From Escherichia phage REP4: DNA of 64,000 nucleotides. Below are positions 1 through 64,000 of the stretch, piece by piece. A program made the position numbers and the translations under genes. How positions within the stretch are numbered: position 1 is the stretch's first letter; every line of letters starts with the position of its first letter. Location of the stretch: the sequence record OQ174503.1; one strand, 5' to 3'. The notes beneath the pieces were generated by a model. The model did not search any database. It saw only the letters and a program-made list of their open reading frames with translations, and was not told the origin of the DNA.

Positions 1-626
1 ATAATAGGAGTTGGCAATGAAATCTGTCGAGTAGATACTGCTTCATAAAAACGAATAACATGTTTTAATCTATCAACAGGTTCATCTTGATGCAATGCCA
101 TTCCAATAGTCATAAATGCAAACTGTGGAGTTTCATAAATTTGACCAGTGGTTTTATCTTTAACGAGATATTTTTCTTTTAATTGCATCGCCCCGGAATA
201 AGTAAATTCCATATCCCGCTCGTGCTTAATTTTTGATTCTAAAAATGTAATTTCTTCTGCAGAATATTTTGACAACAATTCAGGGTCATATTTACCTTCA
301 TTTACACAGTAAGAAATATGGTCAATAAATGAACGTGGTTCATATTGCCCGTAAACATGCTTACGAAGAGCGAACATTAAACAGCGTGCAGCTACATATT
401 GATAATCAGGCTCTTCAACTGAAATAGAATTCGCAGCAGCCTTAATGACAATGGTTTGAATGTCATCAGTTGTCATTCCATCACGGAGATATGATTTAAT
501 ATTTTCATATAATTCATAAGGATCTACAGATGTTCCTTCAGCTGCCCAAGATAAAACTTTAATAATTTTTTGCGGGTCAAAGCTCTGAGAAACACCACTA
601 CTTTTGATAACATTAATTAATTGCAT
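1..626 (-). CDS. nrdA: Ribonucleotide reductase large subunit NrdA, N-terminal part (ATP-cone); 3-prime end lies beyond window start
   Basis: Minus-strand frame open from ATG at 624-626 to position 1; translation [31 protein letters not shown] matches T4 NrdA N-terminus; RBS GAGGA upstream. Confidence 0.9.
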   Translation of the reverse strand, partial: MQLINVIKSSGVSQSFDPQKIIKVLSWAAEGTSVDPYELYENIKSYLRDGMTTDDIQTIVIKAAANSISVEEPDYQYVAARCLMFALRKHVYGQYEPRSFIDHISYCVNEGKYDPELLSKYSAEEITFLESKIKHERDMEFTYSGAMQLKEKYLVKDKTTGQIYETPQFAFMTIGMALHQDEPVDRLKHVIRFYEAVSTRQISLPTPI

Positions 627-943
627 AAGTCCTCAACTTGAAAATCGTCTTTAAACAATCGGTTAACTATATGGGCTATTATATCACCATGACACGGCTT
701 TGGTTTACATGTGCATCCTAGCCTCATTCCACGTAAAGGCTCTAAATGTGCTTTAGTTATTTCTCCGGATTTAATTCGACGTATAAAATCTTTTTTGAAT
801 AATTCAATGGCAGCCTCCCGGCTGCCAGCATCTTTACCGACGTAATTTCCCCAAAATGTACCACGGTGAATATTAACATCAAAGTCGGATTTATATTTAT
901 TCACTACCCGGCATAGACGGCCCGCGCGGTAATAGTTCGTCAT
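617..943 (-). CDS. Hypothetical 108-aa protein with C-x-C-x4-C-H-x-D motif (nrdA.1 position)
   Basis: ORF track; stop overlaps nrdA start; Cys/His cluster [11 protein letters not shown]. Confidence 0.6.
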
Positions 944-1160
944 ATTGTTTTTCCGTTAAAACAGTAATATCATAATAACAATCTGAAGAAGTTTTAACTG
1001 TAGAAATTTTATTATCAAAATACTCACGAGTCATTTTATGAGTATAATATTTTTTGCCATAAATGATAATAGGCTGTTCTGGCCCTGGAACTTCCAGTTC
1101 ACTTGGATTAGGAAGTGTAAAAAGAACAACACCAGAAGTATCCTTAAATCGTAAAATCAT
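897..1160 (-). CDS. Hypothetical 87-aa protein (nrdA.2 position)
   Basis: ORF track 897..1172 begins with TTG; first ATG (MILRFKD) at 1160 preceded by GAGAGGA RBS. Confidence 0.5.
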
Positions 1161-1183
1161 ATATCCTCTCAATTAAATTAAAA

Positions 1184-2043
1184 TTACACCGCCATCTTTC
1201 CTTTCAAGACACCATGGGACTGATAATCTTTGAGAACGAAATCTCGTGCTGTCATATATTCAGTTAACCAATACATTTGAGTTTCAGTATCGCATTGACT
1301 GAATCCATTAGGCCAATTAATACTAAGTTTGCATAGATCCATAGGAGTTCTATTTAATATCTCTTTGCATTGCTCAATATGGTTAGAATAAATGTGTGTA
1401 TTACCACCCGAGAATACCAAATCGCCCGGAACTAGTTCACACATGTCAGCAACAATATGTAAAAGAGCAGCATAACTCGCGATGTTAAATGGAAGACCGA
1501 GGAAAACATCTACCGAACGTTGATACCATTGTAGGTCAAGGTATCCGTTACGCACATTAAACTGATAGAACATATGACAAGGTGGTAATGCCATCTGCTT
1601 GAGTTCAGCTGGATTCCATGCCGACACAATTTGACGTCTATCATTGGGAAATGTTTTAATACGATTAACAACTTCTACAATTTGATCTACACCACCAAAA
1701 TCACGCCACTGTTTTCCGTAAATTGGACCAAGTTCACCGCTATGATAACCTAAGTCTTTGGCCTGGTTTTCGTAGTTTTCATCCCAAATTGTTTTTCCTG
1801 CAATTAAAGATCCATGAGTACGTTGACGTAAATCATTTACGTTAGTACTTCCTGATAAGAACCACAATAACTCAGAAATACATGCATTCCAGGCGAGCTT
1901 CTTAGTCGTTACTGCAGGAAAACCTTTAGTTAAATCCCAGCGTAATTTAGTACCGAACAAAGCAATTGTTCCTGTGCCTGTTCGGTCATCGGTTTCATAG
2001 CCATTTTCCAGAATATCTTTAATTAAAAATTGGTATTGTTTCA

Positions 2044-2044
<1 letters not shown>
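1184..2044 (-). CDS. td: Thymidylate synthase, intron-less, 286 aa
   Basis: ORF track; ATG at M5 (MKQYQF) gives T4 Td length; conserved TS core (PPCH, DLQWYQRSVD, LGLPFNIASYA); uninterrupted reading frame. Confidence 0.95.
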
Positions 2045-3073
<1,029 letters not shown>

Positions 3074-3081
3074 ATTATCTC

Positions 3082-3417
3082 CTAATATAAAGGATCGGGA
3101 ACATATCCACTGGCTTTAATCATTTTGATTAACGTTAGCAGTCCTTTATTAACTGCTTGTGAGATTTCATTAAAAACTTCATCACTAAAAAGTTCTAACA
3201 CTCCCTTCTGAACTTTTAATTTACAACCAACAATTTCGTCATCGCCTATAGTAAATTCGTTTCCGCCAATTCCACCGAAAAACTTAATTACACCAGTTAA
3301 CTGTGTTCCACGAGAATATGGGTCGTGTGATAAAGTAATATGAGTCACCCCAGGTACAGTTTTAAATTGGCAGCGAATGTTTACTTGGGAAATTCCAGTT
3401 ACATGAATGTCAGACAT
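3082..3417 (-). CDS. Hypothetical 111-aa protein
   Basis: ORF track; ATG start with RBS GAGGAAAAT. Confidence 0.6.
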   Translation of the reverse strand: MSDIHVTGISQVNIRCQFKTVPGVTHITLSHDPYSRGTQLTGVIKFFGGIGGNEFTIGDDEIVGCKLKVQKGVLELFSDEVFNEISQAVNKGLLTLIKMIKASGYVPDPLY

Positions 3418-3427
3418 AATATTTTCC

Positions 3428-3670
3428 TCAGACAGACTTTTTCACAATTTTCCAATCAGCTTTAAACTGTTCAACGTCAGAATGATAAATCCAAAATCCT
3501 GCGCTTTCTCCATCCTCATAAAGAGGGCATCCATCACATTCATCTTCCCATCCCATATCACGTAAAAGATGTTCAGCTTTTTCAACAAGTTCAGAATCTT
3601 TACCGATGATATTAAAATACCATTTACCTCTAACTTCTGAATCTTTGATGCTCTGGCGTTGTAATCTCAT
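3428..3670 (-). CDS. Hypothetical 80-aa protein
   Basis: ORF track; preceded by early promoter 3696-3725. Confidence 0.6.
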   Translation of the reverse strand: MRLQRQSIKDSEVRGKWYFNIIGKDSELVEKAEHLLRDMGWEDECDGCPLYEDGESAGFWIYHSDVEQFKADWKIVKKSV

Positions 3671-3695
3671 TTTATTCTCCTTAGTTGATAGGGTA

Positions 3696-3725
3696 ATAGT
3701 ATCACACTACTACCCTTCTGTAAAC
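3696..3725 (-). promoter_or_regulatory. Early promoter (GTTTAC, 18 nt, TACTAT)
   Basis: Minus-strand GTTTAC at 3720-3725, upstream of ORF 3428..3670. Confidence 0.6.
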
Positions 3726-4105
3726 TACTTTTTGAAAGTTTTTCGCAAAAGTTCAATGATTTCATCTACATTGTTTTCGTCTACAATGCAGTGAATTTTT
3801 GTTACGCCAGAAACCTTATCTTCGATTTCATCTTCTTCAGAAGTCGGTTCTTTATACTCACGAAAACAATGAAATTCGTCTTCGCAAATTTCTAAAAGTC
3901 TATCTTTGAGATAAAAATGCTTTCCATTTGCACATTCAATGTGTTTTACTGCTTTGTATCCATTGGCGACGGAAACTTCTTTAACTTCAAACCATCCGCC
4001 ATTATCTCGAATAGCTTTAACTATTGATGAATTAGAACGTGGACTATAATTAATAAATGTATCAATAAGTCTTGGAACAAGTTCATACTTTCTACCAGTA
4101 TACAT
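3725..4105 (-). CDS. Hypothetical 126-aa protein with C-x5-H and C-x5-H-C pairs
   Basis: ORF track; ATG with RBS GAGGAAAAC. Confidence 0.6.
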   Translation of the reverse strand: MYTGRKYELVPRLIDTFINYSPRSNSSIVKAIRDNGGWFEVKEVSVANGYKAVKHIECANGKHFYLKDRLLEICEDEFHCFREYKEPTSEEDEIEDKVSGVTKIHCIVDENNVDEIIELLRKTFKK

Positions 4106-4149
4106 TGCGTTTTCCTCATTTTAATAGGGGCTTGATAGCCCCTTGATAA

Positions 4150-4377
4150 TTACTGCTCAATAAATCCTGTGTAAAATTCTACATCTTCAGCATCCATACC
4201 GTCACAATATTCATTAACCATAAATTGTTTAAGACGATTTAAAGGACCTTCAATAACAACTGAAACATTGCAATTAGGATCATTTAGTGCGCTTATGATA
4301 CGGAGTTCAGGATAACGATTACGAATAATTTCTTCAATATATTCAAAATCAACAACATCAATATCAATTTTAGCCAT
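4150..4377 (-). CDS. Hypothetical 75-aa acidic protein (MAKIDIDVV...)
   Basis: ORF track 4150..4503 shortened to internal ATG with RBS; upstream part is read-through of promoter/terminator DNA. Confidence 0.6.
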
Positions 4378-4420
4378 GTTATTTTCCTCTTTAATCATCA
4401 GCAGTATTGCCGATAGTTGT

Positions 4421-4450
4421 ATAGTACCATAAAGCTTTATGCTTGTAAAC
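4421..4450 (-). promoter_or_regulatory. Early promoter (GTTTAC, 18 nt, TACTAT)
   Basis: Minus-strand GTTTAC at 4445-4450 with A-rich upstream block; directly after the gene 32 terminator. Confidence 0.7.
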
Positions 4451-4474
4451 CGTTTTGTGAAAAAAATTTTTGAA

Positions 4475-4501
4475 ATAAAAAAGGGGACCTCTAGGGTCCC
4501 C
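4475..4501 (-). terminator. Gene 32 terminator GGGGACC-CTAG-AGGTCCCC plus U-run
   Basis: 7-bp perfect stem followed by a T-run on the minus strand, 22 nt after gene 32 stop. Confidence 0.8.
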
Positions 4502-4523
4502 AATTAATTAATAATATAATCTA

Positions 4524-5432
4524 TTAAAGATCATTCAAAAGGTCATCCAGGTCCGTGTCATCAGCACTAGATGAACTGCCAGAGCTTGAGCTCATAAAAT
4601 CATCTTCAGTTTTTGTTTTGAAGTCATCAACATTGAATGCATCCAAATCATCAGCAACTTTATCAGCTTTCTTAGCGGCAGTTGCTGCGGCACCACCCAT
4701 AGCAGCAGTTCCCATAACTTGACTGAACTTAGTGCTCAGTTCTTCAAACGATTTGAATTTATCTTTAGAAGTCATTTCAGAAAGGTCAACCATTTGTTCG
4801 AACAGTTCTTTCTGGAAAGATTCATCATCAATGTTTGGAATCGCAGATTGATTCAGGAATTTAGATTCGTCGTAGTTACTAAAACCAGAAACTTGTTTAA
4901 CTTTCAGTACAAAGTTAGCACCTTCCCACGGACAAGTTACATCAACCGGAGTTTCACCCATTTCAACATCAACTGCAATCATTGCATTGATTTTATCCCA
5001 GATTTTCTTACCGAAACGGTATTTAAATACTTTACCTTCATTTTCTGGAGCAGCTGGGTCTTTTACTACAAGAATGTTAGCCCAGTAAGAAGTTTTACGT
5101 TTAACAAGACCGTACTCTTTATTGTCAGTGTTATACAAATCATTTTTACTGATGTACTGACATACTGGACAAGAATCGTAATCACCGTGGGTAGATGAAC
5201 AGTTTTCAATATACCATTTACCATTTTTCTTGAAACCGTGATTTACAAGAATTGCGAATGGTGCTTGTTCATCATTTTTAGACGGAAGAAAACGAATTAC
5301 TGCTTGACCGTTACCCGCATTGTCGAGTTTCAGTTTCCACTCGCCTTTATCTTCAGAAGAAAAACCACCTTTATTTCCAGCCAGTTTAGCCATTTGTGCA
5401 GCGAGTTCAGCAGTAGATTTACGTTTAAACAT
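4524..5432 (-). CDS. 32: Single-stranded DNA-binding protein gp32
   Basis: ORF track; near-identical to T4 gp32 ([17 protein letters not shown]..., zinc site, acidic C-terminus [12 protein letters not shown]). Confidence 0.97.
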
Positions 5433-5515
5433 TTTTATTTCCTTTTTAATTTAATTAACAGTTGGTGCTATGACGATGTATGACCTCATAGCTGGTCAGT
5501 GAGATAATTATAATC
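5433..5515 (-). promoter_or_regulatory. Gene 32 mRNA leader with autoregulatory translational operator (pseudoknot region)
   Basis: Minus-strand leader contains GUGAGAUAAUUAUCUCACUGACCAGCUAUGAGGUCAUACAUCGUCAUAGCACC, matching the known T4 gene 32 pseudoknot/operator. Confidence 0.7.
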
Positions 5516-5523
5516 TATTTATA
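5516..5523 (-). promoter_or_regulatory. Late promoter box TATAAATA upstream of gene 32
   Basis: Exact TATAAATA on minus strand, about 84 nt upstream of the gene 32 ATG. Confidence 0.6.
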
Positions 5524-5531
5524 ATAAGCAA

Positions 5532-6185
5532 TTAATACTTACAAGATTTCACAGTTTCAATGAAAACACTTTTGGCTTTCTGTGAATCAATATTTAAAAT
5601 TTTTCTATAAGCTTTTAACTTTATAGAATAATTATTCCAGACTAAATTATCAGTCTGTTCATCATGTTTATCAATTATATTTAAAAACGAATCAAGCAAG
5701 ATAAACGTCTCAAACGAAATTATATTCGATTGAAGTAGTTTAAAAATATAACTTGATTGAACTTTTGGATTATATTCAAAAATTTCTTTAAAAGCAGAAA
5801 CTTCAACTTTTTTACTAAAATAATAAATGTTGCGAATATCTTCTTCAAACTTAAATTTAATTTGCTTTAAGCGTCCGATATATTCACGATAAAACACAAG
5901 TGCATCAGCGTCAGAGATGTCACCAATCCAAGCATCTTGGTTAGCAACAAGATTGCTTATAAAGATTAAAGCAAGTTCCTTTAATTTATATTTTTCTGAT
6001 AACTTCTGGAAAAAATACTTATCCCTTCGCTTTTGATAAGCGGCATCAGACACCCGCATGCACCAATTATACTTAATTACATCATACTTTCCATTCATAT
6101 GTTGTTTTATCATTAAGTATAATTTATAAACTGATTTACCATCAATGTATCTTTCACCACCAGCAGGCATGCGGAGTTTAATCAT
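5532..6185 (-). CDS. 59: Helicase loading protein gp59
   Basis: ORF track; 217 aa, matches T4 gp59 (MIKLRMPAGGERYIDGKSVYKLYLMIKQHMNGKYDVIKYNW). Confidence 0.93.
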   Translation of the reverse strand: MIKLRMPAGGERYIDGKSVYKLYLMIKQHMNGKYDVIKYNWCMRVSDAAYQKRRDKYFFQKLSEKYKLKELALIFISNLVANQDAWIGDISDADALVFYREYIGRLKQIKFKFEEDIRNIYYFSKKVEVSAFKEIFEYNPKVQSSYIFKLLQSNIISFETFILLDSFLNIIDKHDEQTDNLVWNNYSIKLKAYRKILNIDSQKAKSVFIETVKSCKY

Positions 6186-6520
6186 AGTAGAAAATCTAAT
6201 GTATTAGTTTTTTCACAACGAACAACAGAAGGACGTAAAAGATTTTCGTCAATAGCTTCTGACTGAATTTTTTCAATTATACCTGAAGGAATAAATTTAG
6301 CAAATTGAGTTTCAGGAATAGAATTTTCTTCTAAGAATGCTGTTGTAGCTTCAAGATAACTCATTCCAAACTCTTCTACCATTTTTTCAATAATAAATCC
6401 ATTTTCTTGGCGGTCAAGAAGTTTTGCTATTTCATCCTTTTCTTTCTTAATTGAAAGTTCTTTTTCTGAAAGACCGGTCTCATCGACCGGACGAATATCA
6501 TTTAGAGAAAACTGTGTCAT
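6182..6520 (-). CDS. 33: Late transcription co-activator gp33, 112 aa
   Basis: ORF track start is TTG; ATG at MTQFSLNDIRPVDETG; overlaps 59 start. Confidence 0.9.
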   Translation of the reverse strand: MTQFSLNDIRPVDETGLSEKELSIKKEKDEIAKLLDRQENGFIIEKMVEEFGMSYLEATTAFLEENSIPETQFAKFIPSGIIEKIQSEAIDENLLRPSVVRCEKTNTLDFLL

Positions 6521-6767
6521 AAAGTTCAACTACCTCTTCAGTTTCAGCTTCAAACACATCACGGTTATCTTTATGATACAAAGCTAACAAACGATTAAAC
6601 ATCTTGCCATCAACACCAAGTTCATCTTTGGCACGAATTCGAATATCTTTAATCAATTCATTATAACCAGAAATTTTCAGTTTATGGTCAGATGCTTCTT
6701 TAATAAATTTAGCTAAATCTTCGCCGTGGATAGCTTCATCAAATTCAACCATTTCTTTTTTAGCCAT
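6498..6767 (-). CDS. dsbA: Double-stranded DNA-binding protein DsbA, 89 aa
   Basis: ORF track; position between 33 and rnh; sequence MAKKEMVEFDEAIHGEDLAKFIKEASDHKLKISGYNELIKDI. Confidence 0.88.
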   Translation of the reverse strand: MAKKEMVEFDEAIHGEDLAKFIKEASDHKLKISGYNELIKDIRIRAKDELGVDGKMFNRLLALYHKDNRDVFEAETEEVVELYDTVFSK

Positions 6768-6775
6768 TATTCACC

Positions 6776-7693
6776 TCAAAATTCGTTAATGCTATTAGTT
6801 AATTTAGAAAGACCCGCTTTTACAAAATATGAATAAATTTTGCCACGCGGTGGTAATTTATATGAATTATAGTAATTCACAATGTTTGAAGCAATATTAT
6901 CAGGAATATAATCAAAATCAATTAGAACTAAATTTTCTTTATATCGATTATATTCAGATTCAGTGAGAAGCACCTTAGCTTGCTCGCGGTCATTAGCAAT
7001 AGCTTCAACAATAGAGGTTTTCATTGAAGGAGTTCGTTCACCTTCAACTCTGGTAAACCAAAAGTCAGATCGTACTTTAACTGAAGCAACGTTATCCTTT
7101 TTGTCGCCTTTAAGGATTTTAGTCATACAGTCAATTTCAGCAGAACCGCTTTTAATTTTAACCCATTTCTTGTGCATCGGTGACCATTGCTTAACATTTG
7201 GATATTTGTGAAGTTGAGTAAAGTCACCATCCGATGAAATGATTAAAATTTTATGTCCTTCTAAGGAGAACTTTTTAACAAGCACGGCAATATGGTCATC
7301 TGCTTCATACTTATCAATATCCATAACAATGTATGGCATATAAGCTTTCAATTCATCTATAACTTTATGACTGGATTCAAAATAACCTTCCCAGTCCCAA
7401 GTAGATTCTTCTCGTGCTTTTCCACGGTTTTTCTTATAATAATAAGCGAAATCACGACGCCAGTATCCAGATTTCGCGTTATCAATACACAATACAATCT
7501 TAGTGTATCCAAGAGTTTTTGCTTTTTTGACATTAAACTTAATTGAGTTCAATATCAAATGACGAACCATTGATAAATTAATTTTTTCTTTATCTGGGAA
7601 GTTTACTAGAGCAGTTGAAAGCGCAATTTGACTAAAGTCAATTAAGCAGATTCCTTCTTTGTAATCTTCATCCAGCATCATTTCTAAATCCAT
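6776..7693 (-). CDS. rnh: RNase H (5-prime to 3-prime exonuclease/flap endonuclease), 305 aa
   Basis: ORF track start is TTG; ATG at MDLEMMLDEDYKEG; FEN-family acidic motifs. Confidence 0.93.
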   Translation of the reverse strand: MDLEMMLDEDYKEGICLIDFSQIALSTALVNFPDKEKINLSMVRHLILNSIKFNVKKAKTLGYTKIVLCIDNAKSGYWRRDFAYYYKKNRGKAREESTWDWEGYFESSHKVIDELKAYMPYIVMDIDKYEADDHIAVLVKKFSLEGHKILIISSDGDFTQLHKYPNVKQWSPMHKKWVKIKSGSAEIDCMTKILKGDKKDNVASVKVRSDFWFTRVEGERTPSMKTSIVEAIANDREQAKVLLTESEYNRYKENLVLIDFDYIPDNIASNIVNYYNSYKLPPRGKIYSYFVKAGLSKLTNSINEF

Positions 7694-7722
7694 ATGAACC
7701 TCGTTCAATTAGTGAGATTTCT

Positions 7723-7752
7723 ATTATATACTATCCAAATCTTAAAGTAAAC
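7723..7752 (-). promoter_or_regulatory. Early promoter for rnh (GTTTAC, 18 nt, TATAAT)
   Basis: Minus-strand GTTTAC at 7747-7752 and TATAAT at 7723-7728; abuts the plus-strand late promoter of gene 34. Confidence 0.6.
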
Positions 7753-7755
7753 AAG

Positions 7756-7763
7756 TATAAATA
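7756..7763 (+). promoter_or_regulatory. Late promoter box TATAAATA for gene 34
   Basis: Exact TATAAATA about 35 nt upstream of gene 34 ATG; RBS AGGAG. Confidence 0.8.
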
Positions 7764-7797
7764 CTTATTATTGAAAACACAATAGGAGCCCGGGAGA

Positions 7798-10700
7798 ATG
7801 GCCGAGATTAAAAGAAAGTTCAGAGCAGAAGACGGTCTGGACGCAGGTGGCGATAAAATAATCAACGTAGCTTTAGCTGATCGTACCGTAGGAACTGACG
7901 GTGTTAACGTTGATTACCTAATTCAAGAAAACACAGTTCAGCAATATGATCCAACTCGTGGATATTTAAAAGATTTTGTAATCATTTATGATAACCGCTT
8001 TTGGGCTGCTATAAATGATATTCCAAAACCGGCAGGAACTTTTAACAGTGGACGCTGGAGAGCATTGCGTACTGATGCTAACTGGATCACAGTCTCATCT
8101 GGTTCATATCAATTAAAATCCGGTGAAGCTATTTCGGTTAACACTGCAGCTGGTAATGATATTACGTTTACTTTACCATCTACTCCAATTGACGGTGATA
8201 CTATCGTTCTCCAAGACATTGGAGGAAAACCTGGGGTTAACCAAGTTTTAATTGTAGCTCCAGTGCAAAGTATTGTAAACTTCAGAGGTGAACAAGTACG
8301 TTCAGTACTAATGACTCATCCAAAGTCACAGTTAGTTTTAATTTTTAGTAATCGCCTGTGGCAAATGTATGTGGCTGATTATAGTAGAGAAGCTGTAGTT
8401 GTAACACCAGCGAATACTTATCAAGCGCAATCCAACGATTTTATCGTACGTAGATTTACTTCTGCTGCACCGATTAATATTAAACTTCCGAGATTTGCTA
8501 ATCACGGCGATATTATTAATTTCGTCGATTTGGATAAATTAAATCCACTTTATCATACAATTGTTACTACATACGATGAAACTACATCAGTACAAGAAGA
8601 TGGAACTCATTCTATTGAAGGCCGTACATCTATTGACGGTTTCTTGATGTATGATGATAATGAAAAATTGTGGAGATTGTTTGACGGAGACAACAAAGCA
8701 CGTTTACGTATCATAACGACTAATTCAAACATTCGTCCAAATGAAGAAGTTATGGTATTTGGTGCGAATAATGGAATAACTCAAACAATTGAACTCCAGC
8801 TTCCAACTAATATTTCTGTTGGTGATACTGTTAAAATTTCCATGAATTACATGAGAAAAGGACAAACAGTTAAAATCAAAGCTGCCGGTGAAGATAAAAT
8901 TGCTTCTTCAGTTCAATTGCTGCAGTTCCCAAAACGTTCAGAATATCCGCCTGAAGCTGAATGGGTAACTGTTCAAGAATTAGTTTTTAACGGTGAAACT
9001 AATTATGTTCCAGTTTTACAACTTGCTTATATAGAAGATTCTGACGGAAAATACTGGGTTGTACAGCAAAACGTTCCAACTGTAGAAAGAGTTGATTCTT
9101 TAAATGATTCTACTAGAGCAAGATTAGGCGTAATTGCTTTAGCTACACAAGCTCAAGCTAATGCTGATTTAGAAAATTCTCCACAAAAAGAATTAGCAAT
9201 TACTCCAGAAACATTAGCTAACCGTACTGCTACAGAAACTCGTAGAGGTATCGCAAGAATAGCAACTACTGCTCAAGTGAATCAGAACACTACATTCTCT
9301 TTTGCTGACGATATTATCATCACTCCTAAAAAGCTGAATGAAAGAACTGCTACAGAAACTCGTAGAGGTGTTGCTGAAATTGCTACGCAGCAGGAAACTA
9401 ATGCAGGTACTGATGATACTACAATCATCACTCCTAAAAAGCTTCAAGCTCGACAAGGTTCTGAGTCATTATCTGGTATTGTAACTTTTGTATCTACTAC
9501 AGGAGCTACTCCAGCTTCTAGTCGTGAATTAAATGGTACAAACGTTTATAATAAAAACACTAATAATTTAGTCGTTTCGCCTAAAGCTTTGGATCAGTAT
9601 AAAGCTACTCCAACGCAACAAGGTGCAGTAATTTTAGCAGTTGAAAGTGAAGTAATTGCTGGACAGAGTCAAGAAGGATGGGCAAATGCTGTTGTAACGC
9701 CAGAAACGTTACATAAAAAGACATCAACTGATGCAAGAATTGGTTTAATTGAAATTGCTACACAAAGTGAAGTTAATACAGGAACTGATTATACTCGTGC
9801 AGTCACTCCTAAAACTTTAAATGACCGTATAGCAACTGAAAGTTTAAGTGGTATAGCTGAAATTGCTACACAAGTTGAATTCGACGCAGGCGTCGACGAT
9901 ACTCGTATCTCTACACCATTAAAAATTAAAACCAGATTTAATAGTACTGATCGTACTTCTGTTGTTGCTCTATCTGGATTAGTTGAATCAGGAACTCTCT
10001 GGGACCATTATACCCTTAATATTCTTGAAGCAAATGAGACACAGCGTGGTACACTTCGTGTAGCTACACAAGTTGAAGCTGCTGCAGGAACATTGGATAA
10101 TGTTTTAATAACTCCTAAAAAGCTTTTAGGTACTAAATCTACTGAAGCACAGGAAGGTGTTATTAAAGTTGCGACTCAGTCTGAAACTGTGGCTGGAACG
10201 TCAGCAAATACTGCTGTATCTCCAAAAAATTTAAAATGGATTGTGCAGAGTGAACCTACTTGGGCAGCTACTACTGCAATAAGAGGCTTTGTTAAAACTT
10301 CATCTGGTTCAATTACATTCGTTGGTAATGATACAGTTGGTTCTACACAGAGCTTAGAGCTATACGAGAAAAATAGCTATGCAGTATCACCATATGAATT
10401 AAACCGTGTATTAGCAAATTATTTGCCGTTAAAAGCAAAAGCTGCTGACGCGAATTTATTAGATGGTCTAGATTCATCTCAGTTCATTCGTAGGGATATT
10501 GCACAGACGGTTAATGGTTCACTAACCTTAACCCAACAAACGAATCTGAATGCCCCTCTTGTATCATCTAGTACTGCTACGTTTGGTGGCTCGTTGGCTG
10601 CTAACTCCACATTTACTATACGTAACACAGGAACTCCGACCCGCATCGTTTTCGAAAAAGGTCCTGCATCCGGTGCAAACCCGGTTCAGTCAATGAGCAT

Positions 10701-11667
10701 CCGTGTATGGGGTAACCAGTATGGTGGCGGTTCAGATACAACACGTTCTACTGTATTTGAAGTTGGCGATGAAACATCTCATCACTTTTATTCTCAGCGT
10801 AATAAAAACGGTACTATAGCGTTTATCATTAATGGTACTGTAATGCCAATAAACATTAATGCTTCCGGTTTGATGAATGTGAATGGCACTGCAACATTTG
10901 GTAGTTCAGTTACAGCCAATGGTGAATTCATCAGCAAGTCTGCAAATGCTTTTAGAGCAATAAGTGGTAATTATGGATTCTTTATTCGCAATGATGCTAC
11001 TAACACCTATTTTATGCTTACTGCATCGGGTGATCAGACTGGCGGATTTAATGGATTACGTCCTTTAGCTATTAACAATGCATCTGGTCAAGTAACGATT
11101 GGTGAAAGCTTAATCATTGCCAAAGGTGCTACTATAAATTCAGGTGGTTTAACTGTTAACTCGAGAATTCGTTCTCAGGGCACTAAAACATCTGACTTAT
11201 ATACCCGTGCACCGACATCTGATACTGTAGGATTCTGGTCAATCGATATTAACGATTCAGCCACTTATAACCAGTTCCCAGGTTATTTTAAAATGGTTGA
11301 AAAAACTAATGAAGTGACTGGACTTCCATACTTAGAACGTGGTGAAGAAGTTAAATCTCCTGGTACATTGACTCAGTTTGGTAACACACTTGATTCACTT
11401 TACCAAGATTGGATTACTTATCCAACAACTCCAGAAGCACGTACAACCCGTTGGACACGTACATGGCAGAAAACTAAAAATTCTTGGTCGAGTTTTGTTC
11501 AGGTATTTGATGGTGGAAACCCTCCTCAACCGTCTGATATCGGTGCTTTACCATCTGATAATGCTACAATGGGGAATCTTACTATTCGTGATTTCTTACG
11601 AATTGGTAATGTTCGCATTATTCCTGACCCAGTGAATAAAACGGTTAAATTTGAATGGGTTGAATAA
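7798..11667 (+). CDS. 34: Long tail fibre proximal subunit gp34, 1289 aa
   Basis: ORF track; size identical to T4 gp34; N-terminus MAEIKRKFRAEDGLDAGGDKIINVALADRTVGTDGVNVDYL; late promoter upstream. Confidence 0.95.
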   Translation: MAEIKRKFRAEDGLDAGGDKIINVALADRTVGTDGVNVDYLIQENTVQQYDPTRGYLKDFVIIYDNRFWAAINDIPKPAGTFNSGRWRALRTDANWITVSSGSYQLKSGEAISVNTAAGNDITFTLPSTPIDGDTIVLQDIGGKPGVNQVLIVAPVQSIVNFRGEQVRSVLMTHPKSQLVLIFSNRLWQMYVADYSREAVVVTPANTYQAQSNDFIVRRFTSAAPINIKLPRFANHGDIINFVDLDKLNPLYHTIVTTYDETTSVQEDGTHSIEGRTSIDGFLMYDDNEKLWRLFDGDNKARLRIITTNSNIRPNEEVMVFGANNGITQTIELQLPTNISVGDTVKISMNYMRKGQTVKIKAAGEDKIASSVQLLQFPKRSEYPPEAEWVTVQELVFNGETNYVPVLQLAYIEDSDGKYWVVQQNVPTVERVDSLNDSTRARLGVIALATQAQANADLENSPQKELAITPETLANRTATETRRGIARIATTAQVNQNTTFSFADDIIITPKKLNERTATETRRGVAEIATQQETNAGTDDTTIITPKKLQARQGSESLSGIVTFVSTTGATPASSRELNGTNVYNKNTNNLVVSPKALDQYKATPTQQGAVILAVESEVIAGQSQEGWANAVVTPETLHKKTSTDARIGLIEIATQSEVNTGTDYTRAVTPKTLNDRIATESLSGIAEIATQVEFDAGVDDTRISTPLKIKTRFNSTDRTSVVALSGLVESGTLWDHYTLNILEANETQRGTLRVATQVEAAAGTLDNVLITPKKLLGTKSTEAQEGVIKVATQSETVAGTSANTAVSPKNLKWIVQSEPTWAATTAIRGFVKTSSGSITFVGNDTVGSTQSLELYEKNSYAVSPYELNRVLANYLPLKAKAADANLLDGLDSSQFIRRDIAQTVNGSLTLTQQTNLNAPLVSSSTATFGGSLAANSTFTIRNTGTPTRIVFEKGPASGANPVQSMSIRVWGNQYGGGSDTTRSTVFEVGDETSHHFYSQRNKNGTIAFIINGTVMPININASGLMNVNGTATFGSSVTANGEFISKSANAFRAISGNYGFFIRNDATNTYFMLTASGDQTGGFNGLRPLAINNASGQVTIGESLIIAKGATINSGGLTVNSRIRSQGTKTSDLYTRAPTSDTVGFWSIDINDSATYNQFPGYFKMVEKTNEVTGLPYLERGEEVKSPGTLTQFGNTLDSLYQDWITYPTTPEARTTRWTRTWQKTKNSWSSFVQVFDGGNPPQPSDIGALPSDNATMGNLTIRDFLRIGNVRIIPDPVNKTVKFEWVE
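9229..10230 (+). repeat. Internal tandem repeat units within gene 34
   Basis: Repeated peptide units (RTATETRRG..IATQ..N.GTDDT.ITPKKL) and exact DNA repeats, e.g. actgctacagaaactcgtagaggt at 9229 and 9349. Confidence 0.75.
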
Positions 11668-11675
11668 GAGGTATT

Positions 11676-12791
11676 ATGGAAAAATTTATGGCAGAGTTTG
11701 GACAAGGATATGTCCAAACGCCATTTTTATCGGAAAGTAATTCAGTAAGATATAAAATAAGCATAGCGGGTTCTTGCCCGCTTTCTACTGCAGGACCATA
11801 CGTTAAATTTCAGGATAATCCTGTTGGAAGTCAAACATTTAGCGCAGGACTTCATTTAAGAGTTTTTGACCCTTCTACAGGAGCATTAGTTGATAGTAAG
11901 TCATATGCTTTTTCTACTTCAAATGATACTACATCAGCGGCTTTTGTTAGTTTCATGAATTCTTTGACGAATAATAGACTTGTTGCTATATTAACTAGTG
12001 GAAAGGTTAATTTTCCTCCTGAAGTGGTGTCTTGGTTAAGAACCGCAGGAACGTCTGCTTTTCCATCTGATTCTATATTGTCAAGATTCGACGTATCATA
12101 TGCTGCTTTTTACACTTCTTCTAAAAGAGCTATTGCATTAGAGCATGTTAAACTAAGTAATAGAAAAAGCACAGATGATTATCAAACTATTTTAGATGTT
12201 GTATTTGACAGTTTAGAAGACGTTGGAGCTACCGGATTTCCAAGAAGAACGTATGAAAGCGTTGATCAATTTATGTCGGCAGTTGGCGGAACTAATAATG
12301 AAATTGCGCGATTGCCAACTTCAGCTGCCATAAGTAAATTATCTGACTATAATTTAATTCCTGGCGATGTTCTTTATCTTAAAGCTCAGTTATATGCTGA
12401 TGCCGATTTACTTGCGCTTGGAACTACAAATATATCTATCCGTTTTTATAATTCATCAAATGGATATATTTCTTCAACACAAGCTGAGTTCACCGGACAA
12501 GCTGGGTCTTGGGAATTAAAGGAAGATTATGTAGTTGTTCCAGAAAACGCTGTGGGATTTACGATATACGCGCAAAGAACTGCACAAGTCGGTCAAGGTG
12601 GCATGAGAAATTTAAGCTTTTCTGAAGTGTCAAGAAATGGAGGTATTTCGAAACCCACTGAATTTGGCGTCAATGGCATTCGTGTTAATTATATCTGTGA
12701 ATCTGCTTCACCTCCGGATATAATGGTACTTCCTACACAAGCATCGTCTAAAACTGGTAAAGTGTTTGGGCAAGAATTTAGAGAAGTATAA
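11676..12791 (+). CDS. 35: Long tail fibre hinge connector gp35, 371 aa
   Basis: ORF track; matches T4 gp35 N-terminus MEKFMAEFGQGYVQTPFLSESNSVRYKISIAGSCPLS. Confidence 0.93.
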   Translation: MEKFMAEFGQGYVQTPFLSESNSVRYKISIAGSCPLSTAGPYVKFQDNPVGSQTFSAGLHLRVFDPSTGALVDSKSYAFSTSNDTTSAAFVSFMNSLTNNRLVAILTSGKVNFPPEVVSWLRTAGTSAFPSDSILSRFDVSYAAFYTSSKRAIALEHVKLSNRKSTDDYQTILDVVFDSLEDVGATGFPRRTYESVDQFMSAVGGTNNEIARLPTSAAISKLSDYNLIPGDVLYLKAQLYADADLLALGTTNISIRFYNSSNGYISSTQAEFTGQAGSWELKEDYVVVPENAVGFTIYAQRTAQVGQGGMRNLSFSEVSRNGGISKPTEFGVNGIRVNYICESASPPDIMVLPTQASSKTGKVFGQEFREV

Positions 12792-12796
12792 ATTGA

Positions 12797-12822
12797 GGGA
12801 GCCTTCGGGTTCCCTTTTTCTT
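12797..12822 (+). terminator. Hairpin GGGAGCC-TTCG-GGTTCCC plus T-run after gene 35
   Basis: GC stem with UUCG tetraloop followed by TTTTTCTTT; immediately precedes the gene 36 late promoter. Confidence 0.7.
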
Positions 12823-12830
12823 TATAAATA
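12823..12830 (+). promoter_or_regulatory. Late promoter box TATAAATA for gene 36
   Basis: Exact TATAAATA 24 nt upstream of gene 36 ATG. Confidence 0.8.
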
Positions 12831-12853
12831 CTATTAAAATAAAGGGGCATACA

Positions 12854-13519
12854 ATGGCTGATTTAAAAGTAGGTTCAACAACTGGAGGCTCTGTCATTTG
12901 GCATCAAGGAAATTTTCCATTGAATCCAGCCGGTGACGATGTACTCTATAAATCATTTAAAATATATTCAGAATACAATAAACCACAAGCTGCTGATAAC
13001 GATTTCGTTTCTAAAGCTAATGGTGGTACTTATGCGTCAAAGGTAACATTTAACAGTGGCGTGCAAATACCATATGCTATAAACAATACAAACCAAAGCG
13101 GTATTTATCCTGGCAATGGTGATGCAGCTACTTTTGCTACAGCAAATATTGATATTGTTTCATGGTATGGTATTGGTTTTAAATCATCACAGGGTTCAGC
13201 AGCCAGAACTGTTGTAATTAATACGCGTAATGGTGATATTAGTACAAAAGGTGTCGTGTCGGCAACTGGTCAAGTAAGAAGTGATGCGACTGCTCCTATA
13301 GCAGCGAATGACCTTACTAGAAAAGACTATGTTGACGGAGCAATAAATACTGTTACGGCAAATGCAGATTCTAGAGTTTTCCGTAAAGGAGACACTATGA
13401 CTGGAAACTTAACCGCACCAAACTTTTTCTCGCAGAATCCTGCATCTCAACCTTCACATGTTCCACGATTTGACCAAATCGTAATTAAGGATTCTGTTCA
13501 AGATTTCGGCTATTATTAA
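12854..13519 (+). CDS. 36: Long tail fibre distal half, small proximal subunit gp36, 221 aa
   Basis: ORF track; size and position as T4 gp36. Confidence 0.92.
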   Translation: MADLKVGSTTGGSVIWHQGNFPLNPAGDDVLYKSFKIYSEYNKPQAADNDFVSKANGGTYASKVTFNSGVQIPYAINNTNQSGIYPGNGDAATFATANIDIVSWYGIGFKSSQGSAARTVVINTRNGDISTKGVVSATGQVRSDATAPIAANDLTRKDYVDGAINTVTANADSRVFRKGDTMTGNLTAPNFFSQNPASQPSHVPRFDQIVIKDSVQDFGYY

Positions 13520-13527
13520 GAGGACTT

Positions 13528-16500
13528 ATGGCTACTTTAAAACAAATACAATTTAAAAGAAGCAAAACCGCAGGTGCACGTCCTGCTGCTTCAGTATTAG
13601 CCGAAGGTGAATTGGCTATAAACTTAAAAGATAGAACAATTTTTACTAAAGACGATTCAGGAAATATCATTGACTTAAGCATTTCTGCTGGCGGTAGTAT
13701 CAGTGGAAATATCACTCAAACTGGCGATTATTTACAAAATGGAACATATAATCTTAATGGAAACCAGTTTGTTTATGCAGGAAAATATATTGAATTTTTA
13801 CCTAAAACTGCTGGTAATGGTGCTTGGGCAAATCAACATAAAAATAAAGCTCCTATCTTTACCGATTTGAGTTCAACGACTTCTACTTCAGAATACCATC
13901 CGCTAATTAAACAACGCTATAAAGATGGAACTTTTTCTGTTGGTACGTTAGTAAACGAAGGTAGTTTTAAAATTCAATATATCAATGAATCTGGTGATTC
14001 AAAATATTGGACTTTTAATCGTAACGGTAGTTTTATTGTAGATAATGGCAGTATTGAAGTCCGTGCAGGTAATATTTCTGCATCAGGCAATATTAACTCG
14101 GCAACTGGATTTGTTTCTGCACCGCGCGTCAATACAAAAAATATTAACCTGAGTTCTAAAACCTTTATACCGAATAATGACACGGGTTATGACATTGTTT
14201 CTTTACCTACTTGGATTTATAATCCACCAGCAGATGGTTCTGACCGTGATACAAACGGATTGAACTACATGCGTAAAATGCGGGCTTCAAATACTTCTAG
14301 CATTTTCCATGAAATAGTTGACTGTCGTTCAGGAAAGCCACAAGAAATTTCTTGGTGGACCGGCGTAGGACCTTCGTCTTTCCAGTGGGCATTTGATACC
14401 TCTGGACGTATTACCGCAGGTAAATCTATTTCAGTAGGTCTTCCTGATAGTGGTACAAATGGCCGTTATCCACTTGATTCTGCAATTTCTATTGGTATTG
14501 CGATTGGCGATAACGATACCGGTATTAAATGGGTCCGCGATGGCGTTTATGACCTGATGGCTAACGGTATTTCATCCGCTACCATTTTGAACAACGGTAT
14601 TAATAGTACTAAAAAATTGATGGTTGGTTATAGCCGTGATTCCGGCTCTACTTGGGATTTCCCAAATAACAACCAAGCAATGTTTACTGCGCGTACCGAT
14701 ATTGATGGTAATAATAACGGCGATGGTCAGACTCATATTGGTTATAGCAGCAATTCTAAAATGTATCACTATTTCCGTGGCACGGGTCGTATGGCTGTCG
14801 GAATGGCTGAAGGTTTAATTGTTGAGCCGGGTATTTTAGATATTAAAACTGGGTCCAATAGAGTTGCTATTAGAGCAGATGGTACATTTGACTCAACCCA
14901 ACGTATTTCAATGCGTACTGGATTATTTTTATCAGGTGATGATAATACCAATGCTTTGTCATTTAAAGCGCCTACAGGTGTTGACGGGACAAAAACCATT
15001 AACTGGGATGCAGGCACTCGTAATGGTCAGAATAAAAATACTGTAACCATTAAAGCGTGGGGTAACTCATTTAACTCAACTCCAGGTAATAGAGAAACTG
15101 TATTCGAAGTTTCAGATTCACAAGGTTATTATTTCTACGCTCAACGTACTAATCCTGCGTCAGGTCAAACAGTAGGTCCTATTAATTTTAAATTTAATGG
15201 TACTGTAGAAACTGGACATATTGTTGGGCTCGGAAATATAAGTGCCTCTGGTACAGGTTCTTTTGGTGGCAATGTTACCATGTCTAATGGTTTGTTTGTC
15301 CAAGGTGGTTCTTCTATTACTGGGCAAGTTAAAATCGGCGGAACATCAGATGCATTAAGAATTTGGAATGCTGAATATGGCGCAATTTTCCGTCGTTCTG
15401 AAGATAAGTTTTATATTATTCCAACTCCGCAGAATGCCGGTGAATCAGGTGGTATTTCTAATTTACGTCCGTTCTATATTACATTAAGTAATGGTAAAGT
15501 TTCCATGGATCATGATGTAGATATCGGCGGCGGTAGATTTAAAGTAGAAGTGGCTGGAACTACGGCTGGTCAACGTATTACAGTTAATGCAAGTAGCGAT
15601 GCTATTAGAATAAATGCTCCAACACAAGAGTCTTCTAACTTCATTCAAGGACGTAAGGCTGATGTGCCTAAATGGTATTTGGGTATTGGTGATGGCGGCA
15701 ATGTCGTTCGTATGCACAGCTACACACATTCACATGGTATTGCATTAAATTCTGATTCTGTCGATATTACTAAGCCTCTTAAAGTCGGCAATGCCCAACT
15801 AGGAACTGACGGTAATATTACCAATGGTTCAGGAAACTTTGCCAACTTAAATACCACGTTAAATCGTAAAGTTAATTCTGGATTTATTACTTATGGAGCA
15901 ACCTCTGGATGGTATAAGTTTGCAACTGTAACAATGCCACAATCCACTTCAACAGTCTTCTTTAAAATAGTTGGAGGTTCTGGATTTAATAGCGGATTAT
16001 TCACCCAATGTAATATTGCTGAAATTGTTTTACGTACTGGTAATGAAAGACCTTCTGACTTAAATGCTGTATTATACACAAGAACAACTGGAATGTATAG
16101 CGCAGCATTTAGAAATATTGCAGTTAACAATGTCTCTGGAAATACATATGACATTTATGTTTATGCTGGAACATATTGTAATCAACTAGTTTGTGAATGG
16201 TCATGTACCGAAAATGCTACTGTTAGCGTTATTGGTATTAACTCATCTACCCAATCACCTGTGGATGCTCTTCCAGATACAGCAGTTGATGGGCAAGTTG
16301 CTAATGTTCTTAATAACTTGGTTGATCGCGGTAAAGTTAAGCGTTATGAAGCCGATTCTGAAATAGCTATTAATAGCCCAACCGGTATTCGTATCAGAAG
16401 CAATGGCGATAAAACTGGTTCTGTTGCTACAATGCTACGAAATGATGGCGGCAGTTTTTATATTCTGTTTACAGATAAAAATGCCACCGATGGCGCAGCA

Positions 16501-17316
16501 ACTGTTAATGGTGATTGGAATAGTAAACGTCCTTTCGCAATTAACTTAACAACCGGCGAAGTGATGATGAATAATGGCATAGCTGTTCGCAGCGCTGCTT
16601 TATTCTATAATAGCATAAACGTCAAAGATAATGGTTCTATTAACTTTGATAAATCAGGTGCTAACCCGAGAAATATGAGAATATTTCATGCTGGCGATGC
16701 TTCTCGCGGTAACCGCATTGAAATTGCAGATGAAACTAACTATATTGCTTACTTTGAAAAGACTCCAGGTGGAGCTAACCGCTTTGTAGTAAATAATGCT
16801 ACTGTAGCTGGTGTTAACCAAATGAATTCATTTGGTATTAATATCAATAACGCACTTGGTGGAAATAGTATAGCATTTGGTGATAATGACACTGGAATTA
16901 AACAATCCGGTGACGGACTTCTTGATATTATTACTAACGCCGCACGCCGAATGAGATTCCAGACAGGTGACACCTATTCTGACATGAATATAAACGCTCC
17001 AAACGTTTATATTCGTTCTGATATTCGTTTGAAATCTAATTTCAGACCTATTGAAAATGCTCTTGAAAAGGTTGAACAGCTTGATGGTTTAATCTATGAT
17101 AAAGCTGACTATATAGGTGGTGAAATTGTTCAGACTGAAGCGGGTATTGTGGCTCAAACACTGCAAGATGTTTTACCAGAAGCAGTTCGTGAAGTTGAAG
17201 ATATTAAAGGTAATAAAATACTCACTGTTTCTTCTCAATCCCAGATTGCTCTTCTAGTTGAAGCTGTGAAAACACTTTCTGCTCGTGTAAAAGAACTTGA
17301 ATCTAAACTTATGTAA
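13528..17316 (+). CDS. 37: Long tail fibre distal subunit gp37 with C-terminal intramolecular chaperone domain, 1262 aa
   Basis: ORF track; N-terminus MATLKQIQFKRSKTAGARPAASVLAEGELAINLKDR typical of gp37; C-terminal SDIRLK...AQTLQDVLPEAV resembles S74-type autoproteolytic chaperone domains. Confidence 0.92.
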   Translation: MATLKQIQFKRSKTAGARPAASVLAEGELAINLKDRTIFTKDDSGNIIDLSISAGGSISGNITQTGDYLQNGTYNLNGNQFVYAGKYIEFLPKTAGNGAWANQHKNKAPIFTDLSSTTSTSEYHPLIKQRYKDGTFSVGTLVNEGSFKIQYINESGDSKYWTFNRNGSFIVDNGSIEVRAGNISASGNINSATGFVSAPRVNTKNINLSSKTFIPNNDTGYDIVSLPTWIYNPPADGSDRDTNGLNYMRKMRASNTSSIFHEIVDCRSGKPQEISWWTGVGPSSFQWAFDTSGRITAGKSISVGLPDSGTNGRYPLDSAISIGIAIGDNDTGIKWVRDGVYDLMANGISSATILNNGINSTKKLMVGYSRDSGSTWDFPNNNQAMFTARTDIDGNNNGDGQTHIGYSSNSKMYHYFRGTGRMAVGMAEGLIVEPGILDIKTGSNRVAIRADGTFDSTQRISMRTGLFLSGDDNTNALSFKAPTGVDGTKTINWDAGTRNGQNKNTVTIKAWGNSFNSTPGNRETVFEVSDSQGYYFYAQRTNPASGQTVGPINFKFNGTVETGHIVGLGNISASGTGSFGGNVTMSNGLFVQGGSSITGQVKIGGTSDALRIWNAEYGAIFRRSEDKFYIIPTPQNAGESGGISNLRPFYITLSNGKVSMDHDVDIGGGRFKVEVAGTTAGQRITVNASSDAIRINAPTQESSNFIQGRKADVPKWYLGIGDGGNVVRMHSYTHSHGIALNSDSVDITKPLKVGNAQLGTDGNITNGSGNFANLNTTLNRKVNSGFITYGATSGWYKFATVTMPQSTSTVFFKIVGGSGFNSGLFTQCNIAEIVLRTGNERPSDLNAVLYTRTTGMYSAAFRNIAVNNVSGNTYDIYVYAGTYCNQLVCEWSCTENATVSVIGINSSTQSPVDALPDTAVDGQVANVLNNLVDRGKVKRYEADSEIAINSPTGIRIRSNGDKTGSVATMLRNDGGSFYILFTDKNATDGAATVNGDWNSKRPFAINLTTGEVMMNNGIAVRSAALFYNSINVKDNGSINFDKSGANPRNMRIFHAGDASRGNRIEIADETNYIAYFEKTPGGANRFVVNNATVAGVNQMNSFGININNALGGNSIAFGDNDTGIKQSGDGLLDIITNAARRMRFQTGDTYSDMNINAPNVYIRSDIRLKSNFRPIENALEKVEQLDGLIYDKADYIGGEIVQTEAGIVAQTLQDVLPEAVREVEDIKGNKILTVSSQSQIALLVEAVKTLSARVKELESKLM
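17017..17313 (+). other. Putative intramolecular chaperone / autoproteolysis domain at gp37 C-terminus
   Basis: Motif S-D-I-R-L-K followed by about 95 helical residues, as in tail-fibre and endosialidase chaperone domains. Confidence 0.6.
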
Positions 17317-17317
17317 A

Positions 17318-17335
17318 AGAGGGCTTCGGCCCTCT
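17318..17335 (+). other. Intergenic RNA hairpin AGAGGGC-TTCG-GCCCTCT between 37 and 38
   Basis: Perfect 7-bp GC stem with UUCG loop directly upstream of the gene 38 SD (AAGGA); no clean U-run, so more likely an attenuator or stability element than a full terminator. Confidence 0.5.
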
Positions 17336-17346
17336 AAGGATTTTTA

Positions 17347-18138
17347 ATGGCAATTGTAGGTGTTCCTGGCTGGATTGGTGAATCTGCCGTGAATGAAACT
17401 GGACAACGTTGGATGGATGCTGCAATGAAAGCAGTTCGTGTTTCAGTTCCTGGTTGGATGAGCTCAATGGCTGGACAATCTAAAGAAGTATATTACAGCA
17501 TTGGTGCTAGCAATTCTTATAATAAAGATACGCTAATAAATTGGATAAAAGCCCAAGGAAGTACTCCTGTTGTTATTACTATTACAGGAAATATTGTTTC
17601 TCAATCTACTGGTGTTCCATGCTTAGATTTTCCTAGCTCATTAACTAATGCATATGTTACCTTAAATATTAATAGTGGGGTTCATGTATTAGGTCGGGGA
17701 GGAAATGGCGGAAGTAACTCTGCTGGTGGAGCAGGAGGAACTGCAATAAATAACGGAATTGGAACTCGTTTAAGAATAAACAATAATGGTATTATTGGTG
17801 GCGGCGGCGGTGGCGGCGCAGGTGCTAGATACAATCCTTTCCCTCAAATGGATATGAAATTTGGTGGCGGCGGAGGTCGTCCATTTGGCGCAGCTGGCGC
17901 AGCAGGAGGTGGCGCAGCTGCAGCATCTGCTGGTACAATTTCTGCTCCCGGTAAAGGCACTGTTTCTGGGGTTCACCATGGAGGAGATGGTGGAGATTTA
18001 GGAGCTGCTGGCAAATCTTCATATATTCAAGGTGGTACTGGAGGAACTATTCACTCGGGTGGCGCAGCAGGTAAAGCTGTTACTGGTAATGCTCCAACTT
18101 GGACTAAAGTTGGTACAATATATGGTGCAAGAGTATAA
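17347..18138 (+). CDS. 38: Tail-fibre adhesin gp38 (T2/T6 type) with glycine-rich motifs, 263 aa
   Basis: ORF track; conserved N-terminal gp37-binding region followed by poly-Gly islands (GGGGGGGAGA, GGGGGRPFGAAGAAGGGAAA, GGDGGDLGAAG, GGTGGTIHSGGAAG) separated by variable segments. Confidence 0.92.
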   Translation: MAIVGVPGWIGESAVNETGQRWMDAAMKAVRVSVPGWMSSMAGQSKEVYYSIGASNSYNKDTLINWIKAQGSTPVVITITGNIVSQSTGVPCLDFPSSLTNAYVTLNINSGVHVLGRGGNGGSNSAGGAGGTAINNGIGTRLRINNNGIIGGGGGGGAGARYNPFPQMDMKFGGGGGRPFGAAGAAGGGAAAASAGTISAPGKGTVSGVHHGGDGGDLGAAGKSSYIQGGTGGTIHSGGAAGKAVTGNAPTWTKVGTIYGARV

Positions 18139-18169
18139 TTTTGAATAAATATCCTTAAAAGGAGGGTCT

Positions 18170-18826
18170 ATGGCAGCACCTAGAATATCATTTTCGCCCT
18201 CTGATATTCTGTTGGGTGTTCTAGATCGCTTGTTCAAAGATAACGCTACCGGGAAGGTTCTTGCTTCCCGGGTAGCTGTCGTAATTCTTTTGTTTATAAT
18301 GGCGATTGTTTGGTATAGGGGAGATAGTTTCTTTGAGTACTATAAGCAATCAAAGTATGAAACATACAGTGAAATTATTGAAAAGGAAAGAAATGCACGC
18401 TTTGAATCTGTCGCCCTGGAACAACTCCAGATAGTTCATATATCATCTGAGGCAGACTTTAGTGCGGTGTATTCTTTCCGCCCTAAAAACTTAAACTATT
18501 TTGTTGATATTATAGCATATGAAGGAAGATTACCTTCAACAATAACCGAAAAATCACTTGGAGGATATCCTGTTGATAAAACTATGGATGAATATACAGT
18601 TCATTTAAATGGACGTCATTATTATTCCAACTCAAAATTTGCTTTTTTACCGACTAAAAAGCCTACTCCCGAAATAAATTACATGTACAGTTGTCCATAT
18701 TTTAATTTGGATAATATCTATGCTGGAACAATAACCATGTACTGGTATAGAAATGATCATATAAGTAATGACCGCCTTGAATCAATATGTTCTCAGGCGG
18801 CCAGAATATTAGGAAGGGCTAAATAA
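18170..18826 (+). CDS. t: Holin, 218 aa
   Basis: ORF track; near-identical to T4 holin T (MAAPRISFSPSDIL...VAVVILLFIMAIVWYRGDSFFEYYKQ). Confidence 0.96.
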   Translation: MAAPRISFSPSDILLGVLDRLFKDNATGKVLASRVAVVILLFIMAIVWYRGDSFFEYYKQSKYETYSEIIEKERNARFESVALEQLQIVHISSEADFSAVYSFRPKNLNYFVDIIAYEGRLPSTITEKSLGGYPVDKTMDEYTVHLNGRHYYSNSKFAFLPTKKPTPEINYMYSCPYFNLDNIYAGTITMYWYRNDHISNDRLESICSQAARILGRAK

Positions 18827-19099
18827 TTATTTGTTTGTATACATCTCTAGATATCGATATACACCCTCAAAACCCTCGTTGAATTCGTCGATGAGGGTTT
18901 TCTTATCTTCTTGGGTTAATTCAGAAACAATTTTACGGAATGAATTCTGATTCAACTTTCTACCTTCATGCGTTACTCCAATCTCATTCAGAAATGCAAT
19001 AAAATTAGCACGATTCTCAACAATATCTTCTCTGGAAAATTTAATCAAAATAGACGCAACAGTAATAATTTCACGAACTGTATCAATGTTTTTATTCAT
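18827..19099 (-). CDS. asiA: Anti-sigma70 factor AsiA, 90 aa
   Basis: ORF track; matches T4 AsiA (MNKNIDTVREIITVASILIKFSREDIVENRANFIAFLNEIGV); convergent with t, stop codons adjacent. Confidence 0.96.
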   Translation of the reverse strand: MNKNIDTVREIITVASILIKFSREDIVENRANFIAFLNEIGVTHEGRKLNQNSFRKIVSELTQEDKKTLIDEFNEGFEGVYRYLEMYTNK

Positions 19100-19111
19100 T
19101 AACTATACCAC

Positions 19112-19264
19112 TCAATTAGTTGACTTTATTATAATATCATCAGACGTTTGATTTGTAAACTGGTCTGTGTTATTTTCTTCAAAAATTTTTTCTACGAATT
19201 CCTTGAACGACTCACGTTCCTGAGCTACATTATGCTCGATTACCTTTTCAAGATTATGACTCAT
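19112..19264 (-). CDS. Hypothetical 50-aa acidic protein between arn and asiA (not in ORF track)
   Basis: Manual translation MSHNLEKVIEHNVAQERESFKEFVEKIFEENNTDQFTNQTSDDIIIKSTN; ATG overlaps arn stop (ATGA). Confidence 0.45.
   Translation of the reverse strand: MSHNLEKVIEHNVAQERESFKEFVEKIFEENNTDQFTNQTSDDIIIKSTN
19128..19160 (-). promoter_or_regulatory. Early promoter for asiA
   Basis: Minus-strand GTTTAC at 19155-19160 with TATTAT/TATAAT about 18-21 nt downstream; lies inside the 50-aa ORF. Confidence 0.5.
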
Positions 19265-19539
19265 TCGAAATAATCTTCAATTTCATAATCATGGACATAA
19301 ATCATTATAGTTTTTAATACATCATCAATATTTTTTCCTGGAGCTGGAATTACGTAAAAATATCCCGCCTTTGAGTTATCTTTATAAGTTCCAACCAAGA
19401 AATCATTATTCTCGAGATGCAGTTCTTCAACTAATTCATTGACAATTGAGTTGTATAAATTTGGTAGAAACTTATATAGCTTTTCTAAAATATCAATTTT
19501 GATTGTATATTGAACCACAGACTGAGAATCAATAATCAT
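19261..19539 (-). CDS. arn: Anti-restriction nuclease (McrBC inhibitor) Arn, 92 aa
   Basis: ORF track; size and position as T4 Arn; acidic protein. Confidence 0.75.
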   Translation of the reverse strand: MIIDSQSVVQYTIKIDILEKLYKFLPNLYNSIVNELVEELHLENNDFLVGTYKDNSKAGYFYVIPAPGKNIDDVLKTIMIYVHDYEIEDYFE

Positions 19540-19622
19540 AGACCTTCCCCTTATGTTTCTGTTTGCGATTAGATTCTTTAAACGCTTTCTTCTTATCTTT
19601 ATGAACAGAAGCTTTATTAAAA

Positions 19623-19841
19623 TTATGTTTTGCGACTAAATTGTTCATAGTGCTGAATTACCTCTCTTAAACATTTGCATGTGAATGAAAACTTTTTAGC
19701 TACACCACATTCAAATATATGTTCTCTTAAATCACGTGTGTCAGTATATCCCATCTCAACGATAAAATGCCGTATTAGATTTTTATCTTTATCATTGAGA
19801 GAATTAAAATAATCAGATTTTGAATTAATTTCCCTGGCCAA
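19623..19841 (-). CDS. Hypothetical 72-aa protein with C-x13-C-x-C (arn.x region); apparent TTG start
   Basis: ORF track; first codon TTG with AAGGTG RBS; no in-frame ATG near. Confidence 0.5.
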   Translation of the reverse strand: MAREINSKSDYFNSLNDKDKNLIRHFIVEMGYTDTRDLREHIFECGVAKKFSFTCKCLREVIQHYEQFSRKT

Positions 19842-20121
19842 ATTGAATCACCTTCAGTTGACGTTTTAGCTCTTTTATCATCTCTTCGTTCATCGCAATA
19901 TAAAGATCGCGTAAAGCAGGCTTTAGCATTCCATTTATTGGGGAACTAAATGGACATACATAATCTTTTCCTACGAGCTTTTTAGTGAATTCCATATTAC
20001 AGAACTGAAATGCCGGTTCATTGGCATAAATTCCCCATTTGGTTGACATCATTTTATTGGCATATTCTAATGCCTGGATTTGATTCATAATTCCATCAAT
20101 TTGAAACTTTTTAATATTCAT
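19825..20121 (-). CDS. Hypothetical 98-aa protein (arn.x region)
   Basis: ORF track; ATG start; stop/start overlaps with neighbours. Confidence 0.6.
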   Translation of the reverse strand: MNIKKFQIDGIMNQIQALEYANKMMSTKWGIYANEPAFQFCNMEFTKKLVGKDYVCPFSSPINGMLKPALRDLYIAMNEEMIKELKRQLKVIQFGQGN

Positions 20122-20582
20122 TAGTAAAGGTCCTCAGAGTAAAGTTCTTTTTCACTACCACCACGTTCAATACGCACTTGTCCAGCATAAGTTGCAATAA
20201 TCATTGCTTCTTCACGTGTCCAATAATTACTATATTGGTCAATAAACCCTTGGTCATCATCACAAACTTGCTGAGTAACTAATTGGGGTTTAACTACATC
20301 TAAAACTGCTGCCATATCTTTAGAATAATGACGAGCACCCGGAATAATAAGAGTTCGTCCATCTTTTAATCTAAAACGGTTGGCTGCGCAAACAATCCGT
20401 CGTTGGTATTTTTGGTTTTCATCCCAGTATGCAGACTGCCAACAGATTTCCGGAACTTCTTTCAGAATATCTTCTTCTGTACATTTATAACCATGTGCTT
20501 TAAATTTTTGAACAAGACTTTCTGGAGTTTCACGAGATAAAGGAACATTCAGCATTTTTAAACGATTAATAAATGGATTCAT
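20121..20582 (-). CDS. Hypothetical 153-aa protein (arn.x region)
   Basis: ORF track; ATG start; ATGA overlap with upstream ORF. Confidence 0.6.
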
Positions 20583-20908
20583 TTAAACCATCCTTTAATA
20601 CGTTGCCACAAAGTTTTCTGTTGAGCTTTGTTAACACCAATTGAGCGAATAACTGGTTGAGATTCCTGGAATTCTTTATAATCAGCAAGGTAAATTTCGT
20701 AAGCTGAATCTGTAAAGGAACTTATCGCTGCCATGAAATTATTGCGAATACCTACTGGAGCATCTTTACTTTCACGAATAATCATGTATTTGCCAGTCTT
20801 AATCTTTACAATAGTTCCAAGATAAGCCCCATGGTACCAGATGTCCCATCCCTCTTGAGTAGGTTCTGCGCAACGACGAAGTTCATTGATAATTTCTAAC
20901 TTGTTCAT
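20579..20908 (-). CDS. Hypothetical 109-aa protein
   Basis: ORF track; ATG start. Confidence 0.6.
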
Positions 20909-20918
20909 TATTTATTCC

Positions 20919-21554
20919 TCACAGTTCAGATGCTACGGTGATTACTGCTTCAATGTTTTCTGCCGAGCGTTTAATGTCAAGATACACATTACCATTTTTA
21001 GCGATTTTACATGACATTCCGATATCAGTAAATTTCTGAATATGATGTTCCATCATTTTGTATCCAAAAATTCGCATATTTCCATTGTTGTTAATTTCAA
21101 AATTACGAATTCCGTGAGTGCGTTTTTCTAAAATAGCGAGATAGTTACTACGATAAGTTTCAACTTTTTTAAGAACAAATCCATTTTCATCTAAAAGTTT
21201 TAGCATGAGGTCTTTATCTTCTTCCATATCGGAAGTAATCTCACGAGCTTTACGAGTTGCTCGTTTTTTCAGTAGTTCAGGAGCATTTTCCTGCGCATAT
21301 AAAGTTGCTGCATTTGAAATAATATCCTGAGCTTCACCAGTAATGATTAATCCATCGCCAGATTTCTCCACCAGGCCTTTTTTAATCAATACACCAATAT
21401 TACTATTAACTACTGCATTACCTAAATCTGGATGCACCTCACGAACTTCTGCAGCTGTAATGAAATCTTTCTTAGCAATGGTAATTAAAATCGCAGCAGT
21501 TTTTTCATTCAGAACATCGTTAGAAGCTTTGATGATGTAAGTTACTTTAGACAT
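20919..21554 (-). CDS. motA: Middle-promoter transcription activator MotA, 211 aa
   Basis: ORF track; near-identical to T4 MotA (MSKVTYIIKASNDVLNEKTAAILITIAKKDFITAAEVREVHPDLGNAVVNSNIGVLIKKGL). Confidence 0.96.
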   Translation of the reverse strand: MSKVTYIIKASNDVLNEKTAAILITIAKKDFITAAEVREVHPDLGNAVVNSNIGVLIKKGLVEKSGDGLIITGEAQDIISNAATLYAQENAPELLKKRATRKAREITSDMEEDKDLMLKLLDENGFVLKKVETYRSNYLAILEKRTHGIRNFEINNNGNMRIFGYKMMEHHIQKFTDIGMSCKIAKNGNVYLDIKRSAENIEAVITVASEL

Positions 21555-21595
21555 TTTCTAATCTCCGTAATTCTGTATCAGTAGTTGATAGTTGT

Positions 21596-21625
21596 ATAGT
21601 ACCACAGTATGCTTTGGTTGTAAAC
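21596..21625 (-). promoter_or_regulatory. Early promoter for motA
   Basis: Minus-strand GTTTAC at 21620-21625, 18-nt spacer, TACTAT; A-rich upstream block TTTTTCACAAAACG. Confidence 0.7.
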
Positions 21626-21647
21626 CGTTTTGTGAAAAAATTTTGAA

Positions 21648-21675
21648 ATAAAAAAGGGAGAGCCTCGGCTCTCCC
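21648..21675 (-). terminator. Rho-independent terminator GGGAGAGCC-GAGG-CTCTCCC plus U-run
   Basis: Perfect GC hairpin followed by a T-run on the minus strand, just downstream of the 49-aa ORF. Confidence 0.75.
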
Positions 21676-21680
21676 TAAAA

Positions 21681-21830
21681 TTACTGCATGACTGTGATAA
21701 CTGTCATGATAACACGTTGAATGCCGAACGCAAGAAGACCTCCTGCTACGGCTGGAACAACACCTAAACCCGCCAGTAAAATGCTACCAGATACTAATGC
21801 TGCGCTTGTAATACCAATGAATGGACTCAT
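21681..21830 (-). CDS. Hypothetical 49-aa hydrophobic peptide translationally coupled to gene 52 (not in ORF track)
   Basis: Manual translation MSPFIGITSAALVSGSILLAGLGVVPAVAGGLLAFGIQRVIMTVITVMQ; ATG overlaps gene 52 stop (ATGA). Confidence 0.5.
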   Translation of the reverse strand: MSPFIGITSAALVSGSILLAGLGVVPAVAGGLLAFGIQRVIMTVITVMQ

Positions 21831-23155
21831 TTGATTTCCTCTAAATCTTTAGTGTATTCTGTAACTACATCAGTAGTTTTCCAATATTCGTTTTCTTCTT
21901 TCTTAGCTTTAGCTTCTTCAGCAAGTTTCTTTGCTTCGTCGGAAGTCATATGAAAAATATTCATTCCGACTAGTTTATCAACATAAGAAGAATACATCTC
22001 AATTTTAGAAAGTTCTTCGGTCAGTTCTTTGCGAGTTTTACCCTGTACAACGATTTCACCTGAAATTACTTTCTTAATGAAATGTGCCTTGGCAAAGGCT
22101 AAACGAAATGCTGATTCAGTTTCTTTGATTTTGTTATCAATTCGTTTTTGGACATAAGTTTTACGAACTTCAACGAAGTCTTTAATTAAATCAACTACGT
22201 TATCGTAAACTTGTAACTTTCCTTTCTCGTTGATGACTGTAATATTTTGGGAACGACGCTCAATCAACCCGAAGTCTTTCATGATTTTTGCATGGCGTTC
22301 TTCTTCGTTATCGCTCAAAGAATATTCTTTGCGAAATTTAACTTTAAAGCCAAAACCATGCTCACCACAAGCATCATCCCATGTAATGAAGCCCTTATCT
22401 TCAAGCGGGTCTAAGATTTTACTCACATAAGTTTCACGATCATACTTATACGGAATCTCAGTGATATTCATTTGAGTTCGTGAAGTAAACTTGTACGTTC
22501 CACGAATTTCATATTGACCGTCAATTTCAACGACTTCACCACGAAATTCTGGGAATTCTACCTTCGGTTTAGTTACTTTCTTTCCTTGAAGAACTTGTAA
22601 TACAGCTTTCTTAACAGAAGAAACGCTATGAGGAAGAATGTAAGTTGCATAACCAGTTGCAATACCGGAAACACCATTAAGAAGAACAGTAGGAATAATA
22701 GGCAAATAGAAAGCAGGAGGAATGTGTTCTTTATCTTGATGTACCGGAGCATATTCAGTATCTTTATACACGCTATAGAAATTTTTACTTACACGAGCAA
22801 AAATATAACGACTTGCCGCTGCTTTTTGAACAGTACGAGAACCAAAGTTTCCTTGACCATCTAACAAAGGAAAGTTATTATTCCATGTGTTAGCCATCAA
22901 AGCCCCCGCATCTTGTGCAGAGTTTTCGCCATGATGATACCCAAGGTCAGCTACACCACCTGCAATAGAAGCAAGTTTGTGAAACTTATCTTTATTTCCC
23001 CGTGCCAAATCAAGAGCTCGAGCGATAACAAATCGTTGAACTGGCTTAAATCCATCAATCATATTTGGAATAGCACGATTTTCAACCGTGTACATAGCAT
23101 AAGCCAATGCTTCATTATCAATGATACTTTTTAAATCGCGATTATTCAGTTGCAT
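21827..23155 (-). CDS. 52: DNA topoisomerase II medium subunit gp52 (GyrA-like cleavage core), 442 aa
   Basis: ORF track; size identical to T4 gp52; N-terminus MQLNNRDLKSIIDNEALAYAMYTVENRAIPNMIDGFKPVQR. Confidence 0.95.
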   Translation of the reverse strand: MQLNNRDLKSIIDNEALAYAMYTVENRAIPNMIDGFKPVQRFVIARALDLARGNKDKFHKLASIAGGVADLGYHHGENSAQDAGALMANTWNNNFPLLDGQGNFGSRTVQKAAASRYIFARVSKNFYSVYKDTEYAPVHQDKEHIPPAFYLPIIPTVLLNGVSGIATGYATYILPHSVSSVKKAVLQVLQGKKVTKPKVEFPEFRGEVVEIDGQYEIRGTYKFTSRTQMNITEIPYKYDRETYVSKILDPLEDKGFITWDDACGEHGFGFKVKFRKEYSLSDNEEERHAKIMKDFGLIERRSQNITVINEKGKLQVYDNVVDLIKDFVEVRKTYVQKRIDNKIKETESAFRLAFAKAHFIKKVISGEIVVQGKTRKELTEELSKIEMYSSYVDKLVGMNIFHMTSDEAKKLAEEAKAKKEENEYWKTTDVVTEYTKDLEEIK

Positions 23156-23158
23156 AAA

Positions 23159-23299
23159 TTTACCATACTAGTGAATGTAGTGCCATAATAACATCAGAAA
23201 TGAAAAGCACGACTTGAATTAATCCGAACATTACTCCATAATATAGTGCTACCAATAAAGCAGCAAGGGCTAACGAGTAGCCCAAGATTTTCTTAATCA
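23159..23299 (-). CDS. Hypothetical 46-aa membrane peptide (MIKKILGYSLALAALLVALYYGVMFG...)
   Basis: Manual translation; one predicted TM helix; ATG embedded in stop region of the next small ORF. Confidence 0.45.
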
Positions 23300-23444
23300 T
23301 TTTTATCCAATAATTTAAATAGTGATAAAACTGCTACCATGCCTTGGGCTAAAGATTGTGAAAACACCGAAGTTTCTCCGGTTACTAATGTTCCGACAAA
23401 TACAAATGACCAGCAGAAAAAAGCTATACTATAAACAAATTTCA
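23292..23444 (-). CDS. Hypothetical 50-aa membrane peptide (MKFVYSIAFFCWSFVFVGTLVTG...LLDKND)
   Basis: Manual translation; RBS GAGGAAATT; TM helix. Confidence 0.45.
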
Positions 23445-23473
23445 TAATTTCCTCATTATTAAATATAGGATTT

Positions 23474-23635
23474 CTTAATCATTTTTAATCATCTTAAGTA
23501 AACCGACAAAAGTAGAAAGAACCCAGCCAATAAACAGAAAACTTAAGAATATCGGACCAGGGGTCCATACGCCTAAAAAGAAGCAAACCGAACAGACTAT
23601 AGCCATAATAAGTTCAATAAAAATTAGGATAATCA
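23474..23635 (-). CDS. Hypothetical 53-aa membrane peptide (MIILIFIELIMAIVCSVCFFLGVWTPG...MIKND)
   Basis: Manual translation; RBS GAGGAAAAT; two hydrophobic segments. Confidence 0.45.
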
Positions 23636-23646
23636 TATTTTCCTCA

Positions 23647-23724
23647 TTAGCGTCCGAAGACGCCTTTAGTTTTAAGATTGTTACGATAGAACTGCATTAC
23701 ATGTTCGTTATGGAAATTACTCAT
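23647..23724 (-). CDS. stp: Stp peptide (suppressor of three-prime phosphatase; restriction alleviation and PrrC activator), 25 aa
   Basis: Manual translation [25 protein letters not shown] matches T4 Stp; ATG overlaps ndd stop (TAATG). Confidence 0.75.
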
Positions 23725-24179
23725 TAGTATGCCTGCAAAACAAATTTAAAGTTATCAGCCAACATACGGTTCATTTCTTCAAGTGTTTGATACTCAGAAT
23801 GATGATTACGAGTAAACGCTAAAGCTAACTGACCTTTTCCAAATCCCGTCGTCAGAGGTTTCATCTTAGAAGCAGGTAGATAAAATACTGTGTATGGAAC
23901 ATTGTTATTTGCAATAGTACGCGCAAGCTGAGACCGACGCTGACGAATATGACTTAGAACTGCACTGAACCCTTGCTTAGAACGCTGATTACCTACATAA
24001 AATCGTGCAGATACACACGGACTATCAAATGGACCACCAAATTTGCTCACTAAAAAGTAAAATCCAGGGTTAGACAAAATGTCTTTATGCGGAGTTCCAA
24101 AAACCCATTCACCGCCCTTGATTGTACCAATAACAGTTGCGCCTGCATTATTCAGATCAGTAACAGTCATATATTTCAT
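23724..24179 (-). CDS. ndd: Nucleoid disruption protein Ndd, 151 aa
   Basis: ORF track 23724..24227 shortened to ATG at [25 protein letters not shown], matching T4 Ndd. Confidence 0.92.
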
Positions 24180-24239
24180 TTTAATTTCCTCTAAATTATT
24201 TTCTACTCCAAGGCCGCATGAATACATACGGCCGATAAA

Positions 24240-24455
24240 TTAATCGTCGCAATCGACGCTTAATTCCCAGAACTCTTCTACGGTATAAGTTTCAGTATCA
24301 TTTTCAATACAGAAACGTTCATTACTGTTATTTGCTAAAGTAGCGTTAACTGTCATTTTCTCGCTAGTGCTCTTAAGAGGTGAAATACGAATTAACTGAT
24401 CACCATTATCTAAACAGAAAATTTCACCAACTTTTACATCTTTAAAAATTTTCAT
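24240..24455 (-). CDS. Hypothetical 71-aa protein (ndd.x region)
   Basis: ORF track; ATG with RBS GAGGTGA. Confidence 0.6.
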   Translation of the reverse strand: MKIFKDVKVGEIFCLDNGDQLIRISPLKSTSEKMTVNATLANNSNERFCIENDTETYTVEEFWELSVDCDD

Positions 24456-24463
24456 AATTCACC

Positions 24464-24571
24464 TCAGGGAGTATAAAATCCAAATGCAGTTGTTGACCAT
24501 CCCATCCAATATGGGATATTTGCGCCAATGTAAAATACAAGAATATAAAACCAAATGCTTAGTAAATTCAT
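24464..24571 (-). CDS. Hypothetical 35-aa hydrophobic peptide (not in ORF track)
   Basis: Manual translation MNLLSIWFYILVFYIGANIPYWMGWSTTAFGFYTP; start overlaps upstream stop. Confidence 0.35.
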   Translation of the reverse strand: MNLLSIWFYILVFYIGANIPYWMGWSTTAFGFYTP

Positions 24572-24768
24572 TATTTTACACCATTCCAAATTGTTTCAAC
24601 CACAGATTTCAAACCATTTTGGTGAATATCCATTCCGACAACTGCCATCAAATAAATTCCAACTACAACTGAACCCAAGGCGAAAATCAGCATGAAAATG
24701 AATAAAGCTGGAAAAATATTATCGAAAAACCATTCCATAAATGTAAAAGCACTGCGTTTACGCTTCAT
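24571..24768 (-). CDS. Hypothetical 65-aa membrane protein
   Basis: ORF track 24571..24789 shortened to first ATG (MKRKRSAFTFMEW) with RBS GAGGAAAAT; one TM helix. Confidence 0.55.
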   Translation of the reverse strand: MKRKRSAFTFMEWFFDNIFPALFIFMLIFALGSVVVGIYLMAVVGMDIHQNGLKSVVETIWNGVK

Positions 24769-24775
24769 ATTTTCC

Positions 24776-24889
24776 TCACATAAATCCAAAGTAAGCGTTT
24801 AATACATCAATCATTAAAACGATTGGGAATATACTCAAAACTACTAGTATTATAACTACATTCCATATAGCTTTAACAATCTTTTTCAT
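24776..24889 (-). CDS. Hypothetical 37-aa membrane peptide (MKKIVKAIWNVVIILVVLSIFPIV...)
   Basis: ORF track 24776..25024 shortened; upstream part is translation of the early promoter repeat. Confidence 0.45.
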   Translation of the reverse strand: MKKIVKAIWNVVIILVVLSIFPIVLMIDVLNAYFGFM

Positions 24890-24917
24890 TTTCTGTTCCT
24901 CCGTAGTTGATAGAGTA

Positions 24918-24947
24918 ATAATACCACAGAGGAACAGTCTTGTAAAC
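24918..24947 (-). promoter_or_regulatory. Early promoter (GTTTAC, 18 nt, TATTAT)
   Basis: Minus-strand GTTTAC at 24942-24947. Confidence 0.6.
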
Positions 24948-25132
24948 AACTTTTTTAAAAATATTCGTAATAAATGTGAATACCAACTACTACTGCTGAA
25001 ACTTGCGCAACCCACCATGCACAAGCAATAAGTACAGAATTCAAAATTTTCATAATAACCTCATCACAAAAGTAAATGTTAAACAAATTAATGGAATACT
25101 AATTAACCAAACAAAACACCACCATAATGAAC

Positions 25133-25396
25133 TCATAGTTCAATCTCAGCGATTTTCATTTCATTACTATTAATAGCCGCTTTAAGACTATCTGAAAGAA
25201 TTACATTCCAGTGGTCATTCATATGACCATTAACTAAGCGTGTAATTTCTTCGGGAGTTGAAAAATAAGGCGTATCAGACTCCCAATGCGATAGTCCCAA
25301 GCGAGTATAAATCATACCTTCATCATCGCTAGAATATTCAACTGACACAAACTCATCAGTTATTTTATGTTTAGCGTAATAAAATTTAAATTTCAT
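25133..25396 (-). CDS. Hypothetical 87-aa protein
   Basis: ORF track start is TTG; ATG three codons downstream (MKFKFYYAKHK). Confidence 0.55.
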   Translation of the reverse strand: MKFKFYYAKHKITDEFVSVEYSSDDEGMIYTRLGLSHWESDTPYFSTPEEITRLVNGHMNDHWNVILSDSLKAAINSNEMKIAEIEL

Positions 25397-25401
25397 TTTA
25401 C

Positions 25402-25608
25402 TCAATAATCCGCTAAAAGATCGACGATTGCATCACGAAGACACTTATTCGCAATACGTTTAAGAGCAATTTCAGTTTCTGGAGCATTTTGAATAATCAT
25501 CGAATTCAATTCAACCTCAGCAAACTGAAGTTCTTTAACTAATTCAGCTTTATATTTTCCTTGCCCTTTCTTAGCTTTTGCTCGTTTTAATTCAGCCGTA
25601 GTAAACAT
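25402..25608 (-). CDS. Hypothetical 68-aa protein (MFTTAELKRAKAKKGQGKYKAEL...)
   Basis: ORF track 25402..25707 shortened to ATG with RBS; N-terminal extension is promoter read-through. Confidence 0.55.
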   Translation of the reverse strand: MFTTAELKRAKAKKGQGKYKAELVKELQFAEVELNSMIIQNAPETEIALKRIANKCLRDAIVDLLADY

Positions 25609-25642
25609 TTTATTCTCCAAATCCGTATCAGTTGATAGTTGT

Positions 25643-25672
25643 ATAGTACCACAGTCCTTGTGGTATGTAAAC
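25643..25672 (-). promoter_or_regulatory. Early promoter (GTTTAC, 18 nt, TACTAT)
   Basis: Minus-strand GTTTAC at 25667-25672; conserved flank CCGTATCAGTTGATAGTTGTATAGTACC. Confidence 0.7.
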
Positions 25673-25688
25673 CGTTTTGTGAAAATTT

Positions 25689-26246
25689 TTAAATGGAAAG
25701 ATACCATCCGCTGTAGTTGCTTTTTCTTACAACCTTACGAAGGTCTTCTCTATCACCGATGAACTTCGGAGTGTACTGGATGACACCTGGGTGAATTTCT
25801 TTAGTGTTGAATATAATTATACAGTCAGCGACCTGATGATTCAGAATGGGCCCTAGATTTATTCCAGAACCGTATGGATACTCTCCGCTGCATCCTGTTG
25901 TTACAGAAATCCAACGTGAGTCAGTTTGATGTGTCTTAACTTCTACACGAAGCCCGCAGTATCTTGGATGCGCCAATACATCCCATGCGTATGTATACGG
26001 GTCATTAACATCCTCTTGGCCTTTGTTAACATACCCGCTTAACCAATCTGCTACAAAAAACTCTGCATACACAGCGATACGGCATCTTTCGATGACTTCT
26101 GCTTTATCCTGATTAGGATTTTGCTTTAAAGAGTATCTTGCTGTATCAGCAATTTTGACCTTCATTTCACTAGTCAAGTCATTGTTCGACATGGTAAATG
26201 CCGGAATCTGAAATAGTCTCTGTAAACCCGGATTCGTTTTCTGCAT
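25689..26246 (-). CDS. denB: Endonuclease IV DenB, 185 aa
   Basis: ORF track; size and position as T4 DenB, between ndd cluster and rIIB. Confidence 0.85.
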   Translation of the reverse strand: MQKTNPGLQRLFQIPAFTMSNNDLTSEMKVKIADTARYSLKQNPNQDKAEVIERCRIAVYAEFFVADWLSGYVNKGQEDVNDPYTYAWDVLAHPRYCGLRVEVKTHQTDSRWISVTTGCSGEYPYGSGINLGPILNHQVADCIIIFNTKEIHPGVIQYTPKFIGDREDLRKVVRKSNYSGWYLSI

Positions 26247-26306
26247 TAAACTTTCCTTTTACGTCGGAATCACTGATATTCATACAATAAATCATAACTT
26301 CCCTTA

Positions 26307-26329
26307 AAACAAAAGGGCCGAAGCCCCTT
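26307..26329 (-). terminator. Hairpin AAGGGGC-TTCG-GCCCTT plus U-run
   Basis: GC stem with tetraloop then TTTTGTTTT on the minus strand, immediately after the 64-aa ORF. Confidence 0.7.
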
Positions 26330-26332
26330 ATT

Positions 26333-26527
26333 TTATTTGAATTGTGCAATTCTTTTTTCTAAACAATCTGCGTAAGATTTCATTGAGATGAACTGTGAAA
26401 GCAGTAATTCTTGCTCAACTGCATTAACCGTTGAAAACTTTTCACTTTCTAAAAATTTGCTCAGCGCATTAATTTTGAGCATTAATTGATCGTATTCTTC
26501 TTTTACTCGTGCTTGATAACCTAACAT
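26333..26527 (-). CDS. Hypothetical 64-aa helical protein (denB.1 position)
   Basis: ORF track; ATG with RBS AAGGA; flanked by two GC hairpins. Confidence 0.6.
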   Translation of the reverse strand: MLGYQARVKEEYDQLMLKINALSKFLESEKFSTVNAVEQELLLSQFISMKSYADCLEKRIAQFK

Positions 26528-26540
26528 AATTTTCCTTAGT

Positions 26541-26558
26541 TAAGGGCCGAAGCCCTTA
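26541..26558 (-). other. RNA hairpin AAGGGC-TTCG-GCCCTT overlapping rIIB stop
   Basis: Perfect stem directly upstream of the SD of the next gene; no U-run, so likely a processing or stability element rather than a terminator. Confidence 0.45.
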
Positions 26559-27494
26559 TTTGAATTGTTCAGTAACGTCTTCAACTACTTCGTATTGGCA
26601 AGTACGCATTTTAGCATCGTTGTAATCAATCGGAATTGATACTACATCGCGAGGATGCACTTTAACTTTTACAACTCGACTGGTTGAACTACCAAAGTGA
26701 CGAATATAAGATTTAGAACACACATGCAGACCACGAGAACAAGTTTGTGTATCATCGTCATTCACACGAGTACGTGGCATTTTAACTACTTTACCAGGAC
26801 TGTTATCAAAAGTATTTGAATGGCAGTCAAAGTAATTACTGCGAACTACTTTCCAAGCATAGAAGTAACCGTCTTCTGTAATTTCAATATCGTTTGCTAC
26901 CAAGAAATCAAAGAGTCGAGATACCGCTTTTTGGCTTGGGTTTTCCAGCAGATTTTCCAAGAACGGAAAATAAAATTCAAAGTTTTCGCCTTTTTCCATC
27001 GAATCGAGAATACGATCAACTAAACCAGACCGCAATTCAATGTTTTGATAGAACAAGCTTCCACCTTCAATTCGAACATCACCGGAAATATATTTTTCAA
27101 CAGCGCGACGAACGTTAATTTTTTGTGCTGCTTCTTCCAATTTATCTGCAACAAGCAGGTTAAGAATTTCCTGGAAGTTTGAATGAGTATTAGGAGTTGC
27201 GTTATAAGTTACGCCGTCAACAGTAATTGAAATGAATTTTTTAGATGCATTCCAAATAATGTCAGATTTAGCAACTGGAGCAATAGCTACATCACTCTTA
27301 ACTTCAACTGTAATGTCACCGCTAATAGTAACTTTGGAGCGTTCAGCTTCTTCAGCATTTTTCAAAACACGACGGATGGTGTCAACCGATACATCTTTCC
27401 AATAAGCCAATTCCTGTTGGGTATAATTACCGCTTGAATACAGTTTAACAATTTCAGCTTGTTCGTTTTTGGTCAGGCATTTAATATTGTACAT
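26556..27494 (-). CDS. rIIB: rIIB protein (lysis inhibition / Rex exclusion), 312 aa
   Basis: ORF track; size identical to T4 rIIB; immediately downstream of rIIA. Confidence 0.93.
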   Translation of the reverse strand: MYNIKCLTKNEQAEIVKLYSSGNYTQQELAYWKDVSVDTIRRVLKNAEEAERSKVTISGDITVEVKSDVAIAPVAKSDIIWNASKKFISITVDGVTYNATPNTHSNFQEILNLLVADKLEEAAQKINVRRAVEKYISGDVRIEGGSLFYQNIELRSGLVDRILDSMEKGENFEFYFPFLENLLENPSQKAVSRLFDFLVANDIEITEDGYFYAWKVVRSNYFDCHSNTFDNSPGKVVKMPRTRVNDDDTQTCSRGLHVCSKSYIRHFGSSTSRVVKVKVHPRDVVSIPIDYNDAKMRTCQYEVVEDVTEQFK

Positions 27495-27505
27495 AATTTT
27501 CCTTA

Positions 27506-29683
27506 TTAGGCCGCAAGGGCCTTCATAGTTTTAGCGATTTGGGAAACTTCATCATCACTTAAAGAGTTGCGATAACCGATGAAGTCGGAAACAATACGGA
27601 ATTTCTTGGTAAACTCAGCAACCATTTTATCACTGTTTTTTGAAGCATTATTTGATAATACATCAAAAAGATTAGTTACTGTCCAGATGTCATGACCAAT
27701 GGTATCTTTTCCACCATTAAAATATACACCCTGTAATGAACTAACCATATTAGCGAGTCGTGTATATTCTTCAGAAACTTCATCTACACTGAAGTACTTC
27801 ATCATAAAATCTAACTCAGGATACTTGATAATTTTATCAATATATCGTTTAGCTGAACTTGAATAACCTACATACTTATCATAATCTACATCATCAAAAG
27901 CATCTACATATAAATCACGCAGAGTTTCAAAAATACATTGGCACTGACCAAGTTCTTTTACCTTTTTCTGCAAAAGCGGACGAATAACATAAAATTCATT
28001 AATGCCAATAAGATTAGCCATACGAGTCAAAATACTCGTAGATGGATGACAAAGCGATGTAGTACCATCCATAGAGAAAATATCAGAACGATGCATGTAT
28101 GCTACATAACCAGTAATTTCATCTGCTTCTGACGTAAGTGTAAATAGTTCCTCTTTTTCCCAGCGTCCGTCTTTAATTTCAAACTTAAATGCAGTAGCAG
28201 CTTTAGGACGAGGAGCTTTACTTTTAACTGCCTTCGGAATATAACTTTTAACTAAAGCTTCAATTTCTGACAAATAATGAATGTTAACTTCATCACTTTC
28301 AAACATTGCCATAATATCAGGAAGCAAATCAATCTGCGATTCTACTTCCGGATTAATAAACAAAAGGCGTTCATTGTGATGAATATTCAAAGTGTTATTA
28401 AATTCGCTATCATCTAATGCACGTGCTAATCCACGGACAATATTAACACGATTTTTAATATTATCAATAATGATATTAATTTTTGTTGTGTTAATACCAA
28501 ACAGACGATAACTTGATGCAACGGCTGAAGTTTCATGGCTTTGCTTAATGCGTTTCAGTCGAGGGTCAAGATTTACTTCATACACAACTCCTGCATTGCA
28601 TAACTTACTGTCAGGTTCAAACATGCTTTGCATCTTCTTATATGACAGATTTTTAGTCGTGAATTTGACCGAATTACTAATCATATAATCTCGAGCAGAA
28701 TATCCCATCTTCATTAATTCACGGTATGTATGACGAGGAGATGTAGATTCTTTAAATCGTTTTACATCTTCATTGAATGCCTTTTCACTAAGCTCTTTAA
28801 CACGCTCAATAATATTTTTACGAGTACGATCATCTAATGAAAGAGCTTCGCGTGATGGAGCAATATCAAGTGAACCCATTGGAAACTTAATGTAATTCAC
28901 TTCATTGCGGATGCTTAACCAGTTACGATCTCTAATAACACCTTCGATAGGATAAACAATGCCGCCATAGATAGCATACAATCCACCGCGATCTGGCCAG
29001 TATCTTTCTGGATTTACGCCGTAATAATCATCAAAATCCGGAAAATAATCAATTTCGCGGTCAAGACCGTTAATGATAGCTAAATCTTTGAATGGTCGCA
29101 TGATATAAGAAACTTCATAAGCAAAGTTTCTAAAATCTTTTTCTTCAACTGGAACTACGATTTCAATACCAGTTTTATCATTTGGACCCATTTCTTTTAC
29201 GAATGTAGGTTTAATTTGCGGACCGTCACCATCCATGTAAGCTACATAACCGCGAATTTCGCCTTTATGATATGAAGTAATACTGAATGTATCAGTATAA
29301 CTAAACGGGGATTTAGAACCTAAACCAAATCCGCCAATGAAATCGTTAGATTCAGCCTTAGATGAACTAAAGTATGAATTATACAACCCAGGAGAATTAT
29401 CATCACCCTGAATATCAAAATCGCTCATACCCGGACCAAAATCTCGACAAACAAATCGCGGATCTAATCGTCCTGGAACTTGAATGATAAATTTTTCAGG
29501 ATTTCCATTGAGAGCATGGGCATCAATCATGTTGGTAATCAATTCACGGACTACTGCACGAATCTTGTTTGTATACAAATCAGATGATAGAATTTTAAAT
29601 ACTTTAGGATTTGCTGCGATGCTAAATGCTTTTGATTTAGAACCATTACCAAGAATTGTTTCTTTTTCAGTGGTGATAATCAT
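27506..29683 (-). CDS. rIIA: rIIA protein, 725 aa
   Basis: ORF track; size identical to T4 rIIA; N-terminus [60 protein letters not shown]. Confidence 0.95.
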
Positions 29684-29693
29684 AATTTCCTCA

Positions 29694-29897
29694 TTAATTC
29701 ATATTGCGTTTAATAACTTCAGCAACTTCTAGTAGTTCATCTTTAGTTGCAGTGTCGGATTGAATTTTATCTCTAATGTCCTTAAAGCGGTTTTTAAACT
29801 CTTCGGCTTCTCCCATATCGAAAAAGCGTTGAATGATTCTATATTCTCGATGAACTGCTTTATCAAAAAGTTCTAAATTTACTCTATATGATTTCAT
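29694..29897 (-). CDS. rIIA.1: Hypothetical 67-aa protein upstream of rIIA
   Basis: ORF track; position and size as T4 rIIA.1. Confidence 0.6.
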
Positions 29898-29922
29898 TTC
29901 AATATCCTCATTTACCCAATTA

Positions 29923-29952
29923 ATTATACCACATCCTTGTGGTAAAGTAAAC
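29923..29952 (-). promoter_or_regulatory. Early promoter (GTTTAC, 18 nt, TATAAT)
   Basis: Minus-strand GTTTAC at 29947-29952 and TATAAT at 29923-29928. Confidence 0.65.
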
Positions 29953-31769
29953 TACTGGCTCATCCATTCTTTACGAAGGTCAGCATTATCTCCCATGAGC
30001 ATTTCAAAAAGCTCTTTCCAATTCTCAGGAAGTTTAACAACATCATATACTGGATTTTGAATCATCTCACGATATTCAGATTTTTCCAAAGAGCCAAGTC
30101 CTTTAATATAACGGATGCTATGTTTAGGTAGAGCATCTTTGGCACTCTCATATTCAGCGACTGTATAAAACCATTCTTGTTTTTTACCGACCTGAGCGAT
30201 GATTACAGGAGTTTTGACAAAGCGAATTCTTCCTTGTTCAAACAATTCTGGCCAATTACTAAAAAATCCGAGCAGAGAAGGATAAATGCTTCCTAGACCA
30301 TCATGGTCAGCATCAGTCATAATAGCAATATTATGATAATTCAAGTTTTCGGCTTTTTCACCAAGAACTAATCCAGTGATTGCGCAAATATCAAACAGTT
30401 CTTTGTTTTTAAGCATATCAGCATATGACATACCCCAACTGTTGAGAACTTTACCACGCAATGGATAACCGCCATGAAGTTCTTTATCACGAACATCAAT
30501 AAGATATCCGATAGCAGAATCACCCTCAGTCAAGAAAAGAGTAGTGTCAGCATCTTTACCACAAAGATTCGCTTTAATATGTTTATGAACCTTAGCTTTA
30601 GAGGCCTTTTTAGCTGCTTTAGTTTCAGCTGCTTTTTCTGCCGCCAATTTACGAGCCAAGGCAGCTTCAATAATTGGCATTAAAATTGCTTCATTATTCA
30701 AAATAGCACGTGAAATCTTTTTAGCATCAAGCTGAATATGACTACGGATTTCACCAAATGGAGAAGTCAAACGCTCTTTAGTTTGAGAATCAAATCGCAT
30801 GTTTTTCATATCACGAACAAACATAACGATAGTCAAGCATTCTTTAACACGTGCTTTAGTTACATCAATTTTGAATTTACGTTTGATTTGTGGAATAAGG
30901 TCTTCACAAATATCATCCATAACACAGTCAATATGATGGCCACCATTCTTAGTATGAATGTTATTGACGTATGTTAATTGACGAAAACCATCAGGTGAAC
31001 GACCGACCGCAATAGAACAATTTTCTTGTTCTTGAACAATAGCATGTTCATCATATTGGCGTGCATATTTCTTAAAATTACCCTGAACCTTTTTACCATT
31101 AAATGTAAATTGAATATCAGGATAAACTACTGCAAGTGTCTGGAGACGATCCAGTGTAATGTCAAGATAAACTTGAGATAGCTCATTAGTTTCAAATGAC
31201 ATAAAATCAGGAATGAAAGTAACGCGAGTTCCTTTCCATTTTCCAGGAATATCTTCCCACGATTTATTTTCCATGCCGTTTGAACAACGAACTACAATAT
31301 TATTTTGACCATCACCAGTTTCACCGACAAACATCACAGAAAAAATGTTAGTTAAACTAGAACCAACACCGTTCATACCACCAGTGACGCGTTCTTTATC
31401 ATCACCGAAGTTACCACCTGCTTTTGGAATAGTCCATGCAGCAACTGGACCAGGAATTTCTTCACCAGTAGGTGTTTTAACCATCGCCTGCGGAATACCA
31501 CGACCGTTATCTTCAACTGTTACTTGATTGTTTTTAATAGTAACATTAATTTTATTTGCGAATTTAAACTTAGTACGAATACCTTCATCTACTGAGTTAT
31601 CGATAATTTCATCAATAAGCTTAACAAGACCAGGTACATACTGAACACTTTCCCATTTACCAAACAGAAAGCGCTCATGCATTTCATTAGCAGAAGAACC
31701 AATGTACATGCCGCTACGCTTTTTGATATGTTCAATATCGCTCAGAATTTTAATTTCATTCTTAATCAT
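29952..31769 (-). CDS. 39: DNA topoisomerase II large subunit gp39 (GyrB-like ATPase plus TOPRIM), unsplit, 605 aa
   Basis: ORF track start is GTG; ATG one codon downstream (MIKNEIKILSDIEHIKKRSGMYIGSS); single reading frame covers both T4 gp39 and gp60 equivalents. Confidence 0.95.
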   Translation of the reverse strand: MIKNEIKILSDIEHIKKRSGMYIGSSANEMHERFLFGKWESVQYVPGLVKLIDEIIDNSVDEGIRTKFKFANKINVTIKNNQVTVEDNGRGIPQAMVKTPTGEEIPGPVAAWTIPKAGGNFGDDKERVTGGMNGVGSSLTNIFSVMFVGETGDGQNNIVVRCSNGMENKSWEDIPGKWKGTRVTFIPDFMSFETNELSQVYLDITLDRLQTLAVVYPDIQFTFNGKKVQGNFKKYARQYDEHAIVQEQENCSIAVGRSPDGFRQLTYVNNIHTKNGGHHIDCVMDDICEDLIPQIKRKFKIDVTKARVKECLTIVMFVRDMKNMRFDSQTKERLTSPFGEIRSHIQLDAKKISRAILNNEAILMPIIEAALARKLAAEKAAETKAAKKASKAKVHKHIKANLCGKDADTTLFLTEGDSAIGYLIDVRDKELHGGYPLRGKVLNSWGMSYADMLKNKELFDICAITGLVLGEKAENLNYHNIAIMTDADHDGLGSIYPSLLGFFSNWPELFEQGRIRFVKTPVIIAQVGKKQEWFYTVAEYESAKDALPKHSIRYIKGLGSLEKSEYREMIQNPVYDVVKLPENWKELFEMLMGDNADLRKEWMSQ

Positions 31770-31810
31770 CACTTATCCTCGTTTGGTTTCGGGAATATTA
31801 TACTCCGGTA

Positions 31811-31838
31811 ATCATAAAGCTAAAGGCCCGAAGGCCTT
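31811..31838 (-). terminator. Hairpin AAGGCC-TTCG-GGCCTT plus U-rich tail
   Basis: GC stem immediately after the lipoprotein stop codon. Confidence 0.65.
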
Positions 31839-32099
31839 TTATTTAAAACGGATAGTCGAATCCTTGAAGAAAAGACCAGAACATACTGTTCCTTCTACTT
31901 TCTGCCCGGTAGGTCCAATAGCACGAAATCCAGTATGTTGGAAATCATTTTCAGAGCAACCGAACCAATTATATCCAGTGATTTCAATATTAGTAAAACC
32001 ACTTGAAGACAGAACTTTGGTTGCATTATCAGCATCAGTACATCCTACTAAAGATACTGCTAATACTATTGCCGCGATAGAACGATTAACATATTTCAT
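31839..32099 (-). CDS. Putative lipoprotein, 86 aa (39.1 position)
   Basis: ORF track start is TTG; ATG at MKYVNRSIAAIVLAVSLVGC with lipobox L-V-G-C; mature part has two further Cys. Confidence 0.65.
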   Translation of the reverse strand: MKYVNRSIAAIVLAVSLVGCTDADNATKVLSSSGFTNIEITGYNWFGCSENDFQHTGFRAIGPTGQKVEGTVCSGLFFKDSTIRFK

Positions 32100-32103
32100 A
32101 ATT

Positions 32104-32475
32104 TCACTCAAATTTAATGGCTTGAAGAAGACTAATAATTCTCAAGCGACTTCTTTCATCTTTAACTGTAAAAGAAAGAGGGTCGCCAGATTTCATAGTG
32201 ATAGTGCATTCAAAATCAAAATCTTCGGAAACTTCTTTGAAGAAGTCAAATTCTTCATCATAAATTAGAACACTACTCCGCAGACTATGAAGAACTTTTC
32301 CATCATTTCCAGATGCTGTACTAATCATTGTAACATTATGACCTTTCATATCTTCAACGATAAATTCACTAGTCAATATTACAGCATTAATAGAACTATT
32401 CCTATTACTAGCAGAAAGTAGATATTTCTGTTCTTCACCTTCACGAATGCGATATTTCTTACCAATTTTAAACAT
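32104..32475 (-). CDS. Hypothetical 123-aa protein
   Basis: ORF track; ATG start. Confidence 0.6.
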   Translation of the reverse strand: MFKIGKKYRIREGEEQKYLLSASNRNSSINAVILTSEFIVEDMKGHNVTMISTASGNDGKVLHSLRSSVLIYDEEFDFFKEVSEDFDFECTITMKSGDPLSFTVKDERSRLRIISLLQAIKFE

Positions 32476-32477
32476 AA

Positions 32478-32654
32478 TTACCCTTTAAGTAAGTCGTAAA
32501 AACCACCATTCACATGCTTAGGAGCAGAAGGCCGACGAGTAGACAAACGATGACATTTAGGGCAAACATCATTTTCTCGTTCAGAAATTTTTTTAATTTT
32601 TTCATATTCATGCCCGCAATCTTCAGATTGGCATTTATAATCATACATTGGCAT
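32478..32654 (-). CDS. Putative zinc-ribbon mini-protein, 58 aa (not in ORF track)
   Basis: Manual translation MPMYDYKCQSEDCGHEYEKIKKISERENDVCPKCHRLSTRRPSAPKHVNGGFYDLLKG; C-x4-C ... C-x2-C; fits exactly between flanking ORFs. Confidence 0.55.
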   Translation of the reverse strand: MPMYDYKCQSEDCGHEYEKIKKISERENDVCPKCHRLSTRRPSAPKHVNGGFYDLLKG

Positions 32655-32656
32655 AA

Positions 32657-33076
32657 TTATTCCTTAAAGTGTGCTTTCAACATCTGATACAAGGACCATG
32701 CCTGCTCATTATTTTCAATAATAACTTTCATGACAGGAAATTCGGTGAAATCTTCTATTTGTTCTTGCTCTTCCTGCTCTTGCTCTTCAGCTGCCTGATA
32801 TGGATTTTCCACTTCATCAAAGAACCCAGCTTCACTTTTTGAAAGCCAAATAAAGTCTTCATCCAAAACATCTTTGCCAGAAGATAGTACTAAATTTCCA
32901 GTAGATGACAAAATTTTAATAGGACGCCCAAGAGCGTCCACATCTAAAATTTTAAAAGGATACATACCTAAACGTCGCGCATAAATTCCGTTATCAGTAT
33001 GGTCTTTAATAAAATTTTCTTGAGCTTGTTTATTTTTAAATTGATACCATTTATTAACTTCAAATTTAATAGCCAT
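32657..33076 (-). CDS. Hypothetical 139-aa protein with acidic [10 protein letters not shown] tract (goF position by size)
   Basis: ORF track; ATG start. Confidence 0.6.
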
Positions 33077-33291
33077 TAATAAATTTCCTTCCAGTAAGTT
33101 GTGCCATCCTCAGTAATTTCACGAAATACACCGTAAATTGGTTGTTTATCACCAACCTTTTCATACACATAAACCGAAGTCAAGTGAGTAAACTTAACGG
33201 TATGTTCCTTTTGAACCACTACCAAATCTGGATCGAATAATACATCTTCAAATTCGTCATTAGTGCAGTTCTGAACAATTTTACGTTTCAT
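33076..33291 (-). CDS. Hypothetical 71-aa protein (cef position by size)
   Basis: ORF track; ATG overlaps downstream gene. Confidence 0.55.
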
Positions 33292-33304
33292 TACAATTTC
33301 CTCA

Positions 33305-33574
33305 TTAATTGAACAGTGGAGCGATGCGTTTCAGAAGAGTAGCAGCACCTTTGGCAAATTTTACATCATGAAAAACAGTTTCTTCTTCCGTTACAACACG
33401 AACTTTAATATTTTCACAATCCCAATTTTTACGAACAATCTTCAAAAGCTGCAGTAAATCTTTACATTCAGCAATATCGATAACACATCCACGAGAATCT
33501 TCCATTATCGCACGATAACCGTAAGCCAGACCATAATCGTTGAAAGATTGCTCGATGATAATTAAGTTTTCCAT
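33305..33574 (-). CDS. Hypothetical 89-aa protein
   Basis: ORF track start is TTG; ATG at MENLIIIEQSF. Confidence 0.55.
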   Translation of the reverse strand: MENLIIIEQSFNDYGLAYGYRAIMEDSRGCVIDIAECKDLLQLLKIVRKNWDCENIKVRVVTEEETVFHDVKFAKGAATLLKRIAPLFN

Positions 33575-33671
33575 TTTATTCTCCAAGTTGTTTTCTGTAT
33601 CAGTAGTTGATATTGATATAGTACCATAATCAACTACTGATGTATATAGTTTTATGAAAAAATTTTAAACT

Positions 33672-34169
33672 TTATGCACAGCGAGCTTTGCTATAGTGTT
33701 TAATCCAACTTTCAGGAATGACTTTGTATGTTCCTAAAAATACCGCGTTGTACAACTTAACGCCATCTTCTACCCATTGATCGGTAATGTATGCACACAT
33801 AGCACGAGTACGATGTTTTTGAACAATCCCTTCCTCATCTTCGGTAAATTCGAATTCATAAGGAGCAACGAACTTAATAGCCTGACCGAGTTTCCACTTA
33901 AAGTCTACACCTACATGCGAAGTATCAATCGTTTCAATTCCTTTAGCAGGAACAGCTTTCAAAAACGCAGACTCAAGAAATTTCGCACGAACATAGCCAA
34001 ACTGAGGTTTAGACTTTCCATCTTTAGGAATGATACGCACTTTTACTTCAGAATCTTCATCTTTAACGCCATGTTTAAGCTGAATGCTTACAATTTCGAC
34101 CAATTTTCCTGCTGCTTTAGAACGGGATTTATCAGATACACGAGCTAATTCACCAATATTAATAATCAT
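33672..34169 (-). CDS. Hypothetical 165-aa protein (motB position); paralog of 34246..34788
   Basis: ORF track; own early promoter; C-terminal motif AYITDQWVEDGVKLYNAVFLGTYKVIPES shared with neighbour. Confidence 0.65.
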   Translation of the reverse strand: MIINIGELARVSDKSRSKAAGKLVEIVSIQLKHGVKDEDSEVKVRIIPKDGKSKPQFGYVRAKFLESAFLKAVPAKGIETIDTSHVGVDFKWKLGQAIKFVAPYEFEFTEDEEGIVQKHRTRAMCAYITDQWVEDGVKLYNAVFLGTYKVIPESWIKHYSKARCA

Positions 34170-34213
34170 AGTTATCTCTCACTTGTTAAAAAGATTTTAT
34201 ACTCCACAGGACC

Positions 34214-34243
34214 ATTATACTCTGGTCCCAAGAGTTTGTAAAC
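34214..34243 (-). promoter_or_regulatory. Early promoter (GTTTAC, 18 nt, TATAAT)
   Basis: Minus-strand GTTTAC at 34238-34243 and TATAAT at 34214-34219. Confidence 0.65.
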
Positions 34244-34245
34244 TA

Positions 34246-34788
34246 TTAATTTAAAATAGCTACCACCGCACTACGAGGTACTACACTAAAATCACCTGCA
34301 TGAACAACGTTCAGAAGTTCAACACCATCTTCAATCCACTGGTCTGTTACCCAACCACAGACCGAAATAAATGGAGTCTTGATAGCTACAGCACGAGTTA
34401 GAAGGTCTGTAGGGTCTTGTTCTTCAACTTCTTGGAACAGGATGAACTCTGCCTCATAAACCAGGATTTTCTCTATTTTGTTATTGTCTAAACGACGACC
34501 GTGGACAATATAAGATTTAGTAAACCATTTACTTTTTTCAAAGTCTTCAACAGTAAATTCGCCTTCACCAAAAACATCAGTCAGAGTTTTATGGCCGGAA
34601 ATCAAGGCATTAGTTTTAATTTCAGGTTCAACCAGTTTGTAGGTTTTGCCGATTTCAATAGCGGTAGTCATAGTAGGTTCCTTAATTTCCAATGGTTTAA
34701 CAGGGCATACATAAGTGCTTACAACATCAAAATCAATCAGTTTAGCTACTGGATTTGGTGTGTATTCAGGATTATAATTAAATTTCAT
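34246..34788 (-). CDS. Hypothetical 180-aa protein; paralog of 33672..34169
   Basis: ORF track; C-terminal motif CGWVTDQWIEDGVELLNVVHAGDFSVVPRS. Confidence 0.65.
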   Translation of the reverse strand: MKFNYNPEYTPNPVAKLIDFDVVSTYVCPVKPLEIKEPTMTTAIEIGKTYKLVEPEIKTNALISGHKTLTDVFGEGEFTVEDFEKSKWFTKSYIVHGRRLDNNKIEKILVYEAEFILFQEVEEQDPTDLLTRAVAIKTPFISVCGWVTDQWIEDGVELLNVVHAGDFSVVPRSAVVAILN

Positions 34789-34790
34789 AA

Positions 34791-35291
34791 TTATCTCATT
34801 TCAATAAAATCTATGAGTTCAGCATGTGATTTGCGGAACATTACTTGGTGCACGCCAATGATAACTTCATCTTCAGGAACTTCGTATACAGCGAGATAAA
34901 ATCCTTTAGAAGATAATTCTTCCCGCTCTTCTCGTGTGAACCATCTCATCATATCATATTCACTAGCGAAAGCAAAATGATAAAGAGCTATAAACCATCC
35001 GGGAATATGATATTCTACTCCAACATAATCTTTCTTGAACTTAGTATTAATTACTATATTAGCGTTTTTAACTAATAGTTTATCTTCATGTGGTAAAGGA
35101 ATTCTTTTATTATTATCGCTATGATGCATAAAATTAGGTCTGTCATAACCTACGTGTAATAGCCACTCTTCGCTCCATGAATCGATTATACTCCTGTACG
35201 GCGTTATTTGAACACAAAGATTTCGACGTATTGTTATAGCATCTTCACAATCAAGAATACTAAACGATGATTCAACACGATAAATTTTCAT
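34791..35291 (-). CDS. Hypothetical 166-aa protein
   Basis: ORF track start is TTG inside promoter; ATG at MKIYRVESSF with RBS GAGGATAAT. Confidence 0.6.
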   Translation of the reverse strand: MKIYRVESSFSILDCEDAITIRRNLCVQITPYRSIIDSWSEEWLLHVGYDRPNFMHHSDNNKRIPLPHEDKLLVKNANIVINTKFKKDYVGVEYHIPGWFIALYHFAFASEYDMMRWFTREEREELSSKGFYLAVYEVPEDEVIIGVHQVMFRKSHAELIDFIEMR

Positions 35292-35318
35292 TTTATTATC
35301 CTCAGTAGCTATAGTGTT

Positions 35319-35348
35319 ATAATACCACAACTAACCGAGGAAGTAAAC
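35319..35348 (-). promoter_or_regulatory. Early promoter (GTTTAC, 18 nt, TATTAT)
   Basis: Minus-strand GTTTAC at 35343-35348. Confidence 0.6.
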
Positions 35349-35354
35349 AACTTT

Positions 35355-36038
35355 TTATCGTTTTGTTGGAAGAGACAGAGGATCGCACTCTTCCTCTGAC
35401 GGAGCATCTTCAAGACCCATAGCATATCGCAAAGCATACTTCATCATCAGGATGTCTTTCGCACAGTCATGAATAGAATCATGTGCAACGAATCCATCTA
35501 AAGTTCCCTTTGGAAGAGGACACGTGGTCATATCACGAACAAGAAGAAGTGCTTCAATTCTGGTACGAATATCACGCTGATTCCAGAATTTACATGGTTC
35601 TAACTTAAATGTGTCAAGTTCATTCTCAGAAACGCCATTAAGACGTTGAATATCGCGAATGAGATCGACTAAAATTGGAAAATCAAACGACATTCCACGG
35701 CACCAGCCTTGAGATTTCCAAGGATCGATGTTATGTGCATTGATGTAATCATTAAATTTTGCAATACCATCGATAGTGCTCACATCTTCATCTGATGGTG
35801 CAATATTTTTTCGAGCTTCGGGAGACTGATTTTTCCACCATTCGATAGTGCTTTTAGTAAAAAGACGATGTCCTTTTTGGCTTTTTAAATCAAACTTGAT
35901 TTTAATGCCGCGTGAAACTAATTCATCAAATGTTTCAACTACTTCTGGATTAGGGTCAAAGGCAATAACAGCCAAATCAATAACAGCTGCCTTTTCACCG
36001 CTTCCCATTGTTTCAAAATCTATAATAAAATCAAACAT
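35355..36038 (-). CDS. dexA: Exonuclease A (DnaQ-like 3-prime to 5-prime exonuclease) DexA, 227 aa
   Basis: ORF track; size as T4 DexA; DEDDh-type motifs (FDFETMG, DGFVAHDSIHDC). Confidence 0.88.
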   Translation of the reverse strand: MFDFIIDFETMGSGEKAAVIDLAVIAFDPNPEVVETFDELVSRGIKIKFDLKSQKGHRLFTKSTIEWWKNQSPEARKNIAPSDEDVSTIDGIAKFNDYINAHNIDPWKSQGWCRGMSFDFPILVDLIRDIQRLNGVSENELDTFKLEPCKFWNQRDIRTRIEALLLVRDMTTCPLPKGTLDGFVAHDSIHDCAKDILMMKYALRYAMGLEDAPSEEECDPLSLPTKR

Positions 36039-36280
36039 TAAATTTTCCTCGCTAAATCGCGAATTTGACCTACAGTATAATCTTGGATATAAACTTTATT
36101 AATGGGCTCATCAATAAATTTTGCCATAGATTCAATATCTTTTTGTATCTCTTCAAGACTGTATACTATCTTTAAAGCTTTTTCGCGAATAGTAACATTA
36201 TCAGGTCCTGGATTTTCTTGAATGACAGCTTTAACATTTGCCATAAGAGATTTAAACTGATGCAAACTTAATTCAATCAT
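36038..36280 (-). CDS. Hypothetical 80-aa protein; tandem paralog of 36273..36518
   Basis: ORF track start is GTG; ATG at MIELSLHQFKSLM; shared motif LEEI..D......V.I.DY..G.I..L. Confidence 0.5.
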   Translation of the reverse strand: MIELSLHQFKSLMANVKAVIQENPGPDNVTIREKALKIVYSLEEIQKDIESMAKFIDEPINKVYIQDYTVGQIRDLARKI

Positions 36281-36518
36281 TAATAACCGCCTTATAAAGA
36301 TGGCTAATTTCACCTAAAACATAATCACTGATTATAACAGTTTTCACTTCACCGCAAAAGAATTCTAATGCAATCAAATCTCGTTCAATTTCTTCCAATT
36401 GAAGCATTAACTTTCCCGATTCAATTTTCACGTTTTTGCGATTTTTACTATAAGCTATTTCATAAATTTCACTCACTTTATCTTGAAGCAGATAAAACTG
36501 GTCTTTAGTTATTTCCAC
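36273..36518 (-). CDS. Hypothetical 81-aa protein; tandem paralog; apparent GTG start
   Basis: ORF track; no ATG near 5-prime end; GTG preceded by GAGGAAG RBS. Confidence 0.45.
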   Translation of the reverse strand: MEITKDQFYLLQDKVSEIYEIAYSKNRKNVKIESGKLMLQLEEIERDLIALEFFCGEVKTVIISDYVLGEISHLYKAVIND

Positions 36519-36765
36519 AAATAGCTTCCTCAAATTTAATCAGCAGCTTACAGACACTTTCATCTAGCGTAATTACCGTATCTGTATTACTGTGATATGA
36601 TTGTTTTTCAATTCGTTTAATTGCTAGTATAGTATCACTTATAAGATTAAGCTTATAAAGGAGCTCAGCTCCTGTTACCATAACACTGAGATTATCTTGC
36701 TTATCAGTATGCTTCTTTATACCATCTATTAGACGATTTAAATATTTTGAATTGATGTTAATCAT
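36505..36765 (-). CDS. Hypothetical 86-aa protein
   Basis: ORF track; ATG with RBS GAGGATATAT. Confidence 0.6.
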   Translation of the reverse strand: MININSKYLNRLIDGIKKHTDKQDNLSVMVTGAELLYKLNLISDTILAIKRIEKQSYHSNTDTVITLDESVCKLLIKFEEAICGNN

Positions 36766-36771
36766 ATATCC

Positions 36772-38091
36772 TCACACATAAAACACATCATAACGACCAC
36801 GAGTGACACCAACATAAAGAAGCTGCTGAGCTAGTTCAGCATCTGCATAATGAATGCAAGGTGTATAGATAAAAGCACGGTCTACAGACATACCCTGAGC
36901 TTTATGGAATGTTGATGCGGGAAGTGCTTTCACTTTACTAAACTGTGATTTAGCATCCCAAAAATCGCTCCACGGAGCTTTTCCACCTTTATTCCAATTT
37001 TTATAAGTTTCTGCCGTTTTACCTAAAAATAAGTTAAACTTATACAGCTCTTCATCAGATGAAATTATTTTAATCTTTTCACGATAATATTCATCATCGC
37101 CGTAAGTTTCTACTGTTAAATCCCAATGACGAATTAGATATTCCCCAGAAACACCACGAGCTTTAACAAACGTCGATGTATATTCTGCTTCTATAATACG
37201 AACTAATTGTCCGTTATTAAAAATAATTTCTGACACAGGCTTTCCATCAATTTTATATGTTTTAATTAATGGTTCCTGCATTACAATAATTTCACCGACA
37301 ATAAAATCTTTATCAGTTTCAAAAATCTTTTTACGAATAATGCTATTTAACTTGTCAACAGATTTATTCGTAAATGCCATTACACGATTTTCAAACAAAT
37401 CATCTAGTGATTTGACGATTGAAAAATAATTTACCATAAAATCGCGTAAAGCGGTATCACCAGTAAATCCACGTACTCCATGTCCGTCAACAATTTTATC
37501 ATAAATCCACTTACCGTTACGAACATCAGTAGCTACATCAATAATAGGAGCATTACTGCGTTTAACTTCAGTGAGTTCACACTGATAAAAATCTTTATGT
37601 GTAAAGAATGGACTGATATAAGCAGTGTTTTCTCCTGGGTCAACGGGTCTAATTTGCTTATTATCGCCTATTCCAATTATAGTACACCACGGCGGGATAG
37701 TTGAAAGCAAAATTTTAAATAGCTTTCTATCATACATTGACACTTCGTCGCAGATTAATACCCTGCATTTAGCCAAATCTGGTACTTCTTTTTGTTCAAA
37801 AAGAACGTTTTCTTCGTATGTTACTGGGTTAATTTTAAGAATACTGTGAATAGTACTCGCTTCTTTCCCTGACAGTTTTGAAAGAATCTTTTTAGCTGCA
37901 TGAGTAGGAGCTGCTAAAATAATGCCAGTTTCGCCCGTAGATATTAAGGCTTCAATGATGAACTTAGTAAGAGTAGTCTTACCAGTACCAGCAGGTCCAT
38001 TAATAGTTACATGATGTTTCTTTTCTTTAATAGCCCTCATAACGATGTTAAAGGCATTTTTCTGGCCTTCGGTCAAATCATCAAATGTCAT
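36772..38091 (-). CDS. dda: Dda DNA helicase (SF1B), 439 aa
   Basis: ORF track; size identical to T4 Dda; Walker A GPAGTGKTT; N-terminus MTFDDLTEGQKNAFNIVMRAIKEKKHHVTINGPAGTGKTT. Confidence 0.95.
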   Translation of the reverse strand: MTFDDLTEGQKNAFNIVMRAIKEKKHHVTINGPAGTGKTTLTKFIIEALISTGETGIILAAPTHAAKKILSKLSGKEASTIHSILKINPVTYEENVLFEQKEVPDLAKCRVLICDEVSMYDRKLFKILLSTIPPWCTIIGIGDNKQIRPVDPGENTAYISPFFTHKDFYQCELTEVKRSNAPIIDVATDVRNGKWIYDKIVDGHGVRGFTGDTALRDFMVNYFSIVKSLDDLFENRVMAFTNKSVDKLNSIIRKKIFETDKDFIVGEIIVMQEPLIKTYKIDGKPVSEIIFNNGQLVRIIEAEYTSTFVKARGVSGEYLIRHWDLTVETYGDDEYYREKIKIISSDEELYKFNLFLGKTAETYKNWNKGGKAPWSDFWDAKSQFSKVKALPASTFHKAQGMSVDRAFIYTPCIHYADAELAQQLLYVGVTRGRYDVFYV

Positions 38092-38399
38092 CGTAAATTC
38101 CCTGCAATTGGTATACTAACAATACGCCCAGTATCTAAAATTCGCCGATATAATCTTTGTGTGTCTACATCAGGCTTAACATGTTTAACTTCTATTTTAT
38201 TAAACCAAAACTTGCGTGGAGTCTCAACTAATCTCGGAATTCCCATACCTAAAGCTAGTCGATACTGCTCTTTAAGAGTTGTAAAAACTTTATCGGCAAT
38301 CTCCCTTTCAAAAAATACAGCAGGACGATGTTCATCAAGAGGAACAGGCACCGCAAATCCATCTTTATCTCTATACACTATCGCATATACATAAAACAT
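38088..38399 (-). CDS. Hypothetical 103-aa protein (dda.1 position)
   Basis: ORF track; ATGA overlap with dda. Confidence 0.6.
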   Translation of the reverse strand: MFYVYAIVYRDKDGFAVPVPLDEHRPAVFFEREIADKVFTTLKEQYRLALGMGIPRLVETPRKFWFNKIEVKHVKPDVDTQRLYRRILDTGRIVSIPIAGNLR

Positions 38400-38400
38400 A

Positions 38401-39147
38401 TTATCCTCGGATAAGTTTAAAAATTGAACAATTTAGCGGGTATCCTCTTTTCAGTTTAAGTTTATCAATAAAAGACAAGTTTTGATACCGCTCTACACCT
38501 TGAATAATTTTATCACACATATCATATTGCATTTCTGCTTCTGACAACTTTTTCACAGTTTTCCAATCCGAGCCTTTAAGAAGAACGTTCAATTTAACAA
38601 CTTCAGCGCCTTCTGCTATACGAGAACCATCAATACGAGCTTTGAGTGCTACAATCGTTAGCTTAATGTCAGAGGTTTGTTTTGATTTAGAAAGCTGAGA
38701 AATGTGTTCAATTCGGTTTTCACGTTTTTTCTGTATAGCTTTAATTTGATTATAAGTCTTTTTGATTTTAGCCCATTTCTTTTCATCTAAATTTAGTTTA
38801 TGAACTTTTTTCGCAGATGAACGACCAATTCGTAAAGCAAATAAATCACGCTTTTCAATCAACTCTTCTAAAGTATAATCAGAACGAAATGTATTATACT
38901 TTTTCTTTACTGCAATAACATTCCCTTTAATGTATCCAACGTTATTATCAAAACGTTCTAATGATAATTTCTCTCCTTCAATACGATTATCAAAAGGTTC
39001 TCCCGAGTAAGCGCAAACTTTCTGATCTAAAATGTTCTTAATGTAATTGAAGTCTAAGTTAAAATCTTTAGAACGTCTTTTAGCAGATGCCTGAGTATGC
39101 TCTAAACGACGTGTAATTTTACGAATTTGATTTTTAGACAGTTTCAT
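38401..39147 (-). CDS. srd: Srd-like protein (sigma decoy region), 248 aa
   Basis: ORF track; size and position (between dda.1 and modA) as T4 Srd; very basic; own early promoter. Confidence 0.7.
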   Translation of the reverse strand: MKLSKNQIRKITRRLEHTQASAKRRSKDFNLDFNYIKNILDQKVCAYSGEPFDNRIEGEKLSLERFDNNVGYIKGNVIAVKKKYNTFRSDYTLEELIEKRDLFALRIGRSSAKKVHKLNLDEKKWAKIKKTYNQIKAIQKKRENRIEHISQLSKSKQTSDIKLTIVALKARIDGSRIAEGAEVVKLNVLLKGSDWKTVKKLSEAEMQYDMCDKIIQGVERYQNLSFIDKLKLKRGYPLNCSIFKLIRG

Positions 39148-39177
39148 ATTTTTCTCACGGACGGGTTAACTACTTAT

Positions 39178-39207
39178 ACTATAACATTTTTACTTCAGCT
39201 TGTAAAC
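39178..39207 (-). promoter_or_regulatory. Early promoter for srd (GTTTAC, 18 nt, TATAGT)
   Basis: Minus-strand GTTTAC at 39202-39207. Confidence 0.65.
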
Positions 39208-39263
39208 AACTTTATGAAAAATGCTTTAAAACTTTCATGGTATAATGAATCTAAGTCCTTCCA

Positions 39264-39866
39264 TTATAGATTAAATCCTTCAAAATCAAGAGTATAGATA
39301 GTGTATGTTGAATGCTTTTTATACTCATATCTATCTGCAATTCTAAATACACTTCCAGCTGGTATCATTACTTCCTGTTCATCTGAAACTAATTCCATAT
39401 TACGATAACGATGGCTATCCGGAAACTTAAAACTCGGACTATATTCTTTACAACGTAGAGCTTTTATAGCATACTCCTGAAAATTAAATACCATAGGAGC
39501 TTTGAATTCAAAAATAACTTGCGTGTTGTATTCTAATCCAGAAGCAAAATGCAGAGCTATATTTTTATCATATGAAGCTGATACTACTTTATCAAATGTA
39601 ATAATATCAATTCCTTGATTTAACACCTGCTTAGTTTCAACTGGAACACCTCTCCAAAGAGGTTTATCGTTTGGAACCAAACGAGATTTGATTATTTCAT
39701 TTAACCAAGAATGATCGTCTGGCTTATTAGTAATACAATGAATTAAAAGTTCAATTTCAGATAAATTAAATCCTTCGGAAAGTAATTCTTCACGAATAGA
39801 AGCACGCACCGATGCATCCATTGATTTGATTTTAAAATCTTTTAATTGCATTGCTGAATATTTCAT
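39264..39866 (-). CDS. modA: ADP-ribosyltransferase ModA, 200 aa
   Basis: ORF track; size as T4 ModA; R-S-E triad context (PLWRG, VSASYD, EQEVMIP). Confidence 0.88.
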   Translation of the reverse strand: MKYSAMQLKDFKIKSMDASVRASIREELLSEGFNLSEIELLIHCITNKPDDHSWLNEIIKSRLVPNDKPLWRGVPVETKQVLNQGIDIITFDKVVSASYDKNIALHFASGLEYNTQVIFEFKAPMVFNFQEYAIKALRCKEYSPSFKFPDSHRYRNMELVSDEQEVMIPAGSVFRIADRYEYKKHSTYTIYTLDFEGFNL

Positions 39867-40486
39867 TCAACTACCTCAATATCATACACTTTAAATGTTC
39901 CAAACGAATCGTGTAATTTTTCTTTTGAAATAGAAGTTATTTTATACTTTCCAATTGGAATCATCCATTCTTGTTCATGTACAATCATCATTAAGTTATC
40001 AGTACGTTCTGAATCTAATCCATCAGTATCTTCATATGTATACTTAAACTCAGTATTAGGAGAAGAAAGTATAATATCGCTGATATGGTCAGAGTAATTA
40101 AAAGCTTTATCAGTTTTTAAGCGAAGTACTATTTCAGTGAAATATTCAGCATAAGAAAAAGAACACGCTGTATGCAAACTAGTAGTAAATGAATCTACTC
40201 TGTTCGTTGAAAACACTTCTCCAACTTGTAAATCTTTAATGAGTTCTTTTGTCGATTTTGATATACCACGATATAACTGATAAGGTGATTCAGTTAAATG
40301 CTTTTTAACGATTTTATTCAACTGCCGATGAAGAGCTTCATTCTTTTTGGCTTCCATACATTGCCAAAGAACTGACTGTTCAAAGTCAGTAAATTTTTCA
40401 CAGACCTTTTTATACATATCATATTGAAAATCAACGCTTTCAGCTTTTATAGATAACTGTTCAACATCTGCGGGATTAATAATCAT
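39863..40486 (-). CDS. modB: ADP-ribosyltransferase ModB, 207 aa
   Basis: ORF track 39863..40498 shortened to ATG with GGAGG RBS (MIINPADVEQ); R-S-E context (YQLYRG, STNRVDSF, EQEWMIP). Confidence 0.88.
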   Translation of the reverse strand: MIINPADVEQLSIKAESVDFQYDMYKKVCEKFTDFEQSVLWQCMEAKKNEALHRQLNKIVKKHLTESPYQLYRGISKSTKELIKDLQVGEVFSTNRVDSFTTSLHTACSFSYAEYFTEIVLRLKTDKAFNYSDHISDIILSSPNTEFKYTYEDTDGLDSERTDNLMMIVHEQEWMIPIGKYKITSISKEKLHDSFGTFKVYDIEVVE

Positions 40487-40512
40487 GATAGCCTCCATAT
40501 ACTTCAGAAGCT

Positions 40513-40542
40513 ATCATATCATTGTTAGGAAGGAAAGTAAAC
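40513..40542 (-). promoter_or_regulatory. Early promoter for modB/modA (GTTTAC, 18 nt, TATGAT)
   Basis: Minus-strand GTTTAC at 40537-40542. Confidence 0.6.
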
Positions 40543-40553
40543 AACTTTTTGAA

Positions 40554-40736
40554 TTATTTTGCCCAGGGAGCCCAGGGCGGAGGGTCAAGATGGTATGAAG
40601 CTAGTTCTTCTAGAAGAGCATCTGGGGCTTCAATTCCATAATTCTGTAATACTATACGGTACTCTTTCTTATAATCATTAGAATCATTCTGGATATTCGT
40701 AGAATGATTATCTTCTAACATCTCAAATAAATCCAT
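40554..40736 (-). CDS. Hypothetical 60-aa acidic protein
   Basis: ORF track; ATG start. Confidence 0.5.
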   Translation of the reverse strand: MDLFEMLEDNHSTNIQNDSNDYKKEYRIVLQNYGIEAPDALLEELASYHLDPPPWAPWAK

Positions 40737-40744
40737 ATTAATTC

Positions 40745-41215
40745 CTAGCGATAAAAACCAAAATAACGATTAGTTTCAATAATCTTTCTTTCTTCTTCGG
40801 ACATTCTCCAGCGTAGTCCAACATCAAAATGAGCCCAGACCATCTTAACGAATGCATTTATATCTTTAATATCTTCAATAATGAATGTTTTACTTTTAGA
40901 AGGTTGACTCGCTAATTTAACTTTATCGTCTTCAAACAGGTCAAAAAGACCATATTCATGAGCTCTTTTATAGCCTTTAATAGTTAAAGCTTCAGAAGAA
41001 GAAAATGGTGAATCAGTATTCTGCAAAATATCTTCAGTATGCTTTATAATTAGAATAACATTTTCTGGATATTTTCTTTCTTTTATATCTTTAATTAAAA
41101 TATCCGGATTTTCTGCTAAAGGAATAATTAATGAGCACTTTTTATCAAGTGTATTTACCGATTTACCTTCTTTAGACATAAATTCTATTGAATAATGTTT
41201 TGCTACTTCAATCAT
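40745..41215 (-). CDS. Hypothetical 156-aa protein
   Basis: ORF track; ATG start. Confidence 0.6.
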
Positions 41216-41368
41216 GTGATTTCCTCTTGCCTACTAATGGGCCATCAGGAATTTTGTTTTCCTGAATGTATTTCTCATTTTCTTCCATCATTTTACTGCC
41301 AATTTTAAGAAGCAAATCCATTGCTTCATTTGCTTTAGCTTTAGCCTCTTCTAGCGTCATATCTCTGT

Positions 41369-41572
41369 TCACGATTTATCCCCATAGATGTCTCTCATCA
41401 ATTTAAGCGCTGAGCGTTCTAATTTCTTTTCTTTCTCAACGCTAATCATTGATTTCATCCATTCTTCTGATTCGTTCTGCATTTCTTTATTTGCTTGTTC
41501 AACCCAACCATCATCAATGTACATTGAGTTTGGTCTATTGAACCATTCAAACATTTTCTTCAGAACTTTCAT
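41369..41572 (-). CDS. Hypothetical 67-aa protein
   Basis: ORF track; ATG start. Confidence 0.55.
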
Positions 41573-42032
41573 TTATTTTACCTAAAACAACAGTAGGAGC
41601 ATCATCAAATTTATGAATTTTGAGTAAATTTGGATTTAAATTATTCCATAAAGAGGTAATAAAATATGATAGCGCATTTTCTTCTGTAATTATAAATTTA
41701 TTTCCCTTATCTATTTTCCAGTCATATATTGAATCATATGAATATAATGGCAGCGGTTTATTGTTATAATATGCTTCAGAAACATCAATATAGTTAGATT
41801 TAGTAAATGCTTGAATTGACATAAATGGAGAATTTCGTACAGTTTCAATAATTCCGATCTTTTTAAGTTTTATTTCAACATCTTCTGGAACTGGCATTGA
41901 AATAAAATCTTCTACTAGATACATGTTATTATCATATCTTTTATCAATCATTACTGCTACTGTAATTGGAACATCTTTAGCAAACGACATACTATTACTA
42001 CTAATATACATTTCAAACAAAATCGCTTCCAT
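41547..42032 (-). CDS. Hypothetical 161-aa protein (mrh position by size)
   Basis: ORF track start is TTG; ATG at [12 protein letters not shown] with RBS GAGGAAAATT. Confidence 0.55.
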
Positions 42033-42040
42033 AATTTTCC

Positions 42041-42382
42041 TCAATCACAAGATGTAGATGAACAACTAGAATCACAAGAACTTCCACACGAATCGCCCGT
42101 CCATACATGAACAGGAACATTAGTGTCATATGAATTAGAACTAGACTGTGTATTCTGTGTATTAGATGATGTAGTAGGTGTTGACCAACGCCAAGGATTT
42201 TTATAATATTCTTGGGCTTCTTCATAAGTCATAGTAACTGCTTCTACTGTTCCATCTCCCATATAAACATATTCAACTACAGTTAAAGGAAGGTAGTCAT
42301 TTGAAATAGGAACTACGCCTTCTCCGGGAGTCGTAGAGAAAAAATCCGTAAAGAAGCTTTTAAACCAATTAAAGATAAACAT
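42041..42382 (-). CDS. Hypothetical 113-aa protein with Ser/Thr-rich linker and Cys/Ser-rich C-terminal tail
   Basis: ORF track; hydrophobic N-terminus, [22 protein letters not shown] low-complexity region, C-terminus [18 protein letters not shown]. Confidence 0.55.
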
Positions 42383-42588
42383 TACAAAAAGCCTCTCTTG
42401 AATTCAACTTGCTTCTCGCCATAATCATATCGAATCTCTGCATTAAATTCGACAGAACCATCTGCATACATCATAAATGAATGCACAACAACTTCTGCAG
42501 ACCATGGCTGCAGTTCATATTTCTTCATTACATGCCGTGAAATGATAATATCTAAATCTTCATTTGGTTTAATCCAACGATTTAACAT
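42382..42588 (-). CDS. Hypothetical 68-aa protein
   Basis: ORF track; ATG; early promoter upstream. Confidence 0.55.
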   Translation of the reverse strand: MLNRWIKPNEDLDIIISRHVMKKYELQPWSAEVVVHSFMMYADGSVEFNAEIRYDYGEKQVEFKRGFL

Positions 42589-42614
42589 AGTGCTCTCCTC
42601 TATAAGATAATTCT

Positions 42615-42645
42615 ATTATACCATTCTCATTTTGGAAAGTAAACC
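42615..42645 (-). promoter_or_regulatory. Early promoter (GTTTAC, 19 nt, TATAAT)
   Basis: Minus-strand GTTTAC at 42640-42645 and TATAAT at 42615-42620. Confidence 0.55.
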
Positions 42646-42654
42646 AGTAAAATG

Positions 42655-42679
42655 AAAAAGGACTCCCGGAGGAGTCCTT
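42655..42679 (-). terminator. Terminator AAGGACTCC-TCCG-GGAGTCCTT plus U-run after soc
   Basis: 9-bp perfect stem followed by a T-run on the minus strand, 5 nt after soc stop. Confidence 0.8.
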
Positions 42680-42683
42680 GAAA

Positions 42684-42929
42684 TTATTCACCAGTTACTT
42701 TCCACAAATCTTCGTTTGCAGTAATCCATTTAGTACGTTGATTTTCTTCATATACTGTAGAATATGCTGCTTTTTCTGAAGGGAATGTCTGGTAATGAGC
42801 GCCAGAAATTTTGTGAACGTCAGAATAAAGAGGGAAAGCTACAGAAATTTCCTTTCCTTCAATTTTCTTATTTCCATCTAATTTCTGCTCAAACGTTTTG
42901 ATATTAACATAACCGCGAGTACTAGCCAT
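42684..42929 (-). CDS. soc: Small outer capsid protein Soc, 81 aa
   Basis: ORF track; near-identical to T4 Soc (MASTRGYVNIKTFEQKLDGNKKIEGKEISVAFPLYSDVHKISGAHYQTFPSEKAAYSTVYEENQRTK). Confidence 0.96.
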   Translation of the reverse strand: MASTRGYVNIKTFEQKLDGNKKIEGKEISVAFPLYSDVHKISGAHYQTFPSEKAAYSTVYEENQRTKWITANEDLWKVTGE

Positions 42930-42959
42930 GTAATTCTCCTTTTATTTAAATTACATGAT

Positions 42960-42967
42960 TATTTATA
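42960..42967 (-). promoter_or_regulatory. Late promoter box TATAAATA for soc
   Basis: Exact TATAAATA on minus strand about 30 nt upstream of soc ATG. Confidence 0.8.
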
Positions 42968-43141
42968 TCAGTCTTCAACGAAAACTTGCGCCAGGAATTC
43001 ATGTTCATCTTGAATTTGTTTATATAAAGCCATTACAGCATTTATATTAGAGCTATCTACTTTAAGCTGATAAGCATACAACTCGTATAAATTAATTAAA
43101 GCTTTTTGACGTCTAATAAATTCTTCTTTGGATATTTTCAT
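42968..43141 (-). CDS. Hypothetical 57-aa protein (soc.1 position; not in ORF track)
   Basis: Manual translation MKISKEEFIRRQKALINLYELYAYQLKVDSSNINAVMALYKQIQDEHEFLAQVFVED; ATGA overlap with upstream ORF. Confidence 0.45.
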   Translation of the reverse strand: MKISKEEFIRRQKALINLYELYAYQLKVDSSNINAVMALYKQIQDEHEFLAQVFVED

Positions 43142-43341
43142 TTTGAATGTTCTATAATTAATTTTAAGGCTTCTTCGCTGACAAAAATTTCATCAGGACC
43201 TTCTTCTACAACCCAATCAACCACACGAAGCTGATTAGATAAGAGCTCACATACGAGCTCCTTGTCATAATTTTTAAATAGCTGGTCAATACGTTTCTTG
43301 CGGGCTTTCTTAAGCTGGCGTTTATTTAAACGAGCCATCAA
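43138..43341 (-). CDS. Hypothetical 67-aa basic protein (soc.2 position)
   Basis: ORF track; ATG overlaps gene 56 stop. Confidence 0.55.
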   Translation of the reverse strand: MMARLNKRQLKKARKKRIDQLFKNYDKELVCELLSNQLRVVDWVVEEGPDEIFVSEEALKLIIEHSK

Positions 43342-43856
43342 TAACCTCGGTCTTGACGAGCGAAGTTTTCAGCATTTTTCAGATAATAAAGTTTAAAGAT
43401 TTCTTCAGCCGTAAGACCGAGACCTTGGAACATGTTCAGAACGAAATGAAGAATATCAATCATTTCAAATTTAATTTCCAACTGGTCTTGCGGAGACAAA
43501 TCAGTAATTAGAGTTTCACGACGTTCACCATGCTGTGACTTCCAAGGTTTCCATACAGCAGATGCATCTTTTTCGCCATTGCTCATACCGCCAAGAGATG
43601 TCAGAAGTTCACGGAATTCATCGTCAATATAATCTTTCTGATTACGCAGCCAATCAACAACTTCACCAGCAGTAGCCAAATCATCAGGATGACGGTTATA
43701 TTCAGGTTTATCTTTAGCTAAACGAACCTGCAAAGATTTCTGCATATCAAGCATAACCTGCAGCGGGTCTTTTTCATCACCGAGAATATCCCAGTATTCG
43801 TTTTGAGCTTTATCAGCGCCTTCGATCAGTTGTGAACATTCATTAAAGTATGCCAT
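43338..43856 (-). CDS. 56: dCTP/dUTP pyrophosphatase gp56 (MazG-like), 172 aa
   Basis: ORF track 43338..43949 shortened to ATG at MAYFNECSQLIEG; size and position as T4 gp56; N-terminal extension in track runs through intergenic DNA. Confidence 0.85.
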   Translation of the reverse strand: MAYFNECSQLIEGADKAQNEYWDILGDEKDPLQVMLDMQKSLQVRLAKDKPEYNRHPDDLATAGEVVDWLRNQKDYIDDEFRELLTSLGGMSNGEKDASAVWKPWKSQHGERRETLITDLSPQDQLEIKFEMIDILHFVLNMFQGLGLTAEEIFKLYYLKNAENFARQDRGY

Positions 43857-43927
43857 TATTTTTCCTTTCAATTCATGGATTAGTAGATTAATTATACAAT
43901 AAATATATAAAGCAATAAGGAGGACAT

Positions 43928-44128
43928 ATGGTACAAAAATTAATGGCACTTGTTAATGCCATAAAAGGTAATAAAAAACGTATAGCTTTTACTATTTCTG
44001 CTATGATAGGAATTTTACTTTGGAATTTTGTTTTATCGCCAGTAGCTATTGCTCATGGCGTTAGTATTCCAGTAATTACTCTTGATACATTCGTAGATTT
44101 AGCATTTGCTTTAGTTGGGTTAATTTAA
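43928..44128 (+). CDS. Hypothetical 66-aa two-helix membrane protein on the opposite strand
   Basis: ORF track; strong SD AAGGAGG 4 nt before ATG; hydrophobic segments; only plus-strand ORF with a good RBS inside the minus-strand early region. Confidence 0.5.
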   Translation: MVQKLMALVNAIKGNKKRIAFTISAMIGILLWNFVLSPVAIAHGVSIPVITLDTFVDLAFALVGLI

Positions 44129-45153
44129 ATCTTAGCATATTTAGATAGCCGCATTTTAGCCATCAGCCCTTGAGCAATATTATTTTTCATATATTCCATA
44201 ATTTGTTCAGGGGTTGCACCTTCCTTTCTAATCATATCATTAACATCTTTTGATTTCCAGGGAGATTTATCCCAAAACATAACCCTTTCTCCTGCATCAA
44301 CCAATTTAGTCATTCGTTTAATAGTGTCAGGATGACGAGGTTCATTATCTAAAACCCATACACGTCTATCTTTAAATGGAACAATTTCTAGGTCTAATTG
44401 ACCACCTGTAATAGCTATACCATTTTCAATAAAAAGTGAATCTATAGGTCCTTCTAGAACATATACATCACCATCTTTAACCCGTTCAACACCATAGATT
44501 TTTGTTGCCTCAGGATAAGCTTTGATGGTGATATATTTTTGAGGAGCATCTTTCTTTAATGCGCGTCCTTGAAAAGACTCAGCTTTTCCATTAGCATTAT
44601 AAATTGGAATAACAAGACGAGGCTCAGATATTTCCTTTTTATATGTTCCTGGTGCTATACTATTAACTAATTTAGGCCATTCAGTTGTAAACCAAAGATA
44701 TTTCCATTTATCCTTTGGAATACAGCGAGCTTTTACGTATTTTATAATTGGATGGTCTTCCGCCAGTTTATCTAATCTAATGCATGACGGAAGAGATTTA
44801 ATTATTTTCTTCTCAGGTTGTTTAGGAAGTTCTTTAGGTTTTTCTACTGGACGACTTTTACCTTTTTCTTTTCTTATTTCAAAGATATACTCACGATATA
44901 AATCAGGTTCAAACTCCTTTAAATATATTCCGATTGGTGCATGATAGTTACAGTTATAGCAATGAATATTTCCTTCATTATTATCACCATAATACCATCC
45001 ACGGGCTTTATTTTGGTCGGTTTTTGAATCTCCACAAACAGGGCATCTAAACCGTAATTTAAAAGTTGAACTATTATTTACTTGTGTGAATTTAGGTAAA
45101 TGAGCTAATGCACGGTATGCAAACTCATTATCAATCCAAGGTATTGATGGCAT
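44125..45153 (-). CDS. 61: DNA primase gp61, 342 aa
   Basis: ORF track; near-identical to T4 gp61 (zinc ribbon CPVCGDSKTDQNKARGWYYGDNNEGNIHCYNCNYH, TOPRIM core). Confidence 0.96.
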   Translation of the reverse strand: MPSIPWIDNEFAYRALAHLPKFTQVNNSSTFKLRFRCPVCGDSKTDQNKARGWYYGDNNEGNIHCYNCNYHAPIGIYLKEFEPDLYREYIFEIRKEKGKSRPVEKPKELPKQPEKKIIKSLPSCIRLDKLAEDHPIIKYVKARCIPKDKWKYLWFTTEWPKLVNSIAPGTYKKEISEPRLVIPIYNANGKAESFQGRALKKDAPQKYITIKAYPEATKIYGVERVKDGDVYVLEGPIDSLFIENGIAITGGQLDLEIVPFKDRRVWVLDNEPRHPDTIKRMTKLVDAGERVMFWDKSPWKSKDVNDMIRKEGATPEQIMEYMKNNIAQGLMAKMRLSKYAKI

Positions 45154-45155
45154 TT

Positions 45156-45320
45156 TTACTCTTCTTTTTCTTTAGATTCCTCTTTTTTCTTTTTAGGAAT
45201 CTGTTCAGGACCTTTATTTACTACAGCGCCTGACGTTGTTCCAGTAGAGATATTTTCAGGATTACCACCTGAATCGCCAGCTACCATATCTTCTTTAATA
45301 AATTCTTTATATGTTTTCAT
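45156..45320 (-). CDS. 61.1: Hypothetical 54-aa Gly/Lys/Glu-rich protein (not in ORF track)
   Basis: Manual translation MKTYKEFIKEDMVAGDSGGNPENISTGTTSGAVVNKGPEQIPKKKKEESKEKEE; position and size of T4 61.1. Confidence 0.5.
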   Translation of the reverse strand: MKTYKEFIKEDMVAGDSGGNPENISTGTTSGAVVNKGPEQIPKKKKEESKEKEE

Positions 45321-45321
45321 A

Positions 45322-45948
45322 TTAACCTCTATTCATAAAAGCATTAAAAATTTGGTCATCAATAGAAACATTCACTTTAGACTGTTTTTCTGATGGTAAT
45401 TCATATCCACATATTACAATTTTATGATCAATATCAAAATACACAGAAGCAATATGATTAATGATGTTTTCAGTAAAGTCTAAATCAACATCAATATCTT
45501 TTTGACCACAGCCCAAAGGATAAATAATGCGAGTAATTCGATTATCTTTAACAAAGATTCCACCGATATACTCTGTGCTGCGTTCAAAGTCTACACGCCG
45601 ACGAAATGAAAAATATTCAGGCTCTTTATGAGCTCGGCTCATAGGACACAACGAGTAACTAGAATAAGAGATGTCAAATCCTACGCCTTCAATATGAGCC
45701 AAATTATCATGATTAAACCAATTATAATCGTACGCCAAGTCCATTAGATTATAATATGTGAAAGGCACCGGATTAACATCATTAGTCACAAGCATGTAAT
45801 TAGCAACTGCTATAATTTCATTATTTTTAACGAATACAAACCGTGATTGATGTGAATGACCTGGACCTGCGTTTTCACGATTAATGATATAACACTGGGC
45901 ACCTTTATATTTGTACGTGTCTTTGCACTTGTGCATTTGATAAAGCAT
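45322..45948 (-). CDS. Hypothetical 208-aa protein at the T4 61.2 position (the gene reported as anti-DarT factor AdfA in T4)
   Basis: ORF track; position between 61.1 and sp and length match T4 61.2; assignment is by synteny and size only. Confidence 0.6.
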   Translation of the reverse strand: MLYQMHKCKDTYKYKGAQCYIINRENAGPGHSHQSRFVFVKNNEIIAVANYMLVTNDVNPVPFTYYNLMDLAYDYNWFNHDNLAHIEGVGFDISYSSYSLCPMSRAHKEPEYFSFRRRVDFERSTEYIGGIFVKDNRITRIIYPLGCGQKDIDVDLDFTENIINHIASVYFDIDHKIVICGYELPSEKQSKVNVSIDDQIFNAFMNRG

Positions 45949-46241
45949 TATTCACCTACCACTTCAGCGATGATATTTTTATTATTGAAGTTTTTATCAC
46001 AATACAGAACGTAATTATACTGCATTACACCACCAGACTTAAGCTGTTTTTGTACTTCAGCTTTCATTTCAGGGCGATCACGCTCAACGATATTCATAAT
46101 ATCCGCTTCAATTTGAGTTTCAACTTCAGTCTGATCTGCAGTCATAGACCATTCACACAAATCTTTGTCATAACCCGCCATAGCAGGCTGAGCAGCGCAA
46201 GAAGATAAAGCAAAAATTGCAGCAAAGATAAATTTTTTCAT
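45948..46241 (-). CDS. sp: Spackle periplasmic protein (superinfection exclusion; inhibitor of gp5 lysozyme), 97 aa
   Basis: ORF track; 22-aa signal peptide MKKFIFAAIFALSSCAAQPAMA then 75-aa mature part with two Cys; size and position of T4 sp (61.3). Confidence 0.85.
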   Translation of the reverse strand: MKKFIFAAIFALSSCAAQPAMAGYDKDLCEWSMTADQTEVETQIEADIMNIVERDRPEMKAEVQKQLKSGGVMQYNYVLYCDKNFNNKNIIAEVVGE

Positions 46242-46269
46242 GATAATCTCCTCAGTAGTTTATGTTTAT

Positions 46270-46299
46270 ATAGTATCTCAATTTTCAACAAAAGTAAAC
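46270..46299 (-). promoter_or_regulatory. Early promoter for sp (GTTTAC, 18 nt, TACTAT)
   Basis: Minus-strand GTTTAC at 46294-46299. Confidence 0.6.
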
Positions 46300-46346
46300 A
46301 CTAGTAGAAGCAAACAGACAAATTGCAATAATTGGTGATTTCAGTT

Positions 46347-46541
46347 TCATTCTTCTCCTCCTTCATGTTGATGAACATATTCTTTTTCAAGTCTAGAGCA
46401 CAAGTTTTCATATTCAACTAATAAAAGTGAATCAAGTGCGTTATTTCTATGCTGACACCGTTCTTGTAAAGAATCCATCTCTGAACGTTGTTCTTGTGTT
46501 AATAATTGATAACCTGATACTTTAGACATTTTGTTCTCCAT
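46347..46541 (-). CDS. Hypothetical 64-aa acidic helical protein
   Basis: ORF track; ATG; no counterpart I can place in the T4 61-41 interval. Confidence 0.55.
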   Translation of the reverse strand: MENKMSKVSGYQLLTQEQRSEMDSLQERCQHRNNALDSLLLVEYENLCSRLEKEYVHQHEGGEE

Positions 46542-46593
46542 TTACTCGTTTGTTTTGATAGGTCTATAATAACATGTTTAAAACAAAAGTAAA

Positions 46594-46848
46594 CTATTTT
46601 ATTTCCTCAAGTTCGTTAATCAATAAAAGTTCTCTGACGCTAAAAACAAAGAAAAATGTGTTCCCATCAACCAGAGCATGACCGCTAATAGAACACCCTC
46701 TGCGGAATTTAGAAACTTCACAATCTAGAACTGTAAAAGGTTTTAATCCTATGACTTTAGCTGTGCGTCTATTCAGTTCACAACCACTCGCGAATTTTTC
46801 CAAATCTTCTTCTGATTTAAACTGATATTCTCTATTAACTAGCATCAT
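46594..46848 (-). CDS. Hypothetical 84-aa protein with three Cys
   Basis: ORF track; preceded by its own early promoter. Confidence 0.55.
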   Translation of the reverse strand: MMLVNREYQFKSEEDLEKFASGCELNRRTAKVIGLKPFTVLDCEVSKFRRGCSISGHALVDGNTFFFVFSVRELLLINELEEIK

Positions 46849-46879
46849 TTTCTTTTCTCCGCGATTAGCTGATAGAATT

Positions 46880-46909
46880 ACTATAACACAACTCTATCAG
46901 CTTGTAAAC
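46880..46909 (-). promoter_or_regulatory. Early promoter (GTTTAC, 18 nt, TATAGT)
   Basis: Minus-strand GTTTAC at 46904-46909. Confidence 0.65.
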
Positions 46910-46911
46910 TA

Positions 46912-47154
46912 CTATTTTACTAGCATCAATAGCTGTTTCTCTAACTTGACGATTTTACGAAAGTATCTTTTGCATTGGCGAATCTGTCGCTTCGTAGGGC
47001 GCACAGCAAACTTAATAAATTCCACTCGACCAAATGGAGGGCTTTCTTCTGCTGGAATATCTAACACCAATTCCCACGTATCTGCAACAAGTGCTTTGAA
47101 TTGAGTATTTTTCCTGACATTATATGGAGTAGGTTTAAATAAAACAATATGCAT
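46912..47154 (-). CDS. Hypothetical 80-aa basic protein at the T4 61.4 position (the gene reported as toxIN inhibitor TifA in T4)
   Basis: ORF track 46912..47196 shortened to ATG at MHIVLFKPTPY with RBS GAGGATAAT; Lys/Arg-rich C-terminus; assignment by position only. Confidence 0.5.
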   Translation of the reverse strand: MHIVLFKPTPYNVRKNTQFKALVADTWELVLDIPAEESPPFGRVEFIKFAVRPTKRQIRQCKRYFRKIVKLEKQLLMLVK

Positions 47155-47155
47155 A

Positions 47156-47338
47156 TTATCCTCGGCAATCCACTTCACATACTTTCTTGTCATCAATGAA
47201 AGCTTTAACTAATGCTTTATTAACTTCAGCATATTGAGTAGTAGCCCATTGAACGTCATCTTTCATCATTGTGATTTCTTTAGTAAACATGCTTTCATTC
47301 TTAAACCACCCCATAAAAACTACCTTTACCAATTCCAT
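47156..47338 (-). CDS. dmd: Dmd-like antitoxin (inhibitor of RnlA/LsoA toxins), 60 aa
   Basis: ORF track; 60 aa, directly downstream of helicase 41 with its own early promoter, as T4 dmd (61.5). Confidence 0.6.
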   Translation of the reverse strand: MELVKVVFMGWFKNESMFTKEITMMKDDVQWATTQYAEVNKALVKAFIDDKKVCEVDCRG

Positions 47339-47367
47339 AACAATCTCCTCATTTAACCAACAAGACT

Positions 47368-47397
47368 ACTATACCATAGTCTTGTCGGCTTGTAAAC
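47368..47397 (-). promoter_or_regulatory. Early promoter for dmd (GTTTAC, 18 nt, TATAGT)
   Basis: Minus-strand GTTTAC at 47392-47397. Confidence 0.65.
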
Positions 47398-48824
47398 TAA
47401 AATTTTAATTCATTTGCCAAAGCATCTAACTGAGCTCGAGCGGATTCGTTTCTTTGATAGCGGTTCTGTTCAGCTTGTATCTGTTGTGAACCTGCTACTT
47501 CGTTCACTTCAGTTGGAGTAGAATCTTGTTCAATTTCTACCCATTTCTGATTTCCTTTTTGAACACCCATCAAAAACTTATTCCATTTATTCTTATCACC
47601 ATATCGTGATTTGATTTGCTTAATGAGTTGCTGTTCAGCCGCTGCTAACTCCTCGGTTTCAATGACCGCAAGCATAAAATCGGCTGTTGCTGGAAGACCG
47701 GCAGATTCTGCAATATCGCTCATGTTAACATCAGAAGAATCCCAAGCTTGCTTACCAACCTGTGCTGCAGTCCAAAGAACAGTTTCGGTTTCAACAGCCA
47801 GAGCACGCAATTCCTCTGCAATAGCTTTAACAGTTGTATAACTATTTTCTGAATAAACTCTGATGCGGCAAGATTTACAAATACCTAGATAGTCAACAAT
47901 AATGATTGTTGGAACAAAATTCTTCTTGAGCTTTAATTCGTTTAAAAGAGAACGAAATGTATTAGCGTCTGCTCCACCAGTAGGATACTGTTTAACGATT
48001 AAACGACCGAGAGTAGATTTCTCACGCCATTTTTCCATTTTTCCTTTATACTCAGCATAAGAAATATGCCCATCATCAATGTCATCAAGAGAAACATCGA
48101 GCATATTAGCGTCAATACGTTTAGCACAGACTTCTTCTGCCATTTCCATGGAAATGTAAAGAACATTATGACCGAGCTGTAAATAATCTGCTGCCAATGA
48201 ACATAGACCTAATGACTTACCAACGTTAACACCAGCCATTAAAACGTTCAGTGTTCCAGTCTCAGCTCCGCCTTTAGTAATTTTATTTAGAATTTTGAGT
48301 TTAAATGGAACCTTACGAGCTTTATTCATATAAGATAGCCAACGTGCTTCGTAGTCATCCATCCAATCATGGCCAACATAGCTATCAAATGAAATTGATA
48401 ATGCTTGACGCATGATGTCAGGAATAGCACCAACATCCGGCATTTTCTTATTTCGTTTTTCCGGAGGAAGTTCAGCATTAGTTTGAATTTCAATTATTTT
48501 AGACGTAGCATTAAACATCGCCCTTTGCTGAACATATTTTTCCGTTTCTTTTACTAACCAGCTGTGGTCTTCCGGAGAATCGGTTAGTTTTGAAATAAGT
48601 GTTTTTACACCAGAATATTCTGTTTCAGTAAATGAACTATTTTCTAATGCAACATTTAACGCATTAATAGATGGAACGCTATGGTACTCATTAACATGAG
48701 ATTTAATTAATTTGAATGTATTTTTAGCTGGACCACTTTCAAAATATTCTGAATCCATATATGGCCAAACTTTTGAAAAATAAGCTTGATCAAATATGAG
48801 ATGAGAAAGAATAATTTCTACCAC
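47397..48824 (-). CDS. 41: Replicative DNA helicase gp41 (DnaB family), 475 aa; apparent GTG start
   Basis: ORF track; near-identical to T4 gp41; first codon GTG with AAGGAG RBS 5 nt upstream. Confidence 0.95.
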   Translation of the reverse strand: MVEIILSHLIFDQAYFSKVWPYMDSEYFESGPAKNTFKLIKSHVNEYHSVPSINALNVALENSSFTETEYSGVKTLISKLTDSPEDHSWLVKETEKYVQQRAMFNATSKIIEIQTNAELPPEKRNKKMPDVGAIPDIMRQALSISFDSYVGHDWMDDYEARWLSYMNKARKVPFKLKILNKITKGGAETGTLNVLMAGVNVGKSLGLCSLAADYLQLGHNVLYISMEMAEEVCAKRIDANMLDVSLDDIDDGHISYAEYKGKMEKWREKSTLGRLIVKQYPTGGADANTFRSLLNELKLKKNFVPTIIIVDYLGICKSCRIRVYSENSYTTVKAIAEELRALAVETETVLWTAAQVGKQAWDSSDVNMSDIAESAGLPATADFMLAVIETEELAAAEQQLIKQIKSRYGDKNKWNKFLMGVQKGNQKWVEIEQDSTPTEVNEVAGSQQIQAEQNRYQRNESARAQLDALANELKF

Positions 48825-48833
48825 ACTTACTCC

Positions 48834-49178
48834 TTAAAAGAATTTAAATTTTTTCTTTGACCTTTTATTAAATGCATCTTGCAGTTGCATTGTAATACAT
48901 TTTTCTACATGAGGAGCTAACTCAGCTTTTCTTTCTTGGTCAAGAACAGCAAAGTCCATTACGACTTTTCCATCAACCCAATCTAATTTTGTCACATACA
49001 CAATGTGTGTAGAACCATCTTCTAGTTTAATGACAATCTCCTGGATAACATTTTCCATGGCAGATTTAATTATCTTAAGAGATTCATTAAAAAGACGTTC
49101 TTTTCTTTCTTCTTCCCCCTCCGAAGAGGGGGATTCGTCGATAATTTCTAGATCTAAATCTAAATCATCTTTATTCAT
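48834..49178 (-). CDS. 40: Head vertex assembly chaperone gp40, 114 aa
   Basis: ORF track 48834..49196 shortened to ATG at MNKDDLDLDLEIIDESPSSEGEE, overlapping the uvsX stop. Confidence 0.8.
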   Translation of the reverse strand: MNKDDLDLDLEIIDESPSSEGEEERKERLFNESLKIIKSAMENVIQEIVIKLEDGSTHIVYVTKLDWVDGKVVMDFAVLDQERKAELAPHVEKCITMQLQDAFNKRSKKKFKFF

Positions 49179-50352
49179 TAAATTCTTCCATATCACTTAA
49201 CTGATCTAGGTCAGTTTCTAAATCAGCTGCTGATTTGTTTTTACTTTCTGGAGATTTAAATTTTTCAACCTTTGAGTTAATCAATTCATCAACTTCAGCT
49301 TCAACAATTTCATTACTATCAATAGCACCTAACTGATAAGCACGTTTAATAGCATCTCGGAATGGCTGATGCTTAAATAAAGGACCCCAGAATGTAGTGC
49401 AATTGGTATCTTTTGCACGCCAAGATTTTTCTTCGCGAATCATCTCGCCGGTTTCTTCATCAAGAAATTCACGAGCATACCAACCATTTTTAGGTTTTAC
49501 CACAAATCCTAATTCAAGAGCCATATCTAACAATCCAGAATAAGGATCGATACCACCGTCAAATTTAACATCAATAAAAAATTTACTTTTTTCTTTAACG
49601 GTACGAGATTTTTCTACATTTAGAACAAATTGATACCCCTGAAGATCAGAACCATCTTTAATCTGGCGCTTACCGATAATGAATACAGTATCAGCCGAAT
49701 ACATTACGCCTGTACCACCTGTCATCACGGTTTTACTAAACATTTCAATTGTTTCAATTGTATGGTTAACCGCAACACATGGAATGTTTTTAATACTAAA
49801 ATAAGGAGTAACAATACGGAATAATGACTTCAGCGATTTAGCACGAGTCATATCTGCCACAGATTTTTCATTCAAGGCATCTTCCGTTTCTTTCTTAGAA
49901 GCCATATTACCGATTGAGTCGATAAATACAATAACTTTTTCACCGCGCTCAATAGCTTCAAGCTGATTCACCATATCAATTTTCAGCTGTTCAACTGACT
50001 GAATTGGCGTATGAATTACTCGTTCCGGGTCAACTCCCATGGATCGCAAATAAGCTGGAGTAATACCAAATTCGCTATCATAAAATAGACAAACCGCATC
50101 AGGATATTTGTTCAAATACGCCGCAACCATAGTCAAAGACATATTTGATTTAAAGTGTTTAGAAGGACCTGCAAAAATAGTTAAACCAGACTGCATACCA
50201 CCATCAATCGCGCCAGAAATAGCGATATTGAGCATTGGAATTTTTGTACGGATTACATCCTTTTCATTAAAGAATTTAGATGTAGTCAGTTCAGCAGTCA
50301 TTTTAGAAGTGGAAGCTTTAATCAAACGGGATTTTAAATCTGCAATAGACAT
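49171..50352 (-). CDS. uvsX: UvsX recombinase (RecA family), 393 aa
   Basis: ORF track; near-identical to T4 UvsX (Walker A GPSKHFKS; C-terminal acidic tail). Confidence 0.96.
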   Translation of the reverse strand: MSIADLKSRLIKASTSKMTAELTTSKFFNEKDVIRTKIPMLNIAISGAIDGGMQSGLTIFAGPSKHFKSNMSLTMVAAYLNKYPDAVCLFYDSEFGITPAYLRSMGVDPERVIHTPIQSVEQLKIDMVNQLEAIERGEKVIVFIDSIGNMASKKETEDALNEKSVADMTRAKSLKSLFRIVTPYFSIKNIPCVAVNHTIETIEMFSKTVMTGGTGVMYSADTVFIIGKRQIKDGSDLQGYQFVLNVEKSRTVKEKSKFFIDVKFDGGIDPYSGLLDMALELGFVVKPKNGWYAREFLDEETGEMIREEKSWRAKDTNCTTFWGPLFKHQPFRDAIKRAYQLGAIDSNEIVEAEVDELINSKVEKFKSPESKNKSAADLETDLDQLSDMEEFNE

Positions 50353-50429
50353 TCATTTTTTCCATAGGCATCATTATATTTTCCTCACTGGTTAAAGATA
50401 GAATAATTATAACACAATAAATTTAGGCA

Positions 50430-51272
50430 TTAATCGACTGCTATTGGATGAATAGCATTAAACTTATGAAACGCTTCTGATTTTTCTTTGCGCGAAACAC
50501 ACATGCGAAGAACCTTTAATGGCTCGTCTTCTTCACCTAATGATTTTCGTTTTTCAATATTAGAAGTTTTCCAACGAGCTTGCTCTGGAAACTCTTTATT
50601 GATTTGCTCAAGAGCTCTATTATGTTTTGAATTACTACGAATTGAACTACATCCGCCTGGAGCTTGTGCTTTTCCAGACACAACCAGATATTTGAACAAA
50701 GCCAAATGCGGATAACCCTGATTAATTAAATTGAGAAATGCATACATATCTTCGCATAAATCAATTTTTCCATACCCAATTTGTTCTGTAGTAAGTTTTC
50801 CGAGGTCATACCATGTATTCGTGAATCCATATGAATTTTCACGATAATTACCCCAAGATGAAGTAATTTTAAAAATAGGTAGACGAGCATGACCGTGATA
50901 ATACCCGCAATCCATGGCATCTTCAACGTATTGAATCAATTCATAGAACTGTTCACGAGTTAATTGATTAATTTTATCTACGCAGCGACGATCATCTTTC
51001 TTTCGCATTGAACTCATACGAATAGTAGTATCATCATCAATCATCCAAATTCGTTGACCTGCATACATATCAGTAATTGCTTTACGAGTTCCAGCAATTC
51101 CATTAACATCATCAGGAATAGTTATAATTTTAGCCCTAGACCCGTAAGCGTCATAATAAGCTTTTTCTTCATGTTCACGTACTACAATATGAGGTTCATA
51201 ATCAGTCGGAAACATATCAAGGGCAGAAACTGCCCCTACGCGTTGATAGCTTGGAATTACGAATTGAATCAT
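50430..51272 (-). CDS. ba-gt: GT-A fold glucosyltransferase, 280 aa, at the position where T4 encodes b-gt; probable beta-alpha-glucosyltransferase of T2/T6 type
   Basis: ORF track start is GTG; ATG at MIQFVIPSYQR overlapping gene 42 stop (ATGA); DxD-type motif WMIDDDTT; 280 aa versus 351 aa for T4 b-gt. Confidence 0.65.
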   Translation of the reverse strand: MIQFVIPSYQRVGAVSALDMFPTDYEPHIVVREHEEKAYYDAYGSRAKIITIPDDVNGIAGTRKAITDMYAGQRIWMIDDDTTIRMSSMRKKDDRRCVDKINQLTREQFYELIQYVEDAMDCGYYHGHARLPIFKITSSWGNYRENSYGFTNTWYDLGKLTTEQIGYGKIDLCEDMYAFLNLINQGYPHLALFKYLVVSGKAQAPGGCSSIRSNSKHNRALEQINKEFPEQARWKTSNIEKRKSLGEEDEPLKVLRMCVSRKEKSEAFHKFNAIHPIAVD

Positions 51273-52009
51273 TTCCACTCACCGTTATAATCTTTTTTCG
51301 CAATATGAGTTTCGCCAGTTTTCCACCAATGGTCAACCAAATAAAAATGACGGGAATACACATGAAGGCTACCGACATTCCATATAATGGAACCTGCTTT
51401 ATACTGACGAGTTGAATCACCTGCATTCAAATCAGATACTAATTTATCTAGTACATATTTTTGCCATGCATAATCATTACGGAATCCGAAGACCACGTCA
51501 TTTGAACGCATGTTAACCACTGCATTAATTTTCTTATCACGAATCAGGTACTGTACTGTATTAGTACACATGAAATCCGACATGCCATCTTTATTGTAGT
51601 CAAACTGCATGGATGGACGAGTATAAATCATGATACCGCGTCGAGAATCAGGATTTTGACCAAGTTCAGCTAAACACATATCATACTGGGCATAGTTATC
51701 TTCTGACCAGATGGCCCAACCATAATTCGAGTTAATTTCGCCTTTAGAAGATGCTACCTGCTGCCAAATCTTCGGCGTTTCACCTGGAATATCTTTAACA
51801 AACAAACTTTGAGACTTATACCATTCAAGTTCACGCTGAATGTATTCATCATTAAGAGCGCCAAAAATAAAAGGTTCATCTGCTACAAATGATGCACCAA
51901 TAATTTCAATAGTTTTAACACCGGTTTTATCAATTACGAAATCTTTTTCCTTTAATGCAAGACCCAAATCAAGACGGATTTCTTCAACTGTCATATAATC
52001 GTTAATCAT
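51269..52009 (-). CDS. 42: dCMP hydroxymethylase gp42, 246 aa
   Basis: ORF track; size identical to T4 gp42; thymidylate-synthase-like fold motifs. Confidence 0.93.
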   Translation of the reverse strand: MINDYMTVEEIRLDLGLALKEKDFVIDKTGVKTIEIIGASFVADEPFIFGALNDEYIQRELEWYKSQSLFVKDIPGETPKIWQQVASSKGEINSNYGWAIWSEDNYAQYDMCLAELGQNPDSRRGIMIYTRPSMQFDYNKDGMSDFMCTNTVQYLIRDKKINAVVNMRSNDVVFGFRNDYAWQKYVLDKLVSDLNAGDSTRQYKAGSIIWNVGSLHVYSRHFYLVDHWWKTGETHIAKKDYNGEWK

Positions 52010-52016
52010 TTAAACC

Positions 52017-52166
52017 TCAATTGATGCATTCATATTTAATTTGTAACAGTAATAAACTCCAACCTATAATAAGTGGCGGAATCATAAGAGGAACTGTTAC
52101 GCTATAGTATATACTTATTATAATCATCAAGATTAAAAGCAATACTGCTAAAATTTTGCTTTTCAT
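52017..52166 (-). CDS. Hypothetical 49-aa membrane peptide translationally coupled to imm (not in ORF track)
   Basis: Manual translation MKSKILAVLLLILMIIISIYYSVTVPLMIPPLIIGWSLLLLQIKYECIN; ATG overlaps imm stop (ATGA). Confidence 0.45.
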   Translation of the reverse strand: MKSKILAVLLLILMIIISIYYSVTVPLMIPPLIIGWSLLLLQIKYECIN

Positions 52167-52414
52167 TCCTTCTCTCTGATGATAATTACTTGATTTTGCT
52201 GTACAGATTTTTTAGTTTCACCCGCAATTGACCAAATAAATGTAATAAACCAACCAATGATTGACCAGTTAAACAGTAAAGATGTGAAAAAGATTCCTAC
52301 TGTCGATTTTGACCCACGCATCAAGGCGATGAACCATGGAAGCATGTATATAATAATAGCCAACACGCCTGAAACTAAAACCATAAAAATTGAACCTGCT
52401 ACTAAAGTTTCCAT
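52163..52414 (-). CDS. imm: Superinfection immunity membrane protein Imm, 83 aa
   Basis: ORF track; 83 aa with two TM helices, located between 42 and 43 as in T4. Confidence 0.8.
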   Translation of the reverse strand: METLVAGSIFMVLVSGVLAIIIYMLPWFIALMRGSKSTVGIFFTSLLFNWSIIGWFITFIWSIAGETKKSVQQNQVIIIREKE

Positions 52415-52421
52415 ATTTTCC

Positions 52422-52802
52422 TCACTTAGTCAAATTTTTTACGCATGAATTATAAGAATTCACTACATACTCCATCGGAGCATTTTTACCTGTACGCCAT
52501 TGGTAATTATTAGCCCAATTAGCCCAAAGCTCAGCGCAGTAGTTTTCAATTTTTTCTTCGCGTGTAATTACATCTGAATTACGATATGCTTGAGCAGATT
52601 CATCTGGGCGAATAGCTTCGTCAAAATTCGCCTGCATCTGTTCTACTGTCTGTTTTGGAGCTTCTTTATAACACTTGACGTTAGGATTATAAAATTTGCT
52701 TGAACAGTTTACAATTTTTCCTACATCAGACTGATTTACTACCGGTCCTTGAGCTACACATCCAGTAAGACCCAATACAATAACCAAAATAGCGATTTTC
52801 AT
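52422..52802 (-). CDS. Putative lipoprotein, 126 aa
   Basis: ORF track; signal peptide MKIAILVIVLGLTGC with lipobox L-T-G-C; four further Cys in mature part. Confidence 0.65.
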   Translation of the reverse strand: MKIAILVIVLGLTGCVAQGPVVNQSDVGKIVNCSSKFYNPNVKCYKEAPKQTVEQMQANFDEAIRPDESAQAYRNSDVITREEKIENYCAELWANWANNYQWRTGKNAPMEYVVNSYNSCVKNLTK

Positions 52803-52812
52803 AATAATTTCC

Positions 52813-53049
52813 TCAAATACAAGTAGTAATTACTCCAGTAGTGCTTACACAGGTATTACCTAATTGAACACCCAACGTTCCATTAGTATTCATATGAAGA
52901 TTATCATCAATTTTTGTTGATACTTTACCATTCATGTGAATAATAGTATTAGATTCAATCACATTCTGAGTGTCATTTTCAATATCAATAAATGGAACAG
53001 TTGCTAATGCAACTAAACACGCTGCTAAACAACCATAAACAATTTTCAT
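52813..53049 (-). CDS. Putative secreted 78-aa protein
   Basis: ORF track 52813..53160 shortened to ATG at MKIVYGCLAACLVALATVPF (signal peptide, A-L-A cleavage motif); upstream part is promoter read-through. Confidence 0.55.
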   Translation of the reverse strand: MKIVYGCLAACLVALATVPFIDIENDTQNVIESNTIIHMNGKVSTKIDDNLHMNTNGTLGVQLGNTCVSTTGVITTCI

Positions 53050-53083
53050 TTTATTCTCCAAATCCGTATCAGTTGATAGTTGT

Positions 53084-53113
53084 ATAGTACCATGGAAGAA
53101 CGGGAATGTAAAC
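53084..53113 (-). promoter_or_regulatory. Early promoter (GTTTAC, 18 nt, TACTAT)
   Basis: Minus-strand GTTTAC at 53108-53113; conserved flank as in other copies. Confidence 0.7.
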
Positions 53114-53196
53114 AGTTTTGTGAAAAAAATTTTTAATGAATTTACAGGACCTAGAATCATCTATTTTTCCTAAGTATAGATTTATATTACTTGTAT

Positions 53197-53219
53197 GAAA
53201 AAGGGACCCGGAGGTCCCT
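53197..53219 (-). terminator. Terminator AGGGACC-TCCG-GGTCCCT plus U-run after gene 43
   Basis: 7-bp perfect stem and T-run on the minus strand, 12 nt after gene 43 stop. Confidence 0.8.
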
Positions 53220-53231
53220 AGATTTATTCTA

Positions 53232-55928
53232 TCAGCCAAACAGGAAGTCTAACGAAGCTTTTTCTTCATAGTCCATACCCGCCGATTCACACATACCCGC
53301 AAGCGGTTTAACAAACGATTTTTGGAACAAAGTTGAGTAGTCAATCCAAGATAGTACGTCAGAACGAATTTCTTTTGGAAGTTCCGTACCCGATGGCCAA
53401 GCAATGCACTTGTCACCAAATGGATTTCCTTCACGTAATGGAAGAACCATTACCTTATTTCCATCCAAAATTGGAGCTACACCTAAACCACTAACAGCTC
53501 GACGATAAGTTAACACACCACGAATATGGAACGGGCATTTAAATCCTGGCCAACCTTTATCGTCATATTTCGCTATATCGTTCGCGGTTTTTACTTCAGC
53601 AATAACTTTATAGTCAAGTTGACGATATTCTTTCTCAAAGTTCTTGTAGTATTCTTGGACAGACTCTTCGCCTTCCTGAAGAATACGACGAATACTTTCT
53701 TCGAGAGCTTCTTGTACTGCTTTTGGTGTTGAACTCTGCTGAGTTTCCATACCCATGATTTTTAGATGTGGTTCAGCAAATCGCTTATCTTCCATATCAT
53801 AAACGTTCAGAGCATAACGTTTTTTCGCTTTCCAAAATCCACCAACACCCTTTGAACCAAGTGGAGGGCAAGAAATAGCTTCACGGTCCATATGCATCAG
53901 ATGCTCGCGATTATTCATATAATCACATAACTCACGATATGCAACATCAATCATAGGTTCCATCTTTTTCTTACCAAACTGATTCATGAATTCAACTAAA
54001 TCATTTTGTTCTTTAAAGCGGTCAAGACCTACTTTTTCAATTACTTTATCTACACAAACATATACCGAATCAGTATCACCTGCTGCGATGAAATCTTCAC
54101 CATTAGTTCCACACACTTTATTTAGATACTCATTAATTTTACGAGCAATCCACTGAATACCAACTTGACCGAAAATTGTGATAGCAGTAGCATTTCGCAA
54201 ATCATAGTAACGGAAATGAATATTACCAAGAGCACCATAAAGACTGTTAATAAGAATTTTACGGTTCAGCTGATTTGTGTTAGCAAGTGTAGCTGCTTTT
54301 TCACATTCTTCGATCAGACTATTGAGAACAGATTCGGTGTAATTTGATAGTTCATTTAAGAAATCATCACTGAACTTAACATATCGTTCAACTTCTGGTT
54401 TAGTTGAGCAAGACCCTGCACCTTTCATAATAATCTTTTTAATAGCTTCGGCATTCATTTCTTCAGCGAACATTTTCTTTTTCCAATCTTTACGCTGGAA
54501 AAATACTTTAGCGATTTCCTTTGGAATGATACCTTCTTGGTGCTTATCATACATCCATCCATTCGGAGAGCAAGAATATTCATCACTTGGCTTAGGAGCT
54601 GTTCCTGCGATATATTCATGAATTGGATGAACTTTAAACTGCCCACGAATAGTCTCAGGACTAATGTTAACCTGACGAATAATGCTAGGATACAGAGACG
54701 TCAAGTCAAAACTCATAATGTATCGACGAGCAATCGGTTTAGGTTCAAACACAAATGCACCTGGAAAACTCTGTTTAACGTGCGAACCTTGTTGAGGAAT
54801 AACCTTATGTTCACCTTTCAGTGAGTTAAAAATAATAGCATCCCAAGTTTTAATAGGACTCATTACACCAGAAAAAGGCATTTTAGCATAATAAGACATA
54901 CTTAAAACTAGATCGATAAACCCACGAATTTTATCAATTGCTTGAACTGATTCTACGTCAATGATGTTATAACTAATGTATCGTTGATGATTAGTCTCAC
55001 GAAGTTTATTAATAGGACCATCGTACGGCAATTTACCTTTTTTGGTTTCGTGCTGAGCAACTGATTCCAAAGAGAATGATGGCAAATTAGTAAATGCGAA
55101 TTTTTTGTACAAATCTAAATAATCAAGAATAGATACGCCATCAATCGAATAAATTTCTTTGCTACCGTACATATTTTGAATTAGTTTAGATTTTACTCGA
55201 CCGATTGGAGAGAAGCGTTTCATACTACGTTCACCGAGAACCATTTTAACACGGTTCATGATATACGGAACGTCAAATCCCTCAATATTCCAACCGGTAA
55301 AAATAGCAGGTCGTTTCTGTTCCCAGAGATTAATATATTCCATGAGCATATCACGCTCATTATCAAATGGCATATAAATTACTCGGTCAAGAATTTCTTG
55401 AGGAACTTCATCACCACCTTCACAGTCAAGTTTAGCAGCTAACTTTGCATCCCATTTTGATACTGAACCGTACATTGAATTCAACAAATCAAAGACGTAA
55501 AAACGGTCGTCAATTGAATCATAATGAGTGATAGCATCAATTTCATATTCTGCTTTCATTGGGTCAGGAAATTTATCACCAGTAACCTCAATGTCACAGT
55601 TAGCTACACGAACAAATTTTCGGTCATAAACAATTTCTGAACCATATGTATCACTGATATAAGCGAGTTTAAAATCGTTCATACCGAGAGCTTCGAGACC
55701 GATGTCTTCCATTCGTTTCATCCAATCTCGTGCATCTTTCATTGATGGAAATTTTTGAGGAGCACAGTTTTTACCATAAATGTCTTTGTATTTTGACTCT
55801 TCCTTACAGTGCCTAAACATAGTCGGAAGATATTCTACTTCACGGGTACGTTCCTTTCCGTTTTCATCAATGTAACGCTCAACAATGTTATTTCCGACTG
55901 TTTCGATAGAGATATAAAATTCTTTCAT
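53232..55928 (-). CDS. 43: DNA polymerase gp43 (family B), 898 aa
   Basis: ORF track; size identical to T4 gp43; exonuclease and polymerase motifs (DIEVTG, YGDTDS, KILINSLYG). Confidence 0.97.
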   Translation of the reverse strand: MKEFYISIETVGNNIVERYIDENGKERTREVEYLPTMFRHCKEESKYKDIYGKNCAPQKFPSMKDARDWMKRMEDIGLEALGMNDFKLAYISDTYGSEIVYDRKFVRVANCDIEVTGDKFPDPMKAEYEIDAITHYDSIDDRFYVFDLLNSMYGSVSKWDAKLAAKLDCEGGDEVPQEILDRVIYMPFDNERDMLMEYINLWEQKRPAIFTGWNIEGFDVPYIMNRVKMVLGERSMKRFSPIGRVKSKLIQNMYGSKEIYSIDGVSILDYLDLYKKFAFTNLPSFSLESVAQHETKKGKLPYDGPINKLRETNHQRYISYNIIDVESVQAIDKIRGFIDLVLSMSYYAKMPFSGVMSPIKTWDAIIFNSLKGEHKVIPQQGSHVKQSFPGAFVFEPKPIARRYIMSFDLTSLYPSIIRQVNISPETIRGQFKVHPIHEYIAGTAPKPSDEYSCSPNGWMYDKHQEGIIPKEIAKVFFQRKDWKKKMFAEEMNAEAIKKIIMKGAGSCSTKPEVERYVKFSDDFLNELSNYTESVLNSLIEECEKAATLANTNQLNRKILINSLYGALGNIHFRYYDLRNATAITIFGQVGIQWIARKINEYLNKVCGTNGEDFIAAGDTDSVYVCVDKVIEKVGLDRFKEQNDLVEFMNQFGKKKMEPMIDVAYRELCDYMNNREHLMHMDREAISCPPLGSKGVGGFWKAKKRYALNVYDMEDKRFAEPHLKIMGMETQQSSTPKAVQEALEESIRRILQEGEESVQEYYKNFEKEYRQLDYKVIAEVKTANDIAKYDDKGWPGFKCPFHIRGVLTYRRAVSGLGVAPILDGNKVMVLPLREGNPFGDKCIAWPSGTELPKEIRSDVLSWIDYSTLFQKSFVKPLAGMCESAGMDYEEKASLDFLFG

Positions 55929-55967
55929 AGATATTCCTTAGTTTATAGCCCGAGTTATTAGGCTCTT
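55929..55967 (-). promoter_or_regulatory. Gene 43 translational operator hairpin (autoregulation site)
   Basis: mRNA leader GAGCCUAAUAACUCGGGCUAUAAACUAAGGAAUAUCUAUG contains the hairpin just upstream of the SD, as described for T4 gp43 autoregulation. Confidence 0.6.
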
Positions 55968-55986
55968 GATATATTATACTCCAAAT

Positions 55987-56004
55987 AAGGGGCCGAAGCC
56001 CCTT
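55987..56004 (-). terminator. Hairpin AAGGGGC-TTCG-GCCCCTT between the 78-aa ORF and the gene 43 promoter
   Basis: Perfect 7-bp stem; a -10 TATAAT for gene 43 follows 9 nt downstream. Confidence 0.6.
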
Positions 56005-56008
56005 TGCT

Positions 56009-56245
56009 TTAAATTTCTATTGTACGACGCGATATAACGGACTTGCCATCTTTATTTGTGGTTTTGATAATCGCATGAAATGCGAGCTGGTGCGGGTAAA
56101 CTAATCGTTGGAATTCTTTTTGGAATTCTATTTGTTTATCTTCCGGGAGGTCAAAAACCAGTTGGGTAGAAGACAGACCATATGTATGTTTTAGATTTTC
56201 GAATATTAGAAAAGCTTCGGTAAACTGAATCTCTGATTGCGTCAT
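56009..56245 (-). CDS. Hypothetical 78-aa protein between regA and 43
   Basis: ORF track 56009..56266 shortened to ATG at MTQSEIQFTEAF with RBS AAGG just after regA stop. Confidence 0.55.
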   Translation of the reverse strand: MTQSEIQFTEAFLIFENLKHTYGLSSTQLVFDLPEDKQIEFQKEFQRLVYPHQLAFHAIIKTTNKDGKSVISRRTIEI

Positions 56246-56255
56246 ATAATTTGCC

Positions 56256-56624
56256 TTAATTACCAATCGTATATTTAGGAACGAGTTTCCATTCGTGTTT
56301 TTGTTTAAAAGAAATAACTCGGAAGTTATTGGTTAAATCTTTCATAAAAGTTCTTTGACCAGGAACGATTTCAATCAGCCCCCAATCTTCTAACAGCCAC
56401 GCAATCGAATCACGACGAACTTCATCTTCTTCTGTCATTTCAACCTGACGGCCATCCATACGAAGCATTTCTTTAAAATGAACGATATAGTATAGTCCTT
56501 TTTTCTGGAGAATGTGGCAGGACTGATACAGAACTTTATCTTTATTATTAGCAATTCCCATACGAGTCAAAGTTTCTTTTACTTTCAGAAAATCTTCAGG
56601 TTTTTTAAGAGTAATTTCAATCAT
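56256..56624 (-). CDS. regA: Translational repressor RegA, 122 aa
   Basis: ORF track; size and position (downstream of 62) as T4 RegA. Confidence 0.88.
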   Translation of the reverse strand: MIEITLKKPEDFLKVKETLTRMGIANNKDKVLYQSCHILQKKGLYYIVHFKEMLRMDGRQVEMTEEDEVRRDSIAWLLEDWGLIEIVPGQRTFMKDLTNNFRVISFKQKHEWKLVPKYTIGN

Positions 56625-56625
56625 T

Positions 56626-57189
56626 TTACCATTCCAATGCTAGTTTTTTGAGTTGTTTCTGTTCTTTTACATTCTTAGTCACTTCTTTTAAAAAATCATC
56701 CGTGACTAAACCTTTTAGTTCTTTTAATACTAAAGGAAGTTTTCCATTTTTAGTAAGAATTGATTTATAGTTAATTGCATCATTTGTATTAACTTGATAC
56801 CGCTTAGCAAGTAACTTAATAATCAATACTTCAGTAGAATCTTCGACCAGTTTTGCCCATTTACCATATCTTTTACCCCGAGGAACAGCAGCCATCAGGT
56901 AATTAAAATGGGCTTCATCGCTTAAACCTGATCCAATTAAATTCATAGCATATACAGCTGGCATGCATTCAGGAAATTGTGATAATGCATTCTCAACCAT
57001 GTATTTTGAATAATCTTTTTGAGCAATAGAACATTTAGTTTTATTATTAATAGCTCCAATTATTTCAAAAAACTCATTTTCAGCTTTTTCTTTAAAAGAA
57101 TCAGCAGCAGATTGGACAGCTGTCCAATCTTTTGAATACCAAGCAACTTGATGCTCGTTTAATTGAATATCATCTTCAAATAAGCTCAT
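56626..57189 (-). CDS. 62: Clamp loader small subunit gp62, 187 aa
   Basis: ORF track 56626..57210 shortened to ATG at [22 protein letters not shown]; overlaps gene 44 stop. Confidence 0.92.
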
Positions 57190-57190
57190 A

Positions 57191-58150
57191 TCACTTCCAC
57201 TGCATTTCACATGCCAATTGAATGAAAAGATATGCTAAATGTAATTCAGTATTAGCCGCAATTCCATGATACTGGTTATTTTCACCAACAATTTCATACA
57301 TACGAATAATACTTTGCGGAGTTACGCGTGTATAGATTTCTTCAGCAAGTTTACCAACGAACCACGAATAATCAGCCGCATATTTTGGTGCTAAAGCTCT
57401 GAGTTGTTTAACATCTTTATTTTTGAGAGACTCAAGAACATCATCAATAGCACCACGATCGTTAGTAACCAGTGATAAAATACCAGCATCCAAAACACCT
57501 TTAGATGAATAACTATCGAGCTCACCAATAGTTTTACGAAAATCAGGAAAATTCTTTTTAACCAAAGCTGCTACAACTTTCATATCAGCTATAGCAATTC
57601 CTTCATGCTTACAGATTTCAGTCAATCGACGAATCATCTGCTTCATCATTTCAATTTTATCTTCATCGGTCGGTTGACCGAACGTAATAACTCGACAGCG
57701 TGACTGAAGTGGTTTAATAATACCATCAATATTGTTAGCAGTAATAATAATACTACAGTTTGAACTATAAGCTTCCATAAAGGAACGAAGATGTCGCTGA
57801 GACTCTGCTAATCCTGAACGGTCAAATTCATCAATAACGATTACTTTTTGACGACCATCAAATGAAGCTGCACTGGCAAAATTAGTCAAAGGACCACGAA
57901 CGAAATCAATTTTACAATCTGATCCATTCACAAACATCATATCAGCATTTACATCATGACACAATGCTTTTGCTACAGTTGTTTTACCTGTTCCTGGAGA
58001 AGGAGAATGAAGAATAATATGTGGAATCTTACCTTTACTTGTAATAGATTTAAAGGTTTCTTTATCAAAGGCGGGAAGAATACATTCATCGATAGTAGAT
58101 GGACGATATTTCTGTTCAAGAATGTGTTCTTTTTCATTTACAGTAATCAT
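57191..58150 (-). CDS. 44: Clamp loader large subunit gp44 (AAA+ ATPase), 319 aa
   Basis: ORF track 57191..58165 shortened to ATG at [17 protein letters not shown]; Walker [11 protein letters not shown]. Confidence 0.94.
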
Positions 58151-58184
58151 AATTTCCTCATTCAAGTTTTAGTGTAAATTATAA

Positions 58185-58198
58185 AGGGCCGAAGCCCT
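58185..58198 (-). terminator. Hairpin AGGGC-TTCG-GCCCT between 45 and 44
   Basis: GC stem with tetraloop and U-rich tail on the minus strand, 4 nt after gene 45 stop; probably partial, since 44 follows. Confidence 0.55.
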
Positions 58199-58201
58199 CT
58201 A

Positions 58202-58888
58202 TTAAAAGTCGTGGGTAGAATCAGCTTCAAGAGCTACTACATAATTCGCGTGTTCACCTTCAAATTTAGCAGCGCCTTGTTTACCTTTTGCCCAGAGCAG
58301 AAGTTTATAATTTCCTGGTTGCATTTTCATATTTGCCATATTGATAATGAAATTAAATGTATTTTCACCATCATAATCACCAAGAGTCAAAGAATATTTA
58401 ACACGAGTCAAAGCAGAATCTTCTACTTTATTAAAACCGTTAATTACGATTTTACCTTCTTTTACTGTGATAGCAATTGTATCAATCTGCAGACCGCGAG
58501 ATACACGCAACAGCTGTTGAAGGTCTTCAGCTTTAATTTCGGTAACAACAGATGCTACCGGGAATGGAATTGGTTTATTAGGAGCAACTACTGTACTCGG
58601 ATCGGCTGCTGGCCAAAAAATTGTTGAACGAGCATCAGCAATTTTAATATTTCCATCTTCTGACTGGGAAATTTCTGCATCGTCATTAACTAGGGACAGA
58701 ATACCGAGAAAACCGTTCAAATCGTAAATTGCTACATCAAAATCAATAGTGTCAGAAATATTTGCTTCCGCATAAGTTGTACCATTAACTGCGCGAGTCA
58801 TAATAAATTGACCGGATTTAAGCATAATACCAGAGTTAATAGTAGCGAAATTTTTAAGCAGAGCAGTAGTATCTTTAGACAGTTTCAT
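58202..58888 (-). CDS. 45: Sliding clamp gp45, 228 aa
   Basis: ORF track; size identical to T4 gp45; N-terminus MKLSKDTTALLKNFATINSGIMLKSGQFIMTRAVNGTTYAEANISD. Confidence 0.96.
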   Translation of the reverse strand: MKLSKDTTALLKNFATINSGIMLKSGQFIMTRAVNGTTYAEANISDTIDFDVAIYDLNGFLGILSLVNDDAEISQSEDGNIKIADARSTIFWPAADPSTVVAPNKPIPFPVASVVTEIKAEDLQQLLRVSRGLQIDTIAITVKEGKIVINGFNKVEDSALTRVKYSLTLGDYDGENTFNFIINMANMKMQPGNYKLLLWAKGKQGAAKFEGEHANYVVALEADSTHDF

Positions 58889-58943
58889 GTAATTTCCTTC
58901 AATTCAAATGAGATTTAATTTTATAACTAATTTAATAAAGCAA

Positions 58944-59333
58944 TTAACGATTAAAATCAGCAGCAATTGTTTCCGCAACAATTTGAGCAGCAACAATTAG
59001 ACGTTCATCTGCATTACCGCAATAACCATCTTCAAGGCGTTCACCACATGAAGTCATAATAAATTTAGCGCCAGCATTTAGAGATTCTGCCGTATGTTTG
59101 CGCATCAGTTCAATCCATTTATCACTCACTTCACGATCGATAGCTTCATAATACGCATGACGAGCAGGTGCAGATTTAATTTTGTTCTGAATAACTTCCA
59201 TTGCGTTATCAGAAAGAGACAAAACCCATGCTCGACGAATTTTATTTTGGTTTTGCGGATTTGATTCAGAACGCACGTGTTTTGGCTGAATATCTTTTAC
59301 ATCAACAGTATAATTCACAGTAATTTTAGTCAT
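58944..59333 (-). CDS. rpbA: RNA polymerase binding protein RpbA, 129 aa
   Basis: ORF track; size and position (between 45 and 46) as T4 RpbA. Confidence 0.8.
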
Positions 59334-59342
59334 AATACACCT

Positions 59343-59531
59343 TTAGTCATAATAATCAGTAACAGTCCAAGCTTCATTTCTGTTGGACATTATTTTCGTA
59401 TATTCTGATTTAAATGCATTCTTAAGCATAGATTCAGTAACTATATGCTCTTCATTAGAAAAATTATTTCTCAGAATATATCGTTTTATTTCAGGAATAG
59501 TTAATAGATGCTGTCCAGTTGAATATTCCAT
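59343..59531 (-). CDS. 45.2: Hypothetical 62-aa protein
   Basis: ORF track; position and size of T4 45.2. Confidence 0.55.
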   Translation of the reverse strand: MEYSTGQHLLTIPEIKRYILRNNFSNEEHIVTESMLKNAFKSEYTKIMSNRNEAWTVTDYYD

Positions 59532-59586
59532 GTTTTTCCTCCATAGAGATTATACTCTAATAAATTAAAGCATAATCTCTTATAAA

Positions 59587-61269
59587 TTAAACCATTACAG
59601 TAAATCGACCAACTTTCTTCATTTGAAGATGCTGACCATATGCTTGTGGGTCATGGTCTCTATGTGAAATAACAAAAACATTAGTATTTTTTAAACTATC
59701 TAAAATAGTTGAAATAGCTTTTACACCTTCAACATCGGTTGCTGAATCAAAAACTTCATCAAGAATTAGTGTGTTTATTTTAACACCTGAAACTTTTTCA
59801 GCAATATCACGCCAAGTAAATAAAAGAGCAATATCAATTCGTGCTTTTTCACCTTGACTAAATGAAGCATAACTAAAATCTTCACGACCACGGGATTTAA
59901 TTGTCTCATTAAATTCTTCATCTAATGTAAACACATAATCCGCTTCCATTATTTTAAGATAATGGTTAATCTGCTTATTAAATAATGGAATGTACTTTTT
60001 AATAATAGCACCTTTAATACCAGAATCTTTGAGCATATCAGTCAAAATTCCTCTATGGTATTTTTCCATTACTAAATTAGTTTTTGTCTTAACAATTTTA
60101 TCAAGTTCTTCTTGAAGCAGTGCTATTTCATCAGCATGGTCAATAAACTCGGATGATGCTTTTTCTATAGCTGCTTTAACTTTTTTAGCTTTATCTACCG
60201 TCGTGATTAGAGATTGCTTTTTATTGCGAATATCATTTGCCAACGTCTGCTGGGTTTTAATATTATCTCGGTATTCATCAACAAGAACTTTTAAATTATC
60301 ACGATGTGTTGAAAGCTGTTCAAATGAATGCGTGCATTCAGAAACTTTATCTTTAATTTTAGAAACAACTTTATCACCGGAACTTAATTGTGACAAACAG
60401 GTTGGACATAATCCACCTTCGTGATACATATTAATAACTTTATTATACGAGTCAATTTTTGATTTAATTAAAAATGCTTCTTGACCGATTTTATTAAATG
60501 CATCAGTCGGGTCTTCATCCAAAACAATATTAACTAATCTTTCATTAGCTTCTTCTATTTCCGATTTTAGCGTTCTAGCTTCTTTTGCTAAATCATCATA
60601 CATATTCTGTAGACGAGTAAGGTTATCACCAGTTAATTTTTTCTGGCGTTCAACGTTATCATTATATATTTTAATTTGCTGGATAATACTATCTTTTTTA
60701 ACATCAAGCACTTGGTTTTGTGAATTTAATTCACGTATTAGTGCTTTATTAAGCTTATCCATTTCAGCTAATGTTCCTACCTCAAGCAGGTCTTCCACAA
60801 GCTTTCTTCGCGCAGGGGTCGACAAACCCATGAAAGGGGTATACCCTGCTGTACCAAGGACAACAATCTGCTTGAAACTGGCATATGACATTCCGATAAG
60901 CTGTTCAAATTCTGCTTGGAAATCTTTACTGCTGGCAGATTCATTAAGACGTGTACCGTTAACGGTGATTTCAAAAACATTCGGTTTTTGTCCTCTTTTG
61001 ATATAGTACTTTTTCTCGTCATATTCCATCCACAGTTCAACTAAAAGTTCTTTCTTATTTGTACTGTTTATTAATTGGCCTTTCTTTACATCACGGAATG
61101 GCTTGCCAAAAAGCCCAAATGTGATGGCTTCTAACATAGTAGACTTACCACCACCATTTCGTCCAGTAATAAGAGTTTTTTGAACCTTATCTAATTGAAT
61201 GTCAATAGGATTTCCACCTACTGACATTATATTTTGATACCTAACTCGGTTTAGTTTAAAATTCTTCAC
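59587..61269 (-). CDS. 46: Recombination endonuclease subunit gp46 (Rad50/SbcC-like ATPase), 560 aa
   Basis: ORF track; size identical to T4 gp46; Walker A GRNGGGKST, CPTC zinc hook, signature SQGE, Walker B LILDE. Confidence 0.96.
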   Translation of the reverse strand: MKNFKLNRVRYQNIMSVGGNPIDIQLDKVQKTLITGRNGGGKSTMLEAITFGLFGKPFRDVKKGQLINSTNKKELLVELWMEYDEKKYYIKRGQKPNVFEITVNGTRLNESASSKDFQAEFEQLIGMSYASFKQIVVLGTAGYTPFMGLSTPARRKLVEDLLEVGTLAEMDKLNKALIRELNSQNQVLDVKKDSIIQQIKIYNDNVERQKKLTGDNLTRLQNMYDDLAKEARTLKSEIEEANERLVNIVLDEDPTDAFNKIGQEAFLIKSKIDSYNKVINMYHEGGLCPTCLSQLSSGDKVVSKIKDKVSECTHSFEQLSTHRDNLKVLVDEYRDNIKTQQTLANDIRNKKQSLITTVDKAKKVKAAIEKASSEFIDHADEIALLQEELDKIVKTKTNLVMEKYHRGILTDMLKDSGIKGAIIKKYIPLFNKQINHYLKIMEADYVFTLDEEFNETIKSRGREDFSYASFSQGEKARIDIALLFTWRDIAEKVSGVKINTLILDEVFDSATDVEGVKAISTILDSLKNTNVFVISHRDHDPQAYGQHLQMKKVGRFTVMV

Positions 61270-61529
61270 AAAAGATTCCTTTTAATGTATCTTTTAGACC
61301 ATTCTATCATATCATCATAATCTAAAAAGTATTCATCAAATTCAGCCATGCAAACAACACCTTGTGCTGCTTTTGATGTGATATAAATTATTCCAACATA
61401 TCTAGAATCTTCTTCGGTGTAATCAATATTTGCTATGAATTCATCGTTAATGTCAAATGTCGAAAACTTCACAGTATGCATCCTTAATACAAGATACAGC
61501 CATATCTTGTAATGATTTAGGTGTGTCAT
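61266..61529 (-). CDS. Hypothetical 87-aa protein (46.1 position); start uncertain
   Basis: ORF track; overlaps the next ORF by up to 77 nt, an internal ATG (MHTVKF) would shorten it. Confidence 0.45.
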   Translation of the reverse strand: MTHLNHYKIWLYLVLRMHTVKFSTFDINDEFIANIDYTEEDSRYVGIIYITSKAAQGVVCMAEFDEYFLDYDDMIEWSKRYIKRNLL

Positions 61530-61716
61530 TATCTAAAATGTTGAAGTTAAAAGATACAGCCCAGTCAGTGCAGACCGTAACCTTTTTAATACAATTATCT
61601 TCAACCTCTAGCGGTTCAAACCAATATTCAATAATTTCTTTATGCCCAATATCATCTTTTACTTCGCATTCAAAATGCTGACTCATCATAACATTTTTAA
61701 ATTCATCAAAAGTCAT
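61453..61716 (-). CDS. Hypothetical 87-aa protein (46.2 position)
   Basis: ORF track; ATGA overlap with gene 47 stop. Confidence 0.55.
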   Translation of the reverse strand: MTFDEFKNVMMSQHFECEVKDDIGHKEIIEYWFEPLEVEDNCIKKVTVCTDWAVSFNFNILDNDTPKSLQDMAVSCIKDAYCEVFDI

Positions 61717-62732
61717 TGTGTTGCCTCTACATATAACTGATTTGCATATTGAATAAGTGCTTCGCGGTCAGAATCAGTGATGTCTGGAATTGCATTAATA
61801 TATTCTTCCATCAACGTTTGAAGAGATTGAACTTCAACTTCTTCACTATCATCTGACTCGACAGAGTTATCAATCTTTGACACAACTCGTAATGAATGCA
61901 CAACTTTTTCTAGTTCAGATTCGAACTTCGTTAGATTTTTGTCTACTTCAGTTACTATAACACGCACTGATAGATTTGTAAAATCTTTATAGTCAATTTT
62001 TCCCTTAAATGGATATTGAATTCGACGATGCCAGGTGGTGTTGTTTGGAATAAATTCCATTCGTTCTGTTTCTGTATCAAACATCCAGAACCCGCGAGGG
62101 TCATTCTCGTCACCTGCAGTTAGTGTCCATGGTGTCCCAATATATCTGACGTTAGCAGCCTCAGAGATAGTATGGAAGTGACCAGACCACACCTCTTTAT
62201 AAGTCTTAAGGAAATCAGGTTCAAGACCGTGAGATTTCATTCCTTTATAAAAATAAAATCCATTCAGTTCCCAGTGACCAACACAAAAAGAAGCAGATGA
62301 AGTTTTGATGTGTTCAAGAATTTCACCAGTATTTTCTTCGCACATCCAAGGAATTAAATCAATCAAACATCCGTCAAAATCTACTGTAGTAGGCTTATCA
62401 TATACTTTAACATTAGGATATTTAGCCAAAAGCTCAGTAGAAGCATTTGGAGTTAAAGTATTTTTAAAGTGCATATCATGGTTTCCTACAACAGTATGTA
62501 GGGTAATACCAGCATCATCAAGCATTTGAACTATTTCACGTGCGAACTCCATAGTTTTATGCGTGATTGCTTTTCGCACATCAAAAATATCACCGTATTG
62601 AATCCATGTAGTAATTCCATTTTTCTTAGAATATTCTATCGCCTGCTTAATTCCATCCAACTGGATTGATTGAACCCACTCATCATCGGCTTTAACACCT
62701 AAATGCCAATCACCTAAATTTAAAATTTTCAT
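61713..62732 (-). CDS. 47: Recombination endonuclease subunit gp47 (Mre11/SbcD-like nuclease), 339 aa
   Basis: ORF track; size identical to T4 gp47; phosphoesterase motifs (GDWHLG, GDIFD, GNHD). Confidence 0.96.
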   Translation of the reverse strand: MKILNLGDWHLGVKADDEWVQSIQLDGIKQAIEYSKKNGITTWIQYGDIFDVRKAITHKTMEFAREIVQMLDDAGITLHTVVGNHDMHFKNTLTPNASTELLAKYPNVKVYDKPTTVDFDGCLIDLIPWMCEENTGEILEHIKTSSASFCVGHWELNGFYFYKGMKSHGLEPDFLKTYKEVWSGHFHTISEAANVRYIGTPWTLTAGDENDPRGFWMFDTETERMEFIPNNTTWHRRIQYPFKGKIDYKDFTNLSVRVIVTEVDKNLTKFESELEKVVHSLRVVSKIDNSVESDDSEEVEVQSLQTLMEEYINAIPDITDSDREALIQYANQLYVEATQ

Positions 62733-62869
62733 ATATCAAGAACCGTCATTGAAATGCAAAATAAAATTATTGAAATAAATCCATCTGGAGTGCTAAAGAA
62801 CCCAATCCAACATGCTCTAGTGAATAGATAAAACGCCAGAAAAAGTATCACATATCCAAGAAATATCAT
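62729..62869 (-). CDS. Hypothetical 46-aa membrane peptide translationally coupled to gene 47 (not in ORF track)
   Basis: Manual translation MIFLGYVILFLAFYLFTRACWIGFFSTPDGFISIILFCISMTVLDI; its stop overlaps gene 47 ATG (ATGA). Confidence 0.4.
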   Translation of the reverse strand: MIFLGYVILFLAFYLFTRACWIGFFSTPDGFISIILFCISMTVLDI

Positions 62870-62892
62870 TATATCAAACTCCGTATAAAGCT

Positions 62893-62910
62893 AAAGGGCC
62901 GAAGCCCTTT
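62893..62910 (-). terminator. Hairpin AAAGGGC-TTCG-GCCCTTT overlapping a-gt stop
   Basis: Perfect 7-bp stem with tetraloop and U-rich tail on the minus strand. Confidence 0.6.
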
Positions 62911-64000
62911 ATTTTGTAATAATGTCAAACTGTTCTTTAAAGCAGAAGCTTGAATCTTGATGCTGATACAAAAATTCATAAGCTTTTTCGCGTTCACGGT
63001 CATAAAGAGCTCGGTCAGATGACAGTTCTTTAATACGCTCAAATGTTGATTCCATGTCATTTTCATCAAACCAAACGATACCGCTATCATGAGAAATTAA
63101 CGGAGTATTATCAACACGGAATTTTAAATTTTCGCCAGTAGATTTCCAAAATACTGGAATTGTTCCACATGCACCAAGCTCGAGATGAGTATATTCTAAA
63201 GAACGTTGTAGATATTTTTTATCCAACTTACTCAACTGATAACCAAATCCGGATTTACTCATGCGTTCAAGCATTTCGCTATTTACATAACGGTCAAGAA
63301 TTTGCGTTGGCAAATTAGGAGCAATTTTAATTTGGTCTACTTGATGAAGACGATAATACTCGTATGGAATTCCTTTTTCTTTAATAGGAATGAACGCTGG
63401 AGAACGTTCCAGACCTTCCATAATAGTGCTTAGTCCTGCAGGTTTAAGATGTTTTTCATGAAAATCAAACATCTGATAAAAGCCTTTCCATGTAGTAGTA
63501 CGACCAATCCAACGGTTGATATTCATGTTAATTTCAGAAACATCTTTCCAGTAGGTTGATCGAACTTTCGCAATATCCATAGGAGGCTGAAAGTTATATA
63601 CGGTCGGTGCTTCTTCAATATCATCAAACAGAGAAACAGTTTCCGGATACCATTCTTTCATCAAAACTTTATTAAAATCACCATTATCAGAATGGCTAAA
63701 AATAACATCAGCTCGACGAACAGTTTCTTCTAATCCCAAATTTCGGCGCAAAGAAAGAGAAGAATGGTCATGTTGATAAACTACAACACGAACCGAAGGT
63801 TTAATGTTATCAATAATTTTTTTATAGTTATTAATCGTGTCTTCTTCAACTGAAGTAGCAGGAACTGAATTGATAATTAGAATATCACAATCATTTACCA
63901 ACTTAAGTGTTTTATCGTATTCTTTTGCCAATAAAACCGGAATTGAAAATGACTTATAATCATGTGCGCAATTACGAGTAAATGATTTATCTTTAGCATA
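62909..64000 (-). CDS. a-gt: DNA alpha-glucosyltransferase, C-terminal about 363 codons; 5-prime end lies beyond window end
   Basis: ORF track entry begins at a TTG, but the frame stays open to position 64000; translation ...YAKDKSFTRNCAHDYKSFSIPVLLAKEYDKTLKLVNDCDILIINSVPATSV matches T4 a-gt. Confidence 0.9.
   Translation of the reverse strand, partial: YAKDKSFTRNCAHDYKSFSIPVLLAKEYDKTLKLVNDCDILIINSVPATSVEEDTINNYKKIIDNIKPSVRVVVYQHDHSSLSLRRNLGLEETVRRADVIFSHSDNGDFNKVLMKEWYPETVSLFDDIEEAPTVYNFQPPMDIAKVRSTYWKDVSEINMNINRWIGRTTTWKGFYQMFDFHEKHLKPAGLSTIMEGLERSPAFIPIKEKGIPYEYYRLHQVDQIKIAPNLPTQILDRYVNSEMLERMSKSGFGYQLSKLDKKYLQRSLEYTHLELGACGTIPVFWKSTGENLKFRVDNTPLISHDSGIVWFDENDMESTFERIKELSSDRALYDREREKAYEFLYQHQDSSFCFKEQFDIITK

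Follow-up and report, generated by a model that had tools for sequence, protein, structure and literature searches.

orf43.1, an accessory gene between regA and gene 43 of Escherichia phage REP4

The variable orf43.1 locus of T4-like bacteriophages was reportedly described in 1990 by Miller and Jozwik (J Bacteriol 172:5180, [quoted passage not shown]). For T4 itself, the promoter and operator of gene 43, which encodes the DNA polymerase, have both been characterized. The promoter P43 is one of the T4 middle promoters identified by experiment and starts at position 29933 (PMC2988021), with the gene 43 ATG following 40 nt later at 29893. The consensus for the MotA box is (a/t)(a/t)(a/t)TGCTTtA, located 12 ± 1 bp 5ʹ of the −10 element (PMC2988021). 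The T4 gp43 operator is an 18-base hairpin-loop with UAAC at the core of its loop (PMC3014915). Together with a further hairpin and the ribosome-binding site, the −10 element and the operator hairpin make up the T4 region between regA and gene 43, and all four are the same in the DNA considered here.

The regA–gene 43 junction in T4 and in phage REP4

The window analyzed here is a 64,000-nucleotide stretch of Escherichia phage REP4 (OQ174503.1). All genes around the junction are on the minus strand, in the order 45, 44, 62, regA, a 78-aa open reading frame (ORF) and gene 43 (Table 1). The ORF, orf43.1, opens with an ATG at 56245, 10 nt past the regA stop codon, and ends with a stop at 56011-56009; it has its own AAGG Shine-Dalgarno (SD) sequence 8 nt 5ʹ of the ATG. 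The best megablast match is the Escherichia phage vB_Eco_EH2, which is 100% identical over 55850-56350. The elements listed in the initial annotation, namely the 78-aa ORF, a GC hairpin, a TATAAT and the operator hairpin, are all found where it had placed them on the minus strand. In the list of ORFs, gene 62 opens at a GTG (56626-57210) and gene 44 at a TTG (57191-58165), both 5ʹ of the annotated ATGs. These starts are ORF-calling artefacts and mark no real difference, gp62 beginning MSLFEDDIQ... as it does in vB_Eco_EH2.

Table 1. Coordinates of features between regA and gene 43 in the REP4 window
Feature	Position	Strand	Basis
regA, translational repressor, 122 aa	56256..56624	-	Pfam PF01818, E 1.2e-74; phrog_242; regA in annotation of matching records
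regA stop codon	56258-56256	-	
orf43.1, 78 aa, RB18/RB51-type allele	56009..56245	-	PF25760; phrog_3826; RB51ORF050 95% identical
C(UUCG)G hairpin AAGGGGC-UUCG-GCCCCUU, 7 bp, then AUUUGG	55987..56004 (56004->55987)	-	
−10 hexamer TATAAT of gene 43 middle promoter P43	55973..55978 (55978->55973)	-	Identical to T4; gene 43 −10 annotated in X00769
gp43 translational operator hairpin AGCCU-AAUAACUC-GGGCU, 18 nt, 5-bp stem, 8-nt loop AAUAACUC	55947..55964 (55964->55947)	-	Identical to T4
Gene 43 SD AAGGAA (55939->55934) and ATG (55928)	55926..55939	-	RBS annotated in X00769
Gene 43, DNA polymerase, 898 aa	53232..55928	-	ORF list; DNA polymerase in all matching records

The window matches the T4 reference genome (NC_000866.4), RB32 and JB75 at 100% over the stretch that runs from AAGGGGCTTCGGCCCC past TTATTTGGAGTATAAT, the operator hairpin and the SD to the gene 43 ATG, and T2, F13076 and FL34 also match it over this whole length. 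The gp43 operator and the −10 hexamer, which the initial annotation had called intact, are identical to those of T4. The difference between the two phages lies upstream. In T4, which has no gene at this position (NC_000866), as the initial annotation had supposed, the hairpin directly follows the regA stop, whereas in the window, the 237-nt orf43.1 and a 10-nt spacer stand between the two. Because the block from AAGGGGCTTCGGCCCC to the ATG is identical in T4, the hairpin was not brought in with the ORF.

On these comparisons, the window can be assigned with high confidence to a Tequatrovirus that carries an RB18/RB51-type orf43.1, a dispensable accessory gene placed between the regA stop and the hairpin preceding gene 43. 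The regulatory block ahead of the polymerase gene is invariant among the close relatives of T4. The arrangement is an ordinary one, and nothing in the sequence points to a changed control of gene 43.

Family, alleles and loss of orf43.1

The protein encoded by orf43.1 has a sole Pfam match, to PF25760, "Phage RB18 ORF43.1 protein", which spans profile positions 3-69 of 69 and scores 105.3 bits (E = 1.5e-30) against a curated gathering threshold of 27 bits. It also matches phrog_3826 (E = 9.3e-33). The ORF also occupies the place of the named gene, with regA before it and gene 43 after it on the same strand of a T-even-type phage. GenBank notes in RB51 (RB51ORF050) and RB32 (RB32ORF047c) describe the copies there as "similar to RB18 43.1", and the slur03 record names its homologue "putative protein ORF43.1". 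Judged by these matches, orf43.1 is a genuine gene that encodes a conserved protein of the PF25760 family. It is likewise an already known and named optional accessory gene, so that the novelty implied in the initial annotation falls away.

The RB51 protein is 95% identical to that of the window, from which it differs at H20, H52, L54 and R74. In codons, the two copies differ by four non-synonymous and three synonymous changes, which indicates no strong constraint at that scale. Such a lack of bias toward synonymous sites within the allele, and the shortness of the ORF, are what a chance non-coding reading frame or a dead remnant might display. This explanation is scarcely credible, however, given the strength of the PF25760 match, a frame that stays intact with its core residues kept across five genera at 38-55% identity, and a confident structural model (described below). 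An origin as a homing endonuclease or mobile-element insertion was also considered and rejected: the product is 78 aa, no nuclease domain (GIY-YIG, HNH) or mobility gene is found, and the fold is not nuclease-like.

A megablast search with positions 55850-56350 of the window retrieved about 516 T4-like phage records. The window allele is present over at least 80% of the query in 68 of the 516, and a second allele, the RB32 type, is commoner, with 178 records. By tblastn, 312 records have some homologue of orf43.1. About half of the close relatives of T4 have the gene. Most of the remaining records, including T4, T2 and RB6, have no ORF at this place as the result of a clean stop-to-stop deletion, and span 252 bp, as opposed to 475-501 bp. 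The RB32-type allele resembles the window allele in family, position and downstream block. Unlike the window allele, it encodes 73 aa, lacks the N-terminal extension and begins a single nucleotide past the regA stop codon. The two proteins are only 42-47% identical, whereas the flanks of the two Tequatrovirus alleles are ~97% identical in DNA.

Homologues between regA and gene 43 occur in five genera of the Tevenvirinae: Tequatrovirus, Gaprivervirus (for example, vB_EcoM_RZ), Dhakavirus (IME341), Moonvirus (CF1) and Kanagawavirus (IME523). In a protein alignment, the homologues are 38-55% identical and share 13 invariant residues and a conserved core (K19, Y22, L24, F31-D32-L33, Q38, F41-Q42, P51, G67 and R73). 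A HMMER search of 1.84 billion representative proteins returned only about 7 genuine clusters, all of one small family, which is confined to enterobacterial T-even relatives. A 1157-aa repetitive match in the same scan was set aside, as it looks spurious. Some orf43.1 proteins are filed as hypothetical proteins of "Escherichia coli", one of them on a 346-kb contig; these entries probably stem from phage sequence within bacterial assemblies or from a concatenated assembly. Additionally, several homologues are annotated with N-terminal extensions of 85-127 aa, which appear to be wrongly called starts that extend back into regA.

By CDS coordinates, 1 nt separates the regA stop from the orf43.1 start in four genera and the RB32 type, and 10 nt in the window allele. 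A gap of 1 nt suggests that in most lineages the translation of orf43.1 would be coupled to that of regA. The window allele, with its 10-nt gap, has its own AAGG SD. In transcription, orf43.1 would be the last cistron of the 45-44-62-regA unit.

The T4 junction reads GGTAATTAA followed immediately by GCAAGGGGC, the TAA stop of regA running straight into GCAAGGGGC. This is the exact product of dropping 223 nt, from the regA stop to the orf43.1 stop, from an RB32-type allele. Since orf43.1 is syntenic in five genera, T4 most likely lost the gene; its presence would then be the ancestral state, and T4 a deletion variant that arose by a clean stop-to-stop deletion. Loss is also evident in JB75 (vB_EcoM_JB75, 263-430), where a 1-nt insertion in an A-run of an RB32-type copy shifts the frame and leaves a 55-aa remnant. 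The absence of the ORF from T4 and T2 and the remnant in JB75 thus indicate that orf43.1, as judged from these genomes, is dispensable and has been repeatedly lost. A 40-aa remnant of the RB32-type allele is also seen in Citrobacter phage PhiZZ23.

The initial annotation had seen here the reverse, an ORF and a terminator inserted ahead of the gene 43 operator, which might alter the coupling of gene 43 to 45-44-62-regA; such a module would insulate the gene from the upstream operon. The lack of the ORF in T4 fits such a module, as does the hairpin, with its terminator-like appearance and its annotation as a terminator in some records. However, T4, T2, RB32 and the window agree at every base of the hairpin, −10, operator and SD; the ORF alone differs and lies upstream of the hairpin. 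The synteny of the ORF in five genera points to loss in T4 and not to gain here. An inserted module is therefore highly improbable. The alignment with the T4 regA-43 region, which had been proposed as a check, contradicts the inserted terminator and reveals the stop-to-stop deletion in T4; the direction of change is probably opposite to the one suggested, and the identity of the hairpin-to-ATG block with that of T4 leaves no sequence reason for altered coupling. Many T-even phages do carry the same ORF, but T4 is not one of them, and the ORF has no known function.

The window protein is nearer to its Dhakavirus homologue (54% identity) than to the RB32-type protein found in Tequatrovirus itself (42%). 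In DNA, ~60 bp of the window (55972-56034), from the last ~25 nt of orf43.1 across the hairpin and the −10, share 89-91% identity with the Gaprivervirus phages RZ (vB_EcoM_RZ 1501-1556) and TH44. The likeness to Gaprivervirus DNA and the closeness to the Dhakavirus protein hint at an exchange of alleles between genera via the conserved flanks.

Predicted structure and possible roles of the ORF43.1 protein

An AlphaFold2 model of ORF43.1, built from an alignment of 29 sequences, has a pLDDT of 93.8 and a pTM of 0.80. It consists of two helices (residues 3-21 and 35-49) and a β-hairpin (55-63/69-77), with no recognizable enzymatic or nucleic-acid-binding fold. The protein is mildly acidic (pI 6.3; 4.7-6.3 among the homologues). 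A Foldseek search of the PDB with the model gave nothing at E ≤ 0.001, and the best E value in a sequence profile search of the PDB was 0.1. In BFVD, a structure search found only family members and uncharacterized proteins of T4-like phages, and PADLOC returned no matches to defence or anti-defence models. ORF43.1 would most likely act by binding another protein, as a non-essential modulator specific to certain hosts or conditions.

Several roles can be weighed against these data. One possibility, tentative at best, is that orf43.1 is a fast-evolving host-interaction gene that serves in counter-defence or host takeover, has no tie to regA or gene 43, and has its alleles swapped by recombination in regA on one side and in the hairpin, promoter and operator on the other. 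Consistent with this role are the small size and acidity of the protein, the repeated loss or frameshifting of the ORF, and a divergence between the two Tequatrovirus alleles that is far greater than that of their flanks; the proximity of the window allele to Dhakavirus and the Gaprivervirus-like DNA at the end of the ORF point the same way. On the other hand, the lack of a match to any defence or anti-defence model or to a known fold speaks against it, and a strict place beside regA in five genera, mostly with a gap of 1 nt, would be unusual for a free cassette.

That same invariant place between regA and gene 43, with a start 1 nt past the regA stop in four genera and the RB32 type, could instead mark ORF43.1 as an accessory of the replication and translation-control module, for example, a modulator of RNA binding by RegA or gp43, with coupling serving stoichiometric co-expression. 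This role appears quite unlikely. RegA and gp43 autoregulation was worked out in T4, a phage that functions without the ORF, the model has no RNA-binding fold, and the family is limited to its few clusters in enterobacterial T-even relatives, whereas all T4 relatives examined encode regA (PMC2993671). A broader proposal holds that ORF43.1 works either as a partner in regA/gene 43 control or in counter-defence, and that selection by particular hosts underlies both the divergence of its alleles and its repeated loss; this, too, is unlikely. If it were true, the RB51 type, the RB32 type and the deleted state would form a natural allelic series affecting polymerase or RegA regulation or host range. 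Taken with its dispensability, the strict regA-adjacent place of orf43.1 in five genera makes the gene a reasonable but minor candidate for study.

Hairpin, promoter and operator preceding gene 43

The folding energy of the C(UUCG)G hairpin is −13.1 kcal/mol, a stability attained by 6 of 200 shuffled sequences. In the minimum-energy fold of the region, this GC hairpin and the operator hairpin are both present. The hairpin is kept in all five genera, with energies of −11.5 to −13.9 kcal/mol and compensatory changes at three of its seven pairs (GGGGC/GCCCC, GGGAC/GUCCC, GGGCC/GGCCC and GGAGCC/GGCUCC). Its conservation and the compensatory changes therefore identify the hairpin as a selected structure. 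A search of Rfam found no family for the region, the sole match being a chance miRNA hit (E = 1).

Annotations of the hairpin vary among GenBank records. In G50 and JB75, it is a putative terminator, and in fPS-90, its sequence falls within a predicted middle promoter. The hairpin was not called in a consensus terminator scan of the minus strand. After the full 7-bp stem, the tail is AUUUGGAG; only when the stem is read as 5 bp (five G-C pairs) does the tail become UUAUUUGG, which has five U in eight and is moderate. The hairpin is a likely 3ʹ end or terminator of transcripts of 45-44-62-regA-43.1. On the RNA, the hairpin and its U-rich tail would act as an intrinsic terminator, probably a partial one, and as a 3ʹ-end stabilizer for the 45-44-62-regA unit.

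The 1984 T4 record X00769 (X00769.1) gives the hairpin region as GCAAGGCTTCGGCCCC. At ~451-452 of that record, two G's are missing from the 5ʹ arm, which reads GCAAGGCTTCGG as opposed to GCAAGGGGCTTCGG in NC_000866.4 (262-268), T2, F13076 and FL34. The missing G's are probably due to gel compression in the GC hairpin. On the strength of this entry, it was considered whether the deletion in T4 had cut the hairpin back to a stem of 3 bp (−4 to −5.5 kcal/mol) and left a weaker terminator. The idea arose from the two G's missing in X00769, a sequence error in an old entry, and was rejected because the GGGGC arm is complete in NC_000866.4, T2, F13076 and FL34.

The same DNA overlaps the promoter of gene 43. 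P43 has a sigma-70 −10 element (TAnnnT), here TATAAT, without a sigma-70 −35; a promoter scan found no sigma-70 −35 match or sigma-70-type promoter upstream of the TATAAT. The region 17 bp 5ʹ of the TATAAT lies inside the hairpin, and the −30 region of P43 falls on GGCTTCG, which is made up of the hairpin 5ʹ arm and loop. The suggestion that the −35 region would fall within the hairpin is accordingly correct for the window, but it is not a peculiarity of this phage, as the same is equally so in T4. GGCTTCG is also the motif most like a MotA box, with 5 of 7 positions matching TGCTT(t/c)A, and it stands 15 bp from the TATAAT as opposed to the canonical 12 ± 1 bp.

By analogy with T4, the gene 43 transcript is expected to start near 55966-55968 in the window, ~38-40 nt 5ʹ of the ATG. 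The operator conforms to the T4 description in its sequence, being 18 nt long with UAAC in the loop and extending to the gene 43 RBS. The DNA of the hairpin would thus have a second use, supplying the −30 region of a MotA-dependent P43, where transcription of gene 43 mRNA carrying the operator would begin. As the ORF lies wholly upstream of the hairpin-to-ATG block, the presence or absence of orf43.1 should not alter the control of gene 43.

A further hairpin lies just past the gene 43 stop, at 53202-53219. It is a perfect GC-rich palindrome, AGGGACC-CGGA-GGTCCCT. Both strands are called terminator-like here, and only the minus strand, the sense strand of gene 43, has a T-run.
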